The position numbers and the translations under genes were made by a program. A stretch of 64,000 nucleotides of DNA from an uncultured virus (IMG/VR IMGVR_UViG_3300011867_000002) (taxonomy: Duplodnaviria > Heunggongvirae > Uroviricota > Caudoviricetes). The DNA lies in IMG/VR virus record IMGVR_UViG_3300011867_000002, positions 62,001-126,000 of that record, one strand, 5' to 3'. A model generated the notes under the pieces. That model had not been told where the DNA came from, made no database searches, and worked only from the letters and a program-made list of their open reading frames with translations. Of this stretch, positions 1-64,000 are shown one piece after another. The first letter of the stretch is position 1; the number at the start of each line of letters is the position of its first letter.

Positions 1-876
1 GATGATCAGGGCCTTGTTGCCCAGCATGACTGGGGTACGGAACAGGGCCAGGCCGTCGGCTGGCTTGCTGAAGCCAGCTGCTTCCGGATTGGTGACTTCC
101 GGCACGACGCCATTGGCGAACGGCAGCGCGGTGATCTTGGAGACGTCGCCGTCGGTCTTGCCCATTTCTTCCAGCAGCTTCTCGGCGCCTTTGCCGTTGA
201 AGTCGGCGATCGTGGTAAACACGCCGTCGGCGATCTTGGTGATCTTGGCCAGTTCAGTCGAGACCGATGCCGGCACGTTGCCGTTGATGTGCAGGGCCTT
301 GACGAGACGCTCGTTTTCGAAGGTCTTCTCTTTCGGTTGGCCGTTCGGCTTTTGTGCCGATGCCAGTGCCTGGGCGCGCTTCAGATAACGCTCAGCGGTA
401 CCGAAGATTTTGTTGAAGTGGCCCTTGACCCACTCGATGGCCTTCTTGATGTGGGCGATGATGGCAGCCCAGATTTCCTTGATCTTTTCCTTCACGCCTT
501 CGAGAGCGATCTGGGTGGCGCCTTCGCGCGACGAGTTCTGGCCGAAGTTTTCCAGCGAGACGGTCTTGGTCTGGCCGGCTTGGAAGCCCAGGCGACGGTA
601 GATGCTTTCCAGGCCGATGTTCATGACAGCGGCGCCCGAACGCGACAGGCCACCTTGCTTGTTGGCTTCTTCGAGTTCAGCGGCGTAGGCTTCGAGCGAC
701 GAGACGGCTTCGACGGCTTCGTCGACGGCGGCTTCCGAGGTCTCGCCTTCGGCGGTCTCTTCGTTCACTTCCAGCAGGGCGGTTTCTGCCGAGTTGGCAG
801 CGTCTTCGACGACGCCTTCGCCTTCAGCTGGCAGGGCGGCTTCGTTTTCCAGGGCGATAATGCCGAATTTACGCAT
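1..876 (-). CDS. Internal head (inner-body) protein, phiKZ_IP/gp93-like family; 3' end runs off the window
   Basis: Not in the ORF track; translated by hand from ATG 876 (RBS AGGAG): MRKFGIIALENEAALPAEGEG...SLE...GLE...VSLENFG...TQIALEGVKEKIKEIW...LGNKAL. It has an acidic propeptide with repeated A/S/G-L-E protease sites and an open frame to base 1. Confidence 0.85.
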   Translation of the reverse strand, partial: MRKFGIIALENEAALPAEGEGVVEDAANSAETALLEVNEETAEGETSEAAVDEAVEAVSSLEAYAAELEEANKQGGLSRSGAAVMNIGLESIYRRLGFQAGQTKTVSLENFGQNSSREGATQIALEGVKEKIKEIWAAIIAHIKKAIEWVKGHFNKIFGTAERYLKRAQALASAQKPNGQPKEKTFENERLVKALHINGNVPASVSTELAKITKIADGVFTTIADFNGKGAEKLLEEMGKTDGDVSKITALPFANGVVPEVTNPEAAGFSKPADGLALFRTPVMLGNKALII

Positions 877-991
877 GGTGTTGCTCCTATTGCAATAGGT
901 GATTTGGATGAGATAAAACGAATGTTACTCGCGAGTAAGTCAATGGCCTGTTAGAACCACTATACTATCTAACAATCACGAAGGACGTGAT

Positions 992-1594
992 CTACGGGTT
1001 CCCAAACAATAAGTGCAAGGATTGCAGCAAATCCTCGATGCCGTTGGGACGGCTGCACCACTGCTGGATCACTTCGATCACACTCTCGTTGAAACGGGCA
1101 CGGCCTTCATGCGGACGGGCGCCGAAGAACTCTTCAGCGGCTTGTACGTATGCTCGCGGTGGCTCGATGGCCTGGGTGGCAGTCAGCAAGCATTCCCACA
1201 TAGGCATATCCATGCTACGGGGCTTACCTTGTACGTACGCCAGGGTGTCGACGAGGAAGCGATACTGGAGATCACCCATGCCGGGACTCGCCCGTTGTTC
1301 GCTGTACCAGCGGAAGAACGAACCAGTCCCGAAGGCGACAAGGGCAGCTTTCAGGACCTTGTCGCGGAACTCCATCGAGGTCACGCGGCCGCTACGGGTG
1401 ATGTAGGCGCTGTAAAGCGCTTCGATATCGTCGTTGACGCACAGCTCCGAGTCAGTGGGCTGGGTCACAACGATACGGCCTTGGGAGTGGGTCAGCGTGG
1501 CTGTACGCGGCTCCATGCGCTCCATCTTGGTGGCGGGGATGCCGCCGACGAAGCCACGGACGTACAGACGCCAGCCGGGACGGGCTTTAGGCAT
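992..1594 (-). CDS. Conserved jumbo-phage hypothetical protein (structural block)
   Basis: 200-aa ORF overlapping the stop of the upstream gene; codon usage fits the strand. Confidence 0.7.
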   Translation of the reverse strand: MPKARPGWRLYVRGFVGGIPATKMERMEPRTATLTHSQGRIVVTQPTDSELCVNDDIEALYSAYITRSGRVTSMEFRDKVLKAALVAFGTGSFFRWYSEQRASPGMGDLQYRFLVDTLAYVQGKPRSMDMPMWECLLTATQAIEPPRAYVQAAEEFFGARPHEGRARFNESVIEVIQQWCSRPNGIEDLLQSLHLLFGNP

Positions 1595-2480
1595 CTTCTT
1601 TCTCCATGCGCTTGATCTTGAACGTCTGGTCTTGGATGCGGCGTTCCAGAGCGTCGATCTTCTTTTGCACCGCAGCGTCAGGACGGCCGGCCTTGGTCTG
1701 CTCCATGTTCAGCTTGCGCAGTTGCAGGAGCGCCAGTTCTTCCTTGGCTTCCTTGTAACGGGCATTCTGGTAGTCCGCGACGAACATGCGGATTTGGTAG
1801 ATCGGCGACCAGACGCCGGTCACGAAGCGCATGCCGAGCGGATCGATCTTGTTTTCGCCCATGGTCTTGCTGAGCGAGGATTCGTTGTCGGCCTTGACGA
1901 TGATATCTGGCACATCGTTCAGCGCGCGTTCCACGTGCGCCGGGTTACCGGAGATGGCTTGGAGCGCCATGCAGAAGTTGGTGAAGTTGACTTCGATGTA
2001 CTGCTGTTCGTATGGCGTCAGGCTGTCCGAAACGCGGGTGCCACCGTCTTCGAATTCACCGGTTTCGTGGATGTAGGTGTACGCCACCAGCTTGCGGGCA
2101 TAACGGGCCACGAAGTCGACGCAGACGACGAACTGGAGCAGGTTGGCCTTCAGGTAGGACACGCCGGCAGCAGCGATTTCTTCGCTGTAGGTCTTCTCGA
2201 CCAGTTGCTCGACTTCATCCAGGTTCTTCAGGATGGCCGGGAACGCCTTGTTGATGTGGTTGAACATGTTGTCACGCGAGCGGGTGATCCGCAGGAACGT
2301 GGCTTCCAGTCCTTTGACCTTGGCGGACTTGATCGTCCATTTCGACAGGAAGGGCGCCGCGGCGTCGTAGACAGGGATCGTGGTTTCCTTCAGCTCGGCG
2401 CGACGCAGACGAATGTCTTCGATCACCCGGCTCTTATCGAAGTTGGGCAGGAGCCCGGCAACGAATTCGGAGAATTTCAT
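1587..2480 (-). CDS. Virion head structural protein (phiKZ gp90-like by synteny)
   Basis: 297 aa with a C-terminal coiled coil; position in the head block. Confidence 0.65.
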   Translation of the reverse strand: MKFSEFVAGLLPNFDKSRVIEDIRLRRAELKETTIPVYDAAAPFLSKWTIKSAKVKGLEATFLRITRSRDNMFNHINKAFPAILKNLDEVEQLVEKTYSEEIAAAGVSYLKANLLQFVVCVDFVARYARKLVAYTYIHETGEFEDGGTRVSDSLTPYEQQYIEVNFTNFCMALQAISGNPAHVERALNDVPDIIVKADNESSLSKTMGENKIDPLGMRFVTGVWSPIYQIRMFVADYQNARYKEAKEELALLQLRKLNMEQTKAGRPDAAVQKKIDALERRIQDQTFKIKRMEKEDA

Positions 2481-2533
2481 GTTGAGTTACCTAAGTAAGT
2501 CCACGCTCTCGAAAGAGCGCGGCGGGTGAATGA

Positions 2534-3616
2534 TTACAGCGACGGGGAGTTCCCCAACTGGTACGCTTTGAGCACATCGCTGACGTTTGGACCGGAACCG
2601 GCGTTCACGCTGCGCAGGTCACGGGCGCCGACTTCGGTCGAGTACGCGATACCACGCGAGTAGATGGTGACGCGCGAGTCGGCCGCATCGACCACGTTCA
2701 GCAGCATGAGGCTGGTGTTCTCGAAGACACGCTCGCGCACTTTCGGGTTCGACAGCTTGCCGTTGACCATGCGTTCGAGTTCATCGGCCGTTTCACGCGA
2801 GATGATGGCGATGTTCGATGCAGTGGCAACCGACGGGTTGGCCGAGATGATGGCGGCGATGCTGCTCTCGCGGCGCTTGGCCAGGACGTTCGAGTAGACG
2901 CCGCTCTTGTCGGCGCGCAGGTTTTTGCGGTGTTCCGAGATCAGGTCTTCGCAGAAGATGAAATCGCGGATGCCTTCGATTTCGCCCGAAGTGAACTGCT
3001 TGAAGCGTTCCTTGACCGAAATGTCCTGCGAACGACTCGCTAAGTTATGAGCCAGACGCTCGGTTGGCAGGCTCATGGCTTGCAGTCGGACCGAGACTGG
3101 AATGGTTGCTTTATGCATGCCATCGCTGATATCCACCATCAGCATTTTCCCCACAGCGAGGTTCGCCAGCTCTTTCAGTTCGCGGTTGGTGTCGCGGTTG
3201 ACGGTGAAGGTTTCGCCTTCGCCTTCGCGGTCACGGATCGCTTCGAGAGCCGCTTTGCCTTCGAAGGTTGGCAGGCGGTGCACGTAGTTTTCGTGCGCGA
3301 TCAGCCAGCCGAGCGTATCGGCACCGGCGGCCGCAGCGCTCCGGTTCGGATTGAGCTTGGACAGCGTACGCGCCACTTCGATGTTGCCGACGGTCATCGA
3401 GATCGAGATCGCTTGCAGGTAGTACGCAGCGACCAGGCTGAGGTTGGTCTGCATCAGGTCGGGCAGCATGTCGTTGTACAGCACATCGGTACCGATCAGC
3501 ACTTTCGGTTCCACGCGCGACTCTTGCGTGTAATCGATGAGCGAGTCGGACTTGCTGGCACGCCACAGGTCCTGAATCTTACGCACAAGCGCAAGCGTGG
3601 TTGGAGAGTCTGACAT
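2534..3616 (-). CDS. Virion head/inner-body protein (phiKZ gp89-like by synteny)
   Basis: 360 aa, internal ALE site (KAALEAIR), RBS AAGGA. Confidence 0.65.
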   Translation of the reverse strand: MSDSPTTLALVRKIQDLWRASKSDSLIDYTQESRVEPKVLIGTDVLYNDMLPDLMQTNLSLVAAYYLQAISISMTVGNIEVARTLSKLNPNRSAAAAGADTLGWLIAHENYVHRLPTFEGKAALEAIRDREGEGETFTVNRDTNRELKELANLAVGKMLMVDISDGMHKATIPVSVRLQAMSLPTERLAHNLASRSQDISVKERFKQFTSGEIEGIRDFIFCEDLISEHRKNLRADKSGVYSNVLAKRRESSIAAIISANPSVATASNIAIISRETADELERMVNGKLSNPKVRERVFENTSLMLLNVVDAADSRVTIYSRGIAYSTEVGARDLRSVNAGSGPNVSDVLKAYQLGNSPSL

Positions 3617-3648
3617 GGTTACATCCTTTTTTCTACATGGGGTTTTAA

Positions 3649-4737
3649 ATGGCCGATACTGCTAAAAGTTTCGATATTGCTGAGATCATTCAGAAGATTA
3701 ACTACCCTTCCATTCCGGAAGCGGTCAACCAAGTCTTTCAATCAACCAGTTTGGGCGAAATTGACTCAGCAATCGGCAACAGCTTTCGCGGGATCAACCA
3801 CCGTCAAGTGGCGGGTGCGATCCCCATTAACAAAGATTCATACGGCTTGACTTTCTTTACGCGGCCCAAGTTTAACTTGACCACGGATAACCTGAACAAC
3901 ACCCGTCAACTCTCGCCACTGTTGACAACGCAACCGGCGTCGGTGCAGCGCGCCATCCGGTGCAGTCTGGATCGCGAGTTGGCCAAGCGCGGGATTACCT
4001 GTCCCTTTGTGGATAATCAACAGGCGTTCATTCCGCTATTGACCAACCACTTAGTGTCGATGAACGGCTGGCCTGACCTGCGAGTGGACACCTTCAGCCC
4101 ACAAGAAGGTGCTTACAAACAGACCTGGGCCATGGTTGACAGTGTTGCGCAGGATTATTCGGCATACGATATTACTGCCGATTTTCGGAACATGCCCGGT
4201 AGCCCAATCACACTATTGTTCTTTACGTGGATTCACTACATGTCCTTGATCTACCAAGGCATCATGGTCCCGTACTTCGAACAGATCATCGAAAACGAAA
4301 TCGATTACCAAACCCGCATCTACCGACTGGTCTTGGATGTCACCAAAACCAAGGTGCAAGGTATCTCGGCCTGTGGTGCTGCCATGCCGCTGTCCGCGCC
4401 GATGGGAGCGATGTTTAACTTCGCAGCAGACCGCCCCTTGAACAACGCGTTCGACACCATCTCGATCAACTTCCGCGCGATCGGCGCGATGTACGAAGAC
4501 CAAATCCTGATCTACGAATTCAACCGCACTGTGCAGTTGTTCAACGACACGATGAAGAATGCGTACCGGACCAAGATGTACACCCGTGTCGACATGGAGT
4601 TCTTGGAAATTTTCAATAACTACGGTTATCCCTATATCGACCCCAACACCCGTAACCTGGAGTGGTGGGTGCCTAACCAAATCTATCAACAACGTCTGGG
4701 TGTATATTTGGACCAGAAGAAACGGAGAACTCCATGA
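3649..4737 (+). CDS. Virion structural protein (phiKZ gp88-like by synteny)
   Basis: 362 aa with a GLTFFTRP motif; ATGA-coupled to the next gene. Confidence 0.65.
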   Translation: MADTAKSFDIAEIIQKINYPSIPEAVNQVFQSTSLGEIDSAIGNSFRGINHRQVAGAIPINKDSYGLTFFTRPKFNLTTDNLNNTRQLSPLLTTQPASVQRAIRCSLDRELAKRGITCPFVDNQQAFIPLLTNHLVSMNGWPDLRVDTFSPQEGAYKQTWAMVDSVAQDYSAYDITADFRNMPGSPITLLFFTWIHYMSLIYQGIMVPYFEQIIENEIDYQTRIYRLVLDVTKTKVQGISACGAAMPLSAPMGAMFNFAADRPLNNAFDTISINFRAIGAMYEDQILIYEFNRTVQLFNDTMKNAYRTKMYTRVDMEFLEIFNNYGYPYIDPNTRNLEWWVPNQIYQQRLGVYLDQKKRRTP

Positions 4738-7643
4738 GTGCAAGCCGCGATACCGTCATCGCTAACCTCCACCTGTATCAGCATGACCCGACACGTGTCC
4801 AGCGCGAGATCATCGCCATGGCGCGCGACGCGGCAACGGGCAAGATTCCGTTGGTCGATCCTACGAACCCCGTGGTGCTGTGTCTGGAAGCGGTGGCCTG
4901 CACGTTTTCTGCCTTGGCTGACCGTAACGAGAGCGATATGCGTAGGCTTTACCCGCAGATGTCGCAAACCGAGAAAGAACTCTATCGCCACATGTCCGAT
5001 GTTGACTACATCGGGCGCTTCGCTACACCAAGCCGCATTCGGGCCGGCCTCCTGATTGCCGAAGACGAACTCTTGAACCGCATGGTCGATGACCCTGCGA
5101 CCAAGAGCCGCAAGGTGGTGATTCCACGCAACACCTTCTTCAACGTCTCGGGCTACATCTTCTCGCTCCAGTACCCGATCGTCATTAGTCAGTTGCAACA
5201 CGAAGGTCTGCGCGTGGTGTACGACGTCAGCAAGCCCTCGCCACTCTTGACCTTGTCGAGCAACCTGATCGAAACCAGCATCGCCCAAGACGCACAAGGC
5301 GTGCGTTACGTGCGTCTGGAATTCTTTGTTGACCAGTTCAGCATCGAGTCCAAGCAAAACGACATCACCCGTGGTAAAGAGTTTTCACTCAACGTCCCGT
5401 TCACCCAGCAGTATTATTACGCACGGGTGTTTGTCGAGGCCAACACGGGCTGGCAAGAAATTCGCACGACCCATACCGACCAAGTGTACGACCCCACCGT
5501 CGTGACCGCTGTCTTGACCGTGATGGACAATGTCCTAAACGTGAAGATTCCCCAAGTCTACACGAACACGATCTTGGGTTCGAAGAAGGTGCGGGTTGAC
5601 GTCTACCAGACGGTAGGTGAACTGAATCTGGACGTCTCGGATTACCAACTCGACCAGTTCGGTATCACCTGGATGAACTACGACAAAAGCGACGACACGG
5701 TCTACAGTGCGCCGATGACGAACTTCCAGCAACTGATCCCCTTCATGATCGGCACATCGACTGGCGGGGCTTCTGCACTTCCCTTTGCTACCTTGCGGAG
5801 CCGGGTGATGAAGAACGCCGCCGGTGCGGCCATCGAGTACCCGATCTCGCAAGTGCAGATCGAGACCAAACTCGAAGAAAAAGGTTACGGAGTGGTGCTC
5901 GAAGTCGACAACATCACCGACCGGGTGTTCCTGGCCACCAAACCCATGCCGACACCATCGGACGAAACCCTATTGACGGCCGCTGCGTCCGGGATCGAGA
6001 CTGTGGGTGTCGACTTGGCCAAGATCGTCTTGCTCGACAGTGTGATCAACAACGGCAGTTCGGTCACGATCACGCCAGAAACCCTGTACCGCCAAGACAA
6101 TGGCATTACGTCGCCGGTGTCGAGTAACGAATTGGCTGCCATCTTGGCGTTGCCGCCTGACTTGCGGGCTGAATCAGTCAGCAAGAACAACTGGCGTTAC
6201 GCTCCATTTCACTATGTGCTCGACACGAGTGGCGATGAATTCGATCTGCGAGCGTATTACCTCGATGCCCCAGAAGTCTTGGGCAAGACCTTCGTCGGTG
6301 AGAACGCTACCACGCTCCTTCAGGTGTCGACCGCGCAATACGGTATCTTCCGTACTGCCAACGGCTACACCTTGCAAATTGTCACCACCTCCTCGGATGC
6401 CTTCCGCGCACTCGCGGACGAAGACGTGCACGTTCAACTCGCATTTATCCCCGCTGGCGAGAAAGACCGGGCGTACCTAAACGGTACCTTTGTGGGGCTG
6501 AACGAAAACGAAGAACGTATTTACAGTTTCGACTTGGCCACGAACTTCAACGTGACCAGCAAGAACCTGTTACAGCTTCAGCACTTCTTGATGTACAGCA
6601 ACGAGCCACGCTTGACGAACGTTTCGCTCAGCAATCCGTTTGACATTCTGTATTCGGTGTCAAGCCCCATGCAAGCGCAGTGGCGGCCGACTACCATCGA
6701 CGCCGCGCTCGGGCGTCAGTACTTACCCAGCACGGTAGCTGGCGTGACGCATGAAACGCTGACGATCAAGTTTGGCGATGCACTGAAAACGCTCTGGACC
6801 AAGAGCCGTAGTTACGCGGTAGCAGAAGAGTTCGAAAAGCATGCGTTCGACGTGCCGATGTACTACACCAACGACGTCTATCAACTCGACAGTACCGGTT
6901 CGCCCATTTCGTTCGACGCTGAGAACAACCTCGTGATGACGGTACTGCACCACCGCGATGACCCAGTCTTGGACGCGGGCGGTAATCCCGTGTACCGCTA
7001 CCGGAAAGGAGACCTGGTGCTCGACGATGAGGGCAATCCGATTCCGATCACAAATCGCAGCATCAAGCGCATGATCGACGTGTTCTTGATCGACGGTACT
7101 TATTGGTTCGCAGATGACATCACGACGGTGAACTACCGCAAGGAGTTGACGCGCAAAGTGGTGAGTTGGTTGGTCGACGAACTGGCAGAAGTGTCAAAGA
7201 AGGTACTGGACAAAACCCGTATCTATTTCTACCCGAAAACCACCATGGGCATGATTGATGTGGTGGTCGGCGCAGGCGCCACCCGTACGATTGAAGCGGC
7301 CCAATCGTTTGTGGTGAAGATTCAAGTCGACGATGCGGTGTACCGTAACCTCGAACTGCGTAAGCAAATGGAGATTGCGACCATCAAGACCATGAGTACG
7401 CTCATGGCCTCGGCAACGATCTCGGACAGCTTGATCACCAAAGCACTCGATGAACAGTACGGCAACGAAGCCATTAGCCACCGCCACAGTGGTTTGGGCG
7501 GCAACAATGGCTTGACCAGCTTCAAGATCATGAATGAAGCGAACCGGTGCAGCCTGCGTAAGCGCTTGGTGGCACTGAACGACGGCACCTTGGTGACCCA
7601 AGAAGACGTCTCGGTCGAGTTCGAACGGATTGGCAGTAACTAA
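4734..7643 (+). CDS. Large virion structural protein, probably baseplate (phiKZ gp87-like)
   Basis: 969-aa beta-rich ORF; size and position fit the conserved block. Confidence 0.7.
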   Translation: MSASRDTVIANLHLYQHDPTRVQREIIAMARDAATGKIPLVDPTNPVVLCLEAVACTFSALADRNESDMRRLYPQMSQTEKELYRHMSDVDYIGRFATPSRIRAGLLIAEDELLNRMVDDPATKSRKVVIPRNTFFNVSGYIFSLQYPIVISQLQHEGLRVVYDVSKPSPLLTLSSNLIETSIAQDAQGVRYVRLEFFVDQFSIESKQNDITRGKEFSLNVPFTQQYYYARVFVEANTGWQEIRTTHTDQVYDPTVVTAVLTVMDNVLNVKIPQVYTNTILGSKKVRVDVYQTVGELNLDVSDYQLDQFGITWMNYDKSDDTVYSAPMTNFQQLIPFMIGTSTGGASALPFATLRSRVMKNAAGAAIEYPISQVQIETKLEEKGYGVVLEVDNITDRVFLATKPMPTPSDETLLTAAASGIETVGVDLAKIVLLDSVINNGSSVTITPETLYRQDNGITSPVSSNELAAILALPPDLRAESVSKNNWRYAPFHYVLDTSGDEFDLRAYYLDAPEVLGKTFVGENATTLLQVSTAQYGIFRTANGYTLQIVTTSSDAFRALADEDVHVQLAFIPAGEKDRAYLNGTFVGLNENEERIYSFDLATNFNVTSKNLLQLQHFLMYSNEPRLTNVSLSNPFDILYSVSSPMQAQWRPTTIDAALGRQYLPSTVAGVTHETLTIKFGDALKTLWTKSRSYAVAEEFEKHAFDVPMYYTNDVYQLDSTGSPISFDAENNLVMTVLHHRDDPVLDAGGNPVYRYRKGDLVLDDEGNPIPITNRSIKRMIDVFLIDGTYWFADDITTVNYRKELTRKVVSWLVDELAEVSKKVLDKTRIYFYPKTTMGMIDVVVGAGATRTIEAAQSFVVKIQVDDAVYRNLELRKQMEIATIKTMSTLMASATISDSLITKALDEQYGNEAISHRHSGLGGNNGLTSFKIMNEANRCSLRKRLVALNDGTLVTQEDVSVEFERIGSN

Positions 7644-7649
7644 GCAGTC

Positions 7650-7700
7650 CGGCATAAAACCCCTAACCTACCGTATGGCGGGTTAGGGGTTTTATTCCCG
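7650..7700. terminator. Bidirectional intrinsic terminator
   Basis: ATAAAACCCCTAACC...GGTTAGGGGTTTTAT stem between convergent genes. Confidence 0.85.
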
Positions 7701-7704
7701 ATAC

Positions 7705-9123
7705 TTAACGCATCAGGCCAGCGATACGCGGACGACCGCCGATGCCGCTTGGGAAGTGGCTTTTCTCCATGGCATCCAGCGAGGCTTGGATACCAGCCAC
7801 GACTTTCTTCCATTCCAGTGGAATCTCTTCCACTTCTGCCAGTTGCATGTGCTTCGTCACCTTGCGCACGATTTCCTTGCCGAAACCCGTCGTGGTTTTC
7901 GACAGGCTCTTGAAGTGGTGCACGTAGTGGTCGATTTCGTTGGCAAGCGACGCAAAGCCGGTCAGCTGTTCGTGCATGGCGCCGATCAGGACACGGATAC
8001 GCTGCGCCACCTGTGGCGAGTTACCGCCGGGCTGGCCGTCTTGGGTCAAGTCGCCGACGTAGTGCTCGGTACGTTCCAGGCCCTGGCGCATTTCGTCCAG
8101 GACTGGCAAGTAACCCAGCATCTGCTTCAGGAGTTCGACCAAGTCCTTGTTCTTGTAAGCGTGGCTGATCTTACTGAACATCTCGTCGTAGTGCAGTCGG
8201 TGCTTGGCTTTGTTTGCTTCTGCCGTTTCACGGGCGGTGCGCAGCTTGGCACCCAGTTGGCCGAGGGTGATCTCTTGGCCTTCGTACTTCAGGGTGATCG
8301 GCTTGGCGATTTCGTCCATCTGCTTTTGCAGACCAGCCACGATCTGACCTTGGGCGTTGCGGTCCTTGTGTTCGATTTCTTCCAGCAGTTTGATCTTGGC
8401 CATGATCAATTCAGCGGCGCGGTTGAACACGCGCGCCTTGGCCAGTTGCTGGATCATCTTGCTGTAGGGACCATTTTCCACGATGTCGCGGTGCAGCGGT
8501 GCAGGATCGAGGAAGAACTTCTTCTCTTCACCGTAACGTTCGTCGTTGACAAACACGGAGTCGATCAGCTGGTCCATGCTGTTCCATCGCACCACGCCAT
8601 CCTTGCCTTGGAACTGGATAGGATGCGCACGTACTTCACGACCTGCTTCAGCCATGCCGTCGGCCAGTTCGATGGTGCTTTCGCTGGTGGTGTTGACTTC
8701 ATCGATCTTGCGCTCGACACTGGAGACAGCGGTGCTACCGTTGCCATCGCCATCTTTGTCACCGGAGAGCCATTTCCAGATTTTGTAGATGACACCGACC
8801 ACCACGGTGACGCCAGCGATGATCAAGGCCCAGATGCCTTTATCGATCTCTTCCAGCGAAATCTGGAAGCGGGTAGCCGACGGCGACTCGGAGAAGTAGC
8901 CGAGTGGCGAAGACAGCACTTCGGGCATGATGCGCTGCGCTTCCATGGCGAAGTTACGCGACATGCCACCCGTGCCACGGATTTCGATTGCAAGGCCAGC
9001 GAGGTCAGCTAATGCCGATTCCATGGCCAGCAGTTGCTCGTTATCGGAGGCGAGTTCGACTTCCGGTACATCTGCCTGGATTTCGTTCTCGAACTCCGAA
9101 CCTTTGTTCAAACTATCGGACAT
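7705..9123 (-). CDS. Processed head protein with a transmembrane segment (phiKZ gp86-like by synteny)
   Basis: 472 aa; acidic N-terminus, AME and SLE sites, then hydrophobic IWALIIAGVTVVVGVIYKIW. Confidence 0.7.
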   Translation of the reverse strand: MSDSLNKGSEFENEIQADVPEVELASDNEQLLAMESALADLAGLAIEIRGTGGMSRNFAMEAQRIMPEVLSSPLGYFSESPSATRFQISLEEIDKGIWALIIAGVTVVVGVIYKIWKWLSGDKDGDGNGSTAVSSVERKIDEVNTTSESTIELADGMAEAGREVRAHPIQFQGKDGVVRWNSMDQLIDSVFVNDERYGEEKKFFLDPAPLHRDIVENGPYSKMIQQLAKARVFNRAAELIMAKIKLLEEIEHKDRNAQGQIVAGLQKQMDEIAKPITLKYEGQEITLGQLGAKLRTARETAEANKAKHRLHYDEMFSKISHAYKNKDLVELLKQMLGYLPVLDEMRQGLERTEHYVGDLTQDGQPGGNSPQVAQRIRVLIGAMHEQLTGFASLANEIDHYVHHFKSLSKTTTGFGKEIVRKVTKHMQLAEVEEIPLEWKKVVAGIQASLDAMEKSHFPSGIGGRPRIAGLMR

Positions 9124-9130
9124 GGTGACC

Positions 9131-9589
9131 TCAGGCTGGGTGGTTAGCGCAAGCGCGGATCGCGTCGGTAGCGAAGTACGACAGGCTGGCGACGACGGTG
9201 GCGTTCTCGTTCAGGAACACGCGGAAGTTGTCGGCGATCACGGTCTTGACGCCCGTCAGCGAACCGAAGAAGTCGCCGTCGATGACCTTCAGTGCTTGGG
9301 ATTGCTGGAAGGCACTCCAGTAACGCAGTTGCCACAGTTGACGCACGTAGGCGAGCGTGGTGTGGGTGTCGAACACGGCGTTCTCGTTGAAGCACGAGAT
9401 GATTTCCATGGCAGCTGGCATCACGTGGTTGGTGAAGTATTCACCCGGATGGCCGACTTCGCTGCTTGGCAGCGACTGGGTCATCGAAATGGCCAAGGCA
9501 ATGGCAGCAGCCATGACACGACCACGGTGCAGGGGTTCTTGGACTTGGGACTGGGCTTGGGTGACGAACTCGCTGTAATGCTGTTTCAT
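9131..9589 (-). CDS. Conserved hypothetical/virion protein
   Basis: 152-aa ORF in an operon, with RBS. Confidence 0.65.
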   Translation of the reverse strand: MKQHYSEFVTQAQSQVQEPLHRGRVMAAAIALAISMTQSLPSSEVGHPGEYFTNHVMPAAMEIISCFNENAVFDTHTTLAYVRQLWQLRYWSAFQQSQALKVIDGDFFGSLTGVKTVIADNFRVFLNENATVVASLSYFATDAIRACANHPA

Positions 9590-9614
9590 GGTGGTTCCTA
9601 GGATAGAAATGGAA

Positions 9615-10844
9615 TTAGATGGTGCGCAGTTGCGCTGCTTTCAGGAACAGGTCGTTGGTGCCGAGCAGTTCGAGTTCTTGTTGCAGGTGGGTGTAGTTAC
9701 GGTCCTTGCGGGCAGTAGGCGACAGGATGTCCCACATCACGCCGAAGAACTGACGGCGGTCGTTGACGTCCTTCAGCAGCAGGTCGATGACGCGCACGTC
9801 TTCTTCCAGACGCACCACGTCTTCTTTGCTGAGGTCGCGGTCCTTCAGGTTCTCGATGATCTGGCTACGGATACGCACCATACGCGCGCCCGGCTTGTCG
9901 TAGCGGGAATCGGTACCGTCCATGGCGATCAGGAACACCGCGAGACCAGGAATCATGAAGATGGAGGCGATCTTGACGACTTCCATGAACAGGTAGCCAG
10001 GGAGCGAACGGAACGAGATGTTCCACGAACCCTTGTACACCGTGTCCAGTGCCAGTGCCAGATCACGACCGGCGCCGCAGCGCGTGGCGTACTGGTCAGC
10101 CAGGTATTCCCAGCTGGTGCTGTCGTAAATGCTGCGACCGAGTTGGCTTTTCGATTCACGGGCCACTGCCGAGATCACCACAGCTTCCACGACTTTCTTG
10201 TCGGTGCTCTTGGCCAGCGCCTTCTCATCGAAGTCTTTCAACTTCAGGGCTTGCTTGACCGACAGCATGACGACTTCGCGTTCCGCCACCGTGCCGGACA
10301 TGTCCAGCGCTTTCGACATCGAGGACAGGGCTTGGCTGGTTGTGGCGACATTGGCCATGAAGGCGCAGAAGTACATCAGGTGGCCGACTTCGTGCAGCAT
10401 GATCGCAGCCATGCCCGCTGGGGTGTACTTGCTGTTGCCCACCATGTCCAGTGGCATGCGCAGGACGGCAGGGAACTCGGCGAATACGCCCGACACCTTG
10501 TTGCGCACCAGGTCAACCGTACCACGCATGATACCGTCGTTCTTTTGCAAGAAGGCCATGCCGTCGACGCCGTCGATGTGGTTGCGCAGGAAGTTGCCGA
10601 TCAGGATGTTGTTCTTGTTGACGTCTGGAACGTGGATCGACGGCGCGTGCTTGCCGAACGTCACGGTGATGTTCAGGTTGGTGTATTCATTGATGATACG
10701 CCCCACCCGTTCTTCTTCCTCGCTATCGGGTACTTTGTTGCGACCAAGTTGGTTGATCGCTTCCAACGCAAGAATCAGTTCATTCCGGAACTGGATGCCT
10801 TGGAACTGGATTGACGATTCCAGGCTCGGGTTCATGATACGCAT
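9615..10844 (-). CDS. Virion protein with a zinc-metalloprotease motif (phiKZ gp84-like)
   Basis: HEVGH (HExxH) plus downstream EYLADQYA. Start moved to ATG 10844 (RBS GAGGA); an SLE site lies near the N-terminus. Confidence 0.75.
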   Translation of the reverse strand: MRIMNPSLESSIQFQGIQFRNELILALEAINQLGRNKVPDSEEEERVGRIINEYTNLNITVTFGKHAPSIHVPDVNKNNILIGNFLRNHIDGVDGMAFLQKNDGIMRGTVDLVRNKVSGVFAEFPAVLRMPLDMVGNSKYTPAGMAAIMLHEVGHLMYFCAFMANVATTSQALSSMSKALDMSGTVAEREVVMLSVKQALKLKDFDEKALAKSTDKKVVEAVVISAVARESKSQLGRSIYDSTSWEYLADQYATRCGAGRDLALALDTVYKGSWNISFRSLPGYLFMEVVKIASIFMIPGLAVFLIAMDGTDSRYDKPGARMVRIRSQIIENLKDRDLSKEDVVRLEEDVRVIDLLLKDVNDRRQFFGVMWDILSPTARKDRNYTHLQQELELLGTNDLFLKAAQLRTI

Positions 10845-10990
10845 GGGTAATCCTCTGGCTAATATAGTCGTGAAAGTCAAATATAACAACCTCGGTAGAT
10901 CATCTGACCGAGTACTGCTATACAAAAATTGTAGCGGAAACTCATAGAGATTATCCGAATTACGCACTGAAGAAGAAGAGAGCGGCCACT

Positions 10991-12826
10991 ATGCTTATCA
11001 AAAATCTGATCGATTACTTGAAGAATGTCCCGTCAGATATTCTCTACATTGAAGCACGTCACGTTTTCTTTTGCGAATCCCAGTACGGTGGACAAAACGA
11101 TTACCACATGGTGAAAGAAGTCGTTCACTACAAGGATGGTCGGGTCGAGCCGCGCGTCGTGATGGTGGAGAACTATGAGCGCGCCTTCTATGTAACCAAG
11201 CAAGGTTACCAAAACCACCTAGAAAAGAAAGAGTGGGAAAAGAAAGACAAGCTCACCCGGTACACCTGTACCCAGTCGAAACTGCGGCGCACGATCGCCC
11301 AAGTATTGACGACGATGCAACCGAATCCACGCTTCAAGGATTGGGGCAAGGCACCGCGTATCATTGACCGCGGCATGCGTTCGATGTTCCGTAACCCGTG
11401 GATTTACGGTGCGGACATCAAGTCGACCACCCTCATCAAGAAAACCTACCAGCAACGCTTCGCCAAGTTCAATACCACACCATCAACGGTGGCGGTATTC
11501 GACATTGAGACCGACGTGATCCAAGGCACTGGCGACATCACCATGGCCACCTTGTCCTTTGGTAGCCGGATCGTCACAGCGGTCGATAAGAACATCCTGA
11601 ATGGCTACCATGATGCTGTGAACGACATCATGGAACTATTTAAGCGTTACATGGCCGACGATATCGAGAAGCGCAAGATCGACTGGGAACTGGTGTTGGT
11701 TGACGGTCCGGTAAATATCATCAAACATGTGTTCAAACGTGCCCATGAATGGAAGCCTGACTTCGTGGCGATCTGGAACATCAACTTCGATATGCCAGAA
11801 GTCTTGCGTCTCCTGCAAAAGAAAGGCGTCAAGCCCGAAGACATCTTCTGCGACCCCGCGATTCCCAAGAAGTACCGCACCTTCGAGTATATCGAGGGCA
11901 AGAAGAAGATGACCACCGCCTCGGGTGTCACCAAGTCCTTGAAGTGGGTTGAACAGTGGCACACGGTCGCTGTCGCCGCGAGCTTCTACTTCATTGACCA
12001 AGCCTGTGTCTACAAGAAGATTCGTACCGGTGCAGAATCGGACGAACCAAGTTATGCGCTGGACGCCATCATGAAGAAGCACTTGGCCGGGCGCGGTAAG
12101 TTGAAGACGGTGCCAGAAGCCGATAAGTTGGCCGGGCTGGCGTGGCACAAGTACATGCAGACTAAGCATCCCCTGCACTACGTCGTCTACAACAACTTCG
12201 ACTGCGTGGGTCCAGAGATTCTGGACGAGACCACCAACGACATGCGCTTGACGCTCCCGATGATGACGGGGGCATCTGAGTTCCATGACTTCTCGTCGCA
12301 GCCGCGTTGCTCGGCAGACAATCTGCACTTCTTTGTCATGACGAAGGACCATGTGCTGGGTACGACGTCAGACGAGATGAAACATGAACTCGACGAGTAC
12401 TGTGTGAAGTTGGATGGTTGGATTTGTACGCTCCCAGCTGCCAACATCGCCATGAACGGCCTGAAGGCAGTCGAAGAACTGCCAGACCGCCATACCAACA
12501 TCTACATCCACGTGGGTGACCTGGACGTGGCAGCTTCTTATCCGAATGGCGGTGCTGTCTTCAATGTCTCGAAAGACACCACCATTCGTGAACTGCACCG
12601 GATTGCGGATGTGGAGTACGAAGACCAACGCGAGCAAGGCATCAACCTCTCGGGTGGCCACACGAATGCCGTGGAATTCATGACGGTCATTTGCAAGTCG
12701 CCTGAACTCGACACCCTGCTCGATGCATTCCTGGCAGACGAAGGTCTGCCACCGGTGCAATTGGGTCACTACGACTATCCAAATACCTTGGCACCTCTTC
12801 CTCAAGAAGAAGCCATTGCTGCTTAA
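10991..12826 (+). CDS. Split family-B DNA polymerase, N-terminal part (3'-5' exonuclease plus palm motif A; phiKZ gp82-like)
   Basis: ExoI FDIETD, ExoII WNINFD, SYALD, ExoIII YNNFD and motif A DLDVAASYPN. Confidence 0.85.
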   Translation: MLIKNLIDYLKNVPSDILYIEARHVFFCESQYGGQNDYHMVKEVVHYKDGRVEPRVVMVENYERAFYVTKQGYQNHLEKKEWEKKDKLTRYTCTQSKLRRTIAQVLTTMQPNPRFKDWGKAPRIIDRGMRSMFRNPWIYGADIKSTTLIKKTYQQRFAKFNTTPSTVAVFDIETDVIQGTGDITMATLSFGSRIVTAVDKNILNGYHDAVNDIMELFKRYMADDIEKRKIDWELVLVDGPVNIIKHVFKRAHEWKPDFVAIWNINFDMPEVLRLLQKKGVKPEDIFCDPAIPKKYRTFEYIEGKKKMTTASGVTKSLKWVEQWHTVAVAASFYFIDQACVYKKIRTGAESDEPSYALDAIMKKHLAGRGKLKTVPEADKLAGLAWHKYMQTKHPLHYVVYNNFDCVGPEILDETTNDMRLTLPMMTGASEFHDFSSQPRCSADNLHFFVMTKDHVLGTTSDEMKHELDEYCVKLDGWICTLPAANIAMNGLKAVEELPDRHTNIYIHVGDLDVAASYPNGGAVFNVSKDTTIRELHRIADVEYEDQREQGINLSGGHTNAVEFMTVICKSPELDTLLDAFLADEGLPPVQLGHYDYPNTLAPLPQEEAIAA

Positions 12827-12829
12827 ACC

Positions 12830-12858
12830 ACCGGCCTCCTACAGGAGGCTGGTATTTT
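12830..12858 (+). terminator. Intrinsic terminator
   Basis: ACCGGCCTCCT-AC-AGGAGGCTGGT followed by ATTTT. Confidence 0.7.
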
Positions 12859-12873
12859 CAGGGGAGAAAAAGA

Positions 12874-13320
12874 ATGAGTACAGATAACCAAGAAAGATGG
12901 AAAAAGAAACTCAAAGAACTTGGTAACGACATTGAAATACTTCTGAAAGAAGCAGAAGCCGGCACCGGCACCGAAGAAGAATTCGAGCATTTGTGCAGTA
13001 ACACAAAAGTGGCGATCTATAAAGTGCGTGAACTACTTACTCCTTGGCGCATCGCATTCGGATTTCCTGCTAAACAACACCACGAACTTGCTGTCCAAGA
13101 GTTGCTCGATCTTCCAGTTGTGAAAGTTTTAGGCAATCACACCAAAACCCTCGCTGACGTAGTAGACAGCTATGTTTCGAATGCCCGTACGTGTTGGGGC
13201 ATTCAGAAGTTCACCACACTTTCGGGGGAACATCATAATGGTCACGTCGATGTGGTGATTATTTCTCAGCTCCTGGAAAGCCTCGATAAGGCAGGATACG
13301 TCATCGTGAAAAAGGGGTAG
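12874..13320 (+). CDS. Hypothetical protein
   Basis: 148 aa, RBS GGGGAG, lower GC than its neighbours. Confidence 0.7.
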   Translation: MSTDNQERWKKKLKELGNDIEILLKEAEAGTGTEEEFEHLCSNTKVAIYKVRELLTPWRIAFGFPAKQHHELAVQELLDLPVVKVLGNHTKTLADVVDSYVSNARTCWGIQKFTTLSGEHHNGHVDVVIISQLLESLDKAGYVIVKKG

Positions 13321-13322
13321 TC

Positions 13323-13688
13323 GTGTTATTCGATTTCGATGCTTGTATCATTCCCAAAAAAGAAACGAGAGAAGACAAGGGTACTATGGAACACGCACTT
13401 AGTTCACAACAATTCGGTGAGATCGTGGCGCAGAGACGGCGACACACCGATGGCGAAGTCCTGAAAGACGAAGAAAGTAGTGCACTGGACAAACTCAAGG
13501 AAGCAGGGTATGTTGTGCTCAAGCGACCCCCTATTGGGCTATTCAAGAACAAATCCCTGTACGGTATCGATCCCTATGACCCTGACTTGACCACGATGCA
13601 AAAGCTTCAGATCGTTGAAGAGTGCAAAGTCAATCCGTGGTTCTTTTACTTTGTACTTTGTCGTCCAGGTGAACCGGAAGTTGCATGA
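13323..13688 (+). CDS. Hypothetical protein with a terminase-N-terminus-like tail
   Basis: 121 aa; C-terminal GIDPYDPDLT...EECKVNPWFF. Confidence 0.65.
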   Translation: MLFDFDACIIPKKETREDKGTMEHALSSQQFGEIVAQRRRHTDGEVLKDEESSALDKLKEAGYVVLKRPPIGLFKNKSLYGIDPYDPDLTTMQKLQIVEECKVNPWFFYFVLCRPGEPEVA

Positions 13689-13689
13689 C

Positions 13690-13737
13690 CGGCATAAAAG
13701 AAAAAAGAGAGGGGCACTTGGCTCCTCTCTTATGCCG
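13690..13737. terminator. Bidirectional terminator flanked by CGGCATA/TATGCCG
   Basis: AAGAGAGGGGC...GCTCCTCTCTT stem between convergent genes. Confidence 0.8.
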
Positions 13738-13738
13738 C

Positions 13739-14560
13739 TTACGCGGGAGTCGCGCTGCGCTTCTTGCGCGTCAGTTCTCGGTAATGGCGCGCGATACGAA
13801 TATGGTAGTCGTATTGTTGGAATGCCGGGCCACAATACGCTTGGCAGAAGGTGTCCCAATCGCCAGCTTTGATGGCCTTGCACAAATGCGGGGTGTTCTT
13901 GATGAAGTCCGCAAAGATACGCAGTTGGCGGCGCTCGGAATGCTGCATGTCGAGCGTGAATTCGGTGATCTTCGAATAACCACAGAACCGGTAGTTCGAG
14001 CCTGGCAACTGGAACATGCCCCAGTTGGTGGCAATCATGGCAGCATACGAGTCGACCGAGATCGCCGCGCCAAAGCGCACGTACTCGTATTCGTCACTCA
14101 GGTAGCCGCCACCAGACGCCGAGACGATGGTCGGGTGTTTGCGCACCAGTTCATTGATCTGTTCGTTGCTGCGCTGCTTGGACAGTTCTTTGTAAAACTT
14201 CTCGCGGTTAAACACGATACGAGCGCGGCCATTGCTAATGAAGCCCGTACCTACTGCGAAGGTCAAACAAATGGCCTGGAGGGCTTCTGGAGCGCATCCA
14301 ATGACCAGTGCAGCATCTTCGAAGTCATGTGCTTGCAGATACTTCTTCTGGATGAGCGGTTCCATCTCATCACGGGTGGCATCATCATAACGGCCGCTTG
14401 GCAGCAAGCCGTGGTTAATCTGAAACCCCTTGAGTAGTTCTGACCACCCTTTACCAAAGATACCCGTCAGTGGTAGATTTGCTTTTTGTTTTTCATTCAG
14501 TGCCATTTGCACCTGACGGATGTATTCGCGGGTGTAGTATGCCGGCATCACCTCATTCAT
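13739..14560 (-). CDS. Peptidoglycan-binding domain plus N-acetylmuramidase (DUF3380)-like protein, catalytic motifs degenerate
   Basis: PG-binding signature (QMAL...GIFG...FQ..HGL..SG.YD..T), then NWGMFQLPGSNY...CGY...W..F..AYCGP..Y. ATG 14560 has RBS GGGGAG; the track start is 14593. Confidence 0.8.
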   Translation of the reverse strand: MNEVMPAYYTREYIRQVQMALNEKQKANLPLTGIFGKGWSELLKGFQINHGLLPSGRYDDATRDEMEPLIQKKYLQAHDFEDAALVIGCAPEALQAICLTFAVGTGFISNGRARIVFNREKFYKELSKQRSNEQINELVRKHPTIVSASGGGYLSDEYEYVRFGAAISVDSYAAMIATNWGMFQLPGSNYRFCGYSKITEFTLDMQHSERRQLRIFADFIKNTPHLCKAIKAGDWDTFCQAYCGPAFQQYDYHIRIARHYRELTRKKRSATPA

Positions 14561-14623
14561 GTTCTTCTCCCCATATTCGTAATACAGAGCCACCCGTGAA
14601 GGCGGCTCTGTACGGTACCGCAG

Positions 14624-15421
14624 TTAGTCGATACGGCAGTAGTTCTGCACGCGTTGGCGGCCGTCTTCGCTGAAGGCATGGCCGGCGAAGGTGGCGTCGA
14701 GGTTCACTTGCTTGGCGACGAAGGCACGCGACTGGAGCGGTGCGATCTTCAGCAGGAAGTTCAGGATGTCACGGAACGAACGACGGTCAGCCGGCACCAG
14801 GTTCATTTCGCGCAGTTCGAGGTGGCGGAACACCGCGAGGTCGTCGAAGGCGCCGGTGGCGTTGGCATCGATTTGTGCCAGCACGTTACCGAACACGACA
14901 TCGAAGTCTTTGCCTTCGAGTTCGTTGATGATCGACTGGATGGTGCGGAACAGGCGGCGCTGGTACGAGATACCGGTCGACACGCTGGTCGGACGACGTG
15001 GGTTCATCACTTCGGCGTACTCGTTGAAGCTGGCCAGGAGACCAGCAGCCAGTGGACTGATGGCGATGGCGTCGCGCGGGATTTCAGCGAAGGTGACTTC
15101 GCTCAGGACAGATTCGGCAGCCTTGCCCTCGACAGGCGGGACTGGCGGTACGCTTGGCGCACCAGCTGCGCGCTTTTGCTCGCTGCGTCCGTCAGCGCCT
15201 TCGCTGGATTGAACAGCGGTTCCGGTACCGCCGTTGGTCGACGAAATTCCTTCAGCGCTGTCGCCGGATGGAACACCGGTGTTTGCGGCGGGCGTTGCAG
15301 TGCCATCAGCAGCAGCGCCGCCGACAGGGGTTTGCTTGGCTTGTTCATCGTTCTTCCCTTGCTGTTGTTGCGCAGCGCCTTGGAAACGCTGCTGGTTTTG
15401 TTGGTTGTTACCTTTACCCAT
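14624..15421 (-). CDS. Conserved hypothetical protein with a low-complexity N-terminus
   Basis: 265 aa, RBS AAGGA, strong codon bias. Confidence 0.75.
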   Translation of the reverse strand: MGKGNNQQNQQRFQGAAQQQQGKNDEQAKQTPVGGAAADGTATPAANTGVPSGDSAEGISSTNGGTGTAVQSSEGADGRSEQKRAAGAPSVPPVPPVEGKAAESVLSEVTFAEIPRDAIAISPLAAGLLASFNEYAEVMNPRRPTSVSTGISYQRRLFRTIQSIINELEGKDFDVVFGNVLAQIDANATGAFDDLAVFRHLELREMNLVPADRRSFRDILNFLLKIAPLQSRAFVAKQVNLDATFAGHAFSEDGRQRVQNYCRID

Positions 15422-15471
15422 GGTGGTATCCTTAAAACGTGTGGTGAGAAATGAAAGGCATCTTCACAAGA

Positions 15472-16779
15472 TTAGAAGATATCCTTCTGCCAATCGAACT
15501 TGGCAAGAGAAAGCTTCTTCCCGTGTCCCGCTTGCATAAAAAGGTCCAAGAAGGCACTGCCGTAACCTGCCACCGCCGTTGAAGCCGAGGTCGGACTAAC
15601 CGCCAGCCGGGCGCCAACGCAGCTTTTACAGAAGTCGGTGAGTTTCGATTTGCAGTACATGGCGCTACGGGCAATCACCTTTTTACCAAGGTATTGCTGG
15701 GCTGCGGCCATGTCGGGAATGAAGATCGGACCATCTTTCCCCACGATCGAAAAGCCGGGCAGCATCTTGATGTTTTCGCTATCGATCAACAGTGGCAACC
15801 CGAGTTTGGTACCGCAATCATCGTCCGTGATGTTGATGTTCGACGATGCGCGCAAGAGCCACTTGACGGACTCACCGCCGAGCATGGTCTGTGCGCCACG
15901 GTTATACGAACCCGCACGGTGGCTGCTGTTCATCTGCGGGAACTTCTCGATGTCCCAGCCTTCACCCAGAGAGCCTGGGATCAAGTCGACGTTGATGTTT
16001 TCCGACAGGCCCGCTTCCGCACCCCACATGGCGTGCTGACGCTTGCGGACAATCGCAAACGCTTTGTCGGTAATCAAGAAGTTTTCACCAGGGTCACCCT
16101 TCAAGTAATCCCGGTCATACTGGACGAGGAGCGAATCGATCTTTGCAATCGTCGCCGGATCGTGCAGGCGATCCTTGTTTTCCGCCAACAGCTTGTCGCG
16201 GTATTCGTGGATACCAGGCGCGGCTTGCATAGTCTTTTCCGTTACCGCTGGCACGCACAACTGGGTGTAGGCCACCATCGAAAACGCAGCGTCGACGAAG
16301 TTCTTGTATTCGTCGACGTAGAGATACTTGTCGTCGCGCGGTTTGCCTTCAGCTGGGGTGTCTTCCAGACGCGGCAAGATCATCGCTTCGAGTTTACGGG
16401 GCATGATGCGCCCGGTAACGAACGGCACCTTATGGCCAAACGGGTACACCAGTACCGTGTAGTTCAAGAGCACGTTACCGTAAGTGGTATCGGTATCTTG
16501 GACGACGTTGGGCATGTCCCCTTTCTTCAAGAGGATACGGTCCTTGAATGCAAACGGAGCTTGGCCTGGTTTGGCATCGTCGATCTTGGTGAGTTCACCG
16601 TTCTTTTCCGGATCGACGAAGAAGTGCCCGGTTGGCATCTGCACAATCCGGTAGGCATAGGGTTCTTGCTTCCAGGCGTCGCCGCCTTCGTTGGTCAGAC
16701 TGAACGCAGTGATGACCCACGCCCGTCGACGGTACTCTTGTGCCTGCATGGCACGTAAGAAAAAGGTACGCTTATCCAT
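15472..16779 (-). CDS. Virion RNA polymerase beta'-like subunit (phiKZ gp80-like)
   Basis: Zn-binding beta' motif DDDCGT...RSAMYC...FCKSCVG; 435 aa. Confidence 0.85.
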   Translation of the reverse strand: MDKRTFFLRAMQAQEYRRRAWVITAFSLTNEGGDAWKQEPYAYRIVQMPTGHFFVDPEKNGELTKIDDAKPGQAPFAFKDRILLKKGDMPNVVQDTDTTYGNVLLNYTVLVYPFGHKVPFVTGRIMPRKLEAMILPRLEDTPAEGKPRDDKYLYVDEYKNFVDAAFSMVAYTQLCVPAVTEKTMQAAPGIHEYRDKLLAENKDRLHDPATIAKIDSLLVQYDRDYLKGDPGENFLITDKAFAIVRKRQHAMWGAEAGLSENINVDLIPGSLGEGWDIEKFPQMNSSHRAGSYNRGAQTMLGGESVKWLLRASSNINITDDDCGTKLGLPLLIDSENIKMLPGFSIVGKDGPIFIPDMAAAQQYLGKKVIARSAMYCKSKLTDFCKSCVGARLAVSPTSASTAVAGYGSAFLDLFMQAGHGKKLSLAKFDWQKDIF

Positions 16780-17617
16780 GATCGAATCCTTGTAACAGTC
16801 GGCTCACTTCGATGTCGACCTTGGTGATGACGTTGATGCTGGCGATGTAGCGTTCCAGATGCTGCTTAATCACCATGCGCGGATTCTTGGCGCCATCGAC
16901 CGATGCCAAAGCCATGATGATCATTTCCTTGGCGATCTGTTCCGCAATGATGCCTTCAAACTCACGGCCCATGTTATCGGCATAGGTCACGTAGGGGTAG
17001 CCCACGCTCCAGCCGGATTCCAAGAGGGAGATCAGGCGATAGTGGCGGCTACGGGTGTAGTTACAGAACTGGTTGATGCGGCTGACATACTTGGCACGCT
17101 CGATGCGTTCTTCGTCGGTCACGAGTTCTTCGTCGCGGGTGCCGGCCATTTCACGCAGCCGGCGTACAAAGCTGGCACCCACGCTTTCGAGACTCACCGT
17201 CAGGTTATCGGGGTTGTACGGGGTCACGAGGGCCATCACTTCCGCAAAGGTCTCGGTCGTATCTTGGTCAGTCGTGGTGATCCGGTACACCGACTCCATG
17301 TCTTCGTAGTCTTGGACGTCGAGAATACCGCGCAAGAGATTGCTGGTCAGAGACAGGGGGCTATTCTCGATTACCTGAATCTCGTGCTTGACCAGCATAT
17401 CTTGTTGTAAATCGCGTAAGAGATTAACGATACGAGTAATCGTGACTCCGGTCTCAACCGTATGGTCGAGCATGATGAGTTCTTCCAGACTATCGTCGAG
17501 ATTGGGGCTACCCATGGTAACCAAAATTTCGTGGGCATTCTGGATCGAAACCATGAGTTCAGGGGTGGTATTTTCCACGATGAACTGGCGATGGAGATCG
17601 AGCATGTGTTGCTCCAA
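16772..17617 (-). CDS. Conserved hypothetical protein (phiKZ gp79-like by synteny)
   Basis: 281-aa ORF overlapping the start of the vRNAP gene. Confidence 0.7.
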   Translation of the reverse strand: MEQHMLDLHRQFIVENTTPELMVSIQNAHEILVTMGSPNLDDSLEELIMLDHTVETGVTITRIVNLLRDLQQDMLVKHEIQVIENSPLSLTSNLLRGILDVQDYEDMESVYRITTTDQDTTETFAEVMALVTPYNPDNLTVSLESVGASFVRRLREMAGTRDEELVTDEERIERAKYVSRINQFCNYTRSRHYRLISLLESGWSVGYPYVTYADNMGREFEGIIAEQIAKEMIIMALASVDGAKNPRMVIKQHLERYIASINVITKVDIEVSRLLQGFDHG

Positions 17618-17779
17618 AAATATGTTGAAAAATATTGTTTGTGTAAATCAAGTAGCGGAGAATGCGGAAATTATTCTGAACGCATCACCGAAACCCCCGC
17701 AATGTCATACTTTAACCACAGAGTGGAATCAGATGATTTGCGTTCAACCCGAAGAAAACTGAGATAACTGGAGCCTAAT

Positions 17780-18595
17780 ATGTCCAACACGAGTCAAGCC
17801 CGCAAAGACCGTCGTCAAGCCAAGCGCAACGCTGCCAAAGCACAACCGGTCAACGTCATCCGCCCTACCGTCCAACTCGATCCGCTGGAACTGCTGGCCA
17901 AGGCTGAACTGGCCAAGATCACCGAAGAAGAAGAACTGGCTGCCCTGAACGGCGACGGTGGCGACCTCTGGGGCCAGATCGAACAAACCTTCCAGACCTG
18001 CCGCAAGGCCATCATCAACCTGCTGCGCGAAATCGCCGACATGAACCAGCGCGATATCCTTGTCCACATGGCCAGCGCTGTCCAGTTCACCAACCGCGTG
18101 CGCATCTTCCACGCCGACGTCAAGCAAGCCGAACAAGAACTGAACGCCATCCACGAACTGCACGCGCACCGTCTGAACGACAAGTCCGGCCCGCGTGAAA
18201 GCCTGGCCGGCATGGAAATCTTCGAGCACTACATGGCATGGCAAGCCAAGTACACCAACCTGCTCGACAAGACCATCATGGAACTGGCTGCGATGTTCGA
18301 CGAAGCGCGTCGCAAGAAGATGGCCGTCGAAGCGGCTGCCGCTGCCGCACAAGACCCAGCCGTCGTGACCGACGTCGCCTTCGCCGAAGTACCGCGAACC
18401 GAACTGGCCGTCGACCTCGGCAACACCACGCAAGCCGATGCAGCCGCAGTGGTCGAAAGCTTCCAGTCGGTTACGACCGATGGCGAAGGCATGGTGATCA
18501 ACGTCATCGGCCGCACGCAAGGTAAATCCGAACCGATCACCGACTCGGTGTTCGACCCAATCGCCGGCGCCGCCGAAACCACCACCCAGGAGTAA
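17780..18595 (+). CDS. Hypothetical helical/coiled-coil protein
   Basis: 271 aa, RBS GGAG, strong codon bias. Confidence 0.8.
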   Translation: MSNTSQARKDRRQAKRNAAKAQPVNVIRPTVQLDPLELLAKAELAKITEEEELAALNGDGGDLWGQIEQTFQTCRKAIINLLREIADMNQRDILVHMASAVQFTNRVRIFHADVKQAEQELNAIHELHAHRLNDKSGPRESLAGMEIFEHYMAWQAKYTNLLDKTIMELAAMFDEARRKKMAVEAAAAAAQDPAVVTDVAFAEVPRTELAVDLGNTTQADAAAVVESFQSVTTDGEGMVINVIGRTQGKSEPITDSVFDPIAGAAETTTQE

Positions 18596-18600
18596 GTTCC

Positions 18601-20076
18601 GTGTCCGAACAAGAAAACCAAAACAGCGGGGAGGCGACAAGCCTTCCCAACGATGTCCCTGAAAGCAACCCGGCAGAAGCAGCAGTACCCGAAACGCCCG
18701 TGGTCTTCGGTGAACAAACCCGTGACGTCTTCGTTGAAAAGCCCAAGGGCAACGCCGTTACGCCGGCCCACGTCAAGTTGGCCAACGAGACCTACAACGA
18801 AACCGTCGACAAGCTGAACGCGATGCCGAACGAGGACTATGCCAAGTCCGAGTCGGGCCGCAAGTTCCTCGAAAGCTTCAAGGAATCCCTGTTCACGATT
18901 CCTTACAACAGCATGTACGCCGGCGTCACCACGCGCTTTGGCAGCTACTGGATGCAGGAACTGCCAAGCGAAGCCGGCAAGCTCGCACCGAGCGTGCGTC
19001 AATGGAAATCCGGCGACGGCGCGATGCTGACCGGCGAAGCGGCCATGATGCGTATGCGTCAAGCACTCGGTCTCGGTACCCAGTTTACCGTCCCCCTGTA
19101 TCACACCGGCATCTGGATCACCGTCAAGGCGCCGAGCGACGACGCCCTGATCGAACTCGAACGTCGTCTGTCGGAAGAGAAAGCCAACCTGGGTCGTCAA
19201 ACCCACGGCATGATCTTCGGCAACAACTCGGCTATCTTCGCCGGCATCCTGGCCGACTTCGTGATCGACCACATCTACGACAGCAATCTGATCGAAGCTG
19301 AGCGCAGCTACCACGAAGTCATCAAGTGTCTCGACCTGCCGATCATGGTCGCCGCACTCGCCTACACCGTCTGGCCGCAAGGCTTCCAGTACAGCCGCGT
19401 CAAGCTGAACCCGGAAAATGGTACCTACATCACCGAAGAAGCGGTGCTGAAGATCGGCGGCACGTTCATCACCGACAACCTGTCGATCACCGATCGCCAG
19501 CGCGCCCACATGGCCAAGCAGCGCGGCCAGAAAGTCAACCTCGAAACGCTCAAGATTTACCAAGAGCAATTCCTGCGCGGCCAGCCCCGCAAGATCGTGG
19601 TCAACGATCTGGTGTCGTTCAACGTCGCAGTACCGTCGATCGCCGACTATCTGGAAAGCGGCAGCAAGTGGGTCAACACGATCACCGCCATCGTCGACAA
19701 AGCGCTCGGCCTGGACGCCGATGAACGCAAGCGCGTGGACTACATCGAAAAGCTCGGTAAAGCCACCAACGTGCGCCAGTTCGGCCACTGGATCACCAGC
19801 ATCACGATCGACGGCAACGTCATCGACCAGCGCGAAGACATCGACAACTCGCTCGACGTCTACAGCAGCTCGGACCAGTACAACGGCAAGTTCTTCGACG
19901 ACGTCCAGGCGTACATCGAAGACTCGACCATCCAGGTCATCGCCGTCCCGCGCGGTAACTACGAAGAAGAATCCACCAAGATGAAACAGTTCCCAAGCTG
20001 GCTCGTTCTGGACGTGATGTCGACTTTTTTTATCCTACTCCGCCAGAGGGTATGGTTGCTGGGTCAACGGATGTAG
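18601..20076 (+). CDS. Conserved protein (phiKZ gp77-like); possible tail/baseplate assembly chaperone
   Basis: 491 aa, GTG start with RBS AGGAG; ends just after a T7 run encoding FF. Confidence 0.75.
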   Translation: MSEQENQNSGEATSLPNDVPESNPAEAAVPETPVVFGEQTRDVFVEKPKGNAVTPAHVKLANETYNETVDKLNAMPNEDYAKSESGRKFLESFKESLFTIPYNSMYAGVTTRFGSYWMQELPSEAGKLAPSVRQWKSGDGAMLTGEAAMMRMRQALGLGTQFTVPLYHTGIWITVKAPSDDALIELERRLSEEKANLGRQTHGMIFGNNSAIFAGILADFVIDHIYDSNLIEAERSYHEVIKCLDLPIMVAALAYTVWPQGFQYSRVKLNPENGTYITEEAVLKIGGTFITDNLSITDRQRAHMAKQRGQKVNLETLKIYQEQFLRGQPRKIVVNDLVSFNVAVPSIADYLESGSKWVNTITAIVDKALGLDADERKRVDYIEKLGKATNVRQFGHWITSITIDGNVIDQREDIDNSLDVYSSSDQYNGKFFDDVQAYIEDSTIQVIAVPRGNYEEESTKMKQFPSWLVLDVMSTFFILLRQRVWLLGQRM

Positions 20077-20486
20077 GGCCGCCACGCCTCCACGTTGCGC
20101 AATCCGGATTCGGGGAGCACCGGCGCTTTGATCTGGCCATCCGTACGGAAATCGGTCGGCTTTTAGCAGAGTCTCCCCGCATGCTGTCGTCGGACACGCA
20201 ACTCATGATGCGTGAATCATACGAAACGATTTTTGGTCTTCATGACCATAATCAGCCCGATGTCCACCCCTTGGCTCTTGTGACGATGCATTCCGCAGAG
20301 AACACGACCAAGGGTGGTTTGTTTGAACAGCGCTTGAAAGACTACATGTCTTACGACGTGCTGAAGTACACTGGCATTACACTCAAAGACCTGTTGCAGT
20401 ATCCGCGTGACCGGGTCGAGATTATCTTCAATCAGTGTAAAGCCCGCCAAGCGTTGGATAGCAAGAACTTGCCACCGCTTCCTTAA
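20052..20486 (+). CDS. Conserved hypothetical protein; possible -1 frameshift extension of the upstream gene
   Basis: 144 aa in the -1 frame relative to 18601..20076. Confidence 0.7.
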   Translation: MVAGSTDVGPPRLHVAQSGFGEHRRFDLAIRTEIGRLLAESPRMLSSDTQLMMRESYETIFGLHDHNQPDVHPLALVTMHSAENTTKGGLFEQRLKDYMSYDVLKYTGITLKDLLQYPRDRVEIIFNQCKARQALDSKNLPPLP

Positions 20487-20507
20487 CTTCTTCTGAAAGG
20501 AGATGCC

Positions 20508-20963
20508 ATGCCGTTACAACTTTGTTCTGGTGACATGTTTGCCAGCCAAGCACAAACCCTGGTCTGCACAGTCAATACTGTCGGTGCCATGGGTGCCGGT
20601 GTGGCATTGGCCTTTAAGCAGAAGTGGCCTGCCATGTTTGAAGCCTACAAGCGGGCCTGTCGGGATCGGCATTTCCTACGAAACGCAACGTGGCTGTACA
20701 AGGTATCGGATGACCTCCAGATTCTCTGTGTCGTCACAAAAGGCCATTGGCGCCATCCGTCGAAAGTGGAGTGGGTCGATAGCTCGCTCCGTGAAATGGC
20801 AGAGCGGTGCCAAGAGTATGGGGTTACCAGTATTGCCATGCCGCCACCTGGCTGTGGCAATGGTGGTCTCCTGTGGTGGGAAGAAGTCTCACCCTTGGTA
20901 TTTCGCCGTTTAGGTGCTTTACCCATTCTCGTGGAAGTCTACATTCCTACGAATTGGCTGTAG
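20508..20963 (+). CDS. Macrodomain protein (ADP-ribose processing, DarG/Poa1p-like)
   Basis: GDMF...VNTVGAMGAGVA..FK...SIAMPPPGCGNGGL.W signature. Confidence 0.9.
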   Translation: MPLQLCSGDMFASQAQTLVCTVNTVGAMGAGVALAFKQKWPAMFEAYKRACRDRHFLRNATWLYKVSDDLQILCVVTKGHWRHPSKVEWVDSSLREMAERCQEYGVTSIAMPPPGCGNGGLLWWEEVSPLVFRRLGALPILVEVYIPTNWL

Positions 20964-20996
20964 AGAAACAAAGAAAAAAGAACGCTGTTCTGTTCG

Positions 20997-21047
20997 CGGC
21001 ATAAGAGGAGGCTTCCCGAAGGAGCCTCCTCTTTGCTTTTATGCCGG
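20997..21047. terminator. Bidirectional terminator flanked by CGGCATA/TTTTATGCCG
   Basis: AAGAGGAGGCT...AGCCTCCTCTT stem. Confidence 0.85.
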
Positions 21048-21048
21048 A

Positions 21049-21480
21049 TTACAAACTTACGTTTATTGTGGCAAACCCCCATCTGACCATTTCACTTAGC
21101 ATTCTGAAGTCTTCTACTTCAATCGACTCGCCGTCCGCCAAATTCAGAATCGCCTCGTTCGTGATGCAGTAGACGGACATGCCATAACGATACCCGGTTG
21201 GGTCATCGTTCCACTTAGCATTTGGGTCGATGTTTGTTTCTTGGCGGTCGATGGTGAATCGGAGGTTCCCTTCTAATGCCAAATACAAGAGCCCTCTGTC
21301 TTCCAGTCCCTCCTGGTGTTTTTTCCACGAGTGCTCGAACTGTTCTTTGATCCACTTGGCATTGTAGGAACCAAACGCCTCAGTGATGTGATAAAAGAAC
21401 GCTTCTTTGCGAAAGAAAGGAATTGTTATCTTGCGTTTGATCGAACACTTCTTGTAGAACTCTTCATTGTTCTGAAGCAT
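21049..21480 (-). CDS. Hypothetical protein
   Basis: 143-aa ORF in an accessory operon. Confidence 0.65.
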   Translation of the reverse strand: MLQNNEEFYKKCSIKRKITIPFFRKEAFFYHITEAFGSYNAKWIKEQFEHSWKKHQEGLEDRGLLYLALEGNLRFTIDRQETNIDPNAKWNDDPTGYRYGMSVYCITNEAILNLADGESIEVEDFRMLSEMVRWGFATINVSL

Positions 21481-21919
21481 TTTGTTCCCCTCTCTTTAGG
21501 TCGACACGATACAAATGGATGAGCTGCGAGAAGACATCCTTATTCTTTCTCATCTCATCCGTTTCGTAAGGCCACTTCGGTACCATATGGTAATCGTCCA
21601 CCATACGGTCACCGGAGAAGAAATCAAGTTCTCCTTCTTCTCGGCGGTGTCCTGGGATGAAATGTTGTGGTCCTAGGGGAATCAAGTAGTCAGGACTATA
21701 ACCACTTTCAGGTCCTGGGAACTGCACACTGTCTCTGTACAGCTTCCAGAGTGCGGCGCGTGCCTTTTGAATAGAACGCGCTGCGGCACCACCACCGAGA
21801 TTGTATTTAACTTCAATCTTCTTGTGGCTCAGTTCATTGATGACGAACTCTCCGAGAATGGTGACGCACAGTGGTATGGTCGGTTTCGTGGTGGCAGCTG
21901 GTGACTTGCGCATCGTCAC
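21464..21919 (-). CDS. Hypothetical protein
   Basis: 151-aa ORF, RBS AAGGAG. Confidence 0.65.
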   Translation of the reverse strand: MTMRKSPAATTKPTIPLCVTILGEFVINELSHKKIEVKYNLGGGAAARSIQKARAALWKLYRDSVQFPGPESGYSPDYLIPLGPQHFIPGHRREEGELDFFSGDRMVDDYHMVPKWPYETDEMRKNKDVFSQLIHLYRVDLKRGEQNASEQ

Positions 21920-21922
21920 TCC

Positions 21923-22057
21923 TTAGTGAATAGCGCGCGCAGCGAGGACGATGCAGCCGATGATGACTGGGACGGCCACGGCGAAGTTGATCCAGCCGTG
22001 CTTCTTGTCACGGTTAGCGATGGCTTGGGTTTTGCTGAATTCGTTTTGTGCGTACAT
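21923..22057 (-). CDS. Small membrane protein (44 aa)
   Basis: Hand-translated MYAQNEFSKTQAIANRDKKHGWINFAVAVPVIIGCIVLAARAIH; RBS AGGA; fills the operon gap. Confidence 0.6.
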   Translation of the reverse strand: MYAQNEFSKTQAIANRDKKHGWINFAVAVPVIIGCIVLAARAIH

Positions 22058-22095
22058 GATAGTTTCCTGTTCTTGAGATTGGTTAAGGGTGCTAC

Positions 22096-22314
22096 TTATT
22101 TAGTTGGGGCTTGTTTACCGGCTTGACACCAGTCTTTCCATTCGCGGACTTGGTCCATGGTGACGACAACGTCTTCACCTACTTCTTGTCGGTATGCCGC
22201 TGTCCAACCGTCCACACAGTCAGTAAGGTTAAGACCAGCGTTTTGGTTGCACTTAGAAAGCGACACCGACAAGAAGAGACCAGCGAGCAGAATGGCAATT
22301 GCCTTGATCCACAT
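22096..22314 (-). CDS. Small protein with a signal/TM segment
   Basis: 72 aa, hydrophobic N-terminus, RBS GAGGAG. Confidence 0.65.
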   Translation of the reverse strand: MWIKAIAILLAGLFLSVSLSKCNQNAGLNLTDCVDGWTAAYRQEVGEDVVVTMDQVREWKDWCQAGKQAPTK

Positions 22315-22332
22315 GCTGTTCTCCTCTTTCTA

Positions 22333-22947
22333 TTACTTGGTGCGGATTGGGAATGGCCACACGTTAGGAATACCGTCGACCGGCAGGCTTGGATCAGCCT
22401 TGATGACCATCTTCTCCTTCAGTGCAGCGATTTCTGCCGCTACTTGCTTTGGACTACGGATCGTGATGCGCGGCGGCACGTAGTCACGGCTTTCTTCCTG
22501 CCAACTGACCGTTTCCACAGCCGATGCGTTCGAGGGCGCGAGATCAAGGAAGCCATCTTCCTCGTCGTCGAACACTTCGCTGTTGCCGCGCTGATTATCG
22601 TAGTGCGCCAACTCAGCGGCGGCGTCATCGTTCTGGCGTTGACGGCAGCCTGGGCACACGTCGTACACCGGACCATGCAAACCTTCTTCGAAGTCACGGG
22701 TGGGCTTCAGGTTGTCCGAGTGCTTCTTGCACCATGCACAGTTACCACAGATCGGTTCGGGGACGTGATTGATGTGTGCCGTGTAGCACTCTTGGCACAG
22801 GTCGATTAATTCCGAACCGAACGAATCGGTTTCCCCGACTATGCGTTTATATGCAGGACGATCGGGATGGTCGTCACACATGGCGGTTGCGGTGGTGGAC
22901 AATACTTGTCCAGGAAGAAAACTGTTAGGTCCGATTACGTCTGCCAT
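22333..22947 (-). CDS. Zn-finger-like hypothetical protein
   Basis: CxxH, CxxC, CxxC and CxxC motifs; start moved to ATG 22947 (RBS AGGAG). Confidence 0.7.
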   Translation of the reverse strand: MADVIGPNSFLPGQVLSTTATAMCDDHPDRPAYKRIVGETDSFGSELIDLCQECYTAHINHVPEPICGNCAWCKKHSDNLKPTRDFEEGLHGPVYDVCPGCRQRQNDDAAAELAHYDNQRGNSEVFDDEEDGFLDLAPSNASAVETVSWQEESRDYVPPRITIRSPKQVAAEIAALKEKMVIKADPSLPVDGIPNVWPFPIRTK

Positions 22948-22969
22948 AGCTGCTATTCTCCTGTGAGAT

Positions 22970-23380
22970 TTATTTGATGTAGTACACGCGGTGACCCGCA
23001 CCTTTGTTTGCGCTGAAACCATAGTCACCCCAGACGTCGCGCTTCGTTAACGAACTATCGCTGAGGGTAATGCGTTTGACACCGTGTTGCTTACAGAACC
23101 GAAGGAGTTCTGGCCAGAGTTTACTAAACGCCTTTGGCTTGGCGTTTTTAACGAGTGCCAAGTGGCAGGTTTCGTCAAAGTCGAGGAACAGTACATCCAT
23201 GCGTTCCATTCCGAGGTGGCCTTCTGGCCAGCGCAGACACAGCACATCCGTGCCTTCTGCGTTACCGGTGCACATCAAGTCATGCCACAAATGCGCCACC
23301 GTTTTGACGCCATCATCTTCGGAAAGGATGGCGTCCATGTCTTCTTCACTCAGTACAAAATCGAATTCCATAGCTACCAT
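22970..23380 (-). CDS. Hypothetical protein (possible GNAT-like fold)
   Basis: 136 aa; the C-terminal 'FCKQHGVKRITL...W..YGF' is reminiscent of acetyltransferases (weak). Confidence 0.6.
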   Translation of the reverse strand: MVAMEFDFVLSEEDMDAILSEDDGVKTVAHLWHDLMCTGNAEGTDVLCLRWPEGHLGMERMDVLFLDFDETCHLALVKNAKPKAFSKLWPELLRFCKQHGVKRITLSDSSLTKRDVWGDYGFSANKGAGHRVYYIK

Positions 23381-23392
23381 CCTTTTCTTAAT

Positions 23393-24052
23393 TTAAACAA
23401 ACTGTTCTTTCGGGTAGACCTTGATGCGGGCCTGCACGAGCGAGACCATTTCGCGGGCGAACACAAAACCCGCCAGCTTCTTGGTCATCCAGCGATCGAA
23501 CTTGTTCGCGGTTTTGACTTCCAACGTACGCAAGCCTTTCTTGCCATAGGTCCAAACGTTCACTGGGCCACCCGAATACGGGTCGCCAGCGATGGCTTCG
23601 GCCATGGCCAGTTCCGCCGAAATACTTTGGGCAGTCTCGAAAACACCGGGGACATCTTTCCCGCTACCTGCCACGACGATAGCGCGCGGCGGCTTCTCTT
23701 CGTACACGATCTCGACTTTCTCTTGGGTCACCGTGATACCAAAGACACGGCTGGCCGTGACGGCGACGATGTTGCAACCTTCTTTCAAAACCCCTTGGAT
23801 CGGCGCCATGAATTCCGGTGTCATGATATCTGCATTGTGCTGGATTTTCACCAGCTCAGCGTCCATCAACTTGAGGTACTTCAGCAGGGCGGTGTGGCCA
23901 CTTACTGCCAGACACAGCACCTTGCGATTTCCGATATACATCAGTTCTGGTTCGTACATCTTCTTGATGTCGTTGAACTGAGTGCCGTCGGTGTAGGTGG
24001 TCATGCGGCTGTCGGTGTACAGTTTGCCAGCACGGTAGATAATAGTCGTCAT
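23393..24052 (-). CDS. HslV/proteasome-beta-like Ntn hydrolase
   Basis: ATG 24052 (RBS GGAG) gives MTTIIY....LYTDSRMT...K; later GSG and DPYSGGPVN motifs. Confidence 0.75.
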   Translation of the reverse strand: MTTIIYRAGKLYTDSRMTTYTDGTQFNDIKKMYEPELMYIGNRKVLCLAVSGHTALLKYLKLMDAELVKIQHNADIMTPEFMAPIQGVLKEGCNIVAVTASRVFGITVTQEKVEIVYEEKPPRAIVVAGSGKDVPGVFETAQSISAELAMAEAIAGDPYSGGPVNVWTYGKKGLRTLEVKTANKFDRWMTKKLAGFVFAREMVSLVQARIKVYPKEQFV

Positions 24053-24116
24053 AGTTGCCAATTCTCCAGTGGTTAAATAAGGAATGAACAAGGTTACTTG
24101 CTCTAACTCACCGGAA

Positions 24117-24135
24117 GAATATGTGGTTATAATTT
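24117..24135 (-). promoter_or_regulatory. Early-type promoter motif (variant)
   Basis: Minus strand AAATT-N-CACATATTC upstream of the HslV-like gene. Confidence 0.5.
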
Positions 24136-24196
24136 CTTTGAATCGTCCAAAACAACCAAAGAAAAAAGCGAGGGAAATCCCTCGCTTTTATGCTGC

Positions 24197-24526
24197 TTAC
24201 TCGCTTTCTTCTGCGAGTTCAGCGTCGACAGGTTCGTCTGTCGTATTGTACTTGGCCAGACTTCCGGTAAAGCGCGCTGTGCCTTCCTCGTTGATTTCGA
24301 TATCGGCAGCGAAGATATCCGGGCTGATTTGCACGATCACTTCAGCCAAGGACAGCAAGGCTGGGGCAATCGTTTCTTTTTCGATGTCGTCCACATCCGA
24401 CGAGAGGACATCTTCGAGCGCTTCGTGGTACTGGTTCTCGATGGCTTCCACCACGAAGTTTGACTGGATCGGTGACAATTCAATACCGTCGATGATGACG
24501 TGATGCTGGTCTTTAAATTCACTCAT
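24197..24526 (-). CDS. Small, highly acidic protein
   Basis: 109 aa from ATG 24526 (RBS GAGGAG); hand count of about 27 D/E versus 4 K/R. Confidence 0.75.
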   Translation of the reverse strand: MSEFKDQHHVIIDGIELSPIQSNFVVEAIENQYHEALEDVLSSDVDDIEKETIAPALLSLAEVIVQISPDIFAADIEINEEGTARFTGSLAKYNTTDEPVDAELAEESE

Positions 24527-24543
24527 TTCTTTTCTCCTCTTTT

Positions 24544-24792
24544 TTAACAAGGCAAGATGCCTTGTTCTTCAATCCACTTCGTCAGTTGCATGAAGTTCCG
24601 TATCGTGGGACCTTGGTGCGCGATCATGACGAACCCGTTAGCTGGGTTCGCTGTGGCATTCGACAAACGCATCATGTCTTTCACGTTCACTTCGATGGTG
24701 TGCGGAATCATGCAGTGCCGCAAGATTGCCATGCACGCCACGTAATTGTCGGTCATGCACGTTTCACTTTGGACTACCAAGACCTTCTTCAT
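24544..24792 (-). CDS. Small hypothetical protein
   Basis: 82 aa, RBS AGGA. Confidence 0.65.
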   Translation of the reverse strand: MKKVLVVQSETCMTDNYVACMAILRHCMIPHTIEVNVKDMMRLSNATANPANGFVMIAHQGPTIRNFMQLTKWIEEQGILPC

Positions 24793-24804
24793 TTCTTTCC
24801 TTTC

Positions 24805-25092
24805 CTAATTAAGTGGTTTACGAAATACGGTTTCTACATTCCCTTTCAAAGTAGCTTGTCCCTGGTTAAAATGCACATAGTCAAACTTCTTGTTTCTGTC
24901 GAACAGGTGAATAATTTCTGCGCCACGCAAATAGTTATTCAAGTGTTCCTCAAGCTTATCTCGGTTCGGGTGTACCACGTCTCGTAAGAAACGTTCACTG
25001 CGATAAAACATGATTTCAGCCGCACAGAGAACCGCATCGGCTTGTTCTTGCTGGAGCAATATACCCGCGATCAATACTTGGACTTGACTCAT
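24805..25092 (-). CDS. Hypothetical protein
   Basis: Start moved to ATG 25092 (MSQVQV, RBS GGGGA). Confidence 0.6.
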   Translation of the reverse strand: MSQVQVLIAGILLQQEQADAVLCAAEIMFYRSERFLRDVVHPNRDKLEEHLNNYLRGAEIIHLFDRNKKFDYVHFNQGQATLKGNVETVFRKPLN

Positions 25093-25150
25093 TTTTATCC
25101 CCTGATTTTTGGTAATCCGGCATAGGTGGAGGAGTTGCCTCCTCCACCAC

Positions 25151-26698
25151 TTACACGGGCGTGCGATAATAGTCCGTACGGAAAAACTCTGCGCGATCAC
25201 GAAGCAAGACTTTCTTCTCTTCGTAGTACGCCATCTGCTTAGGAATGCTTTCACACGCCAAGAAGATGAATCGCAGGGTAACTCCCGCAATGAACCGCAA
25301 CCGCCCGAACCCTTGAATATTCCCTTGCTTACTAGACATGCAGGTCGACATGAAGACGAACCTCAGGTTAGGAATATCAAGCGCTGTGCCCGCAGACAAC
25401 ATGGTTGAGACGATGATGTCTGGCTCCATGGCATTTTCGTACGGGTCTTTCTCAACATACCGACGAACATCTAAGTTCGGGTATTGTTTCTTCAGGTAGT
25501 CGGTAACTACCGTGCACATGTCGATGGACGCGCAGAAGATCAATGCGCGGTCACCGTCACGCTTATCTGGAATGAAATCAATGTCCAGTTGTCGCTTGAA
25601 CATTTCCAGATAATTGCCTGTCATTCCTTTGTACTTCAGAATGCTTTGTTCAAATACGTTGTGCGAATAGTTGCCGCCATTCTTGTACTTGACTTTCTCG
25701 GGGTTTTGCAAGCCCCAGATGAGGCCACGTGCCGAAACGTACTTGTGGTACTCCATCTTGTCGTAACGCACGAACTTCGGATAACCGATTTCGTAGACTG
25801 ACTCCAAGAACTGGTCGTAAGAAGTCAGGGTAGCCGACAAGGAGATCGACACCGGGCAATGGGTGTACAGGTCGATCTTGAAATTGAGGTGGTAGTCTTG
25901 GTGGACTTCGTCGATGCCGCGAAAACCAATGCCGCACTTTTCATGGAACTCGTCCGGACCAAAGGCATAGCCGTGTTCGGTGATTTTGTCACGGAACAGT
26001 TCATACGCTTTGATGTAATTCTGGAACGTCTTGTTACTGACGATCATGACCTTGAACTTGAGTTCGTCGTTCTCCGCGTCTTCCAAGGTCTGCATCAAGG
26101 AGGCACCGCCTTGCACCACGAGGATGTCTTCCTCATCGATGTCGTAGGTCTTCTTGATGTCTTCAATCCATTTGTCGATGTACATCGGCTTGATGAACAT
26201 CACCATCCGGTAGCCGTAGTGCGAAGCGGAGTACATCTCGCAGAACGACTTACCTTTACCCGTTTGGATACTCACCAGCTTTGCAGCGGTATAATCCGGT
26301 GGATACGGATGGGGTGGTACGTTATTCATGAACGCCAAGACGTCTGGCTGTTGGTCACGTGGTTGCCATTTCGGGAAGACAGGCAACTCCACGCGCTTGG
26401 GGGCGTAGATCGGAGTCTTGATGAACTCCACACGGTCATCGGTTAAGTAGTGCTTCTTCAGCACTTCCTTGAAACCGGCTAACTGGTTAATGTGAAAGCG
26501 GTACTCGCGCCGGTCCTTGGTGGCGGCCGCGTAGGTACGCATGGCAATCTTGGTGTAACTCCCGTTCGGCAAGCGTTGGCTACCAAACTGGATGAACTTA
26601 CGCGCGAACTCATTTAACGCAGGTTCCGCACGTAGTGTGAAATCCCGAACGACAAAATGGTGGGTGCGTACATGAACGCGTAATTCTGGCATAGGCAT
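25151..26698 (-). CDS. SF2 DNA/RNA helicase (phiKZ gp75/UvsW-like)
   Basis: Walker A QTGKGKS, Walker B DEVH, motif III SAT, motif VI QGFGRLR. Confidence 0.9.
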   Translation of the reverse strand: MPMPELRVHVRTHHFVVRDFTLRAEPALNEFARKFIQFGSQRLPNGSYTKIAMRTYAAATKDRREYRFHINQLAGFKEVLKKHYLTDDRVEFIKTPIYAPKRVELPVFPKWQPRDQQPDVLAFMNNVPPHPYPPDYTAAKLVSIQTGKGKSFCEMYSASHYGYRMVMFIKPMYIDKWIEDIKKTYDIDEEDILVVQGGASLMQTLEDAENDELKFKVMIVSNKTFQNYIKAYELFRDKITEHGYAFGPDEFHEKCGIGFRGIDEVHQDYHLNFKIDLYTHCPVSISLSATLTSYDQFLESVYEIGYPKFVRYDKMEYHKYVSARGLIWGLQNPEKVKYKNGGNYSHNVFEQSILKYKGMTGNYLEMFKRQLDIDFIPDKRDGDRALIFCASIDMCTVVTDYLKKQYPNLDVRRYVEKDPYENAMEPDIIVSTMLSAGTALDIPNLRFVFMSTCMSSKQGNIQGFGRLRFIAGVTLRFIFLACESIPKQMAYYEEKKVLLRDRAEFFRTDYYRTPV

Positions 26699-26780
26699 AC
26701 CTTTCTTACAAAAAACGAACGACATACATGCCGCACCGAAATGGGGAGTCGCCAGTTACACGACTCCCCGCCCTTGTGGA

Positions 26781-28889
26781 TCAGTTAATGGTCCAACCTT
26801 TCCTGCTACGTTCTGCTTGCAACACTTCTTGTGGGGCGATCACACCGTCCATAGGATGGTTTGGTCTGATTTTATTTACCCCCTTCAAATAAGACGTCGG
26901 GTTCCGCAAGAAGTCCCGGTGGCCTTGGAATGCAAACAACGCCGCAGCACTGCGGTAGTACATAATGTTGGAACGCACGCCGAGGCCCACTTCGGTACCG
27001 GGTTTCGGCAAACGATAGTCGAACTCTTTCGCCGAACGAATCGTCACGCCGAACACGATCACTTCATTGACAGCCAGATTCACATCCAGTTTGTCGTTGA
27101 CGAGATCGTGGAACTCCTTCAGGAATTCCGTTGGATCGGTGTGGCTATCGCGGGCGTCGACTTCTTTCACCGTCGATTCCAGCATCCTTGCAATCGCGGC
27201 CGAGTGGTCGCTCATGTTAAAGTGCTTCGGTGGCAAGGTCAAGAACGGCATCGACCAATCCCAGTTGCTCATGTCGATGATGTTGTTGCCGGTTGGGACA
27301 TCGACCGACCACCCAAACATCTTCACGTAGTCCAGCAGTTCGTGCGTCATGCTGGCATTGCGGTTTGCCATCCGAACCGGGACGACAACTGGTTCCCATT
27401 CCTGACCATTGACGGTCACAGAGATGGTGATGGTTTCCAGTTCCGAAACGTGGGTCAAGGCCAAGGTACTGACATCTTCCACATTGCGAATGTCGGTCAG
27501 GTTGCGTGCCTGGGTCGGCGCGATGATCAACTTGATCGAGTCCGCAGTTTTCAGTTCCGGTGCCAACACGTACGAGCTTTCGTCTTCTGCTGCCCGTACG
27601 AACTTGCGCATGAAGGAATCGATGATCACGCCGTCGACGTCCGAACTCATGTCCAAGTGTTTCAGGGACAACACTGACTGACTACTCTTTTGCGTCATGT
27701 GGGTACAGCACATGTGGCCGATGTTCGAGCCACGCGGTACCGACAGCGACAGTTCGCCGAAGCAGGTACTGCAAATGCCGTACGGGTCAGGGTGCTGGCA
27801 CTGCTGCACCATGCGCAGCTTGACCTTCTTGCCGATCAAGTGGGTGTCGCTGTAACGGATGACTTTCATGGTGCCATCGTCCGCCAGATAGAACTTGCCG
27901 ACCATGTTCTTCAGGTCAGCCTTGCGACGCACCCGACCAGCTTCACGGTCTTCGCCACGAATGTACCAGTCAACGTAGTTGGTCTGGCCGCAGTCACCCA
28001 TGTGCAGGTTCTGCACCGTTTGGTCAACCAGCTGCAAGCGCCGCGAGAAGTACTCAGCATCTTGCAACTGCGCCTTGGACGATGCCAAGCTCTTAGCTGC
28101 CGAGCGCGACTCCACCATGGCTTCGTACAGTTTCCGGAAGCCGCGCGCGTAACCACGGAGGACTGGCGGACGGAACACATACGAGTCGACGTCGGTCAAG
28201 GTACCGCGTGGGCCGATACACTGCATCAGCTGATCGACCTTCACCGTCCTGGAGTGGACAGCTTTGGCGAGCGGGTTCTTTTGCAGTTCTGGCGCATTCA
28301 TCAAGGTGTCCTTGATCACCTTGTACGCATTGTTCACCGAGGTGGGATTCGGTTGCAGCGTATTGTTGACTTCGCGCACTTTCGGGTGCGCCAAGACATC
28401 CATGAAGTCCAGGATGTTGAGCGAGACCACGTACTCTTCGCAGCGTGTGCTGCAATCGTTGTAAATGTAATTGGTCAACTCGTACGCCCGCTTGAACAAC
28501 TGTTCGCGCAAGTCCACTTCGTCGACCACCTTCATTTCCAACTGCTCGGTCTCGATATTGACGCCGAGCATGCGGGCCTTGTACTCGGGAAGCAAGTACG
28601 CATCGTACACACTCCACATGCACTCACTCAACATCTTCAGGTGGGTGTCGGCATCGAGCAACCCACCTTTCAGTACGTACTGCACGTGATGCCGGAACAG
28701 GAGAGGGGTCTCCCGGTATTCCCGGTGATACTCCCATCCGTAGCCGCTCAGACACACTTCACGCGCATTGGTAATGATCTCGTGCCCGTCGTCAAAGACC
28801 AACTTCAATGGTCCATGCAAACTTTCCCACAGTTGTTCTTGCGAGTAGTCGAGTAACACACGGGCACTATAGCGCTTCAGTTCTGCCAT
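26781..28889 (-). CDS. Non-virion RNA polymerase beta'-like subunit (phiKZ gp74-like)
   Basis: QCIGPRG, YFSRRLQL, DCG, C...ICSTCFG and TQ..SQSVLS.KH (bridge-helix/trigger-loop-like motifs). Confidence 0.9.
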   Translation of the reverse strand: MAELKRYSARVLLDYSQEQLWESLHGPLKLVFDDGHEIITNAREVCLSGYGWEYHREYRETPLLFRHHVQYVLKGGLLDADTHLKMLSECMWSVYDAYLLPEYKARMLGVNIETEQLEMKVVDEVDLREQLFKRAYELTNYIYNDCSTRCEEYVVSLNILDFMDVLAHPKVREVNNTLQPNPTSVNNAYKVIKDTLMNAPELQKNPLAKAVHSRTVKVDQLMQCIGPRGTLTDVDSYVFRPPVLRGYARGFRKLYEAMVESRSAAKSLASSKAQLQDAEYFSRRLQLVDQTVQNLHMGDCGQTNYVDWYIRGEDREAGRVRRKADLKNMVGKFYLADDGTMKVIRYSDTHLIGKKVKLRMVQQCQHPDPYGICSTCFGELSLSVPRGSNIGHMCCTHMTQKSSQSVLSLKHLDMSSDVDGVIIDSFMRKFVRAAEDESSYVLAPELKTADSIKLIIAPTQARNLTDIRNVEDVSTLALTHVSELETITISVTVNGQEWEPVVVPVRMANRNASMTHELLDYVKMFGWSVDVPTGNNIIDMSNWDWSMPFLTLPPKHFNMSDHSAAIARMLESTVKEVDARDSHTDPTEFLKEFHDLVNDKLDVNLAVNEVIVFGVTIRSAKEFDYRLPKPGTEVGLGVRSNIMYYRSAAALFAFQGHRDFLRNPTSYLKGVNKIRPNHPMDGVIAPQEVLQAERSRKGWTIN

Positions 28890-28936
28890 TCTTTCTCCTT
28901 CTTATTTCCCTACCCTCTTTTTAAATAGGGAGCGCA

Positions 28937-31096
28937 TTAGTGAACGTAACCCACGTCTTCGTAGGTAACTTTGGTACCACCAGTTTGCAGCATGTGCTTG
29001 ACCATGACGAGCGGGCGATCTTGGCCGAGCGGGTTCTTCTTGCGGTTGACTGCGCACTGGATGTCGGTCGGGCGTTCTGCCGTGAGGATCGAGTACGTGA
29101 CTTCTTTGTGCGTAGCCGGATTGTTATTCCGGTCATGGCGTTCAGAGGCCAGTTCCCAACCACAGTACGAGACGAAGATGCGCTTTTCTGCTTCGCCGTC
29201 GGTACGCACTGGCGAGTTACGGGTTGGCTGCAAGTACTTCGTGGCGTTCGTCATCTGCGACAACACCGCAAAGTGCTGGGTCTTACCGGATGATACTGCC
29301 GTCCAGTCGTCACCAATCTTCTCCAGCAGCATCACATACATCTCGGCAATCATGACCGGTACCTTGGTCTTGCGTTGCTTACCCGAGTTACCCGTGTACC
29401 ATACCGGCCCGTAGGTCGGCATGTAGAACTTGCGCAGGTCTTGCACGATCTGCTCCGACTCTGGATCGTTGTCGGTCGGCAGGAAGATGAACAAGTCATC
29501 CGCGATCACTTTGCCAAGGTGCGTGGCAGGCGAATCTTTGTATTCGCCAGTGACGTGCCAGTTGTGTTGTTGCGGCGAGACGATCTTGTAGAAACCCATC
29601 AGGTAGTCCCATGCCTTGTTGAAGGTCATCGGATCACGTTGCTGGATTTCCTGCACTTTCATCACGGCGCGCGGGTCTTTGTGTTCGATCCCCAGCATCT
29701 TTTCCAGCGCTTTGCGGCAGTCACGACGCGAAGCATTCATGAACTGTTCGTACAGACGACCGATGTTCATGCGCGAGACGGTCGAGTTCGGGTCCATCAC
29801 GATCATGGCCCGGTTGCCGTTTTCATCGACTGGCATTTCGTGTGCCGGACGAATCTTACAGATGATGCCTTTGCCGCCATGGCAGTCGGTGATCTTGAAG
29901 CCTTCGGTTGGCGTGACTTCGTACTCGATCGTAAATTCAATCGTGTAGTCGTCCAGTGGCTTACGCCGGCGGTGCATGTGGATGCGCTCTTTGTGTTCAC
30001 CCACCATCGCAATCGCTTCTTTCACCATCAGGCTAAAGGCTGGCGACAACTTCAATGCCGAGCCGCGCTGACGATGCAGGCGTTTCCACTCTTGGTGGAT
30101 TTCCAGATAGAACTGGCGCATGCCGGTATGGTACTTCTTGAACATCTCATCCATACCGAACGGCACCAGGCCCGACGTGTTGTACGTATCGTGCCAAATC
30201 TGGATGTCGACGATCTTGCCTTTACCCGCTGAAGCGTAGCAGGGCAAATCGAACGGGATGTTCGGCTCCATGAGGTCGTTGACGCTCATTTCAAACAACG
30301 CCGACTTCTCGTTATAACGCCGCGTCCCCATGACGTAGCCATCCTCACGGATGTATTCGCCAATTTCTGGGAACGGTTTGAACACCACCGTGCCATCCGG
30401 CTTTCTGTAGCCGAAGCCATTGGTCGGGTACGAATCCCGCCCCACTTCCACCATGCGCCGCTCCGTTACCTTGAACTTCATGAACGGCAGCAACTCTTCG
30501 GACACCAGGACACTATCTTCCGAGGTCTCTGGCAGCGAAATGAAGGCAATCGGGATTTCACGCCCGAAGCCATAGTTGCCATGGCTATCTTTTGCAGGAG
30601 AGTCCAGGAAAATCTGGCCTTCCTTGAACGACTTCTTGCCGCAAACCAATTCCTTCATCGCCCCCGTCGACTCGTACTCGAAACCGAAGTACGGGTGATT
30701 CGACGTGTGGGTCGGTAGATCGATGCAGCCGATCTCCTTGGTTTGGTAATCCTCGTAGATCACCACGACCTGTGGTGACTTTGGTGGATTGATGGATGCC
30801 GCTGTAGCACCGCCTGGATAGCGGACCACCGTTTTGATGATGTCACCGGTCGTTGGCATCTTGACCGAGAACGTGTACTTGCCGTACTCGCGTTCCATCC
30901 CGGTCTGGAAGAAACGACGGGTAATCCCGCTGAACACCAGCGCTTGGCCTAAGTGGCTGGCGAACATTTGTTGCCGTGGTGAGGAATCGTGCGCAAACCA
31001 AGGATTCAGTGCGCACACGCCCAAGAACTCCCTTCTCAGTTCATTGGGTTCATGCTTGATGTAATAGGTTGCGGATGGATTTTGTCCATATGGCAT
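28937..31096 (-). CDS. Non-virion RNA polymerase beta-like subunit, C-terminal part (phiKZ gp71-73-like), intron-less
   Basis: SSPRQQMFASH..Q, EDS, GFKITDCHGGKG, MPVD.NG and SRMNIG motifs. Confidence 0.92.
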   Translation of the reverse strand: MPYGQNPSATYYIKHEPNELRREFLGVCALNPWFAHDSSPRQQMFASHLGQALVFSGITRRFFQTGMEREYGKYTFSVKMPTTGDIIKTVVRYPGGATAASINPPKSPQVVVIYEDYQTKEIGCIDLPTHTSNHPYFGFEYESTGAMKELVCGKKSFKEGQIFLDSPAKDSHGNYGFGREIPIAFISLPETSEDSVLVSEELLPFMKFKVTERRMVEVGRDSYPTNGFGYRKPDGTVVFKPFPEIGEYIREDGYVMGTRRYNEKSALFEMSVNDLMEPNIPFDLPCYASAGKGKIVDIQIWHDTYNTSGLVPFGMDEMFKKYHTGMRQFYLEIHQEWKRLHRQRGSALKLSPAFSLMVKEAIAMVGEHKERIHMHRRRKPLDDYTIEFTIEYEVTPTEGFKITDCHGGKGIICKIRPAHEMPVDENGNRAMIVMDPNSTVSRMNIGRLYEQFMNASRRDCRKALEKMLGIEHKDPRAVMKVQEIQQRDPMTFNKAWDYLMGFYKIVSPQQHNWHVTGEYKDSPATHLGKVIADDLFIFLPTDNDPESEQIVQDLRKFYMPTYGPVWYTGNSGKQRKTKVPVMIAEMYVMLLEKIGDDWTAVSSGKTQHFAVLSQMTNATKYLQPTRNSPVRTDGEAEKRIFVSYCGWELASERHDRNNNPATHKEVTYSILTAERPTDIQCAVNRKKNPLGQDRPLVMVKHMLQTGGTKVTYEDVGYVH

Positions 31097-31173
31097 TTGC
31101 GTTATCTTCCTTTTTATTCCTGTTATAACAACAAACTCTTTGTATGACTACAGTACTGTTTCCAGTACACATC

Positions 31174-31195
31174 GGTAATATGTCATTCTAATTTT
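31174..31195 (-). promoter_or_regulatory. Early-type promoter motif
   Basis: Minus strand AAAATT-N6-ACATATTACC upstream of nvRNAP beta. Confidence 0.65.
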
Positions 31196-31207
31196 TTAAG
31201 GACCAGC

Positions 31208-31546
31208 ATGGACATCAATAGCCTTGCGATCGATTCAGGCGCGTTCAGCTATTACACTGAACAAGTGCGCAACGCCATCGACGACCACATGACTTTCTTG
31301 CGTAACCATGTAAGCAACTCTATCGTGTACTTCTCCCCAAAGGACATCGAACGCTTCGAAGGCGATCTGTACGGCCTCTTCTTAGCCAATAACATTCCGC
31401 CACAGTACCATTACTGCGTGCGGCGGATGAATCAACTCGATTCGGCGCAGATCGTCCCCGAAGACTTAGCTGCTGTGGTGATCCCGGATTACAAGGTCGT
31501 CGACGTGATCAGGCAGTCGGTGACGACCAAGAGTAGTGTGACCTAG
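31208..31546 (+). CDS. Conserved small hypothetical protein
   Basis: 112 aa, RBS AAGGA; contains a GDLYGL...RMN motif. Confidence 0.75.
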   Translation: MDINSLAIDSGAFSYYTEQVRNAIDDHMTFLRNHVSNSIVYFSPKDIERFEGDLYGLFLANNIPPQYHYCVRRMNQLDSAQIVPEDLAAVVIPDYKVVDVIRQSVTTKSSVT

Positions 31547-31561
31547 TACGTTACTACAAAG

Positions 31562-31603
31562 AAAAAAGGACGGACCCGTGAGGGTATCCGTCCTTTTATG
31601 CCG
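31562..31603. terminator. Bidirectional terminator with TTTTATGCCG
   Basis: AAAAGGACGGA...TCCGTCCTTTT stem. Confidence 0.85.
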
Positions 31604-31605
31604 CG

Positions 31606-32970
31606 TTAGAAGGGCTTGCGGGCGCCGCCGGTGAAGCCACCCTGTTGTGCCCAGCCAGGGGTGCGCTCTTGGTCGTTGTACTGGTTGGGATAATGACCAT
31701 GCGTCTGGACGCCCAGTTGGGCCGCCAGTGCTGGGTTGCTACCCATCAGTGCAGCGAAGTCCACTTTGCCATTGGACTTGACCACCGGACCCGCGTTGTT
31801 CTGCGGTGGTGGCTGGTAACCGCCCCATGGCTGGCTGTTACCGGTGAAGGTCGATGGCGGCGGTTGATACTGCGGTGCCGGTGCTGGCGTCGGTGCCGGG
31901 AAGGGCGACGTGGCCACAGGGGTACTGGGGATTTCCACCTTTTCACCCGTGATCGGATTGATCATCACCTGCTTCTTGGCAGCGGCTGCCGGTGCTGCGG
32001 GTGCAGCCGCTTGTGCTGCTGGTGCGGCGGCTGTCGCGGTTGGCGCATTCGGGGCAGGTCCTTCATTGCCTTCGAACATGCCGAGGTTACGGGCTTGTGC
32101 GTAGAGACCGCCGATATTGCTGACGATCTCGTGTGCCCAGTCCAGTGGCGCGATCAGCTGGTCGGCCTGTTCGATATGGTCGCTGAACAGTTCGAGCTGG
32201 TCGTTGAAGAAGCCGAACAGAGGAGCTGATGCTTTCAGGAGCGATTCCGTGGTCGGTGCCATCTGCGACAGGCTGCCGACGTGATAGTGATCCTTCTTGC
32301 CGATGTTCGGGATCACGTATTCCATCGCCTTCTTGAACGACTCCACGTCTTTTGGACGCAGCTTGACGTTCTTGCCTGGCGCACTGACCACACCTTCCTT
32401 GGTCGCATTGCACAGCGCTTCGTAGATCGGGAAGCTGACGATCGCGGCGCGCGCGAACTTCTCGGCCTTGTAGGTGCCGTCTTCCTGTGCCACGTTGACC
32501 ACGCCACCTGGCTTGCTGTAGATGTTGACCATCGCACGGTCGCCAGGGAAAGCGTCGAGCAGCTTGGCGTAGTTCGGCAGCGATTCCTTTTCATCGACCT
32601 TCTTGACGAAGGACAGGAACTCGGTTTGGTCAGGCTTCAGTTGCGCATGCTTGCCGGTGTCGCGGGCCACCTTCAGCAAGGTGCCAACGATGATGCCGAA
32701 CATGGAGTTCAGGCGGATGTTGAGAATCGTACGAATCGCCTCGTGGATCGGCGACTCTTTGCGCGACAGCGATTCGTACAGCGGGTTGAAGACGATCCGG
32801 TTGCTGAAGTCCGGGTTGTCGAGTTGGGCGTCGAACGGCAACACCAGGCGCTGGTCTTTGATCGTCAGCGGCACGATCTGCTGTTTTTCCATACGCGACA
32901 CAAAACCATCGGTGTCATGCAGGAGTCCCAGCGCCTTCAGAAAGTTTACGTAAAATTCATTCAACTTCAT
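31606..32970 (-). CDS. Conserved nucleus-block protein (phiKZ gp70-like) with a P/A/Q-rich disordered tail
   Basis: 454 aa; lies between the PicA-like gene and nvRNAP beta. Confidence 0.7.
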   Translation of the reverse strand: MKLNEFYVNFLKALGLLHDTDGFVSRMEKQQIVPLTIKDQRLVLPFDAQLDNPDFSNRIVFNPLYESLSRKESPIHEAIRTILNIRLNSMFGIIVGTLLKVARDTGKHAQLKPDQTEFLSFVKKVDEKESLPNYAKLLDAFPGDRAMVNIYSKPGGVVNVAQEDGTYKAEKFARAAIVSFPIYEALCNATKEGVVSAPGKNVKLRPKDVESFKKAMEYVIPNIGKKDHYHVGSLSQMAPTTESLLKASAPLFGFFNDQLELFSDHIEQADQLIAPLDWAHEIVSNIGGLYAQARNLGMFEGNEGPAPNAPTATAAAPAAQAAAPAAPAAAAKKQVMINPITGEKVEIPSTPVATSPFPAPTPAPAPQYQPPPSTFTGNSQPWGGYQPPPQNNAGPVVKSNGKVDFAALMGSNPALAAQLGVQTHGHYPNQYNDQERTPGWAQQGGFTGGARKPF

Positions 32971-33013
32971 GTCAATTCCTTTCTAGCCCCATTGCTGGGG
33001 CCGCTTGGTATTA

Positions 33014-34519
33014 TTAGAAAAGCTTCTTGCCGCCGGTTTGGTAGACCGCATTCTTCAGCACAGGCAACTGGGTCGCTGCGTCCGAGATCATGTCGCCCAG
33101 GGTCTGGAACTCGTGCGCCATGTTGAAGGCCGCTTGCGGGTTCGAGGTGACGACTGGCGACAGCAACGAACCAGCGAAGGTCGGTGCCACGAACTCGACA
33201 GATGGATTGCCGTCGATCGAGATGAACATGCGGCTGTCGCTGTCGACCAGCATGTACAGGTCCAGTTCCAGCGCACGCTGGTTCTGTTCCGACAGGGGCA
33301 TGAACACTTCTTTGATGATGCGCTGTTCCACGGTGCGCAGCTGTTGGGTCACATCGACCTCGGTGAAGGTACCCCAGTCGAGCACGTTGGCAACAGGTTG
33401 GCCCGTTGCGAAGACGCGATTGCTGACCTTGATGTGGGCACGCATCAGCATGTTTTCCATCATCAAGCCAGGCACCGAATCTTTGATGAAGGACGCCATG
33501 CGTTGCAGTGGGCGGGCAGCGGCCCAGTTTTCACCAGGACCACGGGCACGCACTTCATGCACGTCTTTCGAGATCGGGATCACACGCGGTGCACGGGTGT
33601 GTTCGTTCAGGCACAGGCGTTGCAACTCGCCGAGCGTGAAGTGGTTGTTCACGGCCTCGTTGTAACCGAGACCGCGCACGCCACGCAGCGCACGCAGGAA
33701 CAGGTCATTTGCCGCTTCCTGTTCTTGGATCAAGCCCTGGGCTTCGCTCAGCTTGTCGAAGCCAGTGCCACCGATTTCACCGGAACTGTCGTTCGCCGTG
33801 GCATAGGCCGACAGCACCTTGGAGACGAACATGCCGGCCATGGCATTACCCGCTGCCGACTTGATCGGTGCATTCGACACCACCGTACGTTCATCGTAGA
33901 TGTCCTGCTGCGGCGTTTCCAGTTCGAGCTTGGTCTGGCCGATGTAGCTGAACACGTCCATTGGGCGAATACGGAAATCGTATTTCTTGTTGAAACCCTC
34001 GAACTTGTTGTCGGCGATCAGCTGCGATGCTTCGCCCAGGCCAGTGATCGGTACCGCAACACCGCTGGTGCGGTCGATGTACTTGCGCAGCACGGTCACG
34101 GTGCCGATGTAGAACGGCATGTGCGGGTTGATTGAACCCATGAGAGAACGGTCAACGGGATCGCTGAACGCCGTCATCACCATGTCGACAGTGTGGCCGG
34201 TTTCCGAACGGATGCTCACTTCGAGCAGCGCGCGGTACACGGGACGGTCCCAGTTATTGGCAGCCGATGGTGCCTGACCTGGGATGTTCGGCATCGACAC
34301 CGGCGTGCCCTGCATGGCTGGCATCAGGAACGAATCTGCCACACCCGAAGCCAGTGCGCCGGTCGAGAGCGAGCCTTTCACGTTACGGAAACGTTGGACG
34401 ATCAGGTCGTGAACGTTACCATCCACCCGTGCTTCGAACGAGCGACGGTATTGCGGCTGGTACGACGACGACTCCTGAATCATCAGTTTGGAAACACCAA
34501 CATTGTTTTCGATAGCCAT
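33014..34519 (-). CDS. picA: Phage-nucleus protein importer PicA/Imp1 (phiKZ gp69-like)
   Basis: 501 aa, immediately downstream of the gp68-like gene; assigned by synteny and size. Confidence 0.7.
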   Translation of the reverse strand: MAIENNVGVSKLMIQESSSYQPQYRRSFEARVDGNVHDLIVQRFRNVKGSLSTGALASGVADSFLMPAMQGTPVSMPNIPGQAPSAANNWDRPVYRALLEVSIRSETGHTVDMVMTAFSDPVDRSLMGSINPHMPFYIGTVTVLRKYIDRTSGVAVPITGLGEASQLIADNKFEGFNKKYDFRIRPMDVFSYIGQTKLELETPQQDIYDERTVVSNAPIKSAAGNAMAGMFVSKVLSAYATANDSSGEIGGTGFDKLSEAQGLIQEQEAANDLFLRALRGVRGLGYNEAVNNHFTLGELQRLCLNEHTRAPRVIPISKDVHEVRARGPGENWAAARPLQRMASFIKDSVPGLMMENMLMRAHIKVSNRVFATGQPVANVLDWGTFTEVDVTQQLRTVEQRIIKEVFMPLSEQNQRALELDLYMLVDSDSRMFISIDGNPSVEFVAPTFAGSLLSPVVTSNPQAAFNMAHEFQTLGDMISDAATQLPVLKNAVYQTGGKKLF

Positions 34520-36079
34520 TTAAAATTCCCCCTTTGCAACCTTGATTACGAAATCAGCCAAGCGAATTCGGAAATTGCTTGGAATGAAAAAACTACGGTT
34601 TACTTCACTCCGGTTCATCTGCATCACCCATTCCCCAGGCAACGTCAGTGTCCAGTTTTGTTTACTGAGCTTCTTTTCGATACTTTCAATCTCCTGCTGT
34701 GCGACATTGGTTTGGTCTTGTTTCGCCTTGGCCGTCAAACGGCGCTGATACGGATACAACACGCGCAGTTCTTCCATCTGGACGTCAAGAATGCGGGCAC
34801 GATGGTCAGGACCACCTCCCAAACTCATTTCATCCGACCGGGCCGTGGCAGCGGCTGCCAACTCTGGATAACCACGGTGCCAGAGCACCGCTTGGACGAC
34901 ACCCATCACTCCCATAATGGTTTCGTGGTTCAAGAGTTTCAGCGCTTGCGGTGACAACACTTTCTTCACCGCCATTTGCATGATGATCAACTGCTCATCG
35001 GTTGGAATCCCTCTGTGCAGTTGCCGCACCGATGAAATGGAGCGGTTCACCATTTTGAGATCAATGTCCGGGCACATTTGCTTGGCCATGACACTGGTCC
35101 GTTCTGCGTACACCTGGAACGCCGTGATGTTGCCTTGGGCGATTGCCACGGGTGTACGGTAGCCTTCGAGCGTGGAGAGATTGTTCTCGCCTTCGCTTTG
35201 GGTTCCTTCAAACTTCTTCTCCGAAATCGCACCACCGAAGCCGTTGTCGCTGTTCTTCAGTTTGTGCGCGATGTAATTGTACAGTACGGTGATGCATGAG
35301 GTGGTTGATTCCCGGTTAAAGAAATCCAAGCACCCCAGCTTCCGCACGACTACCACACCCAGCATCCATTCCGAATACTCTTCCGTGGACAGGCCCTTGC
35401 GCATGGCCGACATCTTGACTTGGTCGGGCTTGGTATTGAAGCGCACGTATTCACGCAGCTTTACCATCGCAGGGTGTTCGAAGATGTCCGATTGGTTCAG
35501 TAATTGGTACGCTTTGTATTCCTTGAAGTTCGTGCCCACCGGCCGCTGCACGCGGTAGATGTACGAGCCCCAAACAGGAATCATGCAGCGCACCATGATC
35601 GACATCGCGATCAACCACTTGTAGTCTTCCAGCAGGTACGTTCCTTCGCGCGGCTTCTTGCTGGTGTTGGCCGCGTCGTATGACACCAAGAGCTTGGGGT
35701 CATTGGTAGGGATGATCGCATTGCTGCGATAGTCGGCCCAGTTCTTGACTTCTTCGATGTCGTGCAGTTCAATCACGCGCGCCACCAGTGGGATCAAGGC
35801 ACGGGTCAAGCTCTCGTATTCGTATCCTTCTGCCGAATGGAAGAGATCGTTGATATCGCGGTACACCGCAAATATCTGTTCTTGACGCGCTGCATTCAGA
35901 CTTTCCCAATACCGATTGATCAATTCGTACGGATCAATCTTGGCAGCAAAGACCGACTTCTTGGCCTTGGTTGCCGTTTCCAGAAACTCGACCATCCAGT
36001 CCAGTTCTTCATTGTTGTGGACAATGGAGATGACAGCACGGTCTTCTTCGACGCTTTGTTTCTTGACAATGATTTTCAA
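34520..36079 (-). CDS. Non-virion RNAP promoter-specificity subunit (phiKZ gp68-like)
   Basis: In-frame TTG 36079 with RBS GGGAG gives 519 aa and lies downstream of a promoter motif; assigned by synteny. Confidence 0.75.
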   Translation of the reverse strand: MKIIVKKQSVEEDRAVISIVHNNEELDWMVEFLETATKAKKSVFAAKIDPYELINRYWESLNAARQEQIFAVYRDINDLFHSAEGYEYESLTRALIPLVARVIELHDIEEVKNWADYRSNAIIPTNDPKLLVSYDAANTSKKPREGTYLLEDYKWLIAMSIMVRCMIPVWGSYIYRVQRPVGTNFKEYKAYQLLNQSDIFEHPAMVKLREYVRFNTKPDQVKMSAMRKGLSTEEYSEWMLGVVVVRKLGCLDFFNRESTTSCITVLYNYIAHKLKNSDNGFGGAISEKKFEGTQSEGENNLSTLEGYRTPVAIAQGNITAFQVYAERTSVMAKQMCPDIDLKMVNRSISSVRQLHRGIPTDEQLIIMQMAVKKVLSPQALKLLNHETIMGVMGVVQAVLWHRGYPELAAAATARSDEMSLGGGPDHRARILDVQMEELRVLYPYQRRLTAKAKQDQTNVAQQEIESIEKKLSKQNWTLTLPGEWVMQMNRSEVNRSFFIPSNFRIRLADFVIKVAKGEF

Positions 36080-36117
36080 ATGTCTCTCCCTAAAAGACTC
36101 TGTTACCAGCTCAAGTA

Positions 36118-36140
36118 CGTGATATGTGACTGTGAATTTT
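36118..36140 (-). promoter_or_regulatory. Early-type promoter motif (variant)
   Basis: Minus strand AAAATT-N7-ACATATCACG. Confidence 0.55.
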
Positions 36141-36227
36141 TTGTGTCGATCACACACCACTAGGCAAAAAAGCTGGATGGAAGAACCATCCAGCTTTTTT
36201 ATGCCGACTACTATTTACTACACTTGC

Positions 36228-37028
36228 TTAGAAGGGGATGTCGACGTCATCGCCGCCGCCCCAGCCGTCGTTACCGCCGCCACCGCTGTTACCACCGTGG
36301 CCGCCACCGCCACCATTGCTGCCCCGGTAGTTATTGCCGCCGCTGTTGCCGCGGAAGTTGTTACCACCGCCGCCACCGCCACGGTTGTTCGGATCGAACG
36401 GAGGTGGTTCCTCGTAGTTGTCGGTCAGCAGCTGGGCGACAACTTTGCCCATGCGTTTCACGTACGACTTGGCGTAGCGCACCGAGATGACCGCGTCGGA
36501 CACCGGCGAGCCGTCGGCGTTTTTCCAGTCGAAGAAGCCAGCCGGTGGCAGGAAGCGGAACACGATGACCGGGCGACCTTCTTTGAAGTGCTTGACGGTC
36601 ATGCACATCACGCCATCCTTGTCCTTGCCGACGATGACGCTCGCCTGTGGCATCGGTTCGGACGAACGTTTGCCTTGCATGAAGACGTGATTTTTGCTGA
36701 CCACGGTTTCGCGGCGACCCGCTTCCCATTCGGTCGCTTCCAGGATCGTTTCCATCAGCGTACCCCAGGTACCGAAGTCGAACGGCGCGATGATCTTGCC
36801 GTAGTCGGTGGTCTGGTCGTTCTCGGTCGGGCAACCGGTCTTGACGACGATGTGCGGATTCTGAAGGCTTTGTGGGCCGTTCTTCTTCAGCATCACCATC
36901 AGTTTCGACTTGCGCTTTTGTGCTTCGCCAGCAGCCGTCGGGCACGGTGCGGACAGTGCCAAGAACGGGTCGTCCAGCAGCGTCTTCGGTGCTTTTGGAC
37001 GGTTGTTATTCTGTTGATAATCGGCCAT
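36228..37028 (-). CDS. chmC: Nucleus-associated RNA-binding protein ChmC (phiKZ gp67-like)
   Basis: 266 aa; globular domain plus G/N-rich disordered tail ending DDVDIPF; directly upstream of the gp68-like gene. Confidence 0.75.
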   Translation of the reverse strand: MADYQQNNNRPKAPKTLLDDPFLALSAPCPTAAGEAQKRKSKLMVMLKKNGPQSLQNPHIVVKTGCPTENDQTTDYGKIIAPFDFGTWGTLMETILEATEWEAGRRETVVSKNHVFMQGKRSSEPMPQASVIVGKDKDGVMCMTVKHFKEGRPVIVFRFLPPAGFFDWKNADGSPVSDAVISVRYAKSYVKRMGKVVAQLLTDNYEEPPPFDPNNRGGGGGGNNFRGNSGGNNYRGSNGGGGGHGGNSGGGGNDGWGGGDDVDIPF

Positions 37029-37121
37029 GTGGCCCTCCTTGTGTTGTTGTGGTTATGGCGTTATCGGTTATACACATCATGAGTTGGACGTGTAATTTTT
37101 AACCCTGCGCCAGAAATCGCC

Positions 37122-37961
37122 TTACGACATGATGCTTCTCAGGACTTCGAGGGCATAGGGGTTCTTCAATTGGGCAATGCCAAACTTGATCTTTTCGTTG
37201 GTGGTAATCGCACTCCACCGGTATTGCGCGGCGATGTCCAGAATGTCTTGGCGCAGCTTTTTGTCAGCTGGCCGGAAGAATTCATTGTCACCGAAAATCT
37301 GTAAGAAGTCTTCCCGGAAGGGAATCATCGACAGACTCTTTCCTTCGTAGTATTTCGAGAACCATGCGGCACGTGGCTTAATCGCCCCGGTATGACTCTC
37401 CAGCAATACTAATTCCTTGAAGTCGGGATACGAGATCAAGTCGTACGCGATGTGGGTTAAGATCATCGCTTTGGTTTTGTGCTCCGGACGGAGTTTCAAC
37501 CGCACCTTTCGAATGTTCCCTTCAGGGTGCATTTTCAATAACAACTCAATGCTGTCTTTGAGCGTGGCCGTAAACAACTTTTGCTTCACCGTGTTGTCAC
37601 GGCGTGTCACGGCGTACGGATACTTCTTGTCGATGTCAGCGTAGTCGCTAACGTAATACACGATCTTCGTCATGCCGTTGGTGCGGTGCGTGATGATTTC
37701 GTGTATCTGCGCCATCTCGTCGTTCAGCGCTTCGGCAAAGGTTTCTGGCAAGACCGTGTCGGCCACCCCTTTGTCAAATGAACCGTACAGATTACGAAAC
37801 AGCGTACGCAGATTAATCCAGAACTCTTCGTACTCCAGAATCGGAGCGGGGTCTTCTGGACGCTCGGGGTAAATTCCGAGTGCTGCTTCAATGGCCAATG
37901 AGGTGGCCACCGAAATAGGGAATTGGCCAGTCGTGCGGCCAGGGTAATCAGCTAATGACAT
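37122..37961 (-). CDS. Conserved protein (phiKZ gp66-like; possible 5' nuclease-like fold)
   Basis: 279 aa; INLRTLFRN and LLESHTG motifs; coupled to the SbcD-like gene. Confidence 0.7.
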   Translation of the reverse strand: MSLADYPGRTTGQFPISVATSLAIEAALGIYPERPEDPAPILEYEEFWINLRTLFRNLYGSFDKGVADTVLPETFAEALNDEMAQIHEIITHRTNGMTKIVYYVSDYADIDKKYPYAVTRRDNTVKQKLFTATLKDSIELLLKMHPEGNIRKVRLKLRPEHKTKAMILTHIAYDLISYPDFKELVLLESHTGAIKPRAAWFSKYYEGKSLSMIPFREDFLQIFGDNEFFRPADKKLRQDILDIAAQYRWSAITTNEKIKFGIAQLKNPYALEVLRSIMS

Positions 37962-39106
37962 TACAGCACCTCCTCAATGAAGCGCCGGGCAGCTTCCAAT
38001 ACCGCAGGTGAGGGTTCCTTATCGACCACTCGTTTAAGAAGCATTCCGCCTAGGTTATCTTTCGTTAATGCCGGGGCTTGGTACGACGTTTTTGGTTTGG
38101 CTCCGGCTTCCTCTTGTTTTTTCTTTTCTTTCCTTGCAATCTTCGACCAATTGAACGCGGGATGCCTGAGCATCACGTGCTGCATGTTCGAGAGCACCGG
38201 GTTGCCCACATCGGCTTCCACCCGGACGTACGAATCGACTGGTAAGTCCTTCACATACGCATCGATCTTGGCATTGGTCTCAGCTAAGTCCAAGCCCTTA
38301 CAAGGTACCGTAATGAAACGCTTGGCACCCACATTCTCACGGAACTCCACATCGTACTCACCGTTTTGGTGAGCACAGATACGCAAGTGACCCTTTGCTT
38401 CTTCTTCCCCTTGGCGTAACCGGTCAAATGAACCCGGTGCCAAAATCCCTGGACGACCGTCGGGGCGATCAAAGCGGCTGTACGTGTGCACGTGACCGAC
38501 CATGATAATTTCTCGTACCAAGGACAAATACGCGGCAGAATCATGGGTCTTGAACTTGTCCAACTCAACATCAAGCTGGTAATCAAATTGGCCATGCATC
38601 ATGGCAAAGTCGACTTGTTCCAATCCCTTGGCACGCATGAGTTCGCGGACTTGGCTGAGGGTTTTTTCGGTGGACGGATTGGCCTCATCGGGTACATAGA
38701 GCATGGTTATCCCATATCGCTCTATGTACTCGATGGAAACAGTTTTCACGTATTTGAGGTCAGCGCCAATGTCGGCAATTGCGTTGATGTTCTCCCACAG
38801 CTGGGATTGCTCCCAATCATGGAGGGGCGTGCCTTTCAGCACGCGGACCATGATGTTGTGTTTCGCGGCCATCTTGAGGATGCGCGCGATCCACTCTTGG
38901 ATGCGGGGAACAGCAGGGTCGGAGAGACTTCCGCGGGTATCGAAAATATCTCCGGTAAAACAGATCATGTCAATCTTGGGGGTCTCGACCGGATCGAGAA
39001 AGACCTTGTCCAAGTTGTCAATAATGAAGCCAGTTGCAACAAGGCGATGGAGGAAATGCAAATCGCCTATGTTCACGAAGCGTAGTTTAGGGCGCAACAT
39101 CTTCAT
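37961..39106 (-). CDS. SbcD/Mre11-like metallophosphoesterase nuclease
   Basis: GDLH, TGDIFD, GTPLHD, HG, GHVH and PGS motifs; start moved to about 39106. Confidence 0.9.
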   Translation of the reverse strand: MKMLRPKLRFVNIGDLHFLHRLVATGFIIDNLDKVFLDPVETPKIDMICFTGDIFDTRGSLSDPAVPRIQEWIARILKMAAKHNIMVRVLKGTPLHDWEQSQLWENINAIADIGADLKYVKTVSIEYIERYGITMLYVPDEANPSTEKTLSQVRELMRAKGLEQVDFAMMHGQFDYQLDVELDKFKTHDSAAYLSLVREIIMVGHVHTYSRFDRPDGRPGILAPGSFDRLRQGEEEAKGHLRICAHQNGEYDVEFRENVGAKRFITVPCKGLDLAETNAKIDAYVKDLPVDSYVRVEADVGNPVLSNMQHVMLRHPAFNWSKIARKEKKKQEEAGAKPKTSYQAPALTKDNLGGMLLKRVVDKEPSPAVLEAARRFIEEVL

Positions 39107-39695
39107 AGTCGAGGTCGATGGCTGGTTTGTTGGATGAAGTAGCAGGCGCATCCGACACGGCCAACAGACCATAGTGGGCGAGAATCTTCTTCCACGCAGC
39201 CACTGTTCCGGACACATCCGCACTACTCTTCATAGATGTTGTCCGCTTAGTTAATTCTTCCATCAGGTAGTTTTCAGCTACCTGAGGCAGGCTATTTTGG
39301 TACAGCTGCGCCTGCATCGTGACGTGTTTCAGGTCGACCGGCAGGTTAGTCGTCATCGGTGCGATCAGCTGGCTTTCGATCATCGGCGGTACCGTGAACA
39401 GCACTTTGCGGGTGGCGTCGTCGAACACTTCGACTGCCGAGTGGGGCGAACCGGCGTAGGTGATCCAGTTACCAGGGCGAATGTCCGGATAGCGTTCGTT
39501 GGGCTTACCAAGGAACATCGGCAAGAATACTTCGCGGAAGATTTGCTCGGACAACTGCTTGGGCGCTTCTTCACGCGGTGGCGAACTGATCAGGCTACTG
39601 GCAATACCTTGGATCATTGCCGAGCGTTCTTCGATCAGTTCTTCACGCACGTTGGCGGCGGTGAACGCCACTTCCCCTTGGGTTGGGTTAGACAT
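39087..39695 (-). CDS. Conserved hypothetical protein
   Basis: 202 aa with a VLFTVPP motif; RBS AAGGA. Confidence 0.75.
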   Translation of the reverse strand: MSNPTQGEVAFTAANVREELIEERSAMIQGIASSLISSPPREEAPKQLSEQIFREVFLPMFLGKPNERYPDIRPGNWITYAGSPHSAVEVFDDATRKVLFTVPPMIESQLIAPMTTNLPVDLKHVTMQAQLYQNSLPQVAENYLMEELTKRTTSMKSSADVSGTVAAWKKILAHYGLLAVSDAPATSSNKPAIDLDYEDVAP

Positions 39696-39716
39696 ATTCT
39701 TTCCTTTCTTGTGTGG

Positions 39717-40133
39717 TTACGAGGTGATCCCGTATTCCTTGATTTTCATGGTCTTTTGGTACTTGCCGTTCAGGCCGTAGAGCAAGTTACCAACGGTGTA
39801 GCTTTTATCGTCTTGCGTGAACGAAATGTACAGGCGCAAAACAAAGCGGTTATCGTTACCTTCTGCGATCGGATCGAGCGAGGTCGTCACTTCGGTGTTA
39901 TCGAAATGGCGACCAAAGAGATCGAGGTAAGCTTTACGTACTTCGTCGCAGAGCTTACCGAGGTCAGCGCTATATTGATCAAACAGCCACGCAAGGCTGG
40001 TTACAGCACCGCCGTAAAGCGCGGTCTGGCTTTTGTCAGATGCTTGGGCGTGTGCCATCAACGCATCGGCTTTCTCGGCAGGCGTTTTCAGGTAGCCAGC
40101 CAGAGAAAGGGTAGCAACATCATTTTGTGGCAT
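39717..40133 (-). CDS. Conserved hypothetical protein
   Basis: 138 aa, RBS AGGA. Confidence 0.75.
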   Translation of the reverse strand: MPQNDVATLSLAGYLKTPAEKADALMAHAQASDKSQTALYGGAVTSLAWLFDQYSADLGKLCDEVRKAYLDLFGRHFDNTEVTTSLDPIAEGNDNRFVLRLYISFTQDDKSYTVGNLLYGLNGKYQKTMKIKEYGITS

Positions 40134-40239
40134 GGAAGTAGTCCTGTAAGGAATTGGAAAAGCGAAGTCGACTCATAGAATCGAGCAAAAAAAGAAATCC
40201 CACCGACCCGTAAAGGTAAGTGGGACTTCTCTTGGCTCC

Positions 40240-40866
40240 TTACAGCTGATCGCCGAACGGAGAGACTGGATCGTCTTTGCCTGCAATGACTGCCGCCTCC
40301 ACGATGTCCCATGCCGAACCGATCGTAAACTTCATATCGGGATTCACATAGTCCACCGCTGGGCGTTCTTCACGCGCATCGCAGTAGTACGATTGGGTCC
40401 AGCCATGTTCCGGATGATCCATCACCAGGCCGTCGGTAATCAGACGGTAATCCCGGTGGTCCTTGCCAATCACATCGCCGTCCAGATTCTGGTACGTCCC
40501 TTCAAACGCACAGCATCGTTGGTCAAGCATGAGTTGGCGGATGGTTGGTTGTGCCATGATCCAGCGGTGCATGACCTGCGGCGACTGTTGCACTTCAGCC
40601 ACCGTTTCCAGATCACGGAACTCGTTCTTCTGGAACATGTTCTTCACCTTGCGGAGCACGCCACTGCTAAAGCGCAACGCTTCGGCACCCGTCACGTATT
40701 CAAATGCTTTCCGGCCTGTTTCGAAAAAGTGCCGTCCTGCATCGGTCAGGATGTTGCTCGCATTACTGAGCGTTTCCTGAAACCTGTTCTGTAGAAACTG
40801 AACCGTGTTGGGATTCTTTTGCGCATACGCCAAGACGCTAAACTCGTCGTGTATGCCCAGATTCAT
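40240..40866 (-). CDS. Conserved nucleus-block protein (possibly phiKZ gp59/Imp3-like)
   Basis: 208 aa directly downstream of nvRNAP beta'; RBS GAGGAGG. Identity rests on synteny only. Confidence 0.6.
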   Translation of the reverse strand: MNLGIHDEFSVLAYAQKNPNTVQFLQNRFQETLSNASNILTDAGRHFFETGRKAFEYVTGAEALRFSSGVLRKVKNMFQKNEFRDLETVAEVQQSPQVMHRWIMAQPTIRQLMLDQRCCAFEGTYQNLDGDVIGKDHRDYRLITDGLVMDHPEHGWTQSYYCDAREERPAVDYVNPDMKFTIGSAWDIVEAAVIAGKDDPVSPFGDQL

Positions 40867-40883
40867 TTATTCCTCCTCTTTTC

Positions 40884-42407
40884 TTAATCCAGTGTCGGAA
40901 TCAACGCCATCTTCTGTTGTTGTTCTTCCGTCAATGGTTCTTCTTCCCAATGTAACCAATTGGCCATGGTCGCGATGACTGTCTTCGGGATGGACAGGTT
41001 ACGTGACAATTGCCGTACGCCATCCAGGCCGCACGCACTCATGTGAGGTGCCAGTCGTGCCAACTGGTCCGTCGACATATGGTCGATTGACAACGTGCCG
41101 TTTTGCTGGTCGCCGTCGAAGTCGGCATTGAAGCCCGTCACCGACAAGATACTCATCGACACCGTTGGAATCTCGGCGTCTTGTGGTCGTGCTGCACTGC
41201 CTTTCACTTTCGTGATAAACATTGCTTGCGCAGAACCACGTTCCAAACTCGGGTTACGTTGGAACACCACGGGAATGCCTTTGTACGGGCTCTCGTCGAT
41301 CAATTCCTTGAACAACTGGTCCAGCACGGGGTGCCATTTCTGGGCGTACTCGTACAGGAGATTGTTGATCTCGTAATTGTTCCAGCCCATGCGCAGCAAC
41401 TTGTTGGTCAAGTGCAGCGAGAGGACGGAGACACCAATGCCCCACGACACGTGGATTTCGTCGTAAGCGTGGATGTCGGTCAACGATGCAATCACGCCGC
41501 GGAAACTGAAGTGCGAGCGACTGCCGAACACGTGCTTCCTGAACCAGCCTTCTTTCGGCGACAACCGATCCCGGTAAATGTCGTCGTAGAACGTGCAGAG
41601 ACTGTTCATCATCTTCACGGTCAGGATTTCTTTCTTGGCCGGTTTCAGGCCGTTCAAGTCCGAGTCGATGTTGGTCATCATGTTTACTGCATTGATGAGA
41701 CCGTTCATCGTCATGTCCCCGTACTCACCCAGATTCGTGTTCTCCAGCACGAACAGCGCGCGGTTCGGTACCGGCAGATGTTGGGCAAAGAGTTCCTTGC
41801 GGTACTCTTGGATCAGGAACGGGAAAGCATCGAACTCTTCTTTCTTTTTCGTGCCCTTCTTAAACACCTTGAGACTGAGCAAGCCCTTCATCACGGCGTC
41901 AAAGTTGTTCACGAAATTGTTGTAACCGCGTTCTTTCATCACCGCGCGACAGATGGCATCGACTTGCGGCAGTTCCTGTGGCATCTTCACCGATGCTTTG
42001 TACGTGCGGTCGCACAGGTACTGAATGACGCAGAACCCCTTCAACTTGAACCGTTCCAGACACATGATCCAGAAGTTGGGATTCGGCAGGGCAACAACAC
42101 CTTTCGGTGCGCGCATCCAAACCAGCGGTTCGAGTTCTTGCTCCAACTGGTTTGTGACGTGTGTCCCGCATTTGGGACAGAGAAATCCCACCAAGCCTTC
42201 CGCGTACGCCCCCGTGGTCTCACCGCAACCACACGACGGGATGTTCGACAGAAAGTCGGTTGAATCGTAACGAGTACACAAAAGCTTCTCGATGTTCTTC
42301 CGATCCTCTTCCGTGGCATTCCGGAGATCATTTAAGATCACCTTCGTACGACGGTTGTGTAACCGGAATAAGTTATCGAAATTTTCAAGCTCAACGCCGA
42401 CGCCCAA
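40884..42407 (-). CDS. Non-virion RNA polymerase catalytic beta'-like subunit (phiKZ gp55-56.1-like), intron-less
   Basis: Catalytic NADFDGD, Zn ribbon CGC...CPKC, RKHVFGSR and RNPSL. Confidence 0.95.
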   Translation of the reverse strand: MGVGVELENFDNLFRLHNRRTKVILNDLRNATEEDRKNIEKLLCTRYDSTDFLSNIPSCGCGETTGAYAEGLVGFLCPKCGTHVTNQLEQELEPLVWMRAPKGVVALPNPNFWIMCLERFKLKGFCVIQYLCDRTYKASVKMPQELPQVDAICRAVMKERGYNNFVNNFDAVMKGLLSLKVFKKGTKKKEEFDAFPFLIQEYRKELFAQHLPVPNRALFVLENTNLGEYGDMTMNGLINAVNMMTNIDSDLNGLKPAKKEILTVKMMNSLCTFYDDIYRDRLSPKEGWFRKHVFGSRSHFSFRGVIASLTDIHAYDEIHVSWGIGVSVLSLHLTNKLLRMGWNNYEINNLLYEYAQKWHPVLDQLFKELIDESPYKGIPVVFQRNPSLERGSAQAMFITKVKGSAARPQDAEIPTVSMSILSVTGFNADFDGDQQNGTLSIDHMSTDQLARLAPHMSACGLDGVRQLSRNLSIPKTVIATMANWLHWEEEPLTEEQQQKMALIPTLD

Positions 42408-42444
42408 TGTTCTCTCCTGACAGTGTAGATAAAACTAGAAAAAA

Positions 42445-42471
42445 ATAAGAGACCCCGAAGGGTCTCTTATT
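42445..42471 (-). terminator. Intrinsic terminator after chimallin
   Basis: AATAAGAGACC-CCGAAG-GGTCTCTTATT stem-loop with an A-run to the left. Confidence 0.85.
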
Positions 42472-42500
42472 CTACACAACTACAACCTTGCGGTCAGGGA

Positions 42501-44462
42501 TTAACGCCAGCCGCCAGCGTACTGGTTGCCCGAGACAGCGCCGGTGTTGTTGTTCGGCGCGTAGGTGCGGCTGTACAGCGTCGACGAATCGGACGTGGTC
42601 AGGCCGGCAGCGAAGTCGCCGACAGCGCGGTCCATGGTACCGGTATCGAGGAAGGTGCTGCCGGTCAGCGGCATGGCTACGCCGACCTTCTCGACTGCTT
42701 GCACCAGGGTGTCGATGAACAGGCCGGTGAACGACACGCGGCGCGCTTGGCCGGTGATGACCAGGTTCGGGAACACCTTCTTCAGGATTTCCAGACGTGC
42801 TGCCATCCGTTGGGCTTCCGGGTAGGAAGTCTTCAGGAAGGTGTCCGAGAAATCGCGCACCAGTTCCGGCGCGTTGGCGCCGACCAGGTTCTGCATCGCG
42901 ACGTAGTCGGCCGTACGCAGGTCGACCACTTCGCCGCCCACTTTGGTGTAGTGGCCCAGGTAGATGTTCTCACCCTTTTGCAGCGTGATCTTGCCGTTGG
43001 CCGGCCACAGCTTTTCGAACTCGCCGTTGGTCATGTTGTTGACCGCGTTCAGGATGGCCTTGATCGCGCCTTCGTCGCCATCGTCCGCGGCCGCCAGGGC
43101 GCCGTTGTACGAGGTGTCCGGGCCACGCAGCGAGACGTCGACTGCGAAGACAGGGTTGCCTTCGTGGAAGATCGCCTTCAGGTAGGTCATCAGGTGCGCG
43201 TTCGTGAACGAGTCGGCCTTGAGGTCGATCGGCATGCCTGGCTGCGAAGGATCGCCGCCGAAGTTCACCTCACGGTTCAGGGCACCGAAGTCGCGCATGT
43301 CGATTTCGTTGGCCGGCAGGCTGCGGTTCGGCAGGGCTGCTGCCATCCACATGCCGCGGTCACGGATCGCCACGGCCGAAGCCAGTGCCAGCATCTGGCC
43401 GCCCAGGGTCATCAGACGTTCAGCTTGCAGCATGGTCAGGACCACGCGTGGGATGAACTTCTTGTACATGTCCGGCGTGGTCTGGCCGAAGGAAGGCAGG
43501 CCGGCGATCTGCGCGGTAGCCATTTTCGGTTGGTAGATCACGTCGAGGAACGCCGAGGTGGTCGCCAGGCGGGTGCCGCCAGCCGCGCCGAAGCCAGGGA
43601 TTTCCGACTTCTGGATCGGTTCCGAGATCAGGTCGATCTTGATGTCGGAGCGCACCGGTTCGTGGAAGATGTTCTGCACCGAGCGAGCGTCGAAGCTCAG
43701 TTTCGATTGCAGGGCATCGGTGCCGCCCACGAAGTCCTTCAGGTTCAGCGGACGCACCATGCCGGCGCCGGTTTGCAGGGCCAGGGCCGCGGCGTAGGTG
43801 GCACGGGTAGCCAGGGTCTTGACGCGCTGCGGGTCGCTCAGGTTTTCGGTGAAGTGCTTCGGCACCACCATCGCGATCGATTCGAACACGTTGTTGGTCT
43901 GGAAGCGGTTCTTCACGATTTCCATGATGGTCTTGCGGACCTTCGGCTGGTCAGCGTCGCCGGCCGTGTGCAGGATTTGCACTTTGCCGCCTGGGGCGCC
44001 TGGCACGTAGGCTTCGGACATGCCGATGCTGTCGATCGAACCTTCGAGCAGCAGGGGCTGGTAGCCGACGCCGGCTTCCTTGTTGTTGCGCAGCTGGGTG
44101 GCGACGATCAGGTACGAAACCGGCACGTTGTTCACGCCGTCGTTGCGTTCGACCGGGATCAGGGTGGTTTCGACGGCGCCGGTGCCTTGCTTGTAGCTGT
44201 CCAGCAGTTCTTGCATGACGCGCTGGAACTTGGTCAGCACTTCGCCGGTGTTGTTCAGCGGGATCGGCGTATCGATGTCGAAGCCCAGGGCCGAGAAGCC
44301 GCGGGGCGCGTTGTTGGTGTTGGCGGTGAAGCCGCTGTTGGTGTTGGCGCCGGTATTGGTATTCTGGTTCTGGTTGCCTTGGGAGCCGGTCACGCCAGCT
44401 TTGCTCAGTGCGGCGCCCAGGTTGCCTTTTTGGCCGTTGTCTTCAGTTTTCAACATTTTCAT
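42501..44462 (-). CDS. chmA: Chimallin, major phage nuclear shell protein (phiKZ gp54-like)
   Basis: 653 aa with extreme codon bias and disordered termini, immediately upstream of nvRNAP beta'; RDFGALN and G.Y......DLR..DY motifs. Confidence 0.88.
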   Translation of the reverse strand: MKMLKTEDNGQKGNLGAALSKAGVTGSQGNQNQNTNTGANTNSGFTANTNNAPRGFSALGFDIDTPIPLNNTGEVLTKFQRVMQELLDSYKQGTGAVETTLIPVERNDGVNNVPVSYLIVATQLRNNKEAGVGYQPLLLEGSIDSIGMSEAYVPGAPGGKVQILHTAGDADQPKVRKTIMEIVKNRFQTNNVFESIAMVVPKHFTENLSDPQRVKTLATRATYAAALALQTGAGMVRPLNLKDFVGGTDALQSKLSFDARSVQNIFHEPVRSDIKIDLISEPIQKSEIPGFGAAGGTRLATTSAFLDVIYQPKMATAQIAGLPSFGQTTPDMYKKFIPRVVLTMLQAERLMTLGGQMLALASAVAIRDRGMWMAAALPNRSLPANEIDMRDFGALNREVNFGGDPSQPGMPIDLKADSFTNAHLMTYLKAIFHEGNPVFAVDVSLRGPDTSYNGALAAADDGDEGAIKAILNAVNNMTNGEFEKLWPANGKITLQKGENIYLGHYTKVGGEVVDLRTADYVAMQNLVGANAPELVRDFSDTFLKTSYPEAQRMAARLEILKKVFPNLVITGQARRVSFTGLFIDTLVQAVEKVGVAMPLTGSTFLDTGTMDRAVGDFAAGLTTSDSSTLYSRTYAPNNNTGAVSGNQYAGGWR

Positions 44463-44539
44463 TTCCTCTTTTTAATTAACGGTGATGTTTGCGCAAACAA
44501 ACGTTAGAGCGGGCGACTTTATTGTCGCTGACTCATGTA

Positions 44540-44564
44540 GGTTATATGTGTCCATGAATATTTT
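44540..44564 (-). promoter_or_regulatory. Early-type promoter motif upstream of chimallin
   Basis: Minus strand ACACATATAACCTACATGAG, nearly identical to the phuZ upstream site. Confidence 0.7.
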
Positions 44565-44762
44565 CATTCGTGGGCATCATAACTCCCTTTACTAGAAAGC
44601 CACCCTTGGGTGTGACCCCAAGAGTGACGGTTGAGACCGATGAAGTCTTTTCCTATAACATAGCAGTATGCTAGTAAAAAAATAGTTCACTGTCTTCTTT
44701 CAGTGCTGCTTTTGATGATCCATGTTATGTGTTGTGCTCATCTAACGACTGGACAATCCCCC

Positions 44763-45863
44763 ATGCGTACTCTGTTTAATCTCAAACCACCAAGTCAATA
44801 CGGTGTGTTGCGCTCCGTTCACTGGCCTTATGTGCGAGATGGACTCAGGCGTAACCTCGAAGTCATCCTCCGGTACCACCGGAAGAACCCCCAAGCAGTA
44901 AAAGGTTCGCATTTCTTGGTGCGGCTTTTAGGTGCTATTACCATACCGCACGCGCTCAATTTAGACCGGTACTTTGAGAACGTGGACGCTGGTACATTCA
45001 ATACCGCAAACGCGTTAAAATTAACATCACCTGTTTCTAAGGGTGTTGTTTTCAAGGGCATCTTCTATGGTCCGGGTTGCCATGAAGTCATCATTGGCCA
45101 CAACGAACTGTTCGATATTGTCGATGCTGACCGTAACTGGATGAATCTGCAACCGATCCAAGTGTTGCGGCATCCACGTTCGGACTTGATGATGAATATC
45201 CCGGATGGCACGCCTACCGGTAGTGAAACCGGGTTGGCCGTCATTAGTATCAACATCCCAATGCTGGCGATCATGTACCGCGCGTTTTGTCGGTACGAAG
45301 AAGAGGCAGCGCCAGAAGGTGGCCGCTTGTCAGTGTACCACTTCATCCGGATGTATGTGCTCCCCAACATGCTTGCTTCGCATTTGGATGTGGCGCTCTT
45401 TAACCGAATCGACAACTTGCAAAAGGGTGCACCACTCGGCGAGAGTAAACAAGCGCATTCGTTTGCCTTGCCAGATTACAGCAAGAAAGTGACGGAAGTG
45501 CACCTGGAACTCTTGGAGTATCTGCACAAGAAACGCCAAGACTTCTTGGGTGTCTTGTACACCATCCCCGGCGCAGTCAAACCGAACATGGCGCAGGTCA
45601 TGGAAATGCCCGACGTCGCACCCACGAGCCAAATCACATGGGCCTTGGTGCTCGCGCGCCTGCACGTGGTAACGTTCTTGTTCAAGTCAGTTGGTGAACG
45701 TTTGCATACCCAGAACCAAGTCGAAGTCAATGCGATTCGACGCGCGATCATTTCCTACCGTTCGACGAGTGTCTTCGGTTCAATCTTACCAATTGAAGAC
45801 CAGATCGACGCGGAGATGATGCTGGACGACATCTTCGACAAGAGCATTGTGTCTGCGGCATAA
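44763..45863 (+). CDS. Conserved hypothetical protein (phiKZ gp52-like by synteny)
   Basis: About 366 aa from ATG 44763; divergent from chimallin. Confidence 0.7.
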   Translation: MRTLFNLKPPSQYGVLRSVHWPYVRDGLRRNLEVILRYHRKNPQAVKGSHFLVRLLGAITIPHALNLDRYFENVDAGTFNTANALKLTSPVSKGVVFKGIFYGPGCHEVIIGHNELFDIVDADRNWMNLQPIQVLRHPRSDLMMNIPDGTPTGSETGLAVISINIPMLAIMYRAFCRYEEEAAPEGGRLSVYHFIRMYVLPNMLASHLDVALFNRIDNLQKGAPLGESKQAHSFALPDYSKKVTEVHLELLEYLHKKRQDFLGVLYTIPGAVKPNMAQVMEMPDVAPTSQITWALVLARLHVVTFLFKSVGERLHTQNQVEVNAIRRAIISYRSTSVFGSILPIEDQIDAEMMLDDIFDKSIVSAA

Positions 45864-45907
45864 AAGCTAAAACGAGCGTCCAGTGACGGATGCTCGTTTT
45901 ATGCCGG
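45857..45907. terminator. Bidirectional terminator flanked by CGGCATAAAA/TTTTATGCCG
   Basis: AAAACGAGCGTCC...GGATGCTCGTTTT stem. Confidence 0.85.
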
Positions 45908-45911
45908 ATGT

Positions 45912-46070
45912 TCATTTTTCACTGATCTTTACCAACGCCCTCGCCATTTCCAGCAAAGCAAACACAGCGGCAGCAAGTAACCACACCAATGCCCATTCCT
46001 TATTCAGATTACCGATGTTAAAGCCAGCAGCCCACAACATCACGATAGCCAAGATTTGGTAGGGTGTCAT
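45912..46070 (-). CDS. Small two-TM membrane protein (52 aa)
   Basis: Hand-translated MTPYQILAIVMLWAAGFNIGNLNKEWALVWLLAAAVFALLEMARALVKISEK. Confidence 0.55.
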   Translation of the reverse strand: MTPYQILAIVMLWAAGFNIGNLNKEWALVWLLAAAVFALLEMARALVKISEK

Positions 46071-46092
46071 AGGTGGATTCCTTTATAGTTAG

Positions 46093-46284
46093 TTAGCCGT
46101 CCCGGCGGACACGCAGTTCTGCTTCTGGCGACAACTGGTGACTGTCGACCAACGCACGGCGCTGATCGTAGCTGATGCGGGGATCGAATGCACTTTGCAT
46201 CTTGGTCACAGCCGATACCGGCGGGGTCAAGCCGATTTGACTGACATCGACCCTGCTTTCTTTCGAGTCGCGGATAATACGCAT
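46093..46284 (-). CDS. Small hypothetical protein
   Basis: 63 aa, RBS AAAGG. Confidence 0.55.
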   Translation of the reverse strand: MRIIRDSKESRVDVSQIGLTPPVSAVTKMQSAFDPRISYDQRRALVDSHQLSPEAELRVRRDG

Positions 46285-46376
46285 GATGAACCTTTCTGAT
46301 TACGTGGACGGGTGTTCTTTATGGTGGGCACTATACACAGCCATACCATACCGCGTACACGCCAGAAGGCGGACCG

Positions 46377-46700
46377 CTATTGTTTTTGTCCATCGTCTTT
46401 TCCTTTCGGTACGAAGTGGTTCATGTACAACTCTGCCCACTGCGCCGTACGCTTATCGAGTACGGTCTTTTCTTTCATGGTGGCATTCAGCTCCATCAGT
46501 TCCTGGACAATGCATGACAGTCTGGCGGCGAGGAACCCGATTCCGATCACGATTGCGTCAAGCTTGTCACCTTTCATCGCAGTCCCGTACAACAGACCGA
46601 GAAAGAAAATGTCGCTCCAGAAAAACTTCTTAACCGTAAAACCGCCCCAAGTAAAGAACTTCTTCTTGGGCGGCTCGTTTTCCACAAAAGTGATCTTCAT
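46377..46700 (-). CDS. Membrane protein
   Basis: Start moved to ATG 46700 (RBS GGAG); two hydrophobic segments. Confidence 0.6.
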   Translation of the reverse strand: MKITFVENEPPKKKFFTWGGFTVKKFFWSDIFFLGLLYGTAMKGDKLDAIVIGIGFLAARLSCIVQELMELNATMKEKTVLDKRTAQWAELYMNHFVPKGKDDGQKQ

Positions 46701-46701
46701 T

Positions 46702-46884
46702 CTACGCTCCGTCTGGACCTTTGTAGTCATCCCTGACACGAATACTTCCATAGTTCTCCGTGTAACCCGGTTCACCGAAGCACGCCATTTTCCAGCGTGG
46801 CAGTTCGTGCCGCTCCGGCGTCTTCGGTTTATTGCCCGACTTATGTTTGTCTGTCTTGATGTGTTCTTCGCTGGTAGGTTGCAT
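46702..46884 (-). CDS. Small hypothetical protein
   Basis: 60 aa, tightly packed between neighbours. Confidence 0.5.
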   Translation of the reverse strand: MQPTSEEHIKTDKHKSGNKPKTPERHELPRWKMACFGEPGYTENYGSIRVRDDYKGPDGA

Positions 46885-46886
46885 GA

Positions 46887-47069
46887 CTAATTCTTCTTAA
46901 GGTGGTGTTTTTGTGGAGAACGAAACTTCACGGTTGGCGGCGGAAAGGATACCGGACAATAGATGGTCGCCTCACCTTTTTCCCAAGCACGTTTAAACGC
47001 ATCCGTGAATTCAGATTTGGATTTGGATGCCGACAATTCCGATTTCAATTCATCACTAAAATGGAACAT
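46887..47069 (-). CDS. Small hypothetical protein
   Basis: ATG 47069 with RBS AAGGA. Confidence 0.55.
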   Translation of the reverse strand: MFHFSDELKSELSASKSKSEFTDAFKRAWEKGEATIYCPVSFPPPTVKFRSPQKHHLKKN

Positions 47070-47071
47070 GG

Positions 47072-47257
47072 CTATTTCCTTTTCATCGGGTGATGTTTCT
47101 GGGGTGAGCGAAACGACGGAGGTTGACGTACGACCATGCCGGTTGGCGACCACGGCACGACTTCCCAATGGGGTCGAGTGTGAAGGTCTTTGTAGAGTCG
47201 ATCGATCACGTCGTTATGTGGGATCGCCACGATGCGCATTTTACTGACACGGGTCAT
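47072..47257 (-). CDS. Small hypothetical protein
   Basis: 61 aa, RBS AAGGAG. Confidence 0.6.
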   Translation of the reverse strand: MTRVSKMRIVAIPHNDVIDRLYKDLHTRPHWEVVPWSPTGMVVRQPPSFRSPQKHHPMKRK

Positions 47258-47269
47258 ATGTCCTCCTTA

Positions 47270-49450
47270 TCAATAGTCGTCCGAAATCAGACGCGTCAGT
47301 CGGTCACCGCCTGAGAAATACATCCCCAAAGTTTGGAGGATGATGTAAAAGACCTTAACCGTGTCCATCACAATGCGACGGTAGTCGATCATCTGGAAGA
47401 TTTCATCCGGGATACCAGATTGCGCCACCACGGCTTGTGGCAACTGGAAGGTCGTGATGGACTTCATCTTGCCAGTGCGTTCGATGTACTTTTCCATACG
47501 CGCCGCCAGTTCTCGGTCTTGGAAGCCGGCAATCCATTCCCGTACTTTCACGCCGGACGACAGATCGACCGAAATCTTCAACACAGCGTACGGTGGTTCT
47601 TCCGAGAAGCCATACTTCGGTGCAAAGACTTCTTGCCAGAAGGTGTGGTGCTTGAATGGAGAGTCTTCCTTGTCGAGCTTGTACGCTTCCGAGTTCTTGA
47701 TCTGGGTCGACTTGAAGTAATCCTCGTCGCCGCGCTTGATCGTTGCAATCACCCGCCGTTCGATTTCAGCCACCCGCTTAACCATTGTGAGCAGATTGAT
47801 CTTCTTCTCCATCATCACGAGGTCCATGATGTCACGCATCATGACGGCCGCTTCCTTCATGACTTCTTTGGAAACGTTCGAAGACTTCAGGTGCACGCCT
47901 TTGATTTCTTCTTGCAACTTGGCAAAAATCTGCCCTTCCTGAATCGACTTGACCGCGTAGTAGTGCTTAGCCACCTGGGTCGGTACAAACACGTCGAAGT
48001 AGTACTCGTTCTTCATGGCAATTTGGAACAAGCGCTTTTGCTCGATACCGAAATTCGCCGACATCTTAGCAAGCAGATGTGTAACCGTTTGCGATGCCAA
48101 GAAAATCATGGTGGCACCGATGGCTTTACATTTGGGATCAAAACCTGGACGGCCCTGGTGCCACATGACCCAATCCTGAACGGTAAAGATGGTGGAGTCA
48201 GTATCGGACACGAGGGCCACACGGCGGATACTGTCGGGCAGCTTCGCCAAAGAAGCCGGAACGTTCGAAGTAACCCAAAACGCTGAGATTAGGTCTTCGT
48301 ATTCTACCAGAACATGGGCAATATTGGCGGTAGTTGCAGCAATAATGCCGTAGACATCGTTTCCTTTTAGGTTGTGGTAAGGCGGTTCTTGATTCTTTTG
48401 TGGATTGACAGCAATAATGATGTCGGCACAAATCGATCCTGCCAGATTGAGATAGTCGCCTCGTGCCTTCTTGATCACCGCTTCGGCTTCGGCCGCAGGC
48501 AAAGGTGTTTCGACACGGCGTGACAGTTTATCCAAGAAAGTCCGCACCATTACTTGGTTGTGCTTCATCAGGTGGTACATGTCGCCCGTGTAGACAAAAG
48601 CAGCACGCTCAATTGGGGTTAGCTTTTCCACCAAGACTTTGATACGGGCCAACTGTGCAATCGCATGCGGCCAGTACATGTTGGTCGAGTACGTGATGCA
48701 CGCCATCGTGTCTTCCACGGTCGGGTACGCGATGTCGTACTTTTCCATCACTTGACGGATTTTTGTGTAGTCGCTGTGGTTGACGATCGAGACGATGTTG
48801 TTCAGTGCTGTTTGCGGCGACCAGTAATGACGGTTACCGGCGACAAACTTCTCATTATTGACGTTCCCGTAACCCGAGGTAACACGACAGGTCGAAGTCA
48901 AGGTGCTGTGGCCAGTCGGGTTGTACATCGGCGTCGACGGCGTAACGTGTGAACCAGAAATGGCATTGTTACGAATTTTGCGACTATTCTGTTCGATCTT
49001 CTTCAAGACCTTGGTCGCTGTGTCGCCGGCAGCATCGGCGGCGAACATGGCCTTTTTAGCTTTACTACGCATCGCGACGTTATCGTCGATGTAGTCGACG
49101 AGGAGCGACTGTTTCTTCGACGGGTGAATGTACGTCGTAAAGGTAGCAGCAATCAGTTCTTGGTTCTTGATCGCTTCGTTCAAGTAACCCAAGAAGCCCA
49201 TGGCGCGTTTGACACGGTCACCATTTTCTTGGCGGAACAGGAACATGGCTTGTGGGTCTTTAAACTCGAACTTGCCACCGGGTGCCATTTCACGCTGGAT
49301 GTAATTGGCACAGTACTCTTTGGTGCGGGTGCGATCAGTCATGATCGAGAGGTACATCGCTGCATCGTCTTGATAATGACCCATGGGGTTGATGTCCCGC
49401 TGGTATTCTTCGGCAGGCAAGACAAAGGGATTGTGAGCAAGAACGTTCAT
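47270..49450 (-). CDS. Split family-B DNA polymerase, C-terminal/catalytic part (phiKZ gp50-like)
   Basis: Motif B Q...KIRNNAISG, motif C SDTDST, plus KNEY, KHY and KGV. Confidence 0.9.
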   Translation of the reverse strand: MNVLAHNPFVLPAEEYQRDINPMGHYQDDAAMYLSIMTDRTRTKEYCANYIQREMAPGGKFEFKDPQAMFLFRQENGDRVKRAMGFLGYLNEAIKNQELIAATFTTYIHPSKKQSLLVDYIDDNVAMRSKAKKAMFAADAAGDTATKVLKKIEQNSRKIRNNAISGSHVTPSTPMYNPTGHSTLTSTCRVTSGYGNVNNEKFVAGNRHYWSPQTALNNIVSIVNHSDYTKIRQVMEKYDIAYPTVEDTMACITYSTNMYWPHAIAQLARIKVLVEKLTPIERAAFVYTGDMYHLMKHNQVMVRTFLDKLSRRVETPLPAAEAEAVIKKARGDYLNLAGSICADIIIAVNPQKNQEPPYHNLKGNDVYGIIAATTANIAHVLVEYEDLISAFWVTSNVPASLAKLPDSIRRVALVSDTDSTIFTVQDWVMWHQGRPGFDPKCKAIGATMIFLASQTVTHLLAKMSANFGIEQKRLFQIAMKNEYYFDVFVPTQVAKHYYAVKSIQEGQIFAKLQEEIKGVHLKSSNVSKEVMKEAAVMMRDIMDLVMMEKKINLLTMVKRVAEIERRVIATIKRGDEDYFKSTQIKNSEAYKLDKEDSPFKHHTFWQEVFAPKYGFSEEPPYAVLKISVDLSSGVKVREWIAGFQDRELAARMEKYIERTGKMKSITTFQLPQAVVAQSGIPDEIFQMIDYRRIVMDTVKVFYIILQTLGMYFSGGDRLTRLISDDY

Positions 49451-49526
49451 GGTGGTGCACTCCGTATTGGTATCACAACATGATGCGGTCCGGTATTTTT
49501 CTAAAAGAAACCAAAAAAAGAACGTG

Positions 49527-49571
49527 CGGCATAAAAGAAAAAAAGAAGGACGAGACCCGAAGGTCCCGTCC
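49527..49571 (-). terminator. Intrinsic terminator with a C(UUCG)G loop, U-tract and UAUGCCG
   Basis: Minus strand GGACGGGACC-TTCG-GGTCTCGTCC-TTCTTTTTTTCTTTTATGCCG. Confidence 0.85.
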
Positions 49572-49835
49572 CCAAACGCATGTTACACAAACTACGTCAC
49601 CCGTAAACGTGTACGCATCAATCCGCCGAAAAGAGGGTAAACAGCAGAGCGCAGTACGCCGTCCATCACAAGGAAGTCACCTGTTGAAGAAGGAATGGCA
49701 GGTGACTCGGGCATGCGACGGTGTTTGTTGGTCGCCTTCATGCGGACAAAGGTTTCTTAACTCTTGACAAGGGAGAGTACTGCGCTGGAGCCAAGAGTTA
49801 AGCAAGCGGGATCGACCTAACCCCTCTCACTACTC
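49535..49835 (-). ncRNA. Candidate structured non-coding RNA (~300 nt) with a pseudoknot; family unknown
   Basis: No credible ORF; perfect 11-, 10- and 9-bp helices; promoter-like motif upstream and terminator downstream. Confidence 0.6.
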
Positions 49836-49880
49836 ATAACCATGGGGATACCTAGTAAAAAAATTTGTCTTTTACTTTGT

Positions 49881-50285
49881 TTACTCGGCCAGGCTGATTT
49901 CGAAGTCCATGAACTTACTGGCGAGCAGGGCATTGCGCAGTCGTGGCAGATCGCTCGCACTGATGTTGCCGACCTTGATGTTGTAATTGCGCGACGTCAC
50001 CAGCTGGATGCTGTCTTCCTTGATCCAGGGGATACCGATGACCACGACTTCACCCATGGCCGTCAGGAACTCGATGTAGCTGTACGCGGCCGGATCGTTC
50101 GGGGTACCAGGTGGCAGTTGGTTAAACACCTGTGCATGCAGTTCGCGCGTCGGGCACTGGGCCCGGATCGCGCTGCGTTCACTCATCTCGGCGGACAAGA
50201 TGGTCACGTTCTTGTAACTGGAACCCAGAATACCGGGTGCCCAGAGATCGAACGAATACACACTGTTGACTTTAAATGGCGTCAT
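49881..50285 (-). CDS. Conserved hypothetical protein (phiKZ gp49-like by synteny)
   Basis: 134 aa with a GIPWI motif; RBS AGGA. Confidence 0.75.
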   Translation of the reverse strand: MTPFKVNSVYSFDLWAPGILGSSYKNVTILSAEMSERSAIRAQCPTRELHAQVFNQLPPGTPNDPAAYSYIEFLTAMGEVVVIGIPWIKEDSIQLVTSRNYNIKVGNISASDLPRLRNALLASKFMDFEISLAE

Positions 50286-50310
50286 GGGGATTTCCTAAAG
50301 AAGAAGGTCG

Positions 50311-50697
50311 CTATCCACTGACGTAATCAAGTACCATGATGTCCGGGTGGATGTTGCGTGGGGTATAAGGAATGGTGCCATCGAGATCAACCAGATTTGC
50401 GTTCACCAGGAACTGGTAGAACTTGACGGTGATTTCGGTGGCAGCCAAACTCAGTTTGTTTAGACTGGCTGGGTCTTGATCCCAACGTTTGTCTCGCATA
50501 AGATGGGTGTCCGGCCAAGTGGCACCGATATGCTGCATCACATGCGCCCACGGGTAGTTCATTAAGCCATAGACCATCTGTCGAATCAATTCATCGAAGT
50601 CTGCCCGTTGGGGCAGATTCGGTGCAAAGTACTGCTCGAAGATGGCGTAGTACTGGGGGATGTTGACAATGACGTTAAGCGGGAACTTGCGGCTCAT
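50311..50697 (-). CDS. Conserved small helical protein (putative paralog array)
   Basis: Start moved to ATG 50697 (RBS GAGGTG). Confidence 0.7.
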   Translation of the reverse strand: MSRKFPLNVIVNIPQYYAIFEQYFAPNLPQRADFDELIRQMVYGLMNYPWAHVMQHIGATWPDTHLMRDKRWDQDPASLNKLSLAATEITVKFYQFLVNANLVDLDGTIPYTPRNIHPDIMVLDYVSG

Positions 50698-51142
50698 CGT
50701 CACCTCGCGTAAACAAGATGTGCTCCAGCACAATGTTCTCGTTGGCCATGCACTTGTAACTGTACATGAGGCGGTTGTTCTGGTACGCGCCGATACGTTG
50801 CAAGACACGCACCAAGTGCATGCCGAGGTTCACAAGAAAGCGGGTGTACTCGACCACCTTGGAGATATCGCGGTCGCCCATGGCTTCTTGGACGATCTGC
50901 ATGCTTTCGTATTGGAGCGACAGCTCGGCGTCTTTCTTAAAAGCGATGACTTGGAGAATCTCGGGCAGGATTTTGTCCATGTCTTCAATCCAGTAGCTCT
51001 TGAGGACGCGTGGCGATGCATGTTCTCCCTCGTAGAAGGGCAGCATCGATTCACGCAGTTCTGACACCACCGCCCGTGTATCGAGGATGATGTGCGATGG
51101 TGCTTGTTGCTTCTCGTTTCCGGGTAAGGTAAAAAGTGCCAT
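50675..51142 (-). CDS. Conserved small helical protein (putative paralog array)
   Basis: Probable start at ATG 51142; the exact start is uncertain. Confidence 0.65.
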   Translation of the reverse strand: MALFTLPGNEKQQAPSHIILDTRAVVSELRESMLPFYEGEHASPRVLKSYWIEDMDKILPEILQVIAFKKDAELSLQYESMQIVQEAMGDRDISKVVEYTRFLVNLGMHLVRVLQRIGAYQNNRLMYSYKCMANENIVLEHILFTRGDDEPQVPA

Positions 51143-51488
51143 GATGGATGGATTTCGTAAAAGTGAATGGGAACTGACCGTCAACATAGGCATGGTGGTG
51201 GAGCAGTTTATTTCTAATTGCACCTGCCAACTTGAGCATGGACGAATAGAGACGAGTCAAGGCATCAGGTTCATACTGAATATACATGTCATCTGACTGG
51301 ATATACATCTCTGCCAGTCGGTAGATGTCGCGTTTATCCAACCCGTCAACATTTAAGACATCGATCAACATTTCCATGATGCATTCAGTGGAAATACGCG
51401 GTAGATCAATATCGATCGTCTCCGCAAGGAATACATTGACCTCATGTTTACAATCCAGAATAAAAGCATTTTTCATGAAATTCTCCAA
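51051..51488 (-). CDS. Conserved small helical protein (putative paralog array)
   Basis: 145 aa; ATG 51476 with RBS GGAG is an alternative start. Confidence 0.7.
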   Translation of the reverse strand: MENFMKNAFILDCKHEVNVFLAETIDIDLPRISTECIMEMLIDVLNVDGLDKRDIYRLAEMYIQSDDMYIQYEPDALTRLYSSMLKLAGAIRNKLLHHHAYVDGQFPFTFTKSIHHGTFYLTRKREATSTIAHHPRYTGGGVRTA

Positions 51489-51521
51489 CTTACCACAGCA
51501 CGGATGCCATGGTAAGTGTTC

Positions 51522-51983
51522 TTAACAAAGATGGAGCGGTGGGGTGGCCACCAGGTGCATGGGTGATTCAGGGTCTTCCACCAAATGAATGATGAGTGTA
51601 CTGTTTGTACTCAACCCATATTGACAACGTTCGATTTCCGCGAAGTAAATGTCCGGCAAGGCACCGTAAATGATGGCCAAGGTGTTGTTCAGGAATTCGC
51701 ACTTGAGTTTCAAGATCAACTGCTGTGGCAGGCCGAGTTCACGGAGCCATTTGGTCGATTCAGTTTCCTCATCTTGGATGTAACTAGAGAGGTGGTACTC
51801 CTTGAAAATCTCGTACAGCATCGCTTCAATGAAGGGCACGAACATCTCGGTGCGGATCATGACGAGCGGCGGAGAAATCCACTGGGGATTCTTAGCAACG
51901 CTTACCGCCCAGTCGTAGTAGTCTTGCACGAGCACGGCCACAGGACCGGCCAAGTTCAGCAAGACGGTCCGGCGCTTAACCAT
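51522..51983 (-). CDS. Hypothetical protein (putative paralog array)
   Basis: 153 aa, RBS AAGGA. Confidence 0.7.
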   Translation of the reverse strand: MVKRRTVLLNLAGPVAVLVQDYYDWAVSVAKNPQWISPPLVMIRTEMFVPFIEAMLYEIFKEYHLSSYIQDEETESTKWLRELGLPQQLILKLKCEFLNNTLAIIYGALPDIYFAEIERCQYGLSTNSTLIIHLVEDPESPMHLVATPPLHLC

Positions 51984-51992
51984 GGGACTTCC

Positions 51993-52706
51993 TTAGTAAT
52001 CGATGTCGGTACCGGTCAACAGGTGCCAGTTAGCGATGCGGTAATCGACGCTTTTCGAGAGCTTGACCGACAGGGGTTCCAGGAACTCCATGAAGTGCAC
52101 AGTCCACACATCGCCGTCGACGAACGAGACCATTTTCTGGAATACACCTGCGAGGCATGCCAACATGTCTTCCAACAGATCAACCAGGATGGTGGCATGT
52201 TGCTCGTCGTCGAAATCACCGTACTCTTGCTGAATCGCTGCTTGGGTTGGGGCGTTCAAATACTTGAGCAGGATGTCGTAGTCGCGCCTTGCAGGAGGCC
52301 GAGCGCCACTCGCGGGCCAAACTTGGAGTGCTGCCAAGCGGTTGTCCATCAGTTCGTAGATCAAACTGATAGCTACTGCCGGTAAGTTCGGGGTGTTCGA
52401 CAGCAAAGGTACATGGCGCCGGGCGATCACGCATTCACCGACTTCGTTGTACACCGCACTTTCGATCATCTCCAGATCGAGGTATGTCAGCGGCACCTCG
52501 GCCTTGGCGGTTTCGCCGACGGGCGAATCGCTGATGACCATTTGACGATAGTGCTGGTCGGGCACCATGCGCGGCTTGATTTCATTGCGCACATAAATCC
52601 CGGACGGTGGCGGAATGAGATGCTTCGAGAAGCAATCATCAAACATCACCGCAACAGGCAAGATGTCGATGATGTGAATCTTCTTGATGGGATAAGTATC
52701 GGCCAT
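51993..52706 (-). CDS. Conserved hypothetical protein
   Basis: 237 aa, TAATG-coupled to the upstream gene. Confidence 0.75.
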   Translation of the reverse strand: MADTYPIKKIHIIDILPVAVMFDDCFSKHLIPPPSGIYVRNEIKPRMVPDQHYRQMVISDSPVGETAKAEVPLTYLDLEMIESAVYNEVGECVIARRHVPLLSNTPNLPAVAISLIYELMDNRLAALQVWPASGARPPARRDYDILLKYLNAPTQAAIQQEYGDFDDEQHATILVDLLEDMLACLAGVFQKMVSFVDGDVWTVHFMEFLEPLSVKLSKSVDYRIANWHLLTGTDIDY

Positions 52707-53074
52707 TATCGTTGGTGAAAATTCTTTAAGTTAGTGACATACCCAATGCAGACGACTGTGCTGGACCTTAGGTGGACTTCTATTTCAGCAGTGTCATACA
52801 GGCGGGGCGCTTTAATGTAGTGCGTGAAACAAGACTGGAGTGGGAACGGCAACGCTTCGTTGAGCGCTTGGTACGCGTTCTCAAACTGGTACGGGAGCAA
52901 CGCAAAGCAGTTATGCTCGTACAGATTATACACCTCCAGCATTTCACGGCGAATCCACCACAGCATGAATTCGTCTTGGTCAATCTGGTACTCGGTAAGA
53001 ATGCGGGTAAGTTGGGGTTGTAATTCAGCGATTAACGCAGACAAGCCTTGTATGAGCCATGCGCCTACTTTCAT
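52706..53074 (-). CDS. Conserved hypothetical protein
   Basis: 122 aa, RBS AAGGA. Confidence 0.7.
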   Translation of the reverse strand: MKVGAWLIQGLSALIAELQPQLTRILTEYQIDQDEFMLWWIRREMLEVYNLYEHNCFALLPYQFENAYQALNEALPFPLQSCFTHYIKAPRLYDTAEIEVHLRSSTVVCIGYVTNLKNFHQR

Positions 53075-53184
53075 TGTTTTTCCTTCGACATGGGTGCCCC
53101 TCTATAAGATTGACGCATTGTGTTTTTTATTACACGGCATAAAAGGTTTCCTGTAACCCCTCGCAAGAAGAGTAGCAGGAAACC

Positions 53185-53430
53185 TTATCGCGGCAATGTT
53201 CGACGCACATCTTTGTACGCAGTACGGATGACCGTATTGACGTACTTTACCAAATTACGATTGGTTTCCGTTTGGCTACCAAAGGTAAGGGTATCGCAGT
53301 AGTTACCAAAAGAATTACCCATAGCAATGGAAATCAGTACTTGGTATTCATGTGGAAACAGCGGCACCACGAGTTCGTCGCCTTCGTAATCGACTACCAC
53401 GAGGAGTGATGGCGTAATGATGATTTTCAT
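53185..53430 (-). CDS. Small hypothetical protein
   Basis: 81 aa, TAATG-coupled. Confidence 0.65.
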   Translation of the reverse strand: MKIIITPSLLVVVDYEGDELVVPLFPHEYQVLISIAMGNSFGNYCDTLTFGSQTETNRNLVKYVNTVIRTAYKDVRRTLPR

Positions 53431-53843
53431 TAGATTGCCATTTTGCTTTTGAATGCAAACGAAAAGTTCTTGCCGTCGTACGCAACGTTACTGATGGGGT
53501 AGAGGCCAGCATAAAGCACGCCGTTCGCGACGACACTCATGGTGTAACTGTGTGGATCGGTTGCGATAGGACTCTTGGCCAACTTGGGGTCTGGGTTACG
53601 GATGAGTTCGGTAATCCACAGTCCCATGGTGCGCCCAAACAGTTCTTTGAATTCCGGACGCACTTGGCAGGTGAGTCGCGTTCCTTCTACCATGTTTGGC
53701 ACAAAGACAGGCGACATGGCTTCGAAACACAAGCGGATCATGCGCTTGAGTTGCTGGTGCGTACTTGATTCGGTCAGGGCGGTCGGATAACGAAGGATGA
53801 TGTGCTCTCCTTCTTGGTGAACAACGCCTGTAACTTTTCCCAC
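53430..53843 (-). CDS. Hypothetical protein
   Basis: Start moved to GTG 53843 (RBS AGGAG). Confidence 0.65.
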   Translation of the reverse strand: MGKVTGVVHQEGEHIILRYPTALTESSTHQQLKRMIRLCFEAMSPVFVPNMVEGTRLTCQVRPEFKELFGRTMGLWITELIRNPDPKLAKSPIATDPHSYTMSVVANGVLYAGLYPISNVAYDGKNFSFAFKSKMAI

Positions 53844-53859
53844 GATGGTACTCCTAAAA

Positions 53860-54420
53860 AAGGTTGGTGTGAGGGGGGAGTTCGTGACGGCACTAGATGC
53901 ATCGTGGCTGACGCCATTCTGCGGCACGGATTATGTACTCCCACCTCACTAGATCATTGCAGCCATCCCAAGGCTCGACTTTATCCATCCCTTACCCTCT
54001 CTGAAGGTAAGCGGTATGTTCCGGTTCGGCAAACGTGGGCTCGATGGTCTGCGATCAACTGCCACCCGGCGGGTGCAGGTTGTCAACGGTTTATACCAAG
54101 CGACTCTATGGCTTGGCTTAAATGGGGGCCTAAGCTCCAGCTCCCTGTCGTACAGTCACGGGACTTCTTCACTCCCACAACGACGAACTAGGGCCGATGA
54201 ATGCTTTTCCTTACAGGTACCCGGAACCTGTGGATCGGCGCCATTGGCGATAGTGGTCATTGGCTGGTGCCTGGCGTTTGACCGGACGCCGGCGTGGGTG
54301 GGCATGGTACCCTCAACCGGGCGTGATATCACAGCCGGGTCGACTTCCCAATCGTAAGACGCATACGCGGGTGTAACACTCCGCGAAAGCGCCTCCGCGA
54401 GAAGAGTGGCAGGAGGCTGG
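53860..54420 (-). ncRNA. Candidate large structured RNA element downstream of phuZ
   Basis: A gap of about 310 nt with no credible ORF, plus an adjoining region, both packed with back-to-back hairpins. Confidence 0.4.
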
Positions 54421-54590
54421 AATCGACGATCTTCCACGATATCTTCCGATACCTCTTCAGAGTCGGCTCCAATGACGGACATCCCGGCCAACGTAACGGC
54501 GGCGATTAACGCCATCCGACCTGAACGGGACAAGCTGCCTCCACCAATGATAGCCACGCGCCTCGAATCAGTCGTCGACGACGATTCCAC
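54156..54590 (-). CDS. Hypothetical protein (uncertain; its 3' half overlaps the structured region)
   Basis: 144-aa ORF overlapping the phuZ stop; the N-terminal half looks protein-like (VAIIGGG...). Confidence 0.4.
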   Translation of the reverse strand: MESSSTTDSRRVAIIGGGSLSRSGRMALIAAVTLAGMSVIGADSEEVSEDIVEDRRFQPPATLLAEALSRSVTPAYASYDWEVDPAVISRPVEGTMPTHAGVRSNARHQPMTTIANGADPQVPGTCKEKHSSALVRRCGSEEVP

Positions 54591-55584
54591 GCTTGGTGGC
54601 TTTCGTACCGGCGACCGTCTTGTTGACGATCGGGGTGTCGACGATGGCTTCGCGTGCCTGGTTGATATCTGCCAGACGGCCTTCCAGTTCGTCGAGCACG
54701 TGCTTGAAGCGACCCGTGCTGAGGACGAAGTGGATCGGTGCGCGGCCGATCACGATCTTGTCGGCGTCTGGCGAGATGCGGCCGACGACCTGGTATTCTG
54801 GCGTCTGCTCGATTTCGTGGTTCGAGGTGGCGGTCGCCAGCGTGGCCACGCTGATGATGTTGCCGGTCTGGGTGACTTGGTCGTCGCCTTCGAACATGCT
54901 CAGCTGCGCCAAGCGGGCGCCGTAAGCGGTGGTCTTGTTTTCGTTGAAGTGCAGCCAGTTGTACAGGTCTTGAGGATCGAGGCCGTGGTTCAGGCCCGAG
55001 AACAGGACGCACAGGGAGCCGACCAGGGCCACGATGGCTTCGTCGACTTTGGCGCGCGGCGTGGCGACGCTGTTCTGGAAATAGACGGTGTTGACCGGAC
55101 GGTTGGTGTCTTCGGCCACGTTCATCAGCGTGCGGATGTGGTTGCGGGTGTTAGTGATTTCACGCTTGTCGGCGGTGGTGCCGACGACGATGACGATCAC
55201 ATTGTGGCCCGATGCCAGCAGTTCGTGGGCGAGGGTCGAGACCATCGGCGCACCGGAGCCGCCTGAACCGGACGACAGGAAGATGTTCAGGGTTTCCGAC
55301 GGCTTGAATTGTTGCAGGATCGCCTTGGCGTGGGCGTCGATCGCTTCCAGGTGCTGGCCTTGGAACTTGCCGGAACCCTTGGCGTTCGGCAGGAAGAAGC
55401 AGTTGTCCGGGCTGATGTTCGGGTAGATCGCGTCCGAGTCGCTGGTGTCACCATACGCGATGTCGAGCGCAGCGGCGCCAGGGATACGGCTGTCACGGAA
55501 GTTTTCCAGTTGCGAGCCCGTGTTAAAGCCGACGCCGCCCATGGCATACAGGCGTACGGTATTCGTTTTCTTTTCGTCGTTCAT
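54568..55584 (-). CDS. phuZ: Phage tubulin PhuZ
   Basis: GGVGFN, DTS, GSGK, tubulin signature SGSGGSG, LDPQD loop and C-terminal GIVVDD. Confidence 0.93.
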   Translation of the reverse strand: MNDEKKTNTVRLYAMGGVGFNTGSQLENFRDSRIPGAAALDIAYGDTSDSDAIYPNISPDNCFFLPNAKGSGKFQGQHLEAIDAHAKAILQQFKPSETLNIFLSSGSGGSGAPMVSTLAHELLASGHNVIVIVVGTTADKREITNTRNHIRTLMNVAEDTNRPVNTVYFQNSVATPRAKVDEAIVALVGSLCVLFSGLNHGLDPQDLYNWLHFNENKTTAYGARLAQLSMFEGDDQVTQTGNIISVATLATATSNHEIEQTPEYQVVGRISPDADKIVIGRAPIHFVLSTGRFKHVLDELEGRLADINQAREAIVDTPIVNKTVAGTKATKRGIVVDD

Positions 55585-55689
55585 TTCTTGAGTCCTCTTT
55601 TATTGATGTGCTGCACTTGGTACATAACCTAGCTCAGCACTGTTAAAAAATAATGTTTATAAAGGCGAATCGTATGTCAGCCTCATGTA

Positions 55690-55713
55690 GGTAATATGTG
55701 TTCAAACATTTTT
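55690..55713 (-). promoter_or_regulatory. Early-type promoter motif upstream of phuZ
   Basis: Minus strand ACACATATTACCTACATGAG. Confidence 0.7.
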
Positions 55714-55723
55714 AGGAGGGTCC

Positions 55724-56530
55724 ATGAACCCCATTCATAAAGCGCTGGACGAAGTGCGGCGGGAGATTCCTGACGACATCTTAAACGTGGCGTTCAAGCC
55801 CCAACTCCACACCACTTGGGGACAAGCACCAGTCTCTCTGGAAGAACGGATCATGCACGAAGTGATCCGGCCACGGGTCTTGATCGACTGCAACCTGATG
55901 GGGGGCACGGAAGCCTACATCGATTTGCGCGGATTGCAAATTGACCGTACGGAAGACTTCACCACGATTTACCGGATTCCGAAAACCAAGACCCAGAATC
56001 GTTCGATCATCTCGGTACGGAACATCACCTTTACCAGTCCAGATTCCTTGAATGCGGCCAGTGTTGGCAACAACATGGGTGGCTCGGCCCTCATGAACTT
56101 GGGCCAAGGCATGATGGATGCCCACGGCAACATTCCGAACATCTCGACAGCTCGGGTACAGCTCATTGGCGAAAACGTGGTGGCGGTACGTGATCCGACC
56201 CTGATGCCGGGTTACTGCTACCTGCGTTGCATTCTCGCCAATGACGAGAACATGGCGCACTTGCAACTGAAGAGTTACGGGCGCTTCTGTGAACTCGTGA
56301 TCTACGCCGTCAAGTCTCACATCTACAAGGAACTTTGGCTCAAGATCAACCGCGGCGAACTGGTCGGTGGTCAAGAACTCGGTGAATTCAAAAACATCGT
56401 GGGTGAATACAAAGAGTGCAACGAACTCTACAAGACCTTCCTGCGCGAGAAGTGGGGCAAGATTGCGATCATGAACGACACTGAATCGTGGACGCGTATG
56501 CTCAAGAAACACATCGGCGGCCATCGTTAA
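55724..56530 (+). CDS. Conserved jumbo-phage hypothetical (probably virion) protein
   Basis: 268 aa, RBS AGGAGG. Confidence 0.8.
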   Translation: MNPIHKALDEVRREIPDDILNVAFKPQLHTTWGQAPVSLEERIMHEVIRPRVLIDCNLMGGTEAYIDLRGLQIDRTEDFTTIYRIPKTKTQNRSIISVRNITFTSPDSLNAASVGNNMGGSALMNLGQGMMDAHGNIPNISTARVQLIGENVVAVRDPTLMPGYCYLRCILANDENMAHLQLKSYGRFCELVIYAVKSHIYKELWLKINRGELVGGQELGEFKNIVGEYKECNELYKTFLREKWGKIAIMNDTESWTRMLKKHIGGHR

Positions 56531-56575
56531 AATGGCGGCATAAAAGAGCTGGGACACACCCAGCTCTTTTTCCCC

Positions 56576-57190
56576 TTATGCCGGGATGTCGTACTTCTGG
56601 AACACCTTCTCGACGTTCTCGGGATTGTAGCCCCCTTCGGCCAGCGTGAACATGCCGCGGAAAATACGTTCGGCGACTTTGTCGCTGCAATCGAATTCTT
56701 CGCGAATCTTGGCGATCAGCCGGTCCATGCGGGTCATTTGTTTGAACGCAGGCACGATGCCGGTGTCAGGCTTGAAGTACATGGCGTCGCCCTTGAGTTC
56801 GATCTTCGGATCGTACTTCGACGCTTCGATGAAGATGTGCTTGAAGCGGTCGTTGAAGTAGAGGACTTCGTGATCGAAGAAGACGCGGTGGTTGACGTAG
56901 TCGACGCCGACGCACAGGTTGTCCCAGTCGATCTTGTTACGGATTTTTGGATTGGTCGCGTTCTCGACCGTCAGACCTTCGACCTTACCGTAGGTTTGGG
57001 CAACACGGTAGGCCAAGGCTTTCACCATCTTGTCGTCTTTGGCCAAGACCAACACCGGGAAACCTTGGCGGGCGGTTTTGACAGCGTCGGCCAGCATGCG
57101 ACCCGTACGACCGGACTGACGGAAGTAGTCTTCCGTGCGCATGTTGTCGTGATTATAACATCCCGCTTTAAACAGTTCTTCGCGATTCAT
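56576..57190 (-). CDS. Hypothetical protein with a degenerate P-loop-like motif
   Basis: Start moved to ATG 57190 (RBS GGAG, downstream of a terminator); RQSGRT motif and FFDH. Confidence 0.7.
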   Translation of the reverse strand: MNREELFKAGCYNHDNMRTEDYFRQSGRTGRMLADAVKTARQGFPVLVLAKDDKMVKALAYRVAQTYGKVEGLTVENATNPKIRNKIDWDNLCVGVDYVNHRVFFDHEVLYFNDRFKHIFIEASKYDPKIELKGDAMYFKPDTGIVPAFKQMTRMDRLIAKIREEFDCSDKVAERIFRGMFTLAEGGYNPENVEKVFQKYDIPA

Positions 57191-57249
57191 TTTTTTCTCC
57201 ATAGACAAAAAAAAAAGAGCTAGGATGTTCTCTAGCTCTTTATGCCGCA

Positions 57250-57951
57250 TTACGCGGCGCAGCAGACGGCGTCAGGCGACGCCATGATTTCTGGGGTGAT
57301 CTCTTGCACTGGCAGGAGCTTGGGTTCAGGTTTCACCTGTGGTGCTGCGGCGGCGTCAACCTTAAGATTGGTCGACTTCGGCTTGGCAGCTTGCTGCTTC
57401 GGTTTCGCAGCTGGCTTGTTTGCGCCCGGTTTGGCCGGAGCACGATGACGGAACTTCTTTTTAACCGGTTTTGGTTTGGGCAAACCATCGTCAACCACCA
57501 TGTATCGGTCTTCGCAGTACTGCGCCAGTTCGCCGGTGAGACGGAACAGTTGTTCTGGTTTCAGGAAGGGGAAATGCTCGCGCTCGGTCAGACGGGCCGT
57601 CATCAGGAGCGGGGTCGGGAAGCGAGCGGCGGTGGCATCGACCAGCGACTGGGTGGTGCAGTACGACAGCGTTGGGATGACGCCGCGGCTTGGTTGGACT
57701 TGCGACGGGTAAATGGCGATGATGCCGAACTGGGTGCCGAGCAAGATGATCTTGCGGTTGTAGTTGTCGGTGGTCTTGACCATCTCGCCTGGTTCCATGA
57801 TGAGGCGGTAGTCCGGGTCGTGGATCAGGCCGTGGAGCGAGCCTTTCTCGCCGTGCCAGTGCTGCTTATCGAACGAGATGGTCTTGCCGATGCTGTGATA
57901 CAGCTTGACGAAGTCATCCATTTGCTGCTCGATCAATTGATTCTTTTCCAT
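57250..57951 (-). CDS. Hypothetical protein with a K/P/A-rich tail
   Basis: 233 aa, RBS AAGGA. Confidence 0.75.
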   Translation of the reverse strand: MEKNQLIEQQMDDFVKLYHSIGKTISFDKQHWHGEKGSLHGLIHDPDYRLIMEPGEMVKTTDNYNRKIILLGTQFGIIAIYPSQVQPSRGVIPTLSYCTTQSLVDATAARFPTPLLMTARLTEREHFPFLKPEQLFRLTGELAQYCEDRYMVVDDGLPKPKPVKKKFRHRAPAKPGANKPAAKPKQQAAKPKSTNLKVDAAAAPQVKPEPKLLPVQEITPEIMASPDAVCCAA

Positions 57952-58106
57952 GATAGTTCCTTCCTGAAAGGGTTCGTTCGAGTTACCGCGGTGGTAACGA
58001 TACTGCGTCTACGGGTGCAACTGGTCAAAAGAAGTACGAGCGTCTACATGGGTATTTCCTCTAAGAATGGAGTGAACCTCATAGCTCACTCCAGGTGTGT
58101 TAAAAA

Positions 58107-58901
58107 TTATTGCTGCTTGGTGACGTCATCGCCGACGATAATGATGCTCGACGTGGGTGCAGCGTCTGCGGCCGGTGCCGGTGCTTCGGTCACAGGTGCG
58201 GCTGCCGTGCCTTCTGCTTCTGCTGGTTCAGCAGGTGCCGTTGCGACTGGCTTGATCACGTTGAACTCGACCGCATGACCGTAACGGGTCATGTTGAGCA
58301 CATCGTTTTTCAGGGCTGCCGACTTCAACATGAAGGCGTCGATGCCGAGGCGCATGTATTCCGCTTGCAGCGAATCGACTTGGACACGGAACGCTTGCTG
58401 ACGACCGTGCGCCGTGTCTTCGGCCATGATCGGCGCCAGGAAGTTGTTGACGAAGTTGTCGACGAACTCGTAGACGTAGATCGGCTTTTCGTGGGTGAGC
58501 ACGAATTCCATCAGCTCGAACTCGTTGTCGAAGTTCATGCCGAAGAAATCGAAGCGGGCCGCTTCGGTCAGGATGTCGGTCAGGTAGCCGTCGACGTCGA
58601 TCGATTCGTTGAACATCGGTTTGCCGGTGGACGGCTCGATGATCACGGTCATGACGTGGTCGTAGGCGCGGACGAAACGATGGGCGCGCTGGATGCGATC
58701 TTCGACGCGGGCCTTGATGCGTGCGGTGGCGGCGTCTTGGATTTCGCCCATCAGGACTTCTTGTTCGTAGCCGTGGCGGAACTTCCAGATGTCGTCCAGG
58801 CCGACGATGTTGGTGATCGAAGCGCGGGCTTCTTGCTTTGCTTGTTCGTCGCGCTCTGCTTGTTCTTGCATGGTAGCGCTGATTTCGGAAAAGATCGTCA
58901 T
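58107..58901 (-). CDS. Hypothetical acidic protein
   Basis: 264 aa, RBS AAGGAG, strong codon bias. Confidence 0.8.
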   Translation of the reverse strand: MTIFSEISATMQEQAERDEQAKQEARASITNIVGLDDIWKFRHGYEQEVLMGEIQDAATARIKARVEDRIQRAHRFVRAYDHVMTVIIEPSTGKPMFNESIDVDGYLTDILTEAARFDFFGMNFDNEFELMEFVLTHEKPIYVYEFVDNFVNNFLAPIMAEDTAHGRQQAFRVQVDSLQAEYMRLGIDAFMLKSAALKNDVLNMTRYGHAVEFNVIKPVATAPAEPAEAEGTAAAPVTEAPAPAADAAPTSSIIIVGDDVTKQQ

Positions 58902-58961
58902 GATAAAACTCCTTTTAGGGATAGTAGATGGTTGGTTAAGTGTGTTACGTACTGCGCTAAG

Positions 58962-59216
58962 TCAAGCGGTATTCGTCGTGCTGGTTTTCAGTGCTGCCTC
59001 GCGGCGGCGAACAATCTCGTCGTGGTACTTGTTGCGGGGGTAAATGCCAAGGAAGTTCGGGCCTGCTTGCGCGAGCCAGTAACTTTCGATCTCCAACATT
59101 TCGTCCGACATCTTAGCCAGCATATCGTTCTCACGGGCTTTACGGATGACACGGATCGTGGTGACAAAAGCGATGAGCAAAAGAACGTACGGACCAAACA
59201 GTTGGAGCGTTTTCAT
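58962..59216 (-). CDS. Small membrane-anchored protein
   Basis: 84 aa with an N-terminal TM segment. Confidence 0.65.
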   Translation of the reverse strand: MKTLQLFGPYVLLLIAFVTTIRVIRKARENDMLAKMSDEMLEIESYWLAQAGPNFLGIYPRNKYHDEIVRRREAALKTSTTNTA

Positions 59217-59247
59217 GGAAAGAACTTTCTAAAAGAATGGGTGAGTA

Positions 59248-60228
59248 TTACTCGGTTTTGTCGTCGTCAAGGGTAGGATCGAACTTGTGACGTTTTGGCG
59301 GTTTGCCGGTGAACTGCGGAGAAAGCAGGTTGGCCAGCTCCTCTTTACGGGCATCGTAACCGTAGGTGATATTGTCGCTTTGCATCAGGGCGCGGGCGGC
59401 GTCACGGGATTCCAACAACGAACGCGAGAGCTTGGCGAGCGGATCGTGCGTCCAGAAGGTATTGACGATCCGGCTACGGTACTTCGCTTTCTTGCGCATC
59501 GAGGCGCCACTCGGTGCTTGTTTGGTAAGACCCCGCATCACGTGATCGTAGATTCGATTCTCCGACAACACCAGACCACCGGTTTGGCCACTAACGTAGA
59601 CCGTGCCGTTGTAGTAACGCACAACGCGGCGGTATGGCTTGGCGTAGATCGATTCGACTTCACCCCAGGCACGGATAGGTGACATGCCTGGAAACACCGT
59701 ACGCGCCCGCGATCCCTTGCGCTTGTTGTTCAGGCGCTTGGTGTACGTGCTGGTGTCGCGATATCCCTCCCCCATCACCACAATTTTTCCATACGAAGTC
59801 GTGGTAAATCGGCGGCGGCTATCGCTCACCGGAGTTATGCGAGAAATGTCTTTGTGCAGATTACGACCAGAAGCTTGGAGCGTACGGTGACCTGGGCCAT
59901 CGAAATCTTCATGATCGAAAGCACCTGGATTGAAACCCATCATGCCGTACATGTTGAGCGTCACCGGTGGCAAGTCAGCAGACCGACCGATGTTCAGGTA
60001 GTCGATGATCGCATCGTTGTAGACTTCCCAGTCCGTCTTGCTGAACTTGTAGCGGCTGTTGGTCACCACCTGTGCCACACGGTAGCCGCCCATTTCGATG
60101 GCGGATTGAATCGACTCTGGCGAGATGGTCAGCGTTTCGCCATTTTCGAATTTAAGGCGCAGTTCGAATTGTTCTTGTTCGCCAACTGTTTGGATGACTT
60201 CGAAAGTCATGTGTTCGTTAGTTGCCAT
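59248..60228 (-). CDS. Hypothetical protein with a basic C-terminal half
   Basis: 326 aa, RBS GAGGA. Confidence 0.75.
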   Translation of the reverse strand: MATNEHMTFEVIQTVGEQEQFELRLKFENGETLTISPESIQSAIEMGGYRVAQVVTNSRYKFSKTDWEVYNDAIIDYLNIGRSADLPPVTLNMYGMMGFNPGAFDHEDFDGPGHRTLQASGRNLHKDISRITPVSDSRRRFTTTSYGKIVVMGEGYRDTSTYTKRLNNKRKGSRARTVFPGMSPIRAWGEVESIYAKPYRRVVRYYNGTVYVSGQTGGLVLSENRIYDHVMRGLTKQAPSGASMRKKAKYRSRIVNTFWTHDPLAKLSRSLLESRDAARALMQSDNITYGYDARKEELANLLSPQFTGKPPKRHKFDPTLDDDKTE

Positions 60229-60254
60229 GTTCTTTTCCTCTTTCTTTGTTGAGA

Positions 60255-60605
60255 TTACTGATTACGCTGAAGATGGAACTCCAGCAAGTTTAACCAGTGG
60301 TTCTTGTCGAGTGCTCGTTCTTCCGGTTTCAGCTTCTTCCTGTCTAACCACCACACACTGGAACCCTCGTAGTTTGTGTACCACAGGTGTGGATGTGTCT
60401 CCTTGGGGAAGGGGTAGGGAAAGTTTTCAGTATAGTACGGGTGGCGAAGAACACGAAACCACTTGAGGAGAATACGGCGAATCAACTCGTCACTAAGGTT
60501 ATAGAGCTGCGCGCTTGAACGATTCGTTTCACCGTCCAGATGTCGTTTGAAAACGGCCACATTGCGTTCCACATTTCTTTCTTTCATGCCGAGATTCTTT
60601 TTCAC
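60255..60605 (-). CDS. Sigma-70 region 4-like HTH protein
   Basis: ERN..VF...DGET....A..YNLS.E.IR.I..K.FR.LRHP. Confidence 0.65.
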   Translation of the reverse strand: MKKNLGMKERNVERNVAVFKRHLDGETNRSSAQLYNLSDELIRRILLKWFRVLRHPYYTENFPYPFPKETHPHLWYTNYEGSSVWWLDRKKLKPEERALDKNHWLNLLEFHLQRNQ

Positions 60606-60614
60606 GATGCCTCC

Positions 60615-60767
60615 TTATTCCGGTTCACCGTTGTCAGCACCTGACTGCAACTCCCAGCCGTTATTCCACTTGGCCCAATCCATGCTTCCTTTCTGATAAG
60701 GATTGGACTCTTTGCTACGACCGCCGATGCATGCTTCTTGACCTTCTTTGAATGGTGCTGATTGCAT
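60615..60767 (-). CDS. Ribosome modulation factor (RMF)-like small protein (50 aa)
   Basis: Hand-translated MQSAPFKEGQEACIGGRSKESNPYQKGSMDWAKWNNGWELQSGADNGEPE; RBS GAGG. Confidence 0.7.
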   Translation of the reverse strand: MQSAPFKEGQEACIGGRSKESNPYQKGSMDWAKWNNGWELQSGADNGEPE

Positions 60768-60821
60768 AGTTGCCTCTTCTTTAAAATGAATGGTTAAACG
60801 AATTACTACTCAACTCAAGCC

Positions 60822-60843
60822 GGTTATATGTGCCTATAATTTC
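60822..60843 (-). promoter_or_regulatory. Early-type promoter motif
   Basis: Minus strand AAAATT-N6-ACATATAACC. Confidence 0.65.
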
Positions 60844-60902
60844 TTTGAATCAACAACTAACGGCATAGCAGCAGAGGGGGATTCCCTCTGCCTTTATGTC
60901 GC

Positions 60903-61007
60903 TTAGTCTGGATCGACAGCAGTGCCTTCGCGCACATACTCGCGGAAGCTGACCTTTTTGCCATCGACCGACGCAGTGATCTCTTTAACGTTCAAGGAAT
61001 CACTCAT
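60903..61007 (-). CDS. Small peptide (34 aa)
   Basis: MSDSLNVKEITASVDGKKVSFREYVREGTAVDPD; RBS AAGGAG; overlaps the upstream stop. Confidence 0.55.
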   Translation of the reverse strand: MSDSLNVKEITASVDGKKVSFREYVREGTAVDPD

Positions 61008-62667
61008 TCTTTTCTCCTTTAATTACCACCTTGAACGGTGGCGGGAAAGGTGGTTCGGTTGGAGCGGACAGTTTTGGATATTGCGGGAGTTCGCCATAAG
61101 GACCAGTCACGCCAGCGTACGTTTTCACACCGTTACCATGGTCGAACAGTTCCGTCATTTCGACTACCTCCACTTTAGCATTGTCGACTGCACGTACCGC
61201 TTGAAGATGCAGATGGACTTGTGCGTAGTAGCGGGCCTTCTTGTTTCGCATGGAACCCATCGGGCGGGCATAACGGGTACCATGCGACAAACGCTTGCGT
61301 TCTCGAATGATCGCAAAGGCCCGTTTGATGTCTTGCTTGTACTTTGCCGCGATCGAATCGGCGATGCCTTTGAAATGGGCACTCATGCCTTCCTTAATGT
61401 TGACAATCGCTGCGGCAAAAGACGTGTTCATGGCTTTGACTTCCTCAACGAAAGCAGGAGAGAAGATTGGCGAACGTGCTCGTTCAGTTTCAGCCAATGC
61501 CGGCAACAGCATTGTATCGATCTCGTGGTCATCAGCGACCACCATAATCGGAAGCCGTGGATGACCCGAACGGGAATACACATGTTCAGCACCCCGGATC
61601 GAGGCAGCGATATCGTCGGGCGTTGACGCCAGTAAGACAGGAATAGGAGGCGCGTTAAACACGTTGTCGTTCATTTTCCAAACATCATGGAAGACACTAT
61701 TCGACTCGCATTGTTGCCAGCCACCCCAGAGAGCGTTTTCCCAGAATTGCTTTTCCATCTTCGCGCGGACATGGTGCGGTAAACGCATGTGTGGCGGCAG
61801 CCGGAAGTCAAATGGCGACGCTGGGCCTTTCTTGCCCATTCGTTGGAATGGATCAGGATGTGGGGCGTACAACATGTCGAGCGTAAAGAACTTGCCCGCG
61901 ACAAATTCCTCGGTATGGTTACCGATAAACGTATCAGGAAGGTAACCAGCCCATTGTGAAGAAGGCATATGCGATTCTATCGTCATCGGCAAACATGGAT
62001 CAGGTGTCTCGCCGCTCCGCAGTGGTGGATGATCGGCCATGAATTGCAACAATGCACTAGGCAAACCACTGCGATGAGGCTGTGGACCAAAACCTGGTGG
62101 CATGCCAGCATAATGCCACCAATCGAGCGCGACTTCCGTGCCGTCCAAGTTATAACCCGGACGGACAGCGTGCCACTTCCCATCGACTTGCTGGAAAGAC
62201 TCCTGTATAGGGTTACCGTCGTCCTTGAAGTTATTCATGTCCAAGCGCTTCATGGTAGCGAGTTCTTCTTCACTCATGTCAGGAAAGAGTACACGCACAC
62301 GCTTCTCGGCTTCTTCTTGCGACAGCAATGGTGCCGGTGGTGCACCAAAGTAAGCCAAGTTCCATTCTTCGTCCGTTGCCTTGGTGTCGTAACGTGGTGT
62401 GGCCGGGAGTACCTTACCAGCGTTACTTGGCAAAGGAGAGACACCCATCGACTCGCGGCTGTACTCAGGGAATGGACTCACACCGCACAAGTCCCGTGGA
62501 TAGCGTGGACCGCCTGACATCATCCAGCCAGGTGTATGCGTGCCACCAGCAGTCATAGGTTGATTTGCGAAATCAGGCGGAGTAGGGTTGATGATCGAAA
62601 TCGCTGTCGAGACATTCTTCTTCGGCATCTCAGCTTCAAACTCTTGTGGTTTCTTCTCGTCAGTCAT
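61000..62667 (-). CDS. Proline-rich hypothetical protein
   Basis: 555 aa; P-rich N-terminal two-thirds and a basic helical C-terminus. Confidence 0.75.
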   Translation of the reverse strand: MTDEKKPQEFEAEMPKKNVSTAISIINPTPPDFANQPMTAGGTHTPGWMMSGGPRYPRDLCGVSPFPEYSRESMGVSPLPSNAGKVLPATPRYDTKATDEEWNLAYFGAPPAPLLSQEEAEKRVRVLFPDMSEEELATMKRLDMNNFKDDGNPIQESFQQVDGKWHAVRPGYNLDGTEVALDWWHYAGMPPGFGPQPHRSGLPSALLQFMADHPPLRSGETPDPCLPMTIESHMPSSQWAGYLPDTFIGNHTEEFVAGKFFTLDMLYAPHPDPFQRMGKKGPASPFDFRLPPHMRLPHHVRAKMEKQFWENALWGGWQQCESNSVFHDVWKMNDNVFNAPPIPVLLASTPDDIAASIRGAEHVYSRSGHPRLPIMVVADDHEIDTMLLPALAETERARSPIFSPAFVEEVKAMNTSFAAAIVNIKEGMSAHFKGIADSIAAKYKQDIKRAFAIIRERKRLSHGTRYARPMGSMRNKKARYYAQVHLHLQAVRAVDNAKVEVVEMTELFDHGNGVKTYAGVTGPYGELPQYPKLSAPTEPPFPPPFKVVIKGEKNE

Positions 62668-62861
62668 TCTTCATCCCCTTTTTCTTCTTCCACCTTCAAA
62701 TGAAGGAAAACTTGGTAGAACATTTTCATCAAAGTTTGACGAACCATCTGGGAGGAGTCCACATTACCATAGGGTGACACGAGACGTGCTCGGATCGATG
62801 CTTGGTCATACTGAGGATCGTGGGTAAGCAGCAACGTGGGTGCCATCGGTATCTCCGCCAT
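62664..62861 (-). CDS. Small hypothetical protein
   Basis: 65 aa, ATGA-coupled to the next gene. Confidence 0.55.
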   Translation of the reverse strand: MAEIPMAPTLLLTHDPQYDQASIRARLVSPYGNVDSSQMVRQTLMKMFYQVFLHLKVEEEKGDEE

Positions 62862-62899
62862 GTAAAGGGTATTACACTATCCCTTCCTGTCGTAATTTT

Positions 62900-63570
62900 T
62901 GACAGCCCTTAAAAGTCCGGCATAAAAGAAATTTCTTGGAAAATTTTGAAGGCGTTCAAACTCCTCAGAAATCCCCCCCAAATTTCCACTCGCAAAGATA
63001 TGAGGTAGGCGCCCCCTTGGAGCGCCTACCTATAATAAAAGCCCCCCCCACCCCCAACTATAGTTATCTTTAAGATTCTTATATTGCGAGTTGTTCATCT
63101 CGCAACTACGCTTTTTTCTGTATGATAAAGCGTCAGAAAGTTTATACATAAGGTATGTCAAATTGAGTAAAAAAAAGATTTAGTCGGAATTTTTTCTGAA
63201 AGAAAAATTCCTCAGTCTTTTGTTTGCAGAGCAACACCTAAGACAACGAAGATGAGGAAAGTGCAAACAAGGTTGTTTGCACATTACACATGTTTGTTTT
63301 CGACCACTTGATACATTGGACTTCTAAAAGTGTGATTAATGGGCGCGCGGACCGGCGGCGGCGGGCGGCGGCGACCCCGAATACCTCGCCAAAAGCTTCA
63401 CCAAGCACCCTCAGAAGCCATCAGTTAGCTTAACAAAAACCTCCCTTAGAAGTTCCGCTATCTCATCATTAAAACGCTTAGAAGTCGTTTTAATCGGTTT
63501 CTGTATAAGAAACTAACATTGTAGACTTCGTGCTAGAAAGCGTCATCATGTGACAAGCCTGTCTACACCA
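62900..63570. other. Long AT-rich non-coding region with many inverted repeats (candidate origin/control region)
   Basis: No ORF; at least seven hairpins, poly-C runs and a GGC-rich island; lies between divergent genes. Confidence 0.55.
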
Positions 63571-63586
63571 TGCTAAAGGAATTGCT

Positions 63587-64000
63587 ATGCGACAACTCGG
63601 CCAGCATCTGCGCCGGGCACTGGAAGACGCCAATGCCCAACAACCCATTACCCTCAAGGGTCCACTGGCTCACGCCATCACCGACGCTCTGAACCAAGAG
63701 TACAGTAAGACCAAGCCCGAAGAAGGCGAGGACAAGCCGGCACTCGAAAGCCAGCAGATGGAAAACGAAGCCTTGAGCCGTGTGGCTTCGCTCCTGACAA
63801 CGCCCGAAGAAGCCATCAACGCCAGTCCGCTGCGTATCTACGGCGTCTCGCAAACCGACATCCACGACGAAGACATCGTCAACGTGGCTACCGATATGGC
63901 AGCCCTCAATCCCGACGACCGTGACAGTTACGTGATCGTCGTCCAAGAGTCGCCTGAAACGGGTGAACTCGAAACCAGGGCCAAAGAACTCTCCGGCGCC
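63587..64000 (+). CDS. Processed virion head protein (partial, runs off the window)
   Basis: Hand-translated MRQLGQHLRRALEDANAQQPITLKGPLAHAITDALNQEYSK...ALESQ...; ALE sites; RBS AAGGA. Confidence 0.7.
   Translation, partial: MRQLGQHLRRALEDANAQQPITLKGPLAHAITDALNQEYSKTKPEEGEDKPALESQQMENEALSRVASLLTTPEEAINASPLRIYGVSQTDIHDEDIVNVATDMAALNPDDRDSYVIVVQESPETGELETRAKELSGA

Follow-up and report, generated by a model that had tools for sequence, protein, structure and literature searches.

What occupies the 430-nt gap between the gp49 homologue and the DNA polymerase gene in a phage of the nucleus-forming type, and what might it do there? The window analysed here (64,000 nucleotides, G000:62001–126000) belongs to a virus record of 221,460 bp that carries ChmA together with split nvRNAP and vRNAP genes in phiKZ order, the core locus of the Chimalliviridae; the phiKZ gene order holds for ChmA, PhuZ, the DNA polymerase and five nvRNAP subunits. 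On the minus strand the gap is preceded by the gp49 homologue (49881–50285, phrog_3235, 34% identity to PHIKZ049) and followed by the polymerase gene (gp50 homologue, 47270–49450, phrog_2927), which has its own conserved leader. The closest named phage is Burkholderia phage FLC9 (52% identity in the polymerase), and three uncultured relatives (L001–L003) show polymerase identities of 79–84%; at the gap locus these are 64–76% identical, comparable to the 3′ end of gp49. The first-pass annotation had placed here a stand-alone minus-strand non-coding RNA of a jumbo phage, of no known family, with ribozyme, scaffold and translational regulator as its possible roles. From the alignment and covariation described below we conclude that a stand-alone, structured, non-coding RNA of about 300 nt is indeed real (49530–49835, minus strand), and that it represents a clade-wide structured RNA with lineage-matched targets in the phage-nucleus module, its expression and effect being predicted. 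It is single copy (neither blastn nor a covariance model found a second one), and ARAGORN found no tRNA or tmRNA gene in the whole genome. Such an RNA would bear on how nucleus-forming phages switch from building a nucleus to using it, and on how shell, spindle and five polymerase subunits that are encoded far apart are dosed. It offers a candidate RNA regulator whose targets can be named, together with predictions at the level of single bases and compensatory variants that occur in nature, in a phage family on which antisense oligomers and dCas13 are already in use.

Boundaries and strand of the unit

The unit is delimited by a promoter-like motif and a UUCG terminator with a U-tract, both of which had been picked out in the first-pass annotation, and promoter motif, 5′ end and terminator all align across L001–L003. 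The promoter-like element (49835–49866, minus strand) comprises a T-run, TACT at 49857–49854 and TATG at 49838–49835, the motif TTTTTTTAC-N-TATG being kept in all three relatives, and we infer a transcription start near 49835. In phiKZ the middle (nvRNAP) promoter motif has TACT about 22 nt ahead of the start (PMC8244752) and here TACT lies about 21 nt before the inferred start; in this spacing the unit promoter resembles the phiKZ middle type, although it has a T-run at the place where the same source gives an A-rich run. The intrinsic terminator (49530–49573, minus strand) has a 12-bp stem, two pairs of which have changed on both sides, a UUCG loop and a U-tract. As terminator, promoter and G-U pairs all indicate the minus strand this was taken as the RNA strand, and the same three features exclude a plus-strand CsrB-like reading based on GGA loops. 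A small ORF was likewise excluded, since there are stops in all three minus frames and no minus-strand ORF spans the unit.

The position upstream of the polymerase gene is fixed in most relatives, as might be expected of a cis element, whether an attenuator or leader of the polymerase or a DNA structure near an origin. However, the terminator is strong and conserved, the polymerase has a separate leader, one or two genes intervene between unit and polymerase in RP31, FLC1-1B and several others, the G-U pairs and the UUCG loop point to one RNA strand, and the polymerase start gives no signal in the lineage-matched test described below. We consider a cis role the least probable of the explanations weighed here.

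The same promoter motif recurs at 44681, about 200 nt ahead of chmA; phiKZ gp54 likewise has a distal middle start (PMC8244752). A second motif of this kind, TTTTTTTTAC-N-TATG, lies at 63173 (minus strand), some 480 nt from the next called gene; the stretch around it (62900–63580) holds three inverted repeats that are perfect over 9 bp or more and is possibly another structured RNA.

Fold of the RNA and the proposed pseudoknot

A fold was derived with RNAalifold from four sequences (the window and L001–L003), together with folds of the separate domains. It comprises P1, P2 and P3, a long-range helix P4 around P5 and a P6–P7 arm, and the terminator. The consensus has 68 pairs, with 97.1% of cells paired and 17 pairs changed on both sides; this level of covariation was reached by none of 500 shuffles and slid partners gave 1–3, although one must bear in mind that the test is biased towards the fold, the structure having been built from the same four sequences. 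P1 (49805–49827; all helices are on the minus strand) is a short, near-invariant 5′ hairpin with no pair changed on both sides, and its 5′ arm AGAGGGG also complements the P7 loop. P2 (49756–49802) is a 13-bp stem with G-U pairs, six of its nine aligned pairs having changed on both sides, with the C-rich loop GUACUCUCCCUU at 49789–49769. The P3 hairpin (49735–49752) shows such change at one of five pairs. P4 (49587–49728) joins 49728–49708 to 49603–49587 through 15 pairs (97.5–100% paired, one changed on both sides) and encloses P5 and P6–P7. P5 (49675–49707) has a 9-bp stem, rebuilt with a different sequence in each relative, and the loop CCAUUCCUUCUUCAA; it was misaligned in the alignment and was left out of the 17 of 68 count, being judged from separate folds. 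In the long P6–P7 arm (49604–49665) 7 of 19 pairs have changed on both sides, and the P7 loop at 49641–49629 is UUUACCCUCUUUU.

Three stems of the unit display C/U-rich loops (CUCUCCC, UUCCUUCUU and ACCCUCUUUU), and the probability of being unpaired in the window sequence is 0.99 for the P5 loop, 0.92 for the P7 loop and 0.51 for the P2 core. The suggestion that the minus-strand loops are anti-Shine-Dalgarno-like is therefore supported, with the added point that these loops sit on covarying stems. Among the sequencing runs listed for the sequence none was of RNA, and four short DNA contigs (X1–X4) were used for variants only. In X3 and X4, which come from two other studies, 49656 and 49612 co-change so that a U-A pair in P6 becomes C-G. 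A change at 49705 in X1–X3 turns one P5 pair into C-A, a minor point against a rigid base to P5.

The perfect complements listed in the first-pass annotation (11, 10, 9 and 6 bp) all exist in the sequence, and the 11-bp helix (49756–49766/49792–49802) and the 9-bp helix (49675–49683/49699–49707) are each maintained by compensatory change in L001–L003. The 10-bp complement of 49777–49786 with 49648–49657, which had been read as a long-range pseudoknot, is not maintained: none of its ten pairs has changed on both sides in L001–L003 and the duplex energy falls away from −18.6 kcal/mol in the window to −8.3, −5.8 and −3.6 kcal/mol in these relatives. Its 3′ arm forms the 5′ strand of P6, which covaries, and X3 leaves the pseudoknot partner as it is while the P6 pair is swapped. 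The stretch taken for the pseudoknot loop (49786–49769) is instead complementary, without a mismatch over 12 nt, to the ribosome-binding site (RBS) of gp123, an nvRNAP subunit gene. From these comparisons we reject the long-range pseudoknot. Of the other helices proposed, GCGAC/GTCGC keeps two of five pairs in L001–L003, GCATG/CATGC keeps three or four of five and overlaps GCGAC at 49715, and the GTCC/GGAC multiloop closure keeps none to three of four. The outer helix (49632–49637/49822–49827) is retained by all four sequences as an AGAGGG/CCCTCT complement, though without any compensatory change, and its arms belong to other conserved elements, the stem of the 5′ hairpin and the P7 loop; the G-U-rich hairpin at 49575–49620 is really the 3′ strand of two long-range helices.

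These results bear on whether the RNA is a pseudoknotted ribozyme or a structural scaffold. The complement on which that reading draws is perfect over 10 bp in the window and extends to 7–9 bp in L001, and a different, short pseudoknot is possible in the four close sequences: the P3 loop CGCA is conserved and has a 5–7 bp complement in the 3′ linker of each, with no compensatory change, so that pairing with AUGCG near 49583–49579 could form a candidate pseudoknot of another kind. Against it, the long-range pseudoknot does not covary and is lost in L002 and L003, X3 breaks one of its pairs while restoring P6, and sequence and size vary across the clade, unlike those of a catalytic core. Rfam gave sub-threshold hits only for window positions 48500–51000 and none for 16 relative loci, which agrees with the earlier view that no known family is represented here and counts against a ribozyme. 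We regard a ribozyme or scaffold as very improbable.

The relatives L001–L003 adopt the covarying fold unaided. For the window sequence the free minimum free energy (MFE) is −108.0 as against −101.3 for the covarying fold, 6.7 kcal/mol lower, and an alternative conformer is therefore possible there. The MFE z-score is −3.4 when the terminator is included and −1.8 when it is left out. Between 49575 and 49835 there are three inverted repeats that are perfect over 9 bp or more, a number equalled by 1 of 20,000 dinucleotide shuffles; when the window is divided into 375 overlapping tiles of 340 nt, however, 6 of them hold three as well. Two such tiles lie at about 19211–19550 and 32641–32980.

Counterparts in related phages and matching of loops to ribosome-binding sites

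In the window phage chmA, phuZ and a gp59-like gene all carry AAAAGAGG, the complement of the P7 loop, and this gives predicted targets of 8 nt at the RBSs of chmA (44465–44472) and phuZ (55594–55601; these and the following sites are on the minus strand). Among the nvRNAP genes, the predicted targets are AGGGAGAG of gp68 (36084–36091, inferred UUG start, 8 nt with the P2 loop), AAGAAGGA of gp74 (28896–28903, 8 nt with the P5 loop) and, more weakly, GGAGAG of gp55 (42412–42417, UUG start, 6 nt with the P2 loop). When 136 start regions over four genomes were ranked against the P2 loop, gp123 came first, gp68 second and gp55 sixth, the gp123 match being 12 nt without interruption and 15 pairs in all, extending over the start codon; against the P5 loop gp74 ranked first, and in G003 this loop has a 14-nt complement in the gp71-73 site. 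Seeds are mostly of 7–10 nt. Within the window genome 8-nt matches occur in five of the eight targets and in 7 of 217 other genes, although when purine-rich sites alone are compared within a genome the enrichment is weak (p 0.10, 0.11, 0.43 and 0.025). A genome-wide scan of duplex energy placed the gp123 site fifth of 1,572, with chmA and phuZ outside the top 40, and the targets were not singled out.

Three nvRNAP genes apparently start with UUG (36079), UUG (42407) and GUG (G000 213664), and the UUG starts of two are conserved in G001–G003. The gp74 leader contains AAGAGGGTA at 28911–28919, a 9-nt complement of the P7 loop that lies just upstream of the P5 site and outside the scored region, so that two loops may bind this one leader. 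Several orphan genes (G000 3906–5891 and 5968–6828, and window 59248–60228) use an A-rich AAAGAGG site and may be further targets.

The corresponding gap was compared over 116 distinct gp49–polymerase intervals. Above about 41% polymerase identity many gaps measure 300–650 nt, and below it most are near 100 nt, as in many distant phages. Inspected by eye, they often have a promoter with a T-run, a small hairpin at the 5′ end, long stems bearing U/C loops, and a terminator. A loop survey covered 49 syntenic gaps of 230–700 nt (11 near-duplicate or coding gaps had been removed, kin remaining); anti-Shine-Dalgarno (anti-SD) motifs were found in 54 hairpin loops as against 15 in shuffles (four per gap) and 9 on the opposite strand, and 29 of the 49 gaps have at least one such loop. 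In the FLC9 group the unit is about 450 nt long with 26 of 115 pairs changed on both sides, and a sequence profile ties in this group, loci that were not in the seed scoring E values of 5e-28 to 1e-33. A covariance model built from the four close sequences found the syntenic gaps of L140, L178, L148, L180 and L164 (E 0.002–0.03) and missed the FLC9 unit. With such weak scores the distant RNAs are best taken as positional and architectural counterparts, not as one alignable family. Searches beyond the locus added little: blastn against 50,697 phage records gave short chance or terminator hits only, the FLC9 unit found only itself by blastn, a gp49 query yielded no confirmed relative, and in a 16-base pattern scan of viral contigs only the known relatives L007 and L008, among the matches listed, fitted the profile.

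If loops and target sites have evolved together, each RNA should match its own phage better than others. The dialects of the RBSs do match the loops, being AAAAGAGG in the window phage, GAAACAAGGAA in FLC9 and TTAAAGGAAAGAAA in RP31: the FLC9 loop complements GAAACAAGGAA of chmA over 11 nt and sites before gp55 and gp69 over 10 nt, and the RP31 RNA has a 14-nt complement at its own phuZ. A first test with chmA alone gave p 0.004 on 16 of 33 loci, 14 having been omitted (kin, miscalled or unit missing) and three more for want of a loop. For the full test the gap segment was cut by eye in 31 phages, of which 8 were dropped as kin, and each RNA was scored by the longest uninterrupted complementarity that it shows to start regions of its own phage and of foreign phages; the 23 lineages were treated without formal tree correction and starts were picked by a simple Shine-Dalgarno score. 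Ten or more lineages allowed a test for 23 genes, and exactly eight of these score, each at p 0.022 or less: PhuZ, gp123, ChmA, gp68, gp74, gp69 (PicA), gp71-73 and gp55. None of the other 15, among them the polymerase, vRNAP subunits and virion proteins, falls below p 0.08, and the gp49 start is null like that of the polymerase. Pooled over 154 sites the own complement averages 7.53 nt and the foreign one 6.77 ± 0.11 nt, a difference reached in 0 of 10,000 permutations. The signal persists inside GC terciles and for AGG-containing sites alone; it survives removal of the two discovery lineages, removal of ChmA and the keeping of one AACAAGG lineage only, and it also stands for the nvRNAP genes alone. 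Fourteen control genes (247 sites) show no cognate signal (6.28 versus 6.23 nt); this set omits one likely spurious ORF and contains no capsid gene, its 768-aa member being gp128. The opposite-strand control was null for all eight genes. Out of 21 lineages, 8 have their own RNA in first place and 13 have it among the best three, and in 5 it comes 14th or lower. These comparisons show that the loops track the RBSs of their own chmA, phuZ, picA (gp69) and five nvRNAP genes lineage by lineage.

A broad anti-SD RNA, directed against host mRNAs or any strong site, would give matches to phage genes as a by-product. The loop cores UCCUU and CCUCC mimic the 16S 3′ end, FLC9 carries the cuckoo motif CCUCCUCCC, and about 30% of the other purine-rich phage sites match at 7 nt or more. 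However, the bases flanking the cores vary by lineage and track the sites of the phage itself, a pattern for which a host anti-SD, being near-invariant, cannot account, and AGG-containing control genes show no cognate signal. We therefore think a broad anti-SD function quite unlikely.

Mode of action and comparison with known RNAs

From the complementarity it is very likely that the loops pair with the target mRNAs and, given pairing, likely that the outcome is repression, the sign following from where the pairing falls. In phiKZ early promoters serve gp54 and gp68 as well as the start sites at gp70.1 and gp121 (PMC8244752 Table S3), Goslar chmA and picA are expressed ahead of nucleus formation (10.1101/2023.09.20.558163), and pairing across the Shine-Dalgarno sequence normally blocks initiation, as established for RNAIII (PMC9266662). 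With a middle-type promoter, early targets and SD-blocking pairing, feedback is the simplest model. On balance we favour a trans-acting, RNAIII-like RNA that would pair with and repress the phage's own nucleus-building mRNAs. It would be transcribed by nvRNAP from its middle promoter once the nucleus exists and leave the nucleus; its loops would then pair with the RBSs of early nucleus-building mRNAs and block 30S binding. This would hold down any additional production of the shell, import gate, spindle and nvRNAP, a negative feedback acting on the early-to-middle switch. It probably hits other early mRNAs that share this site dialect, too. This agrees with translational regulator, one of the roles first offered for the RNA.

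The main rival is an adaptor that grips the mRNAs of nucleus proteins by their RBSs and exports, stabilizes or co-locates them at the nucleus surface. The target set is one functional module, three distinct loops could hold several mRNAs, the FLC9-group RNAs are far more structured than an antisense seed requires, and ChmC binds near start codons and binds small RNAs (PMC11077065). Against this, the pairing spans the SD and sometimes the start codon, which for RNAIII normally blocks initiation (PMC9266662), late mRNAs, which also need export, have no match, and several relatives have a much smaller version. An adaptor is in our view unlikely, and a similarly doubtful standing is given to the wider proposal that the RNA is a widespread part of the phage-nucleus programme and reads a phage-specific RBS code, either as an adaptor or scaffold that routes shell, import-gate, spindle and nvRNAP mRNAs or brings them together, or in place of the ribosomal anti-SD.

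The nearest parallel to the favoured repressor is RNAIII of Staphylococcus aureus, likewise a large multi-stem RNA with C-rich loops against G-rich RBSs, which pairs with several mRNAs during a programme switch (PMC9266662); the unit shares with it conserved unpaired C/U loops on covarying stems, and has RBS complementarity that changes along with the targets. RNAIII is, however, bacterial, 514 nt long and peptide-encoding and has no sequence match to the unit, whereas the unit is from a lytic phage and would act, through seeds specific to the lineage, on the nucleus and polymerase genes of that same phage. The cuckoo or alpha-r14 sRNAs (RSs0680, NfeR1) also have several hairpins with anti-SD loops, but they are alphaproteobacterial RNAs of two to four adjacent hairpins with one common loop motif (PMC4615179). 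The unit has three different loops, two of them inside the long-range P4, and CCUCCUCCC is absent from all of them (in FLC9 it occurs in one loop only). By these features the unit would work like RNAIII and the cuckoo RNAs and is a member of neither group. OOP and aQ of lambda, PreS and VpdS, all of them phage RNAs, control development through base pairing; they come from temperate phages and are cis-antisense or Hfq-dependent, mostly with a single target (PMC12197685), whereas the unit would act with several loops on a dispersed set of its own genes. The ncRNA candidates of phiKZ and 201phi2-1, phages of the same family, are short promoter–terminator units (PMC8545117, PMC10914365, PMC11512511); the list of 11 for 201phi2-1 has no entry at gp81–gp83, and those named for phiKZ lie at other loci than the unit's, with no target shown in these sources. 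In the literature searched, mostly outside subscription journals, we found no description of the unit or of such regulation, no multi-loop RNA acting on dispersed core genes of its own lytic phage and no precedent for seeds that shift along with a private RBS dialect.

In the gp49–gp50 gap of phiKZ (L555:6378–6578) and in that of PhiPA3 (L209) a promoter-like motif, a hairpin and a common GTGAATGTAA-TTGATGTG suggest a short RNA of about 60–75 nt. It may be that phiKZ keeps a minimal version, with UACCUCU set against AGAGGU of gp68, gp71 and gp74 and GAGGUAG at gp69. As the loop-to-site match in phiKZ is short (5–7 nt), PhiPA3 has none and the 65 start sites listed for phiKZ at 10 minutes include none in this gap (PMC8244752), the extension to phiKZ is only a lead. 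In 201phi2-1 (L208:2548–2985) the gap is filled by an annotated reverse-strand gene, gp82, although a forward ORF with an RBS seems at least as plausible. In L227 (1266–1900), L217 and L268 this locus is occupied by structured units that are larger or arranged in tandem and carry several CCUCCU loops.
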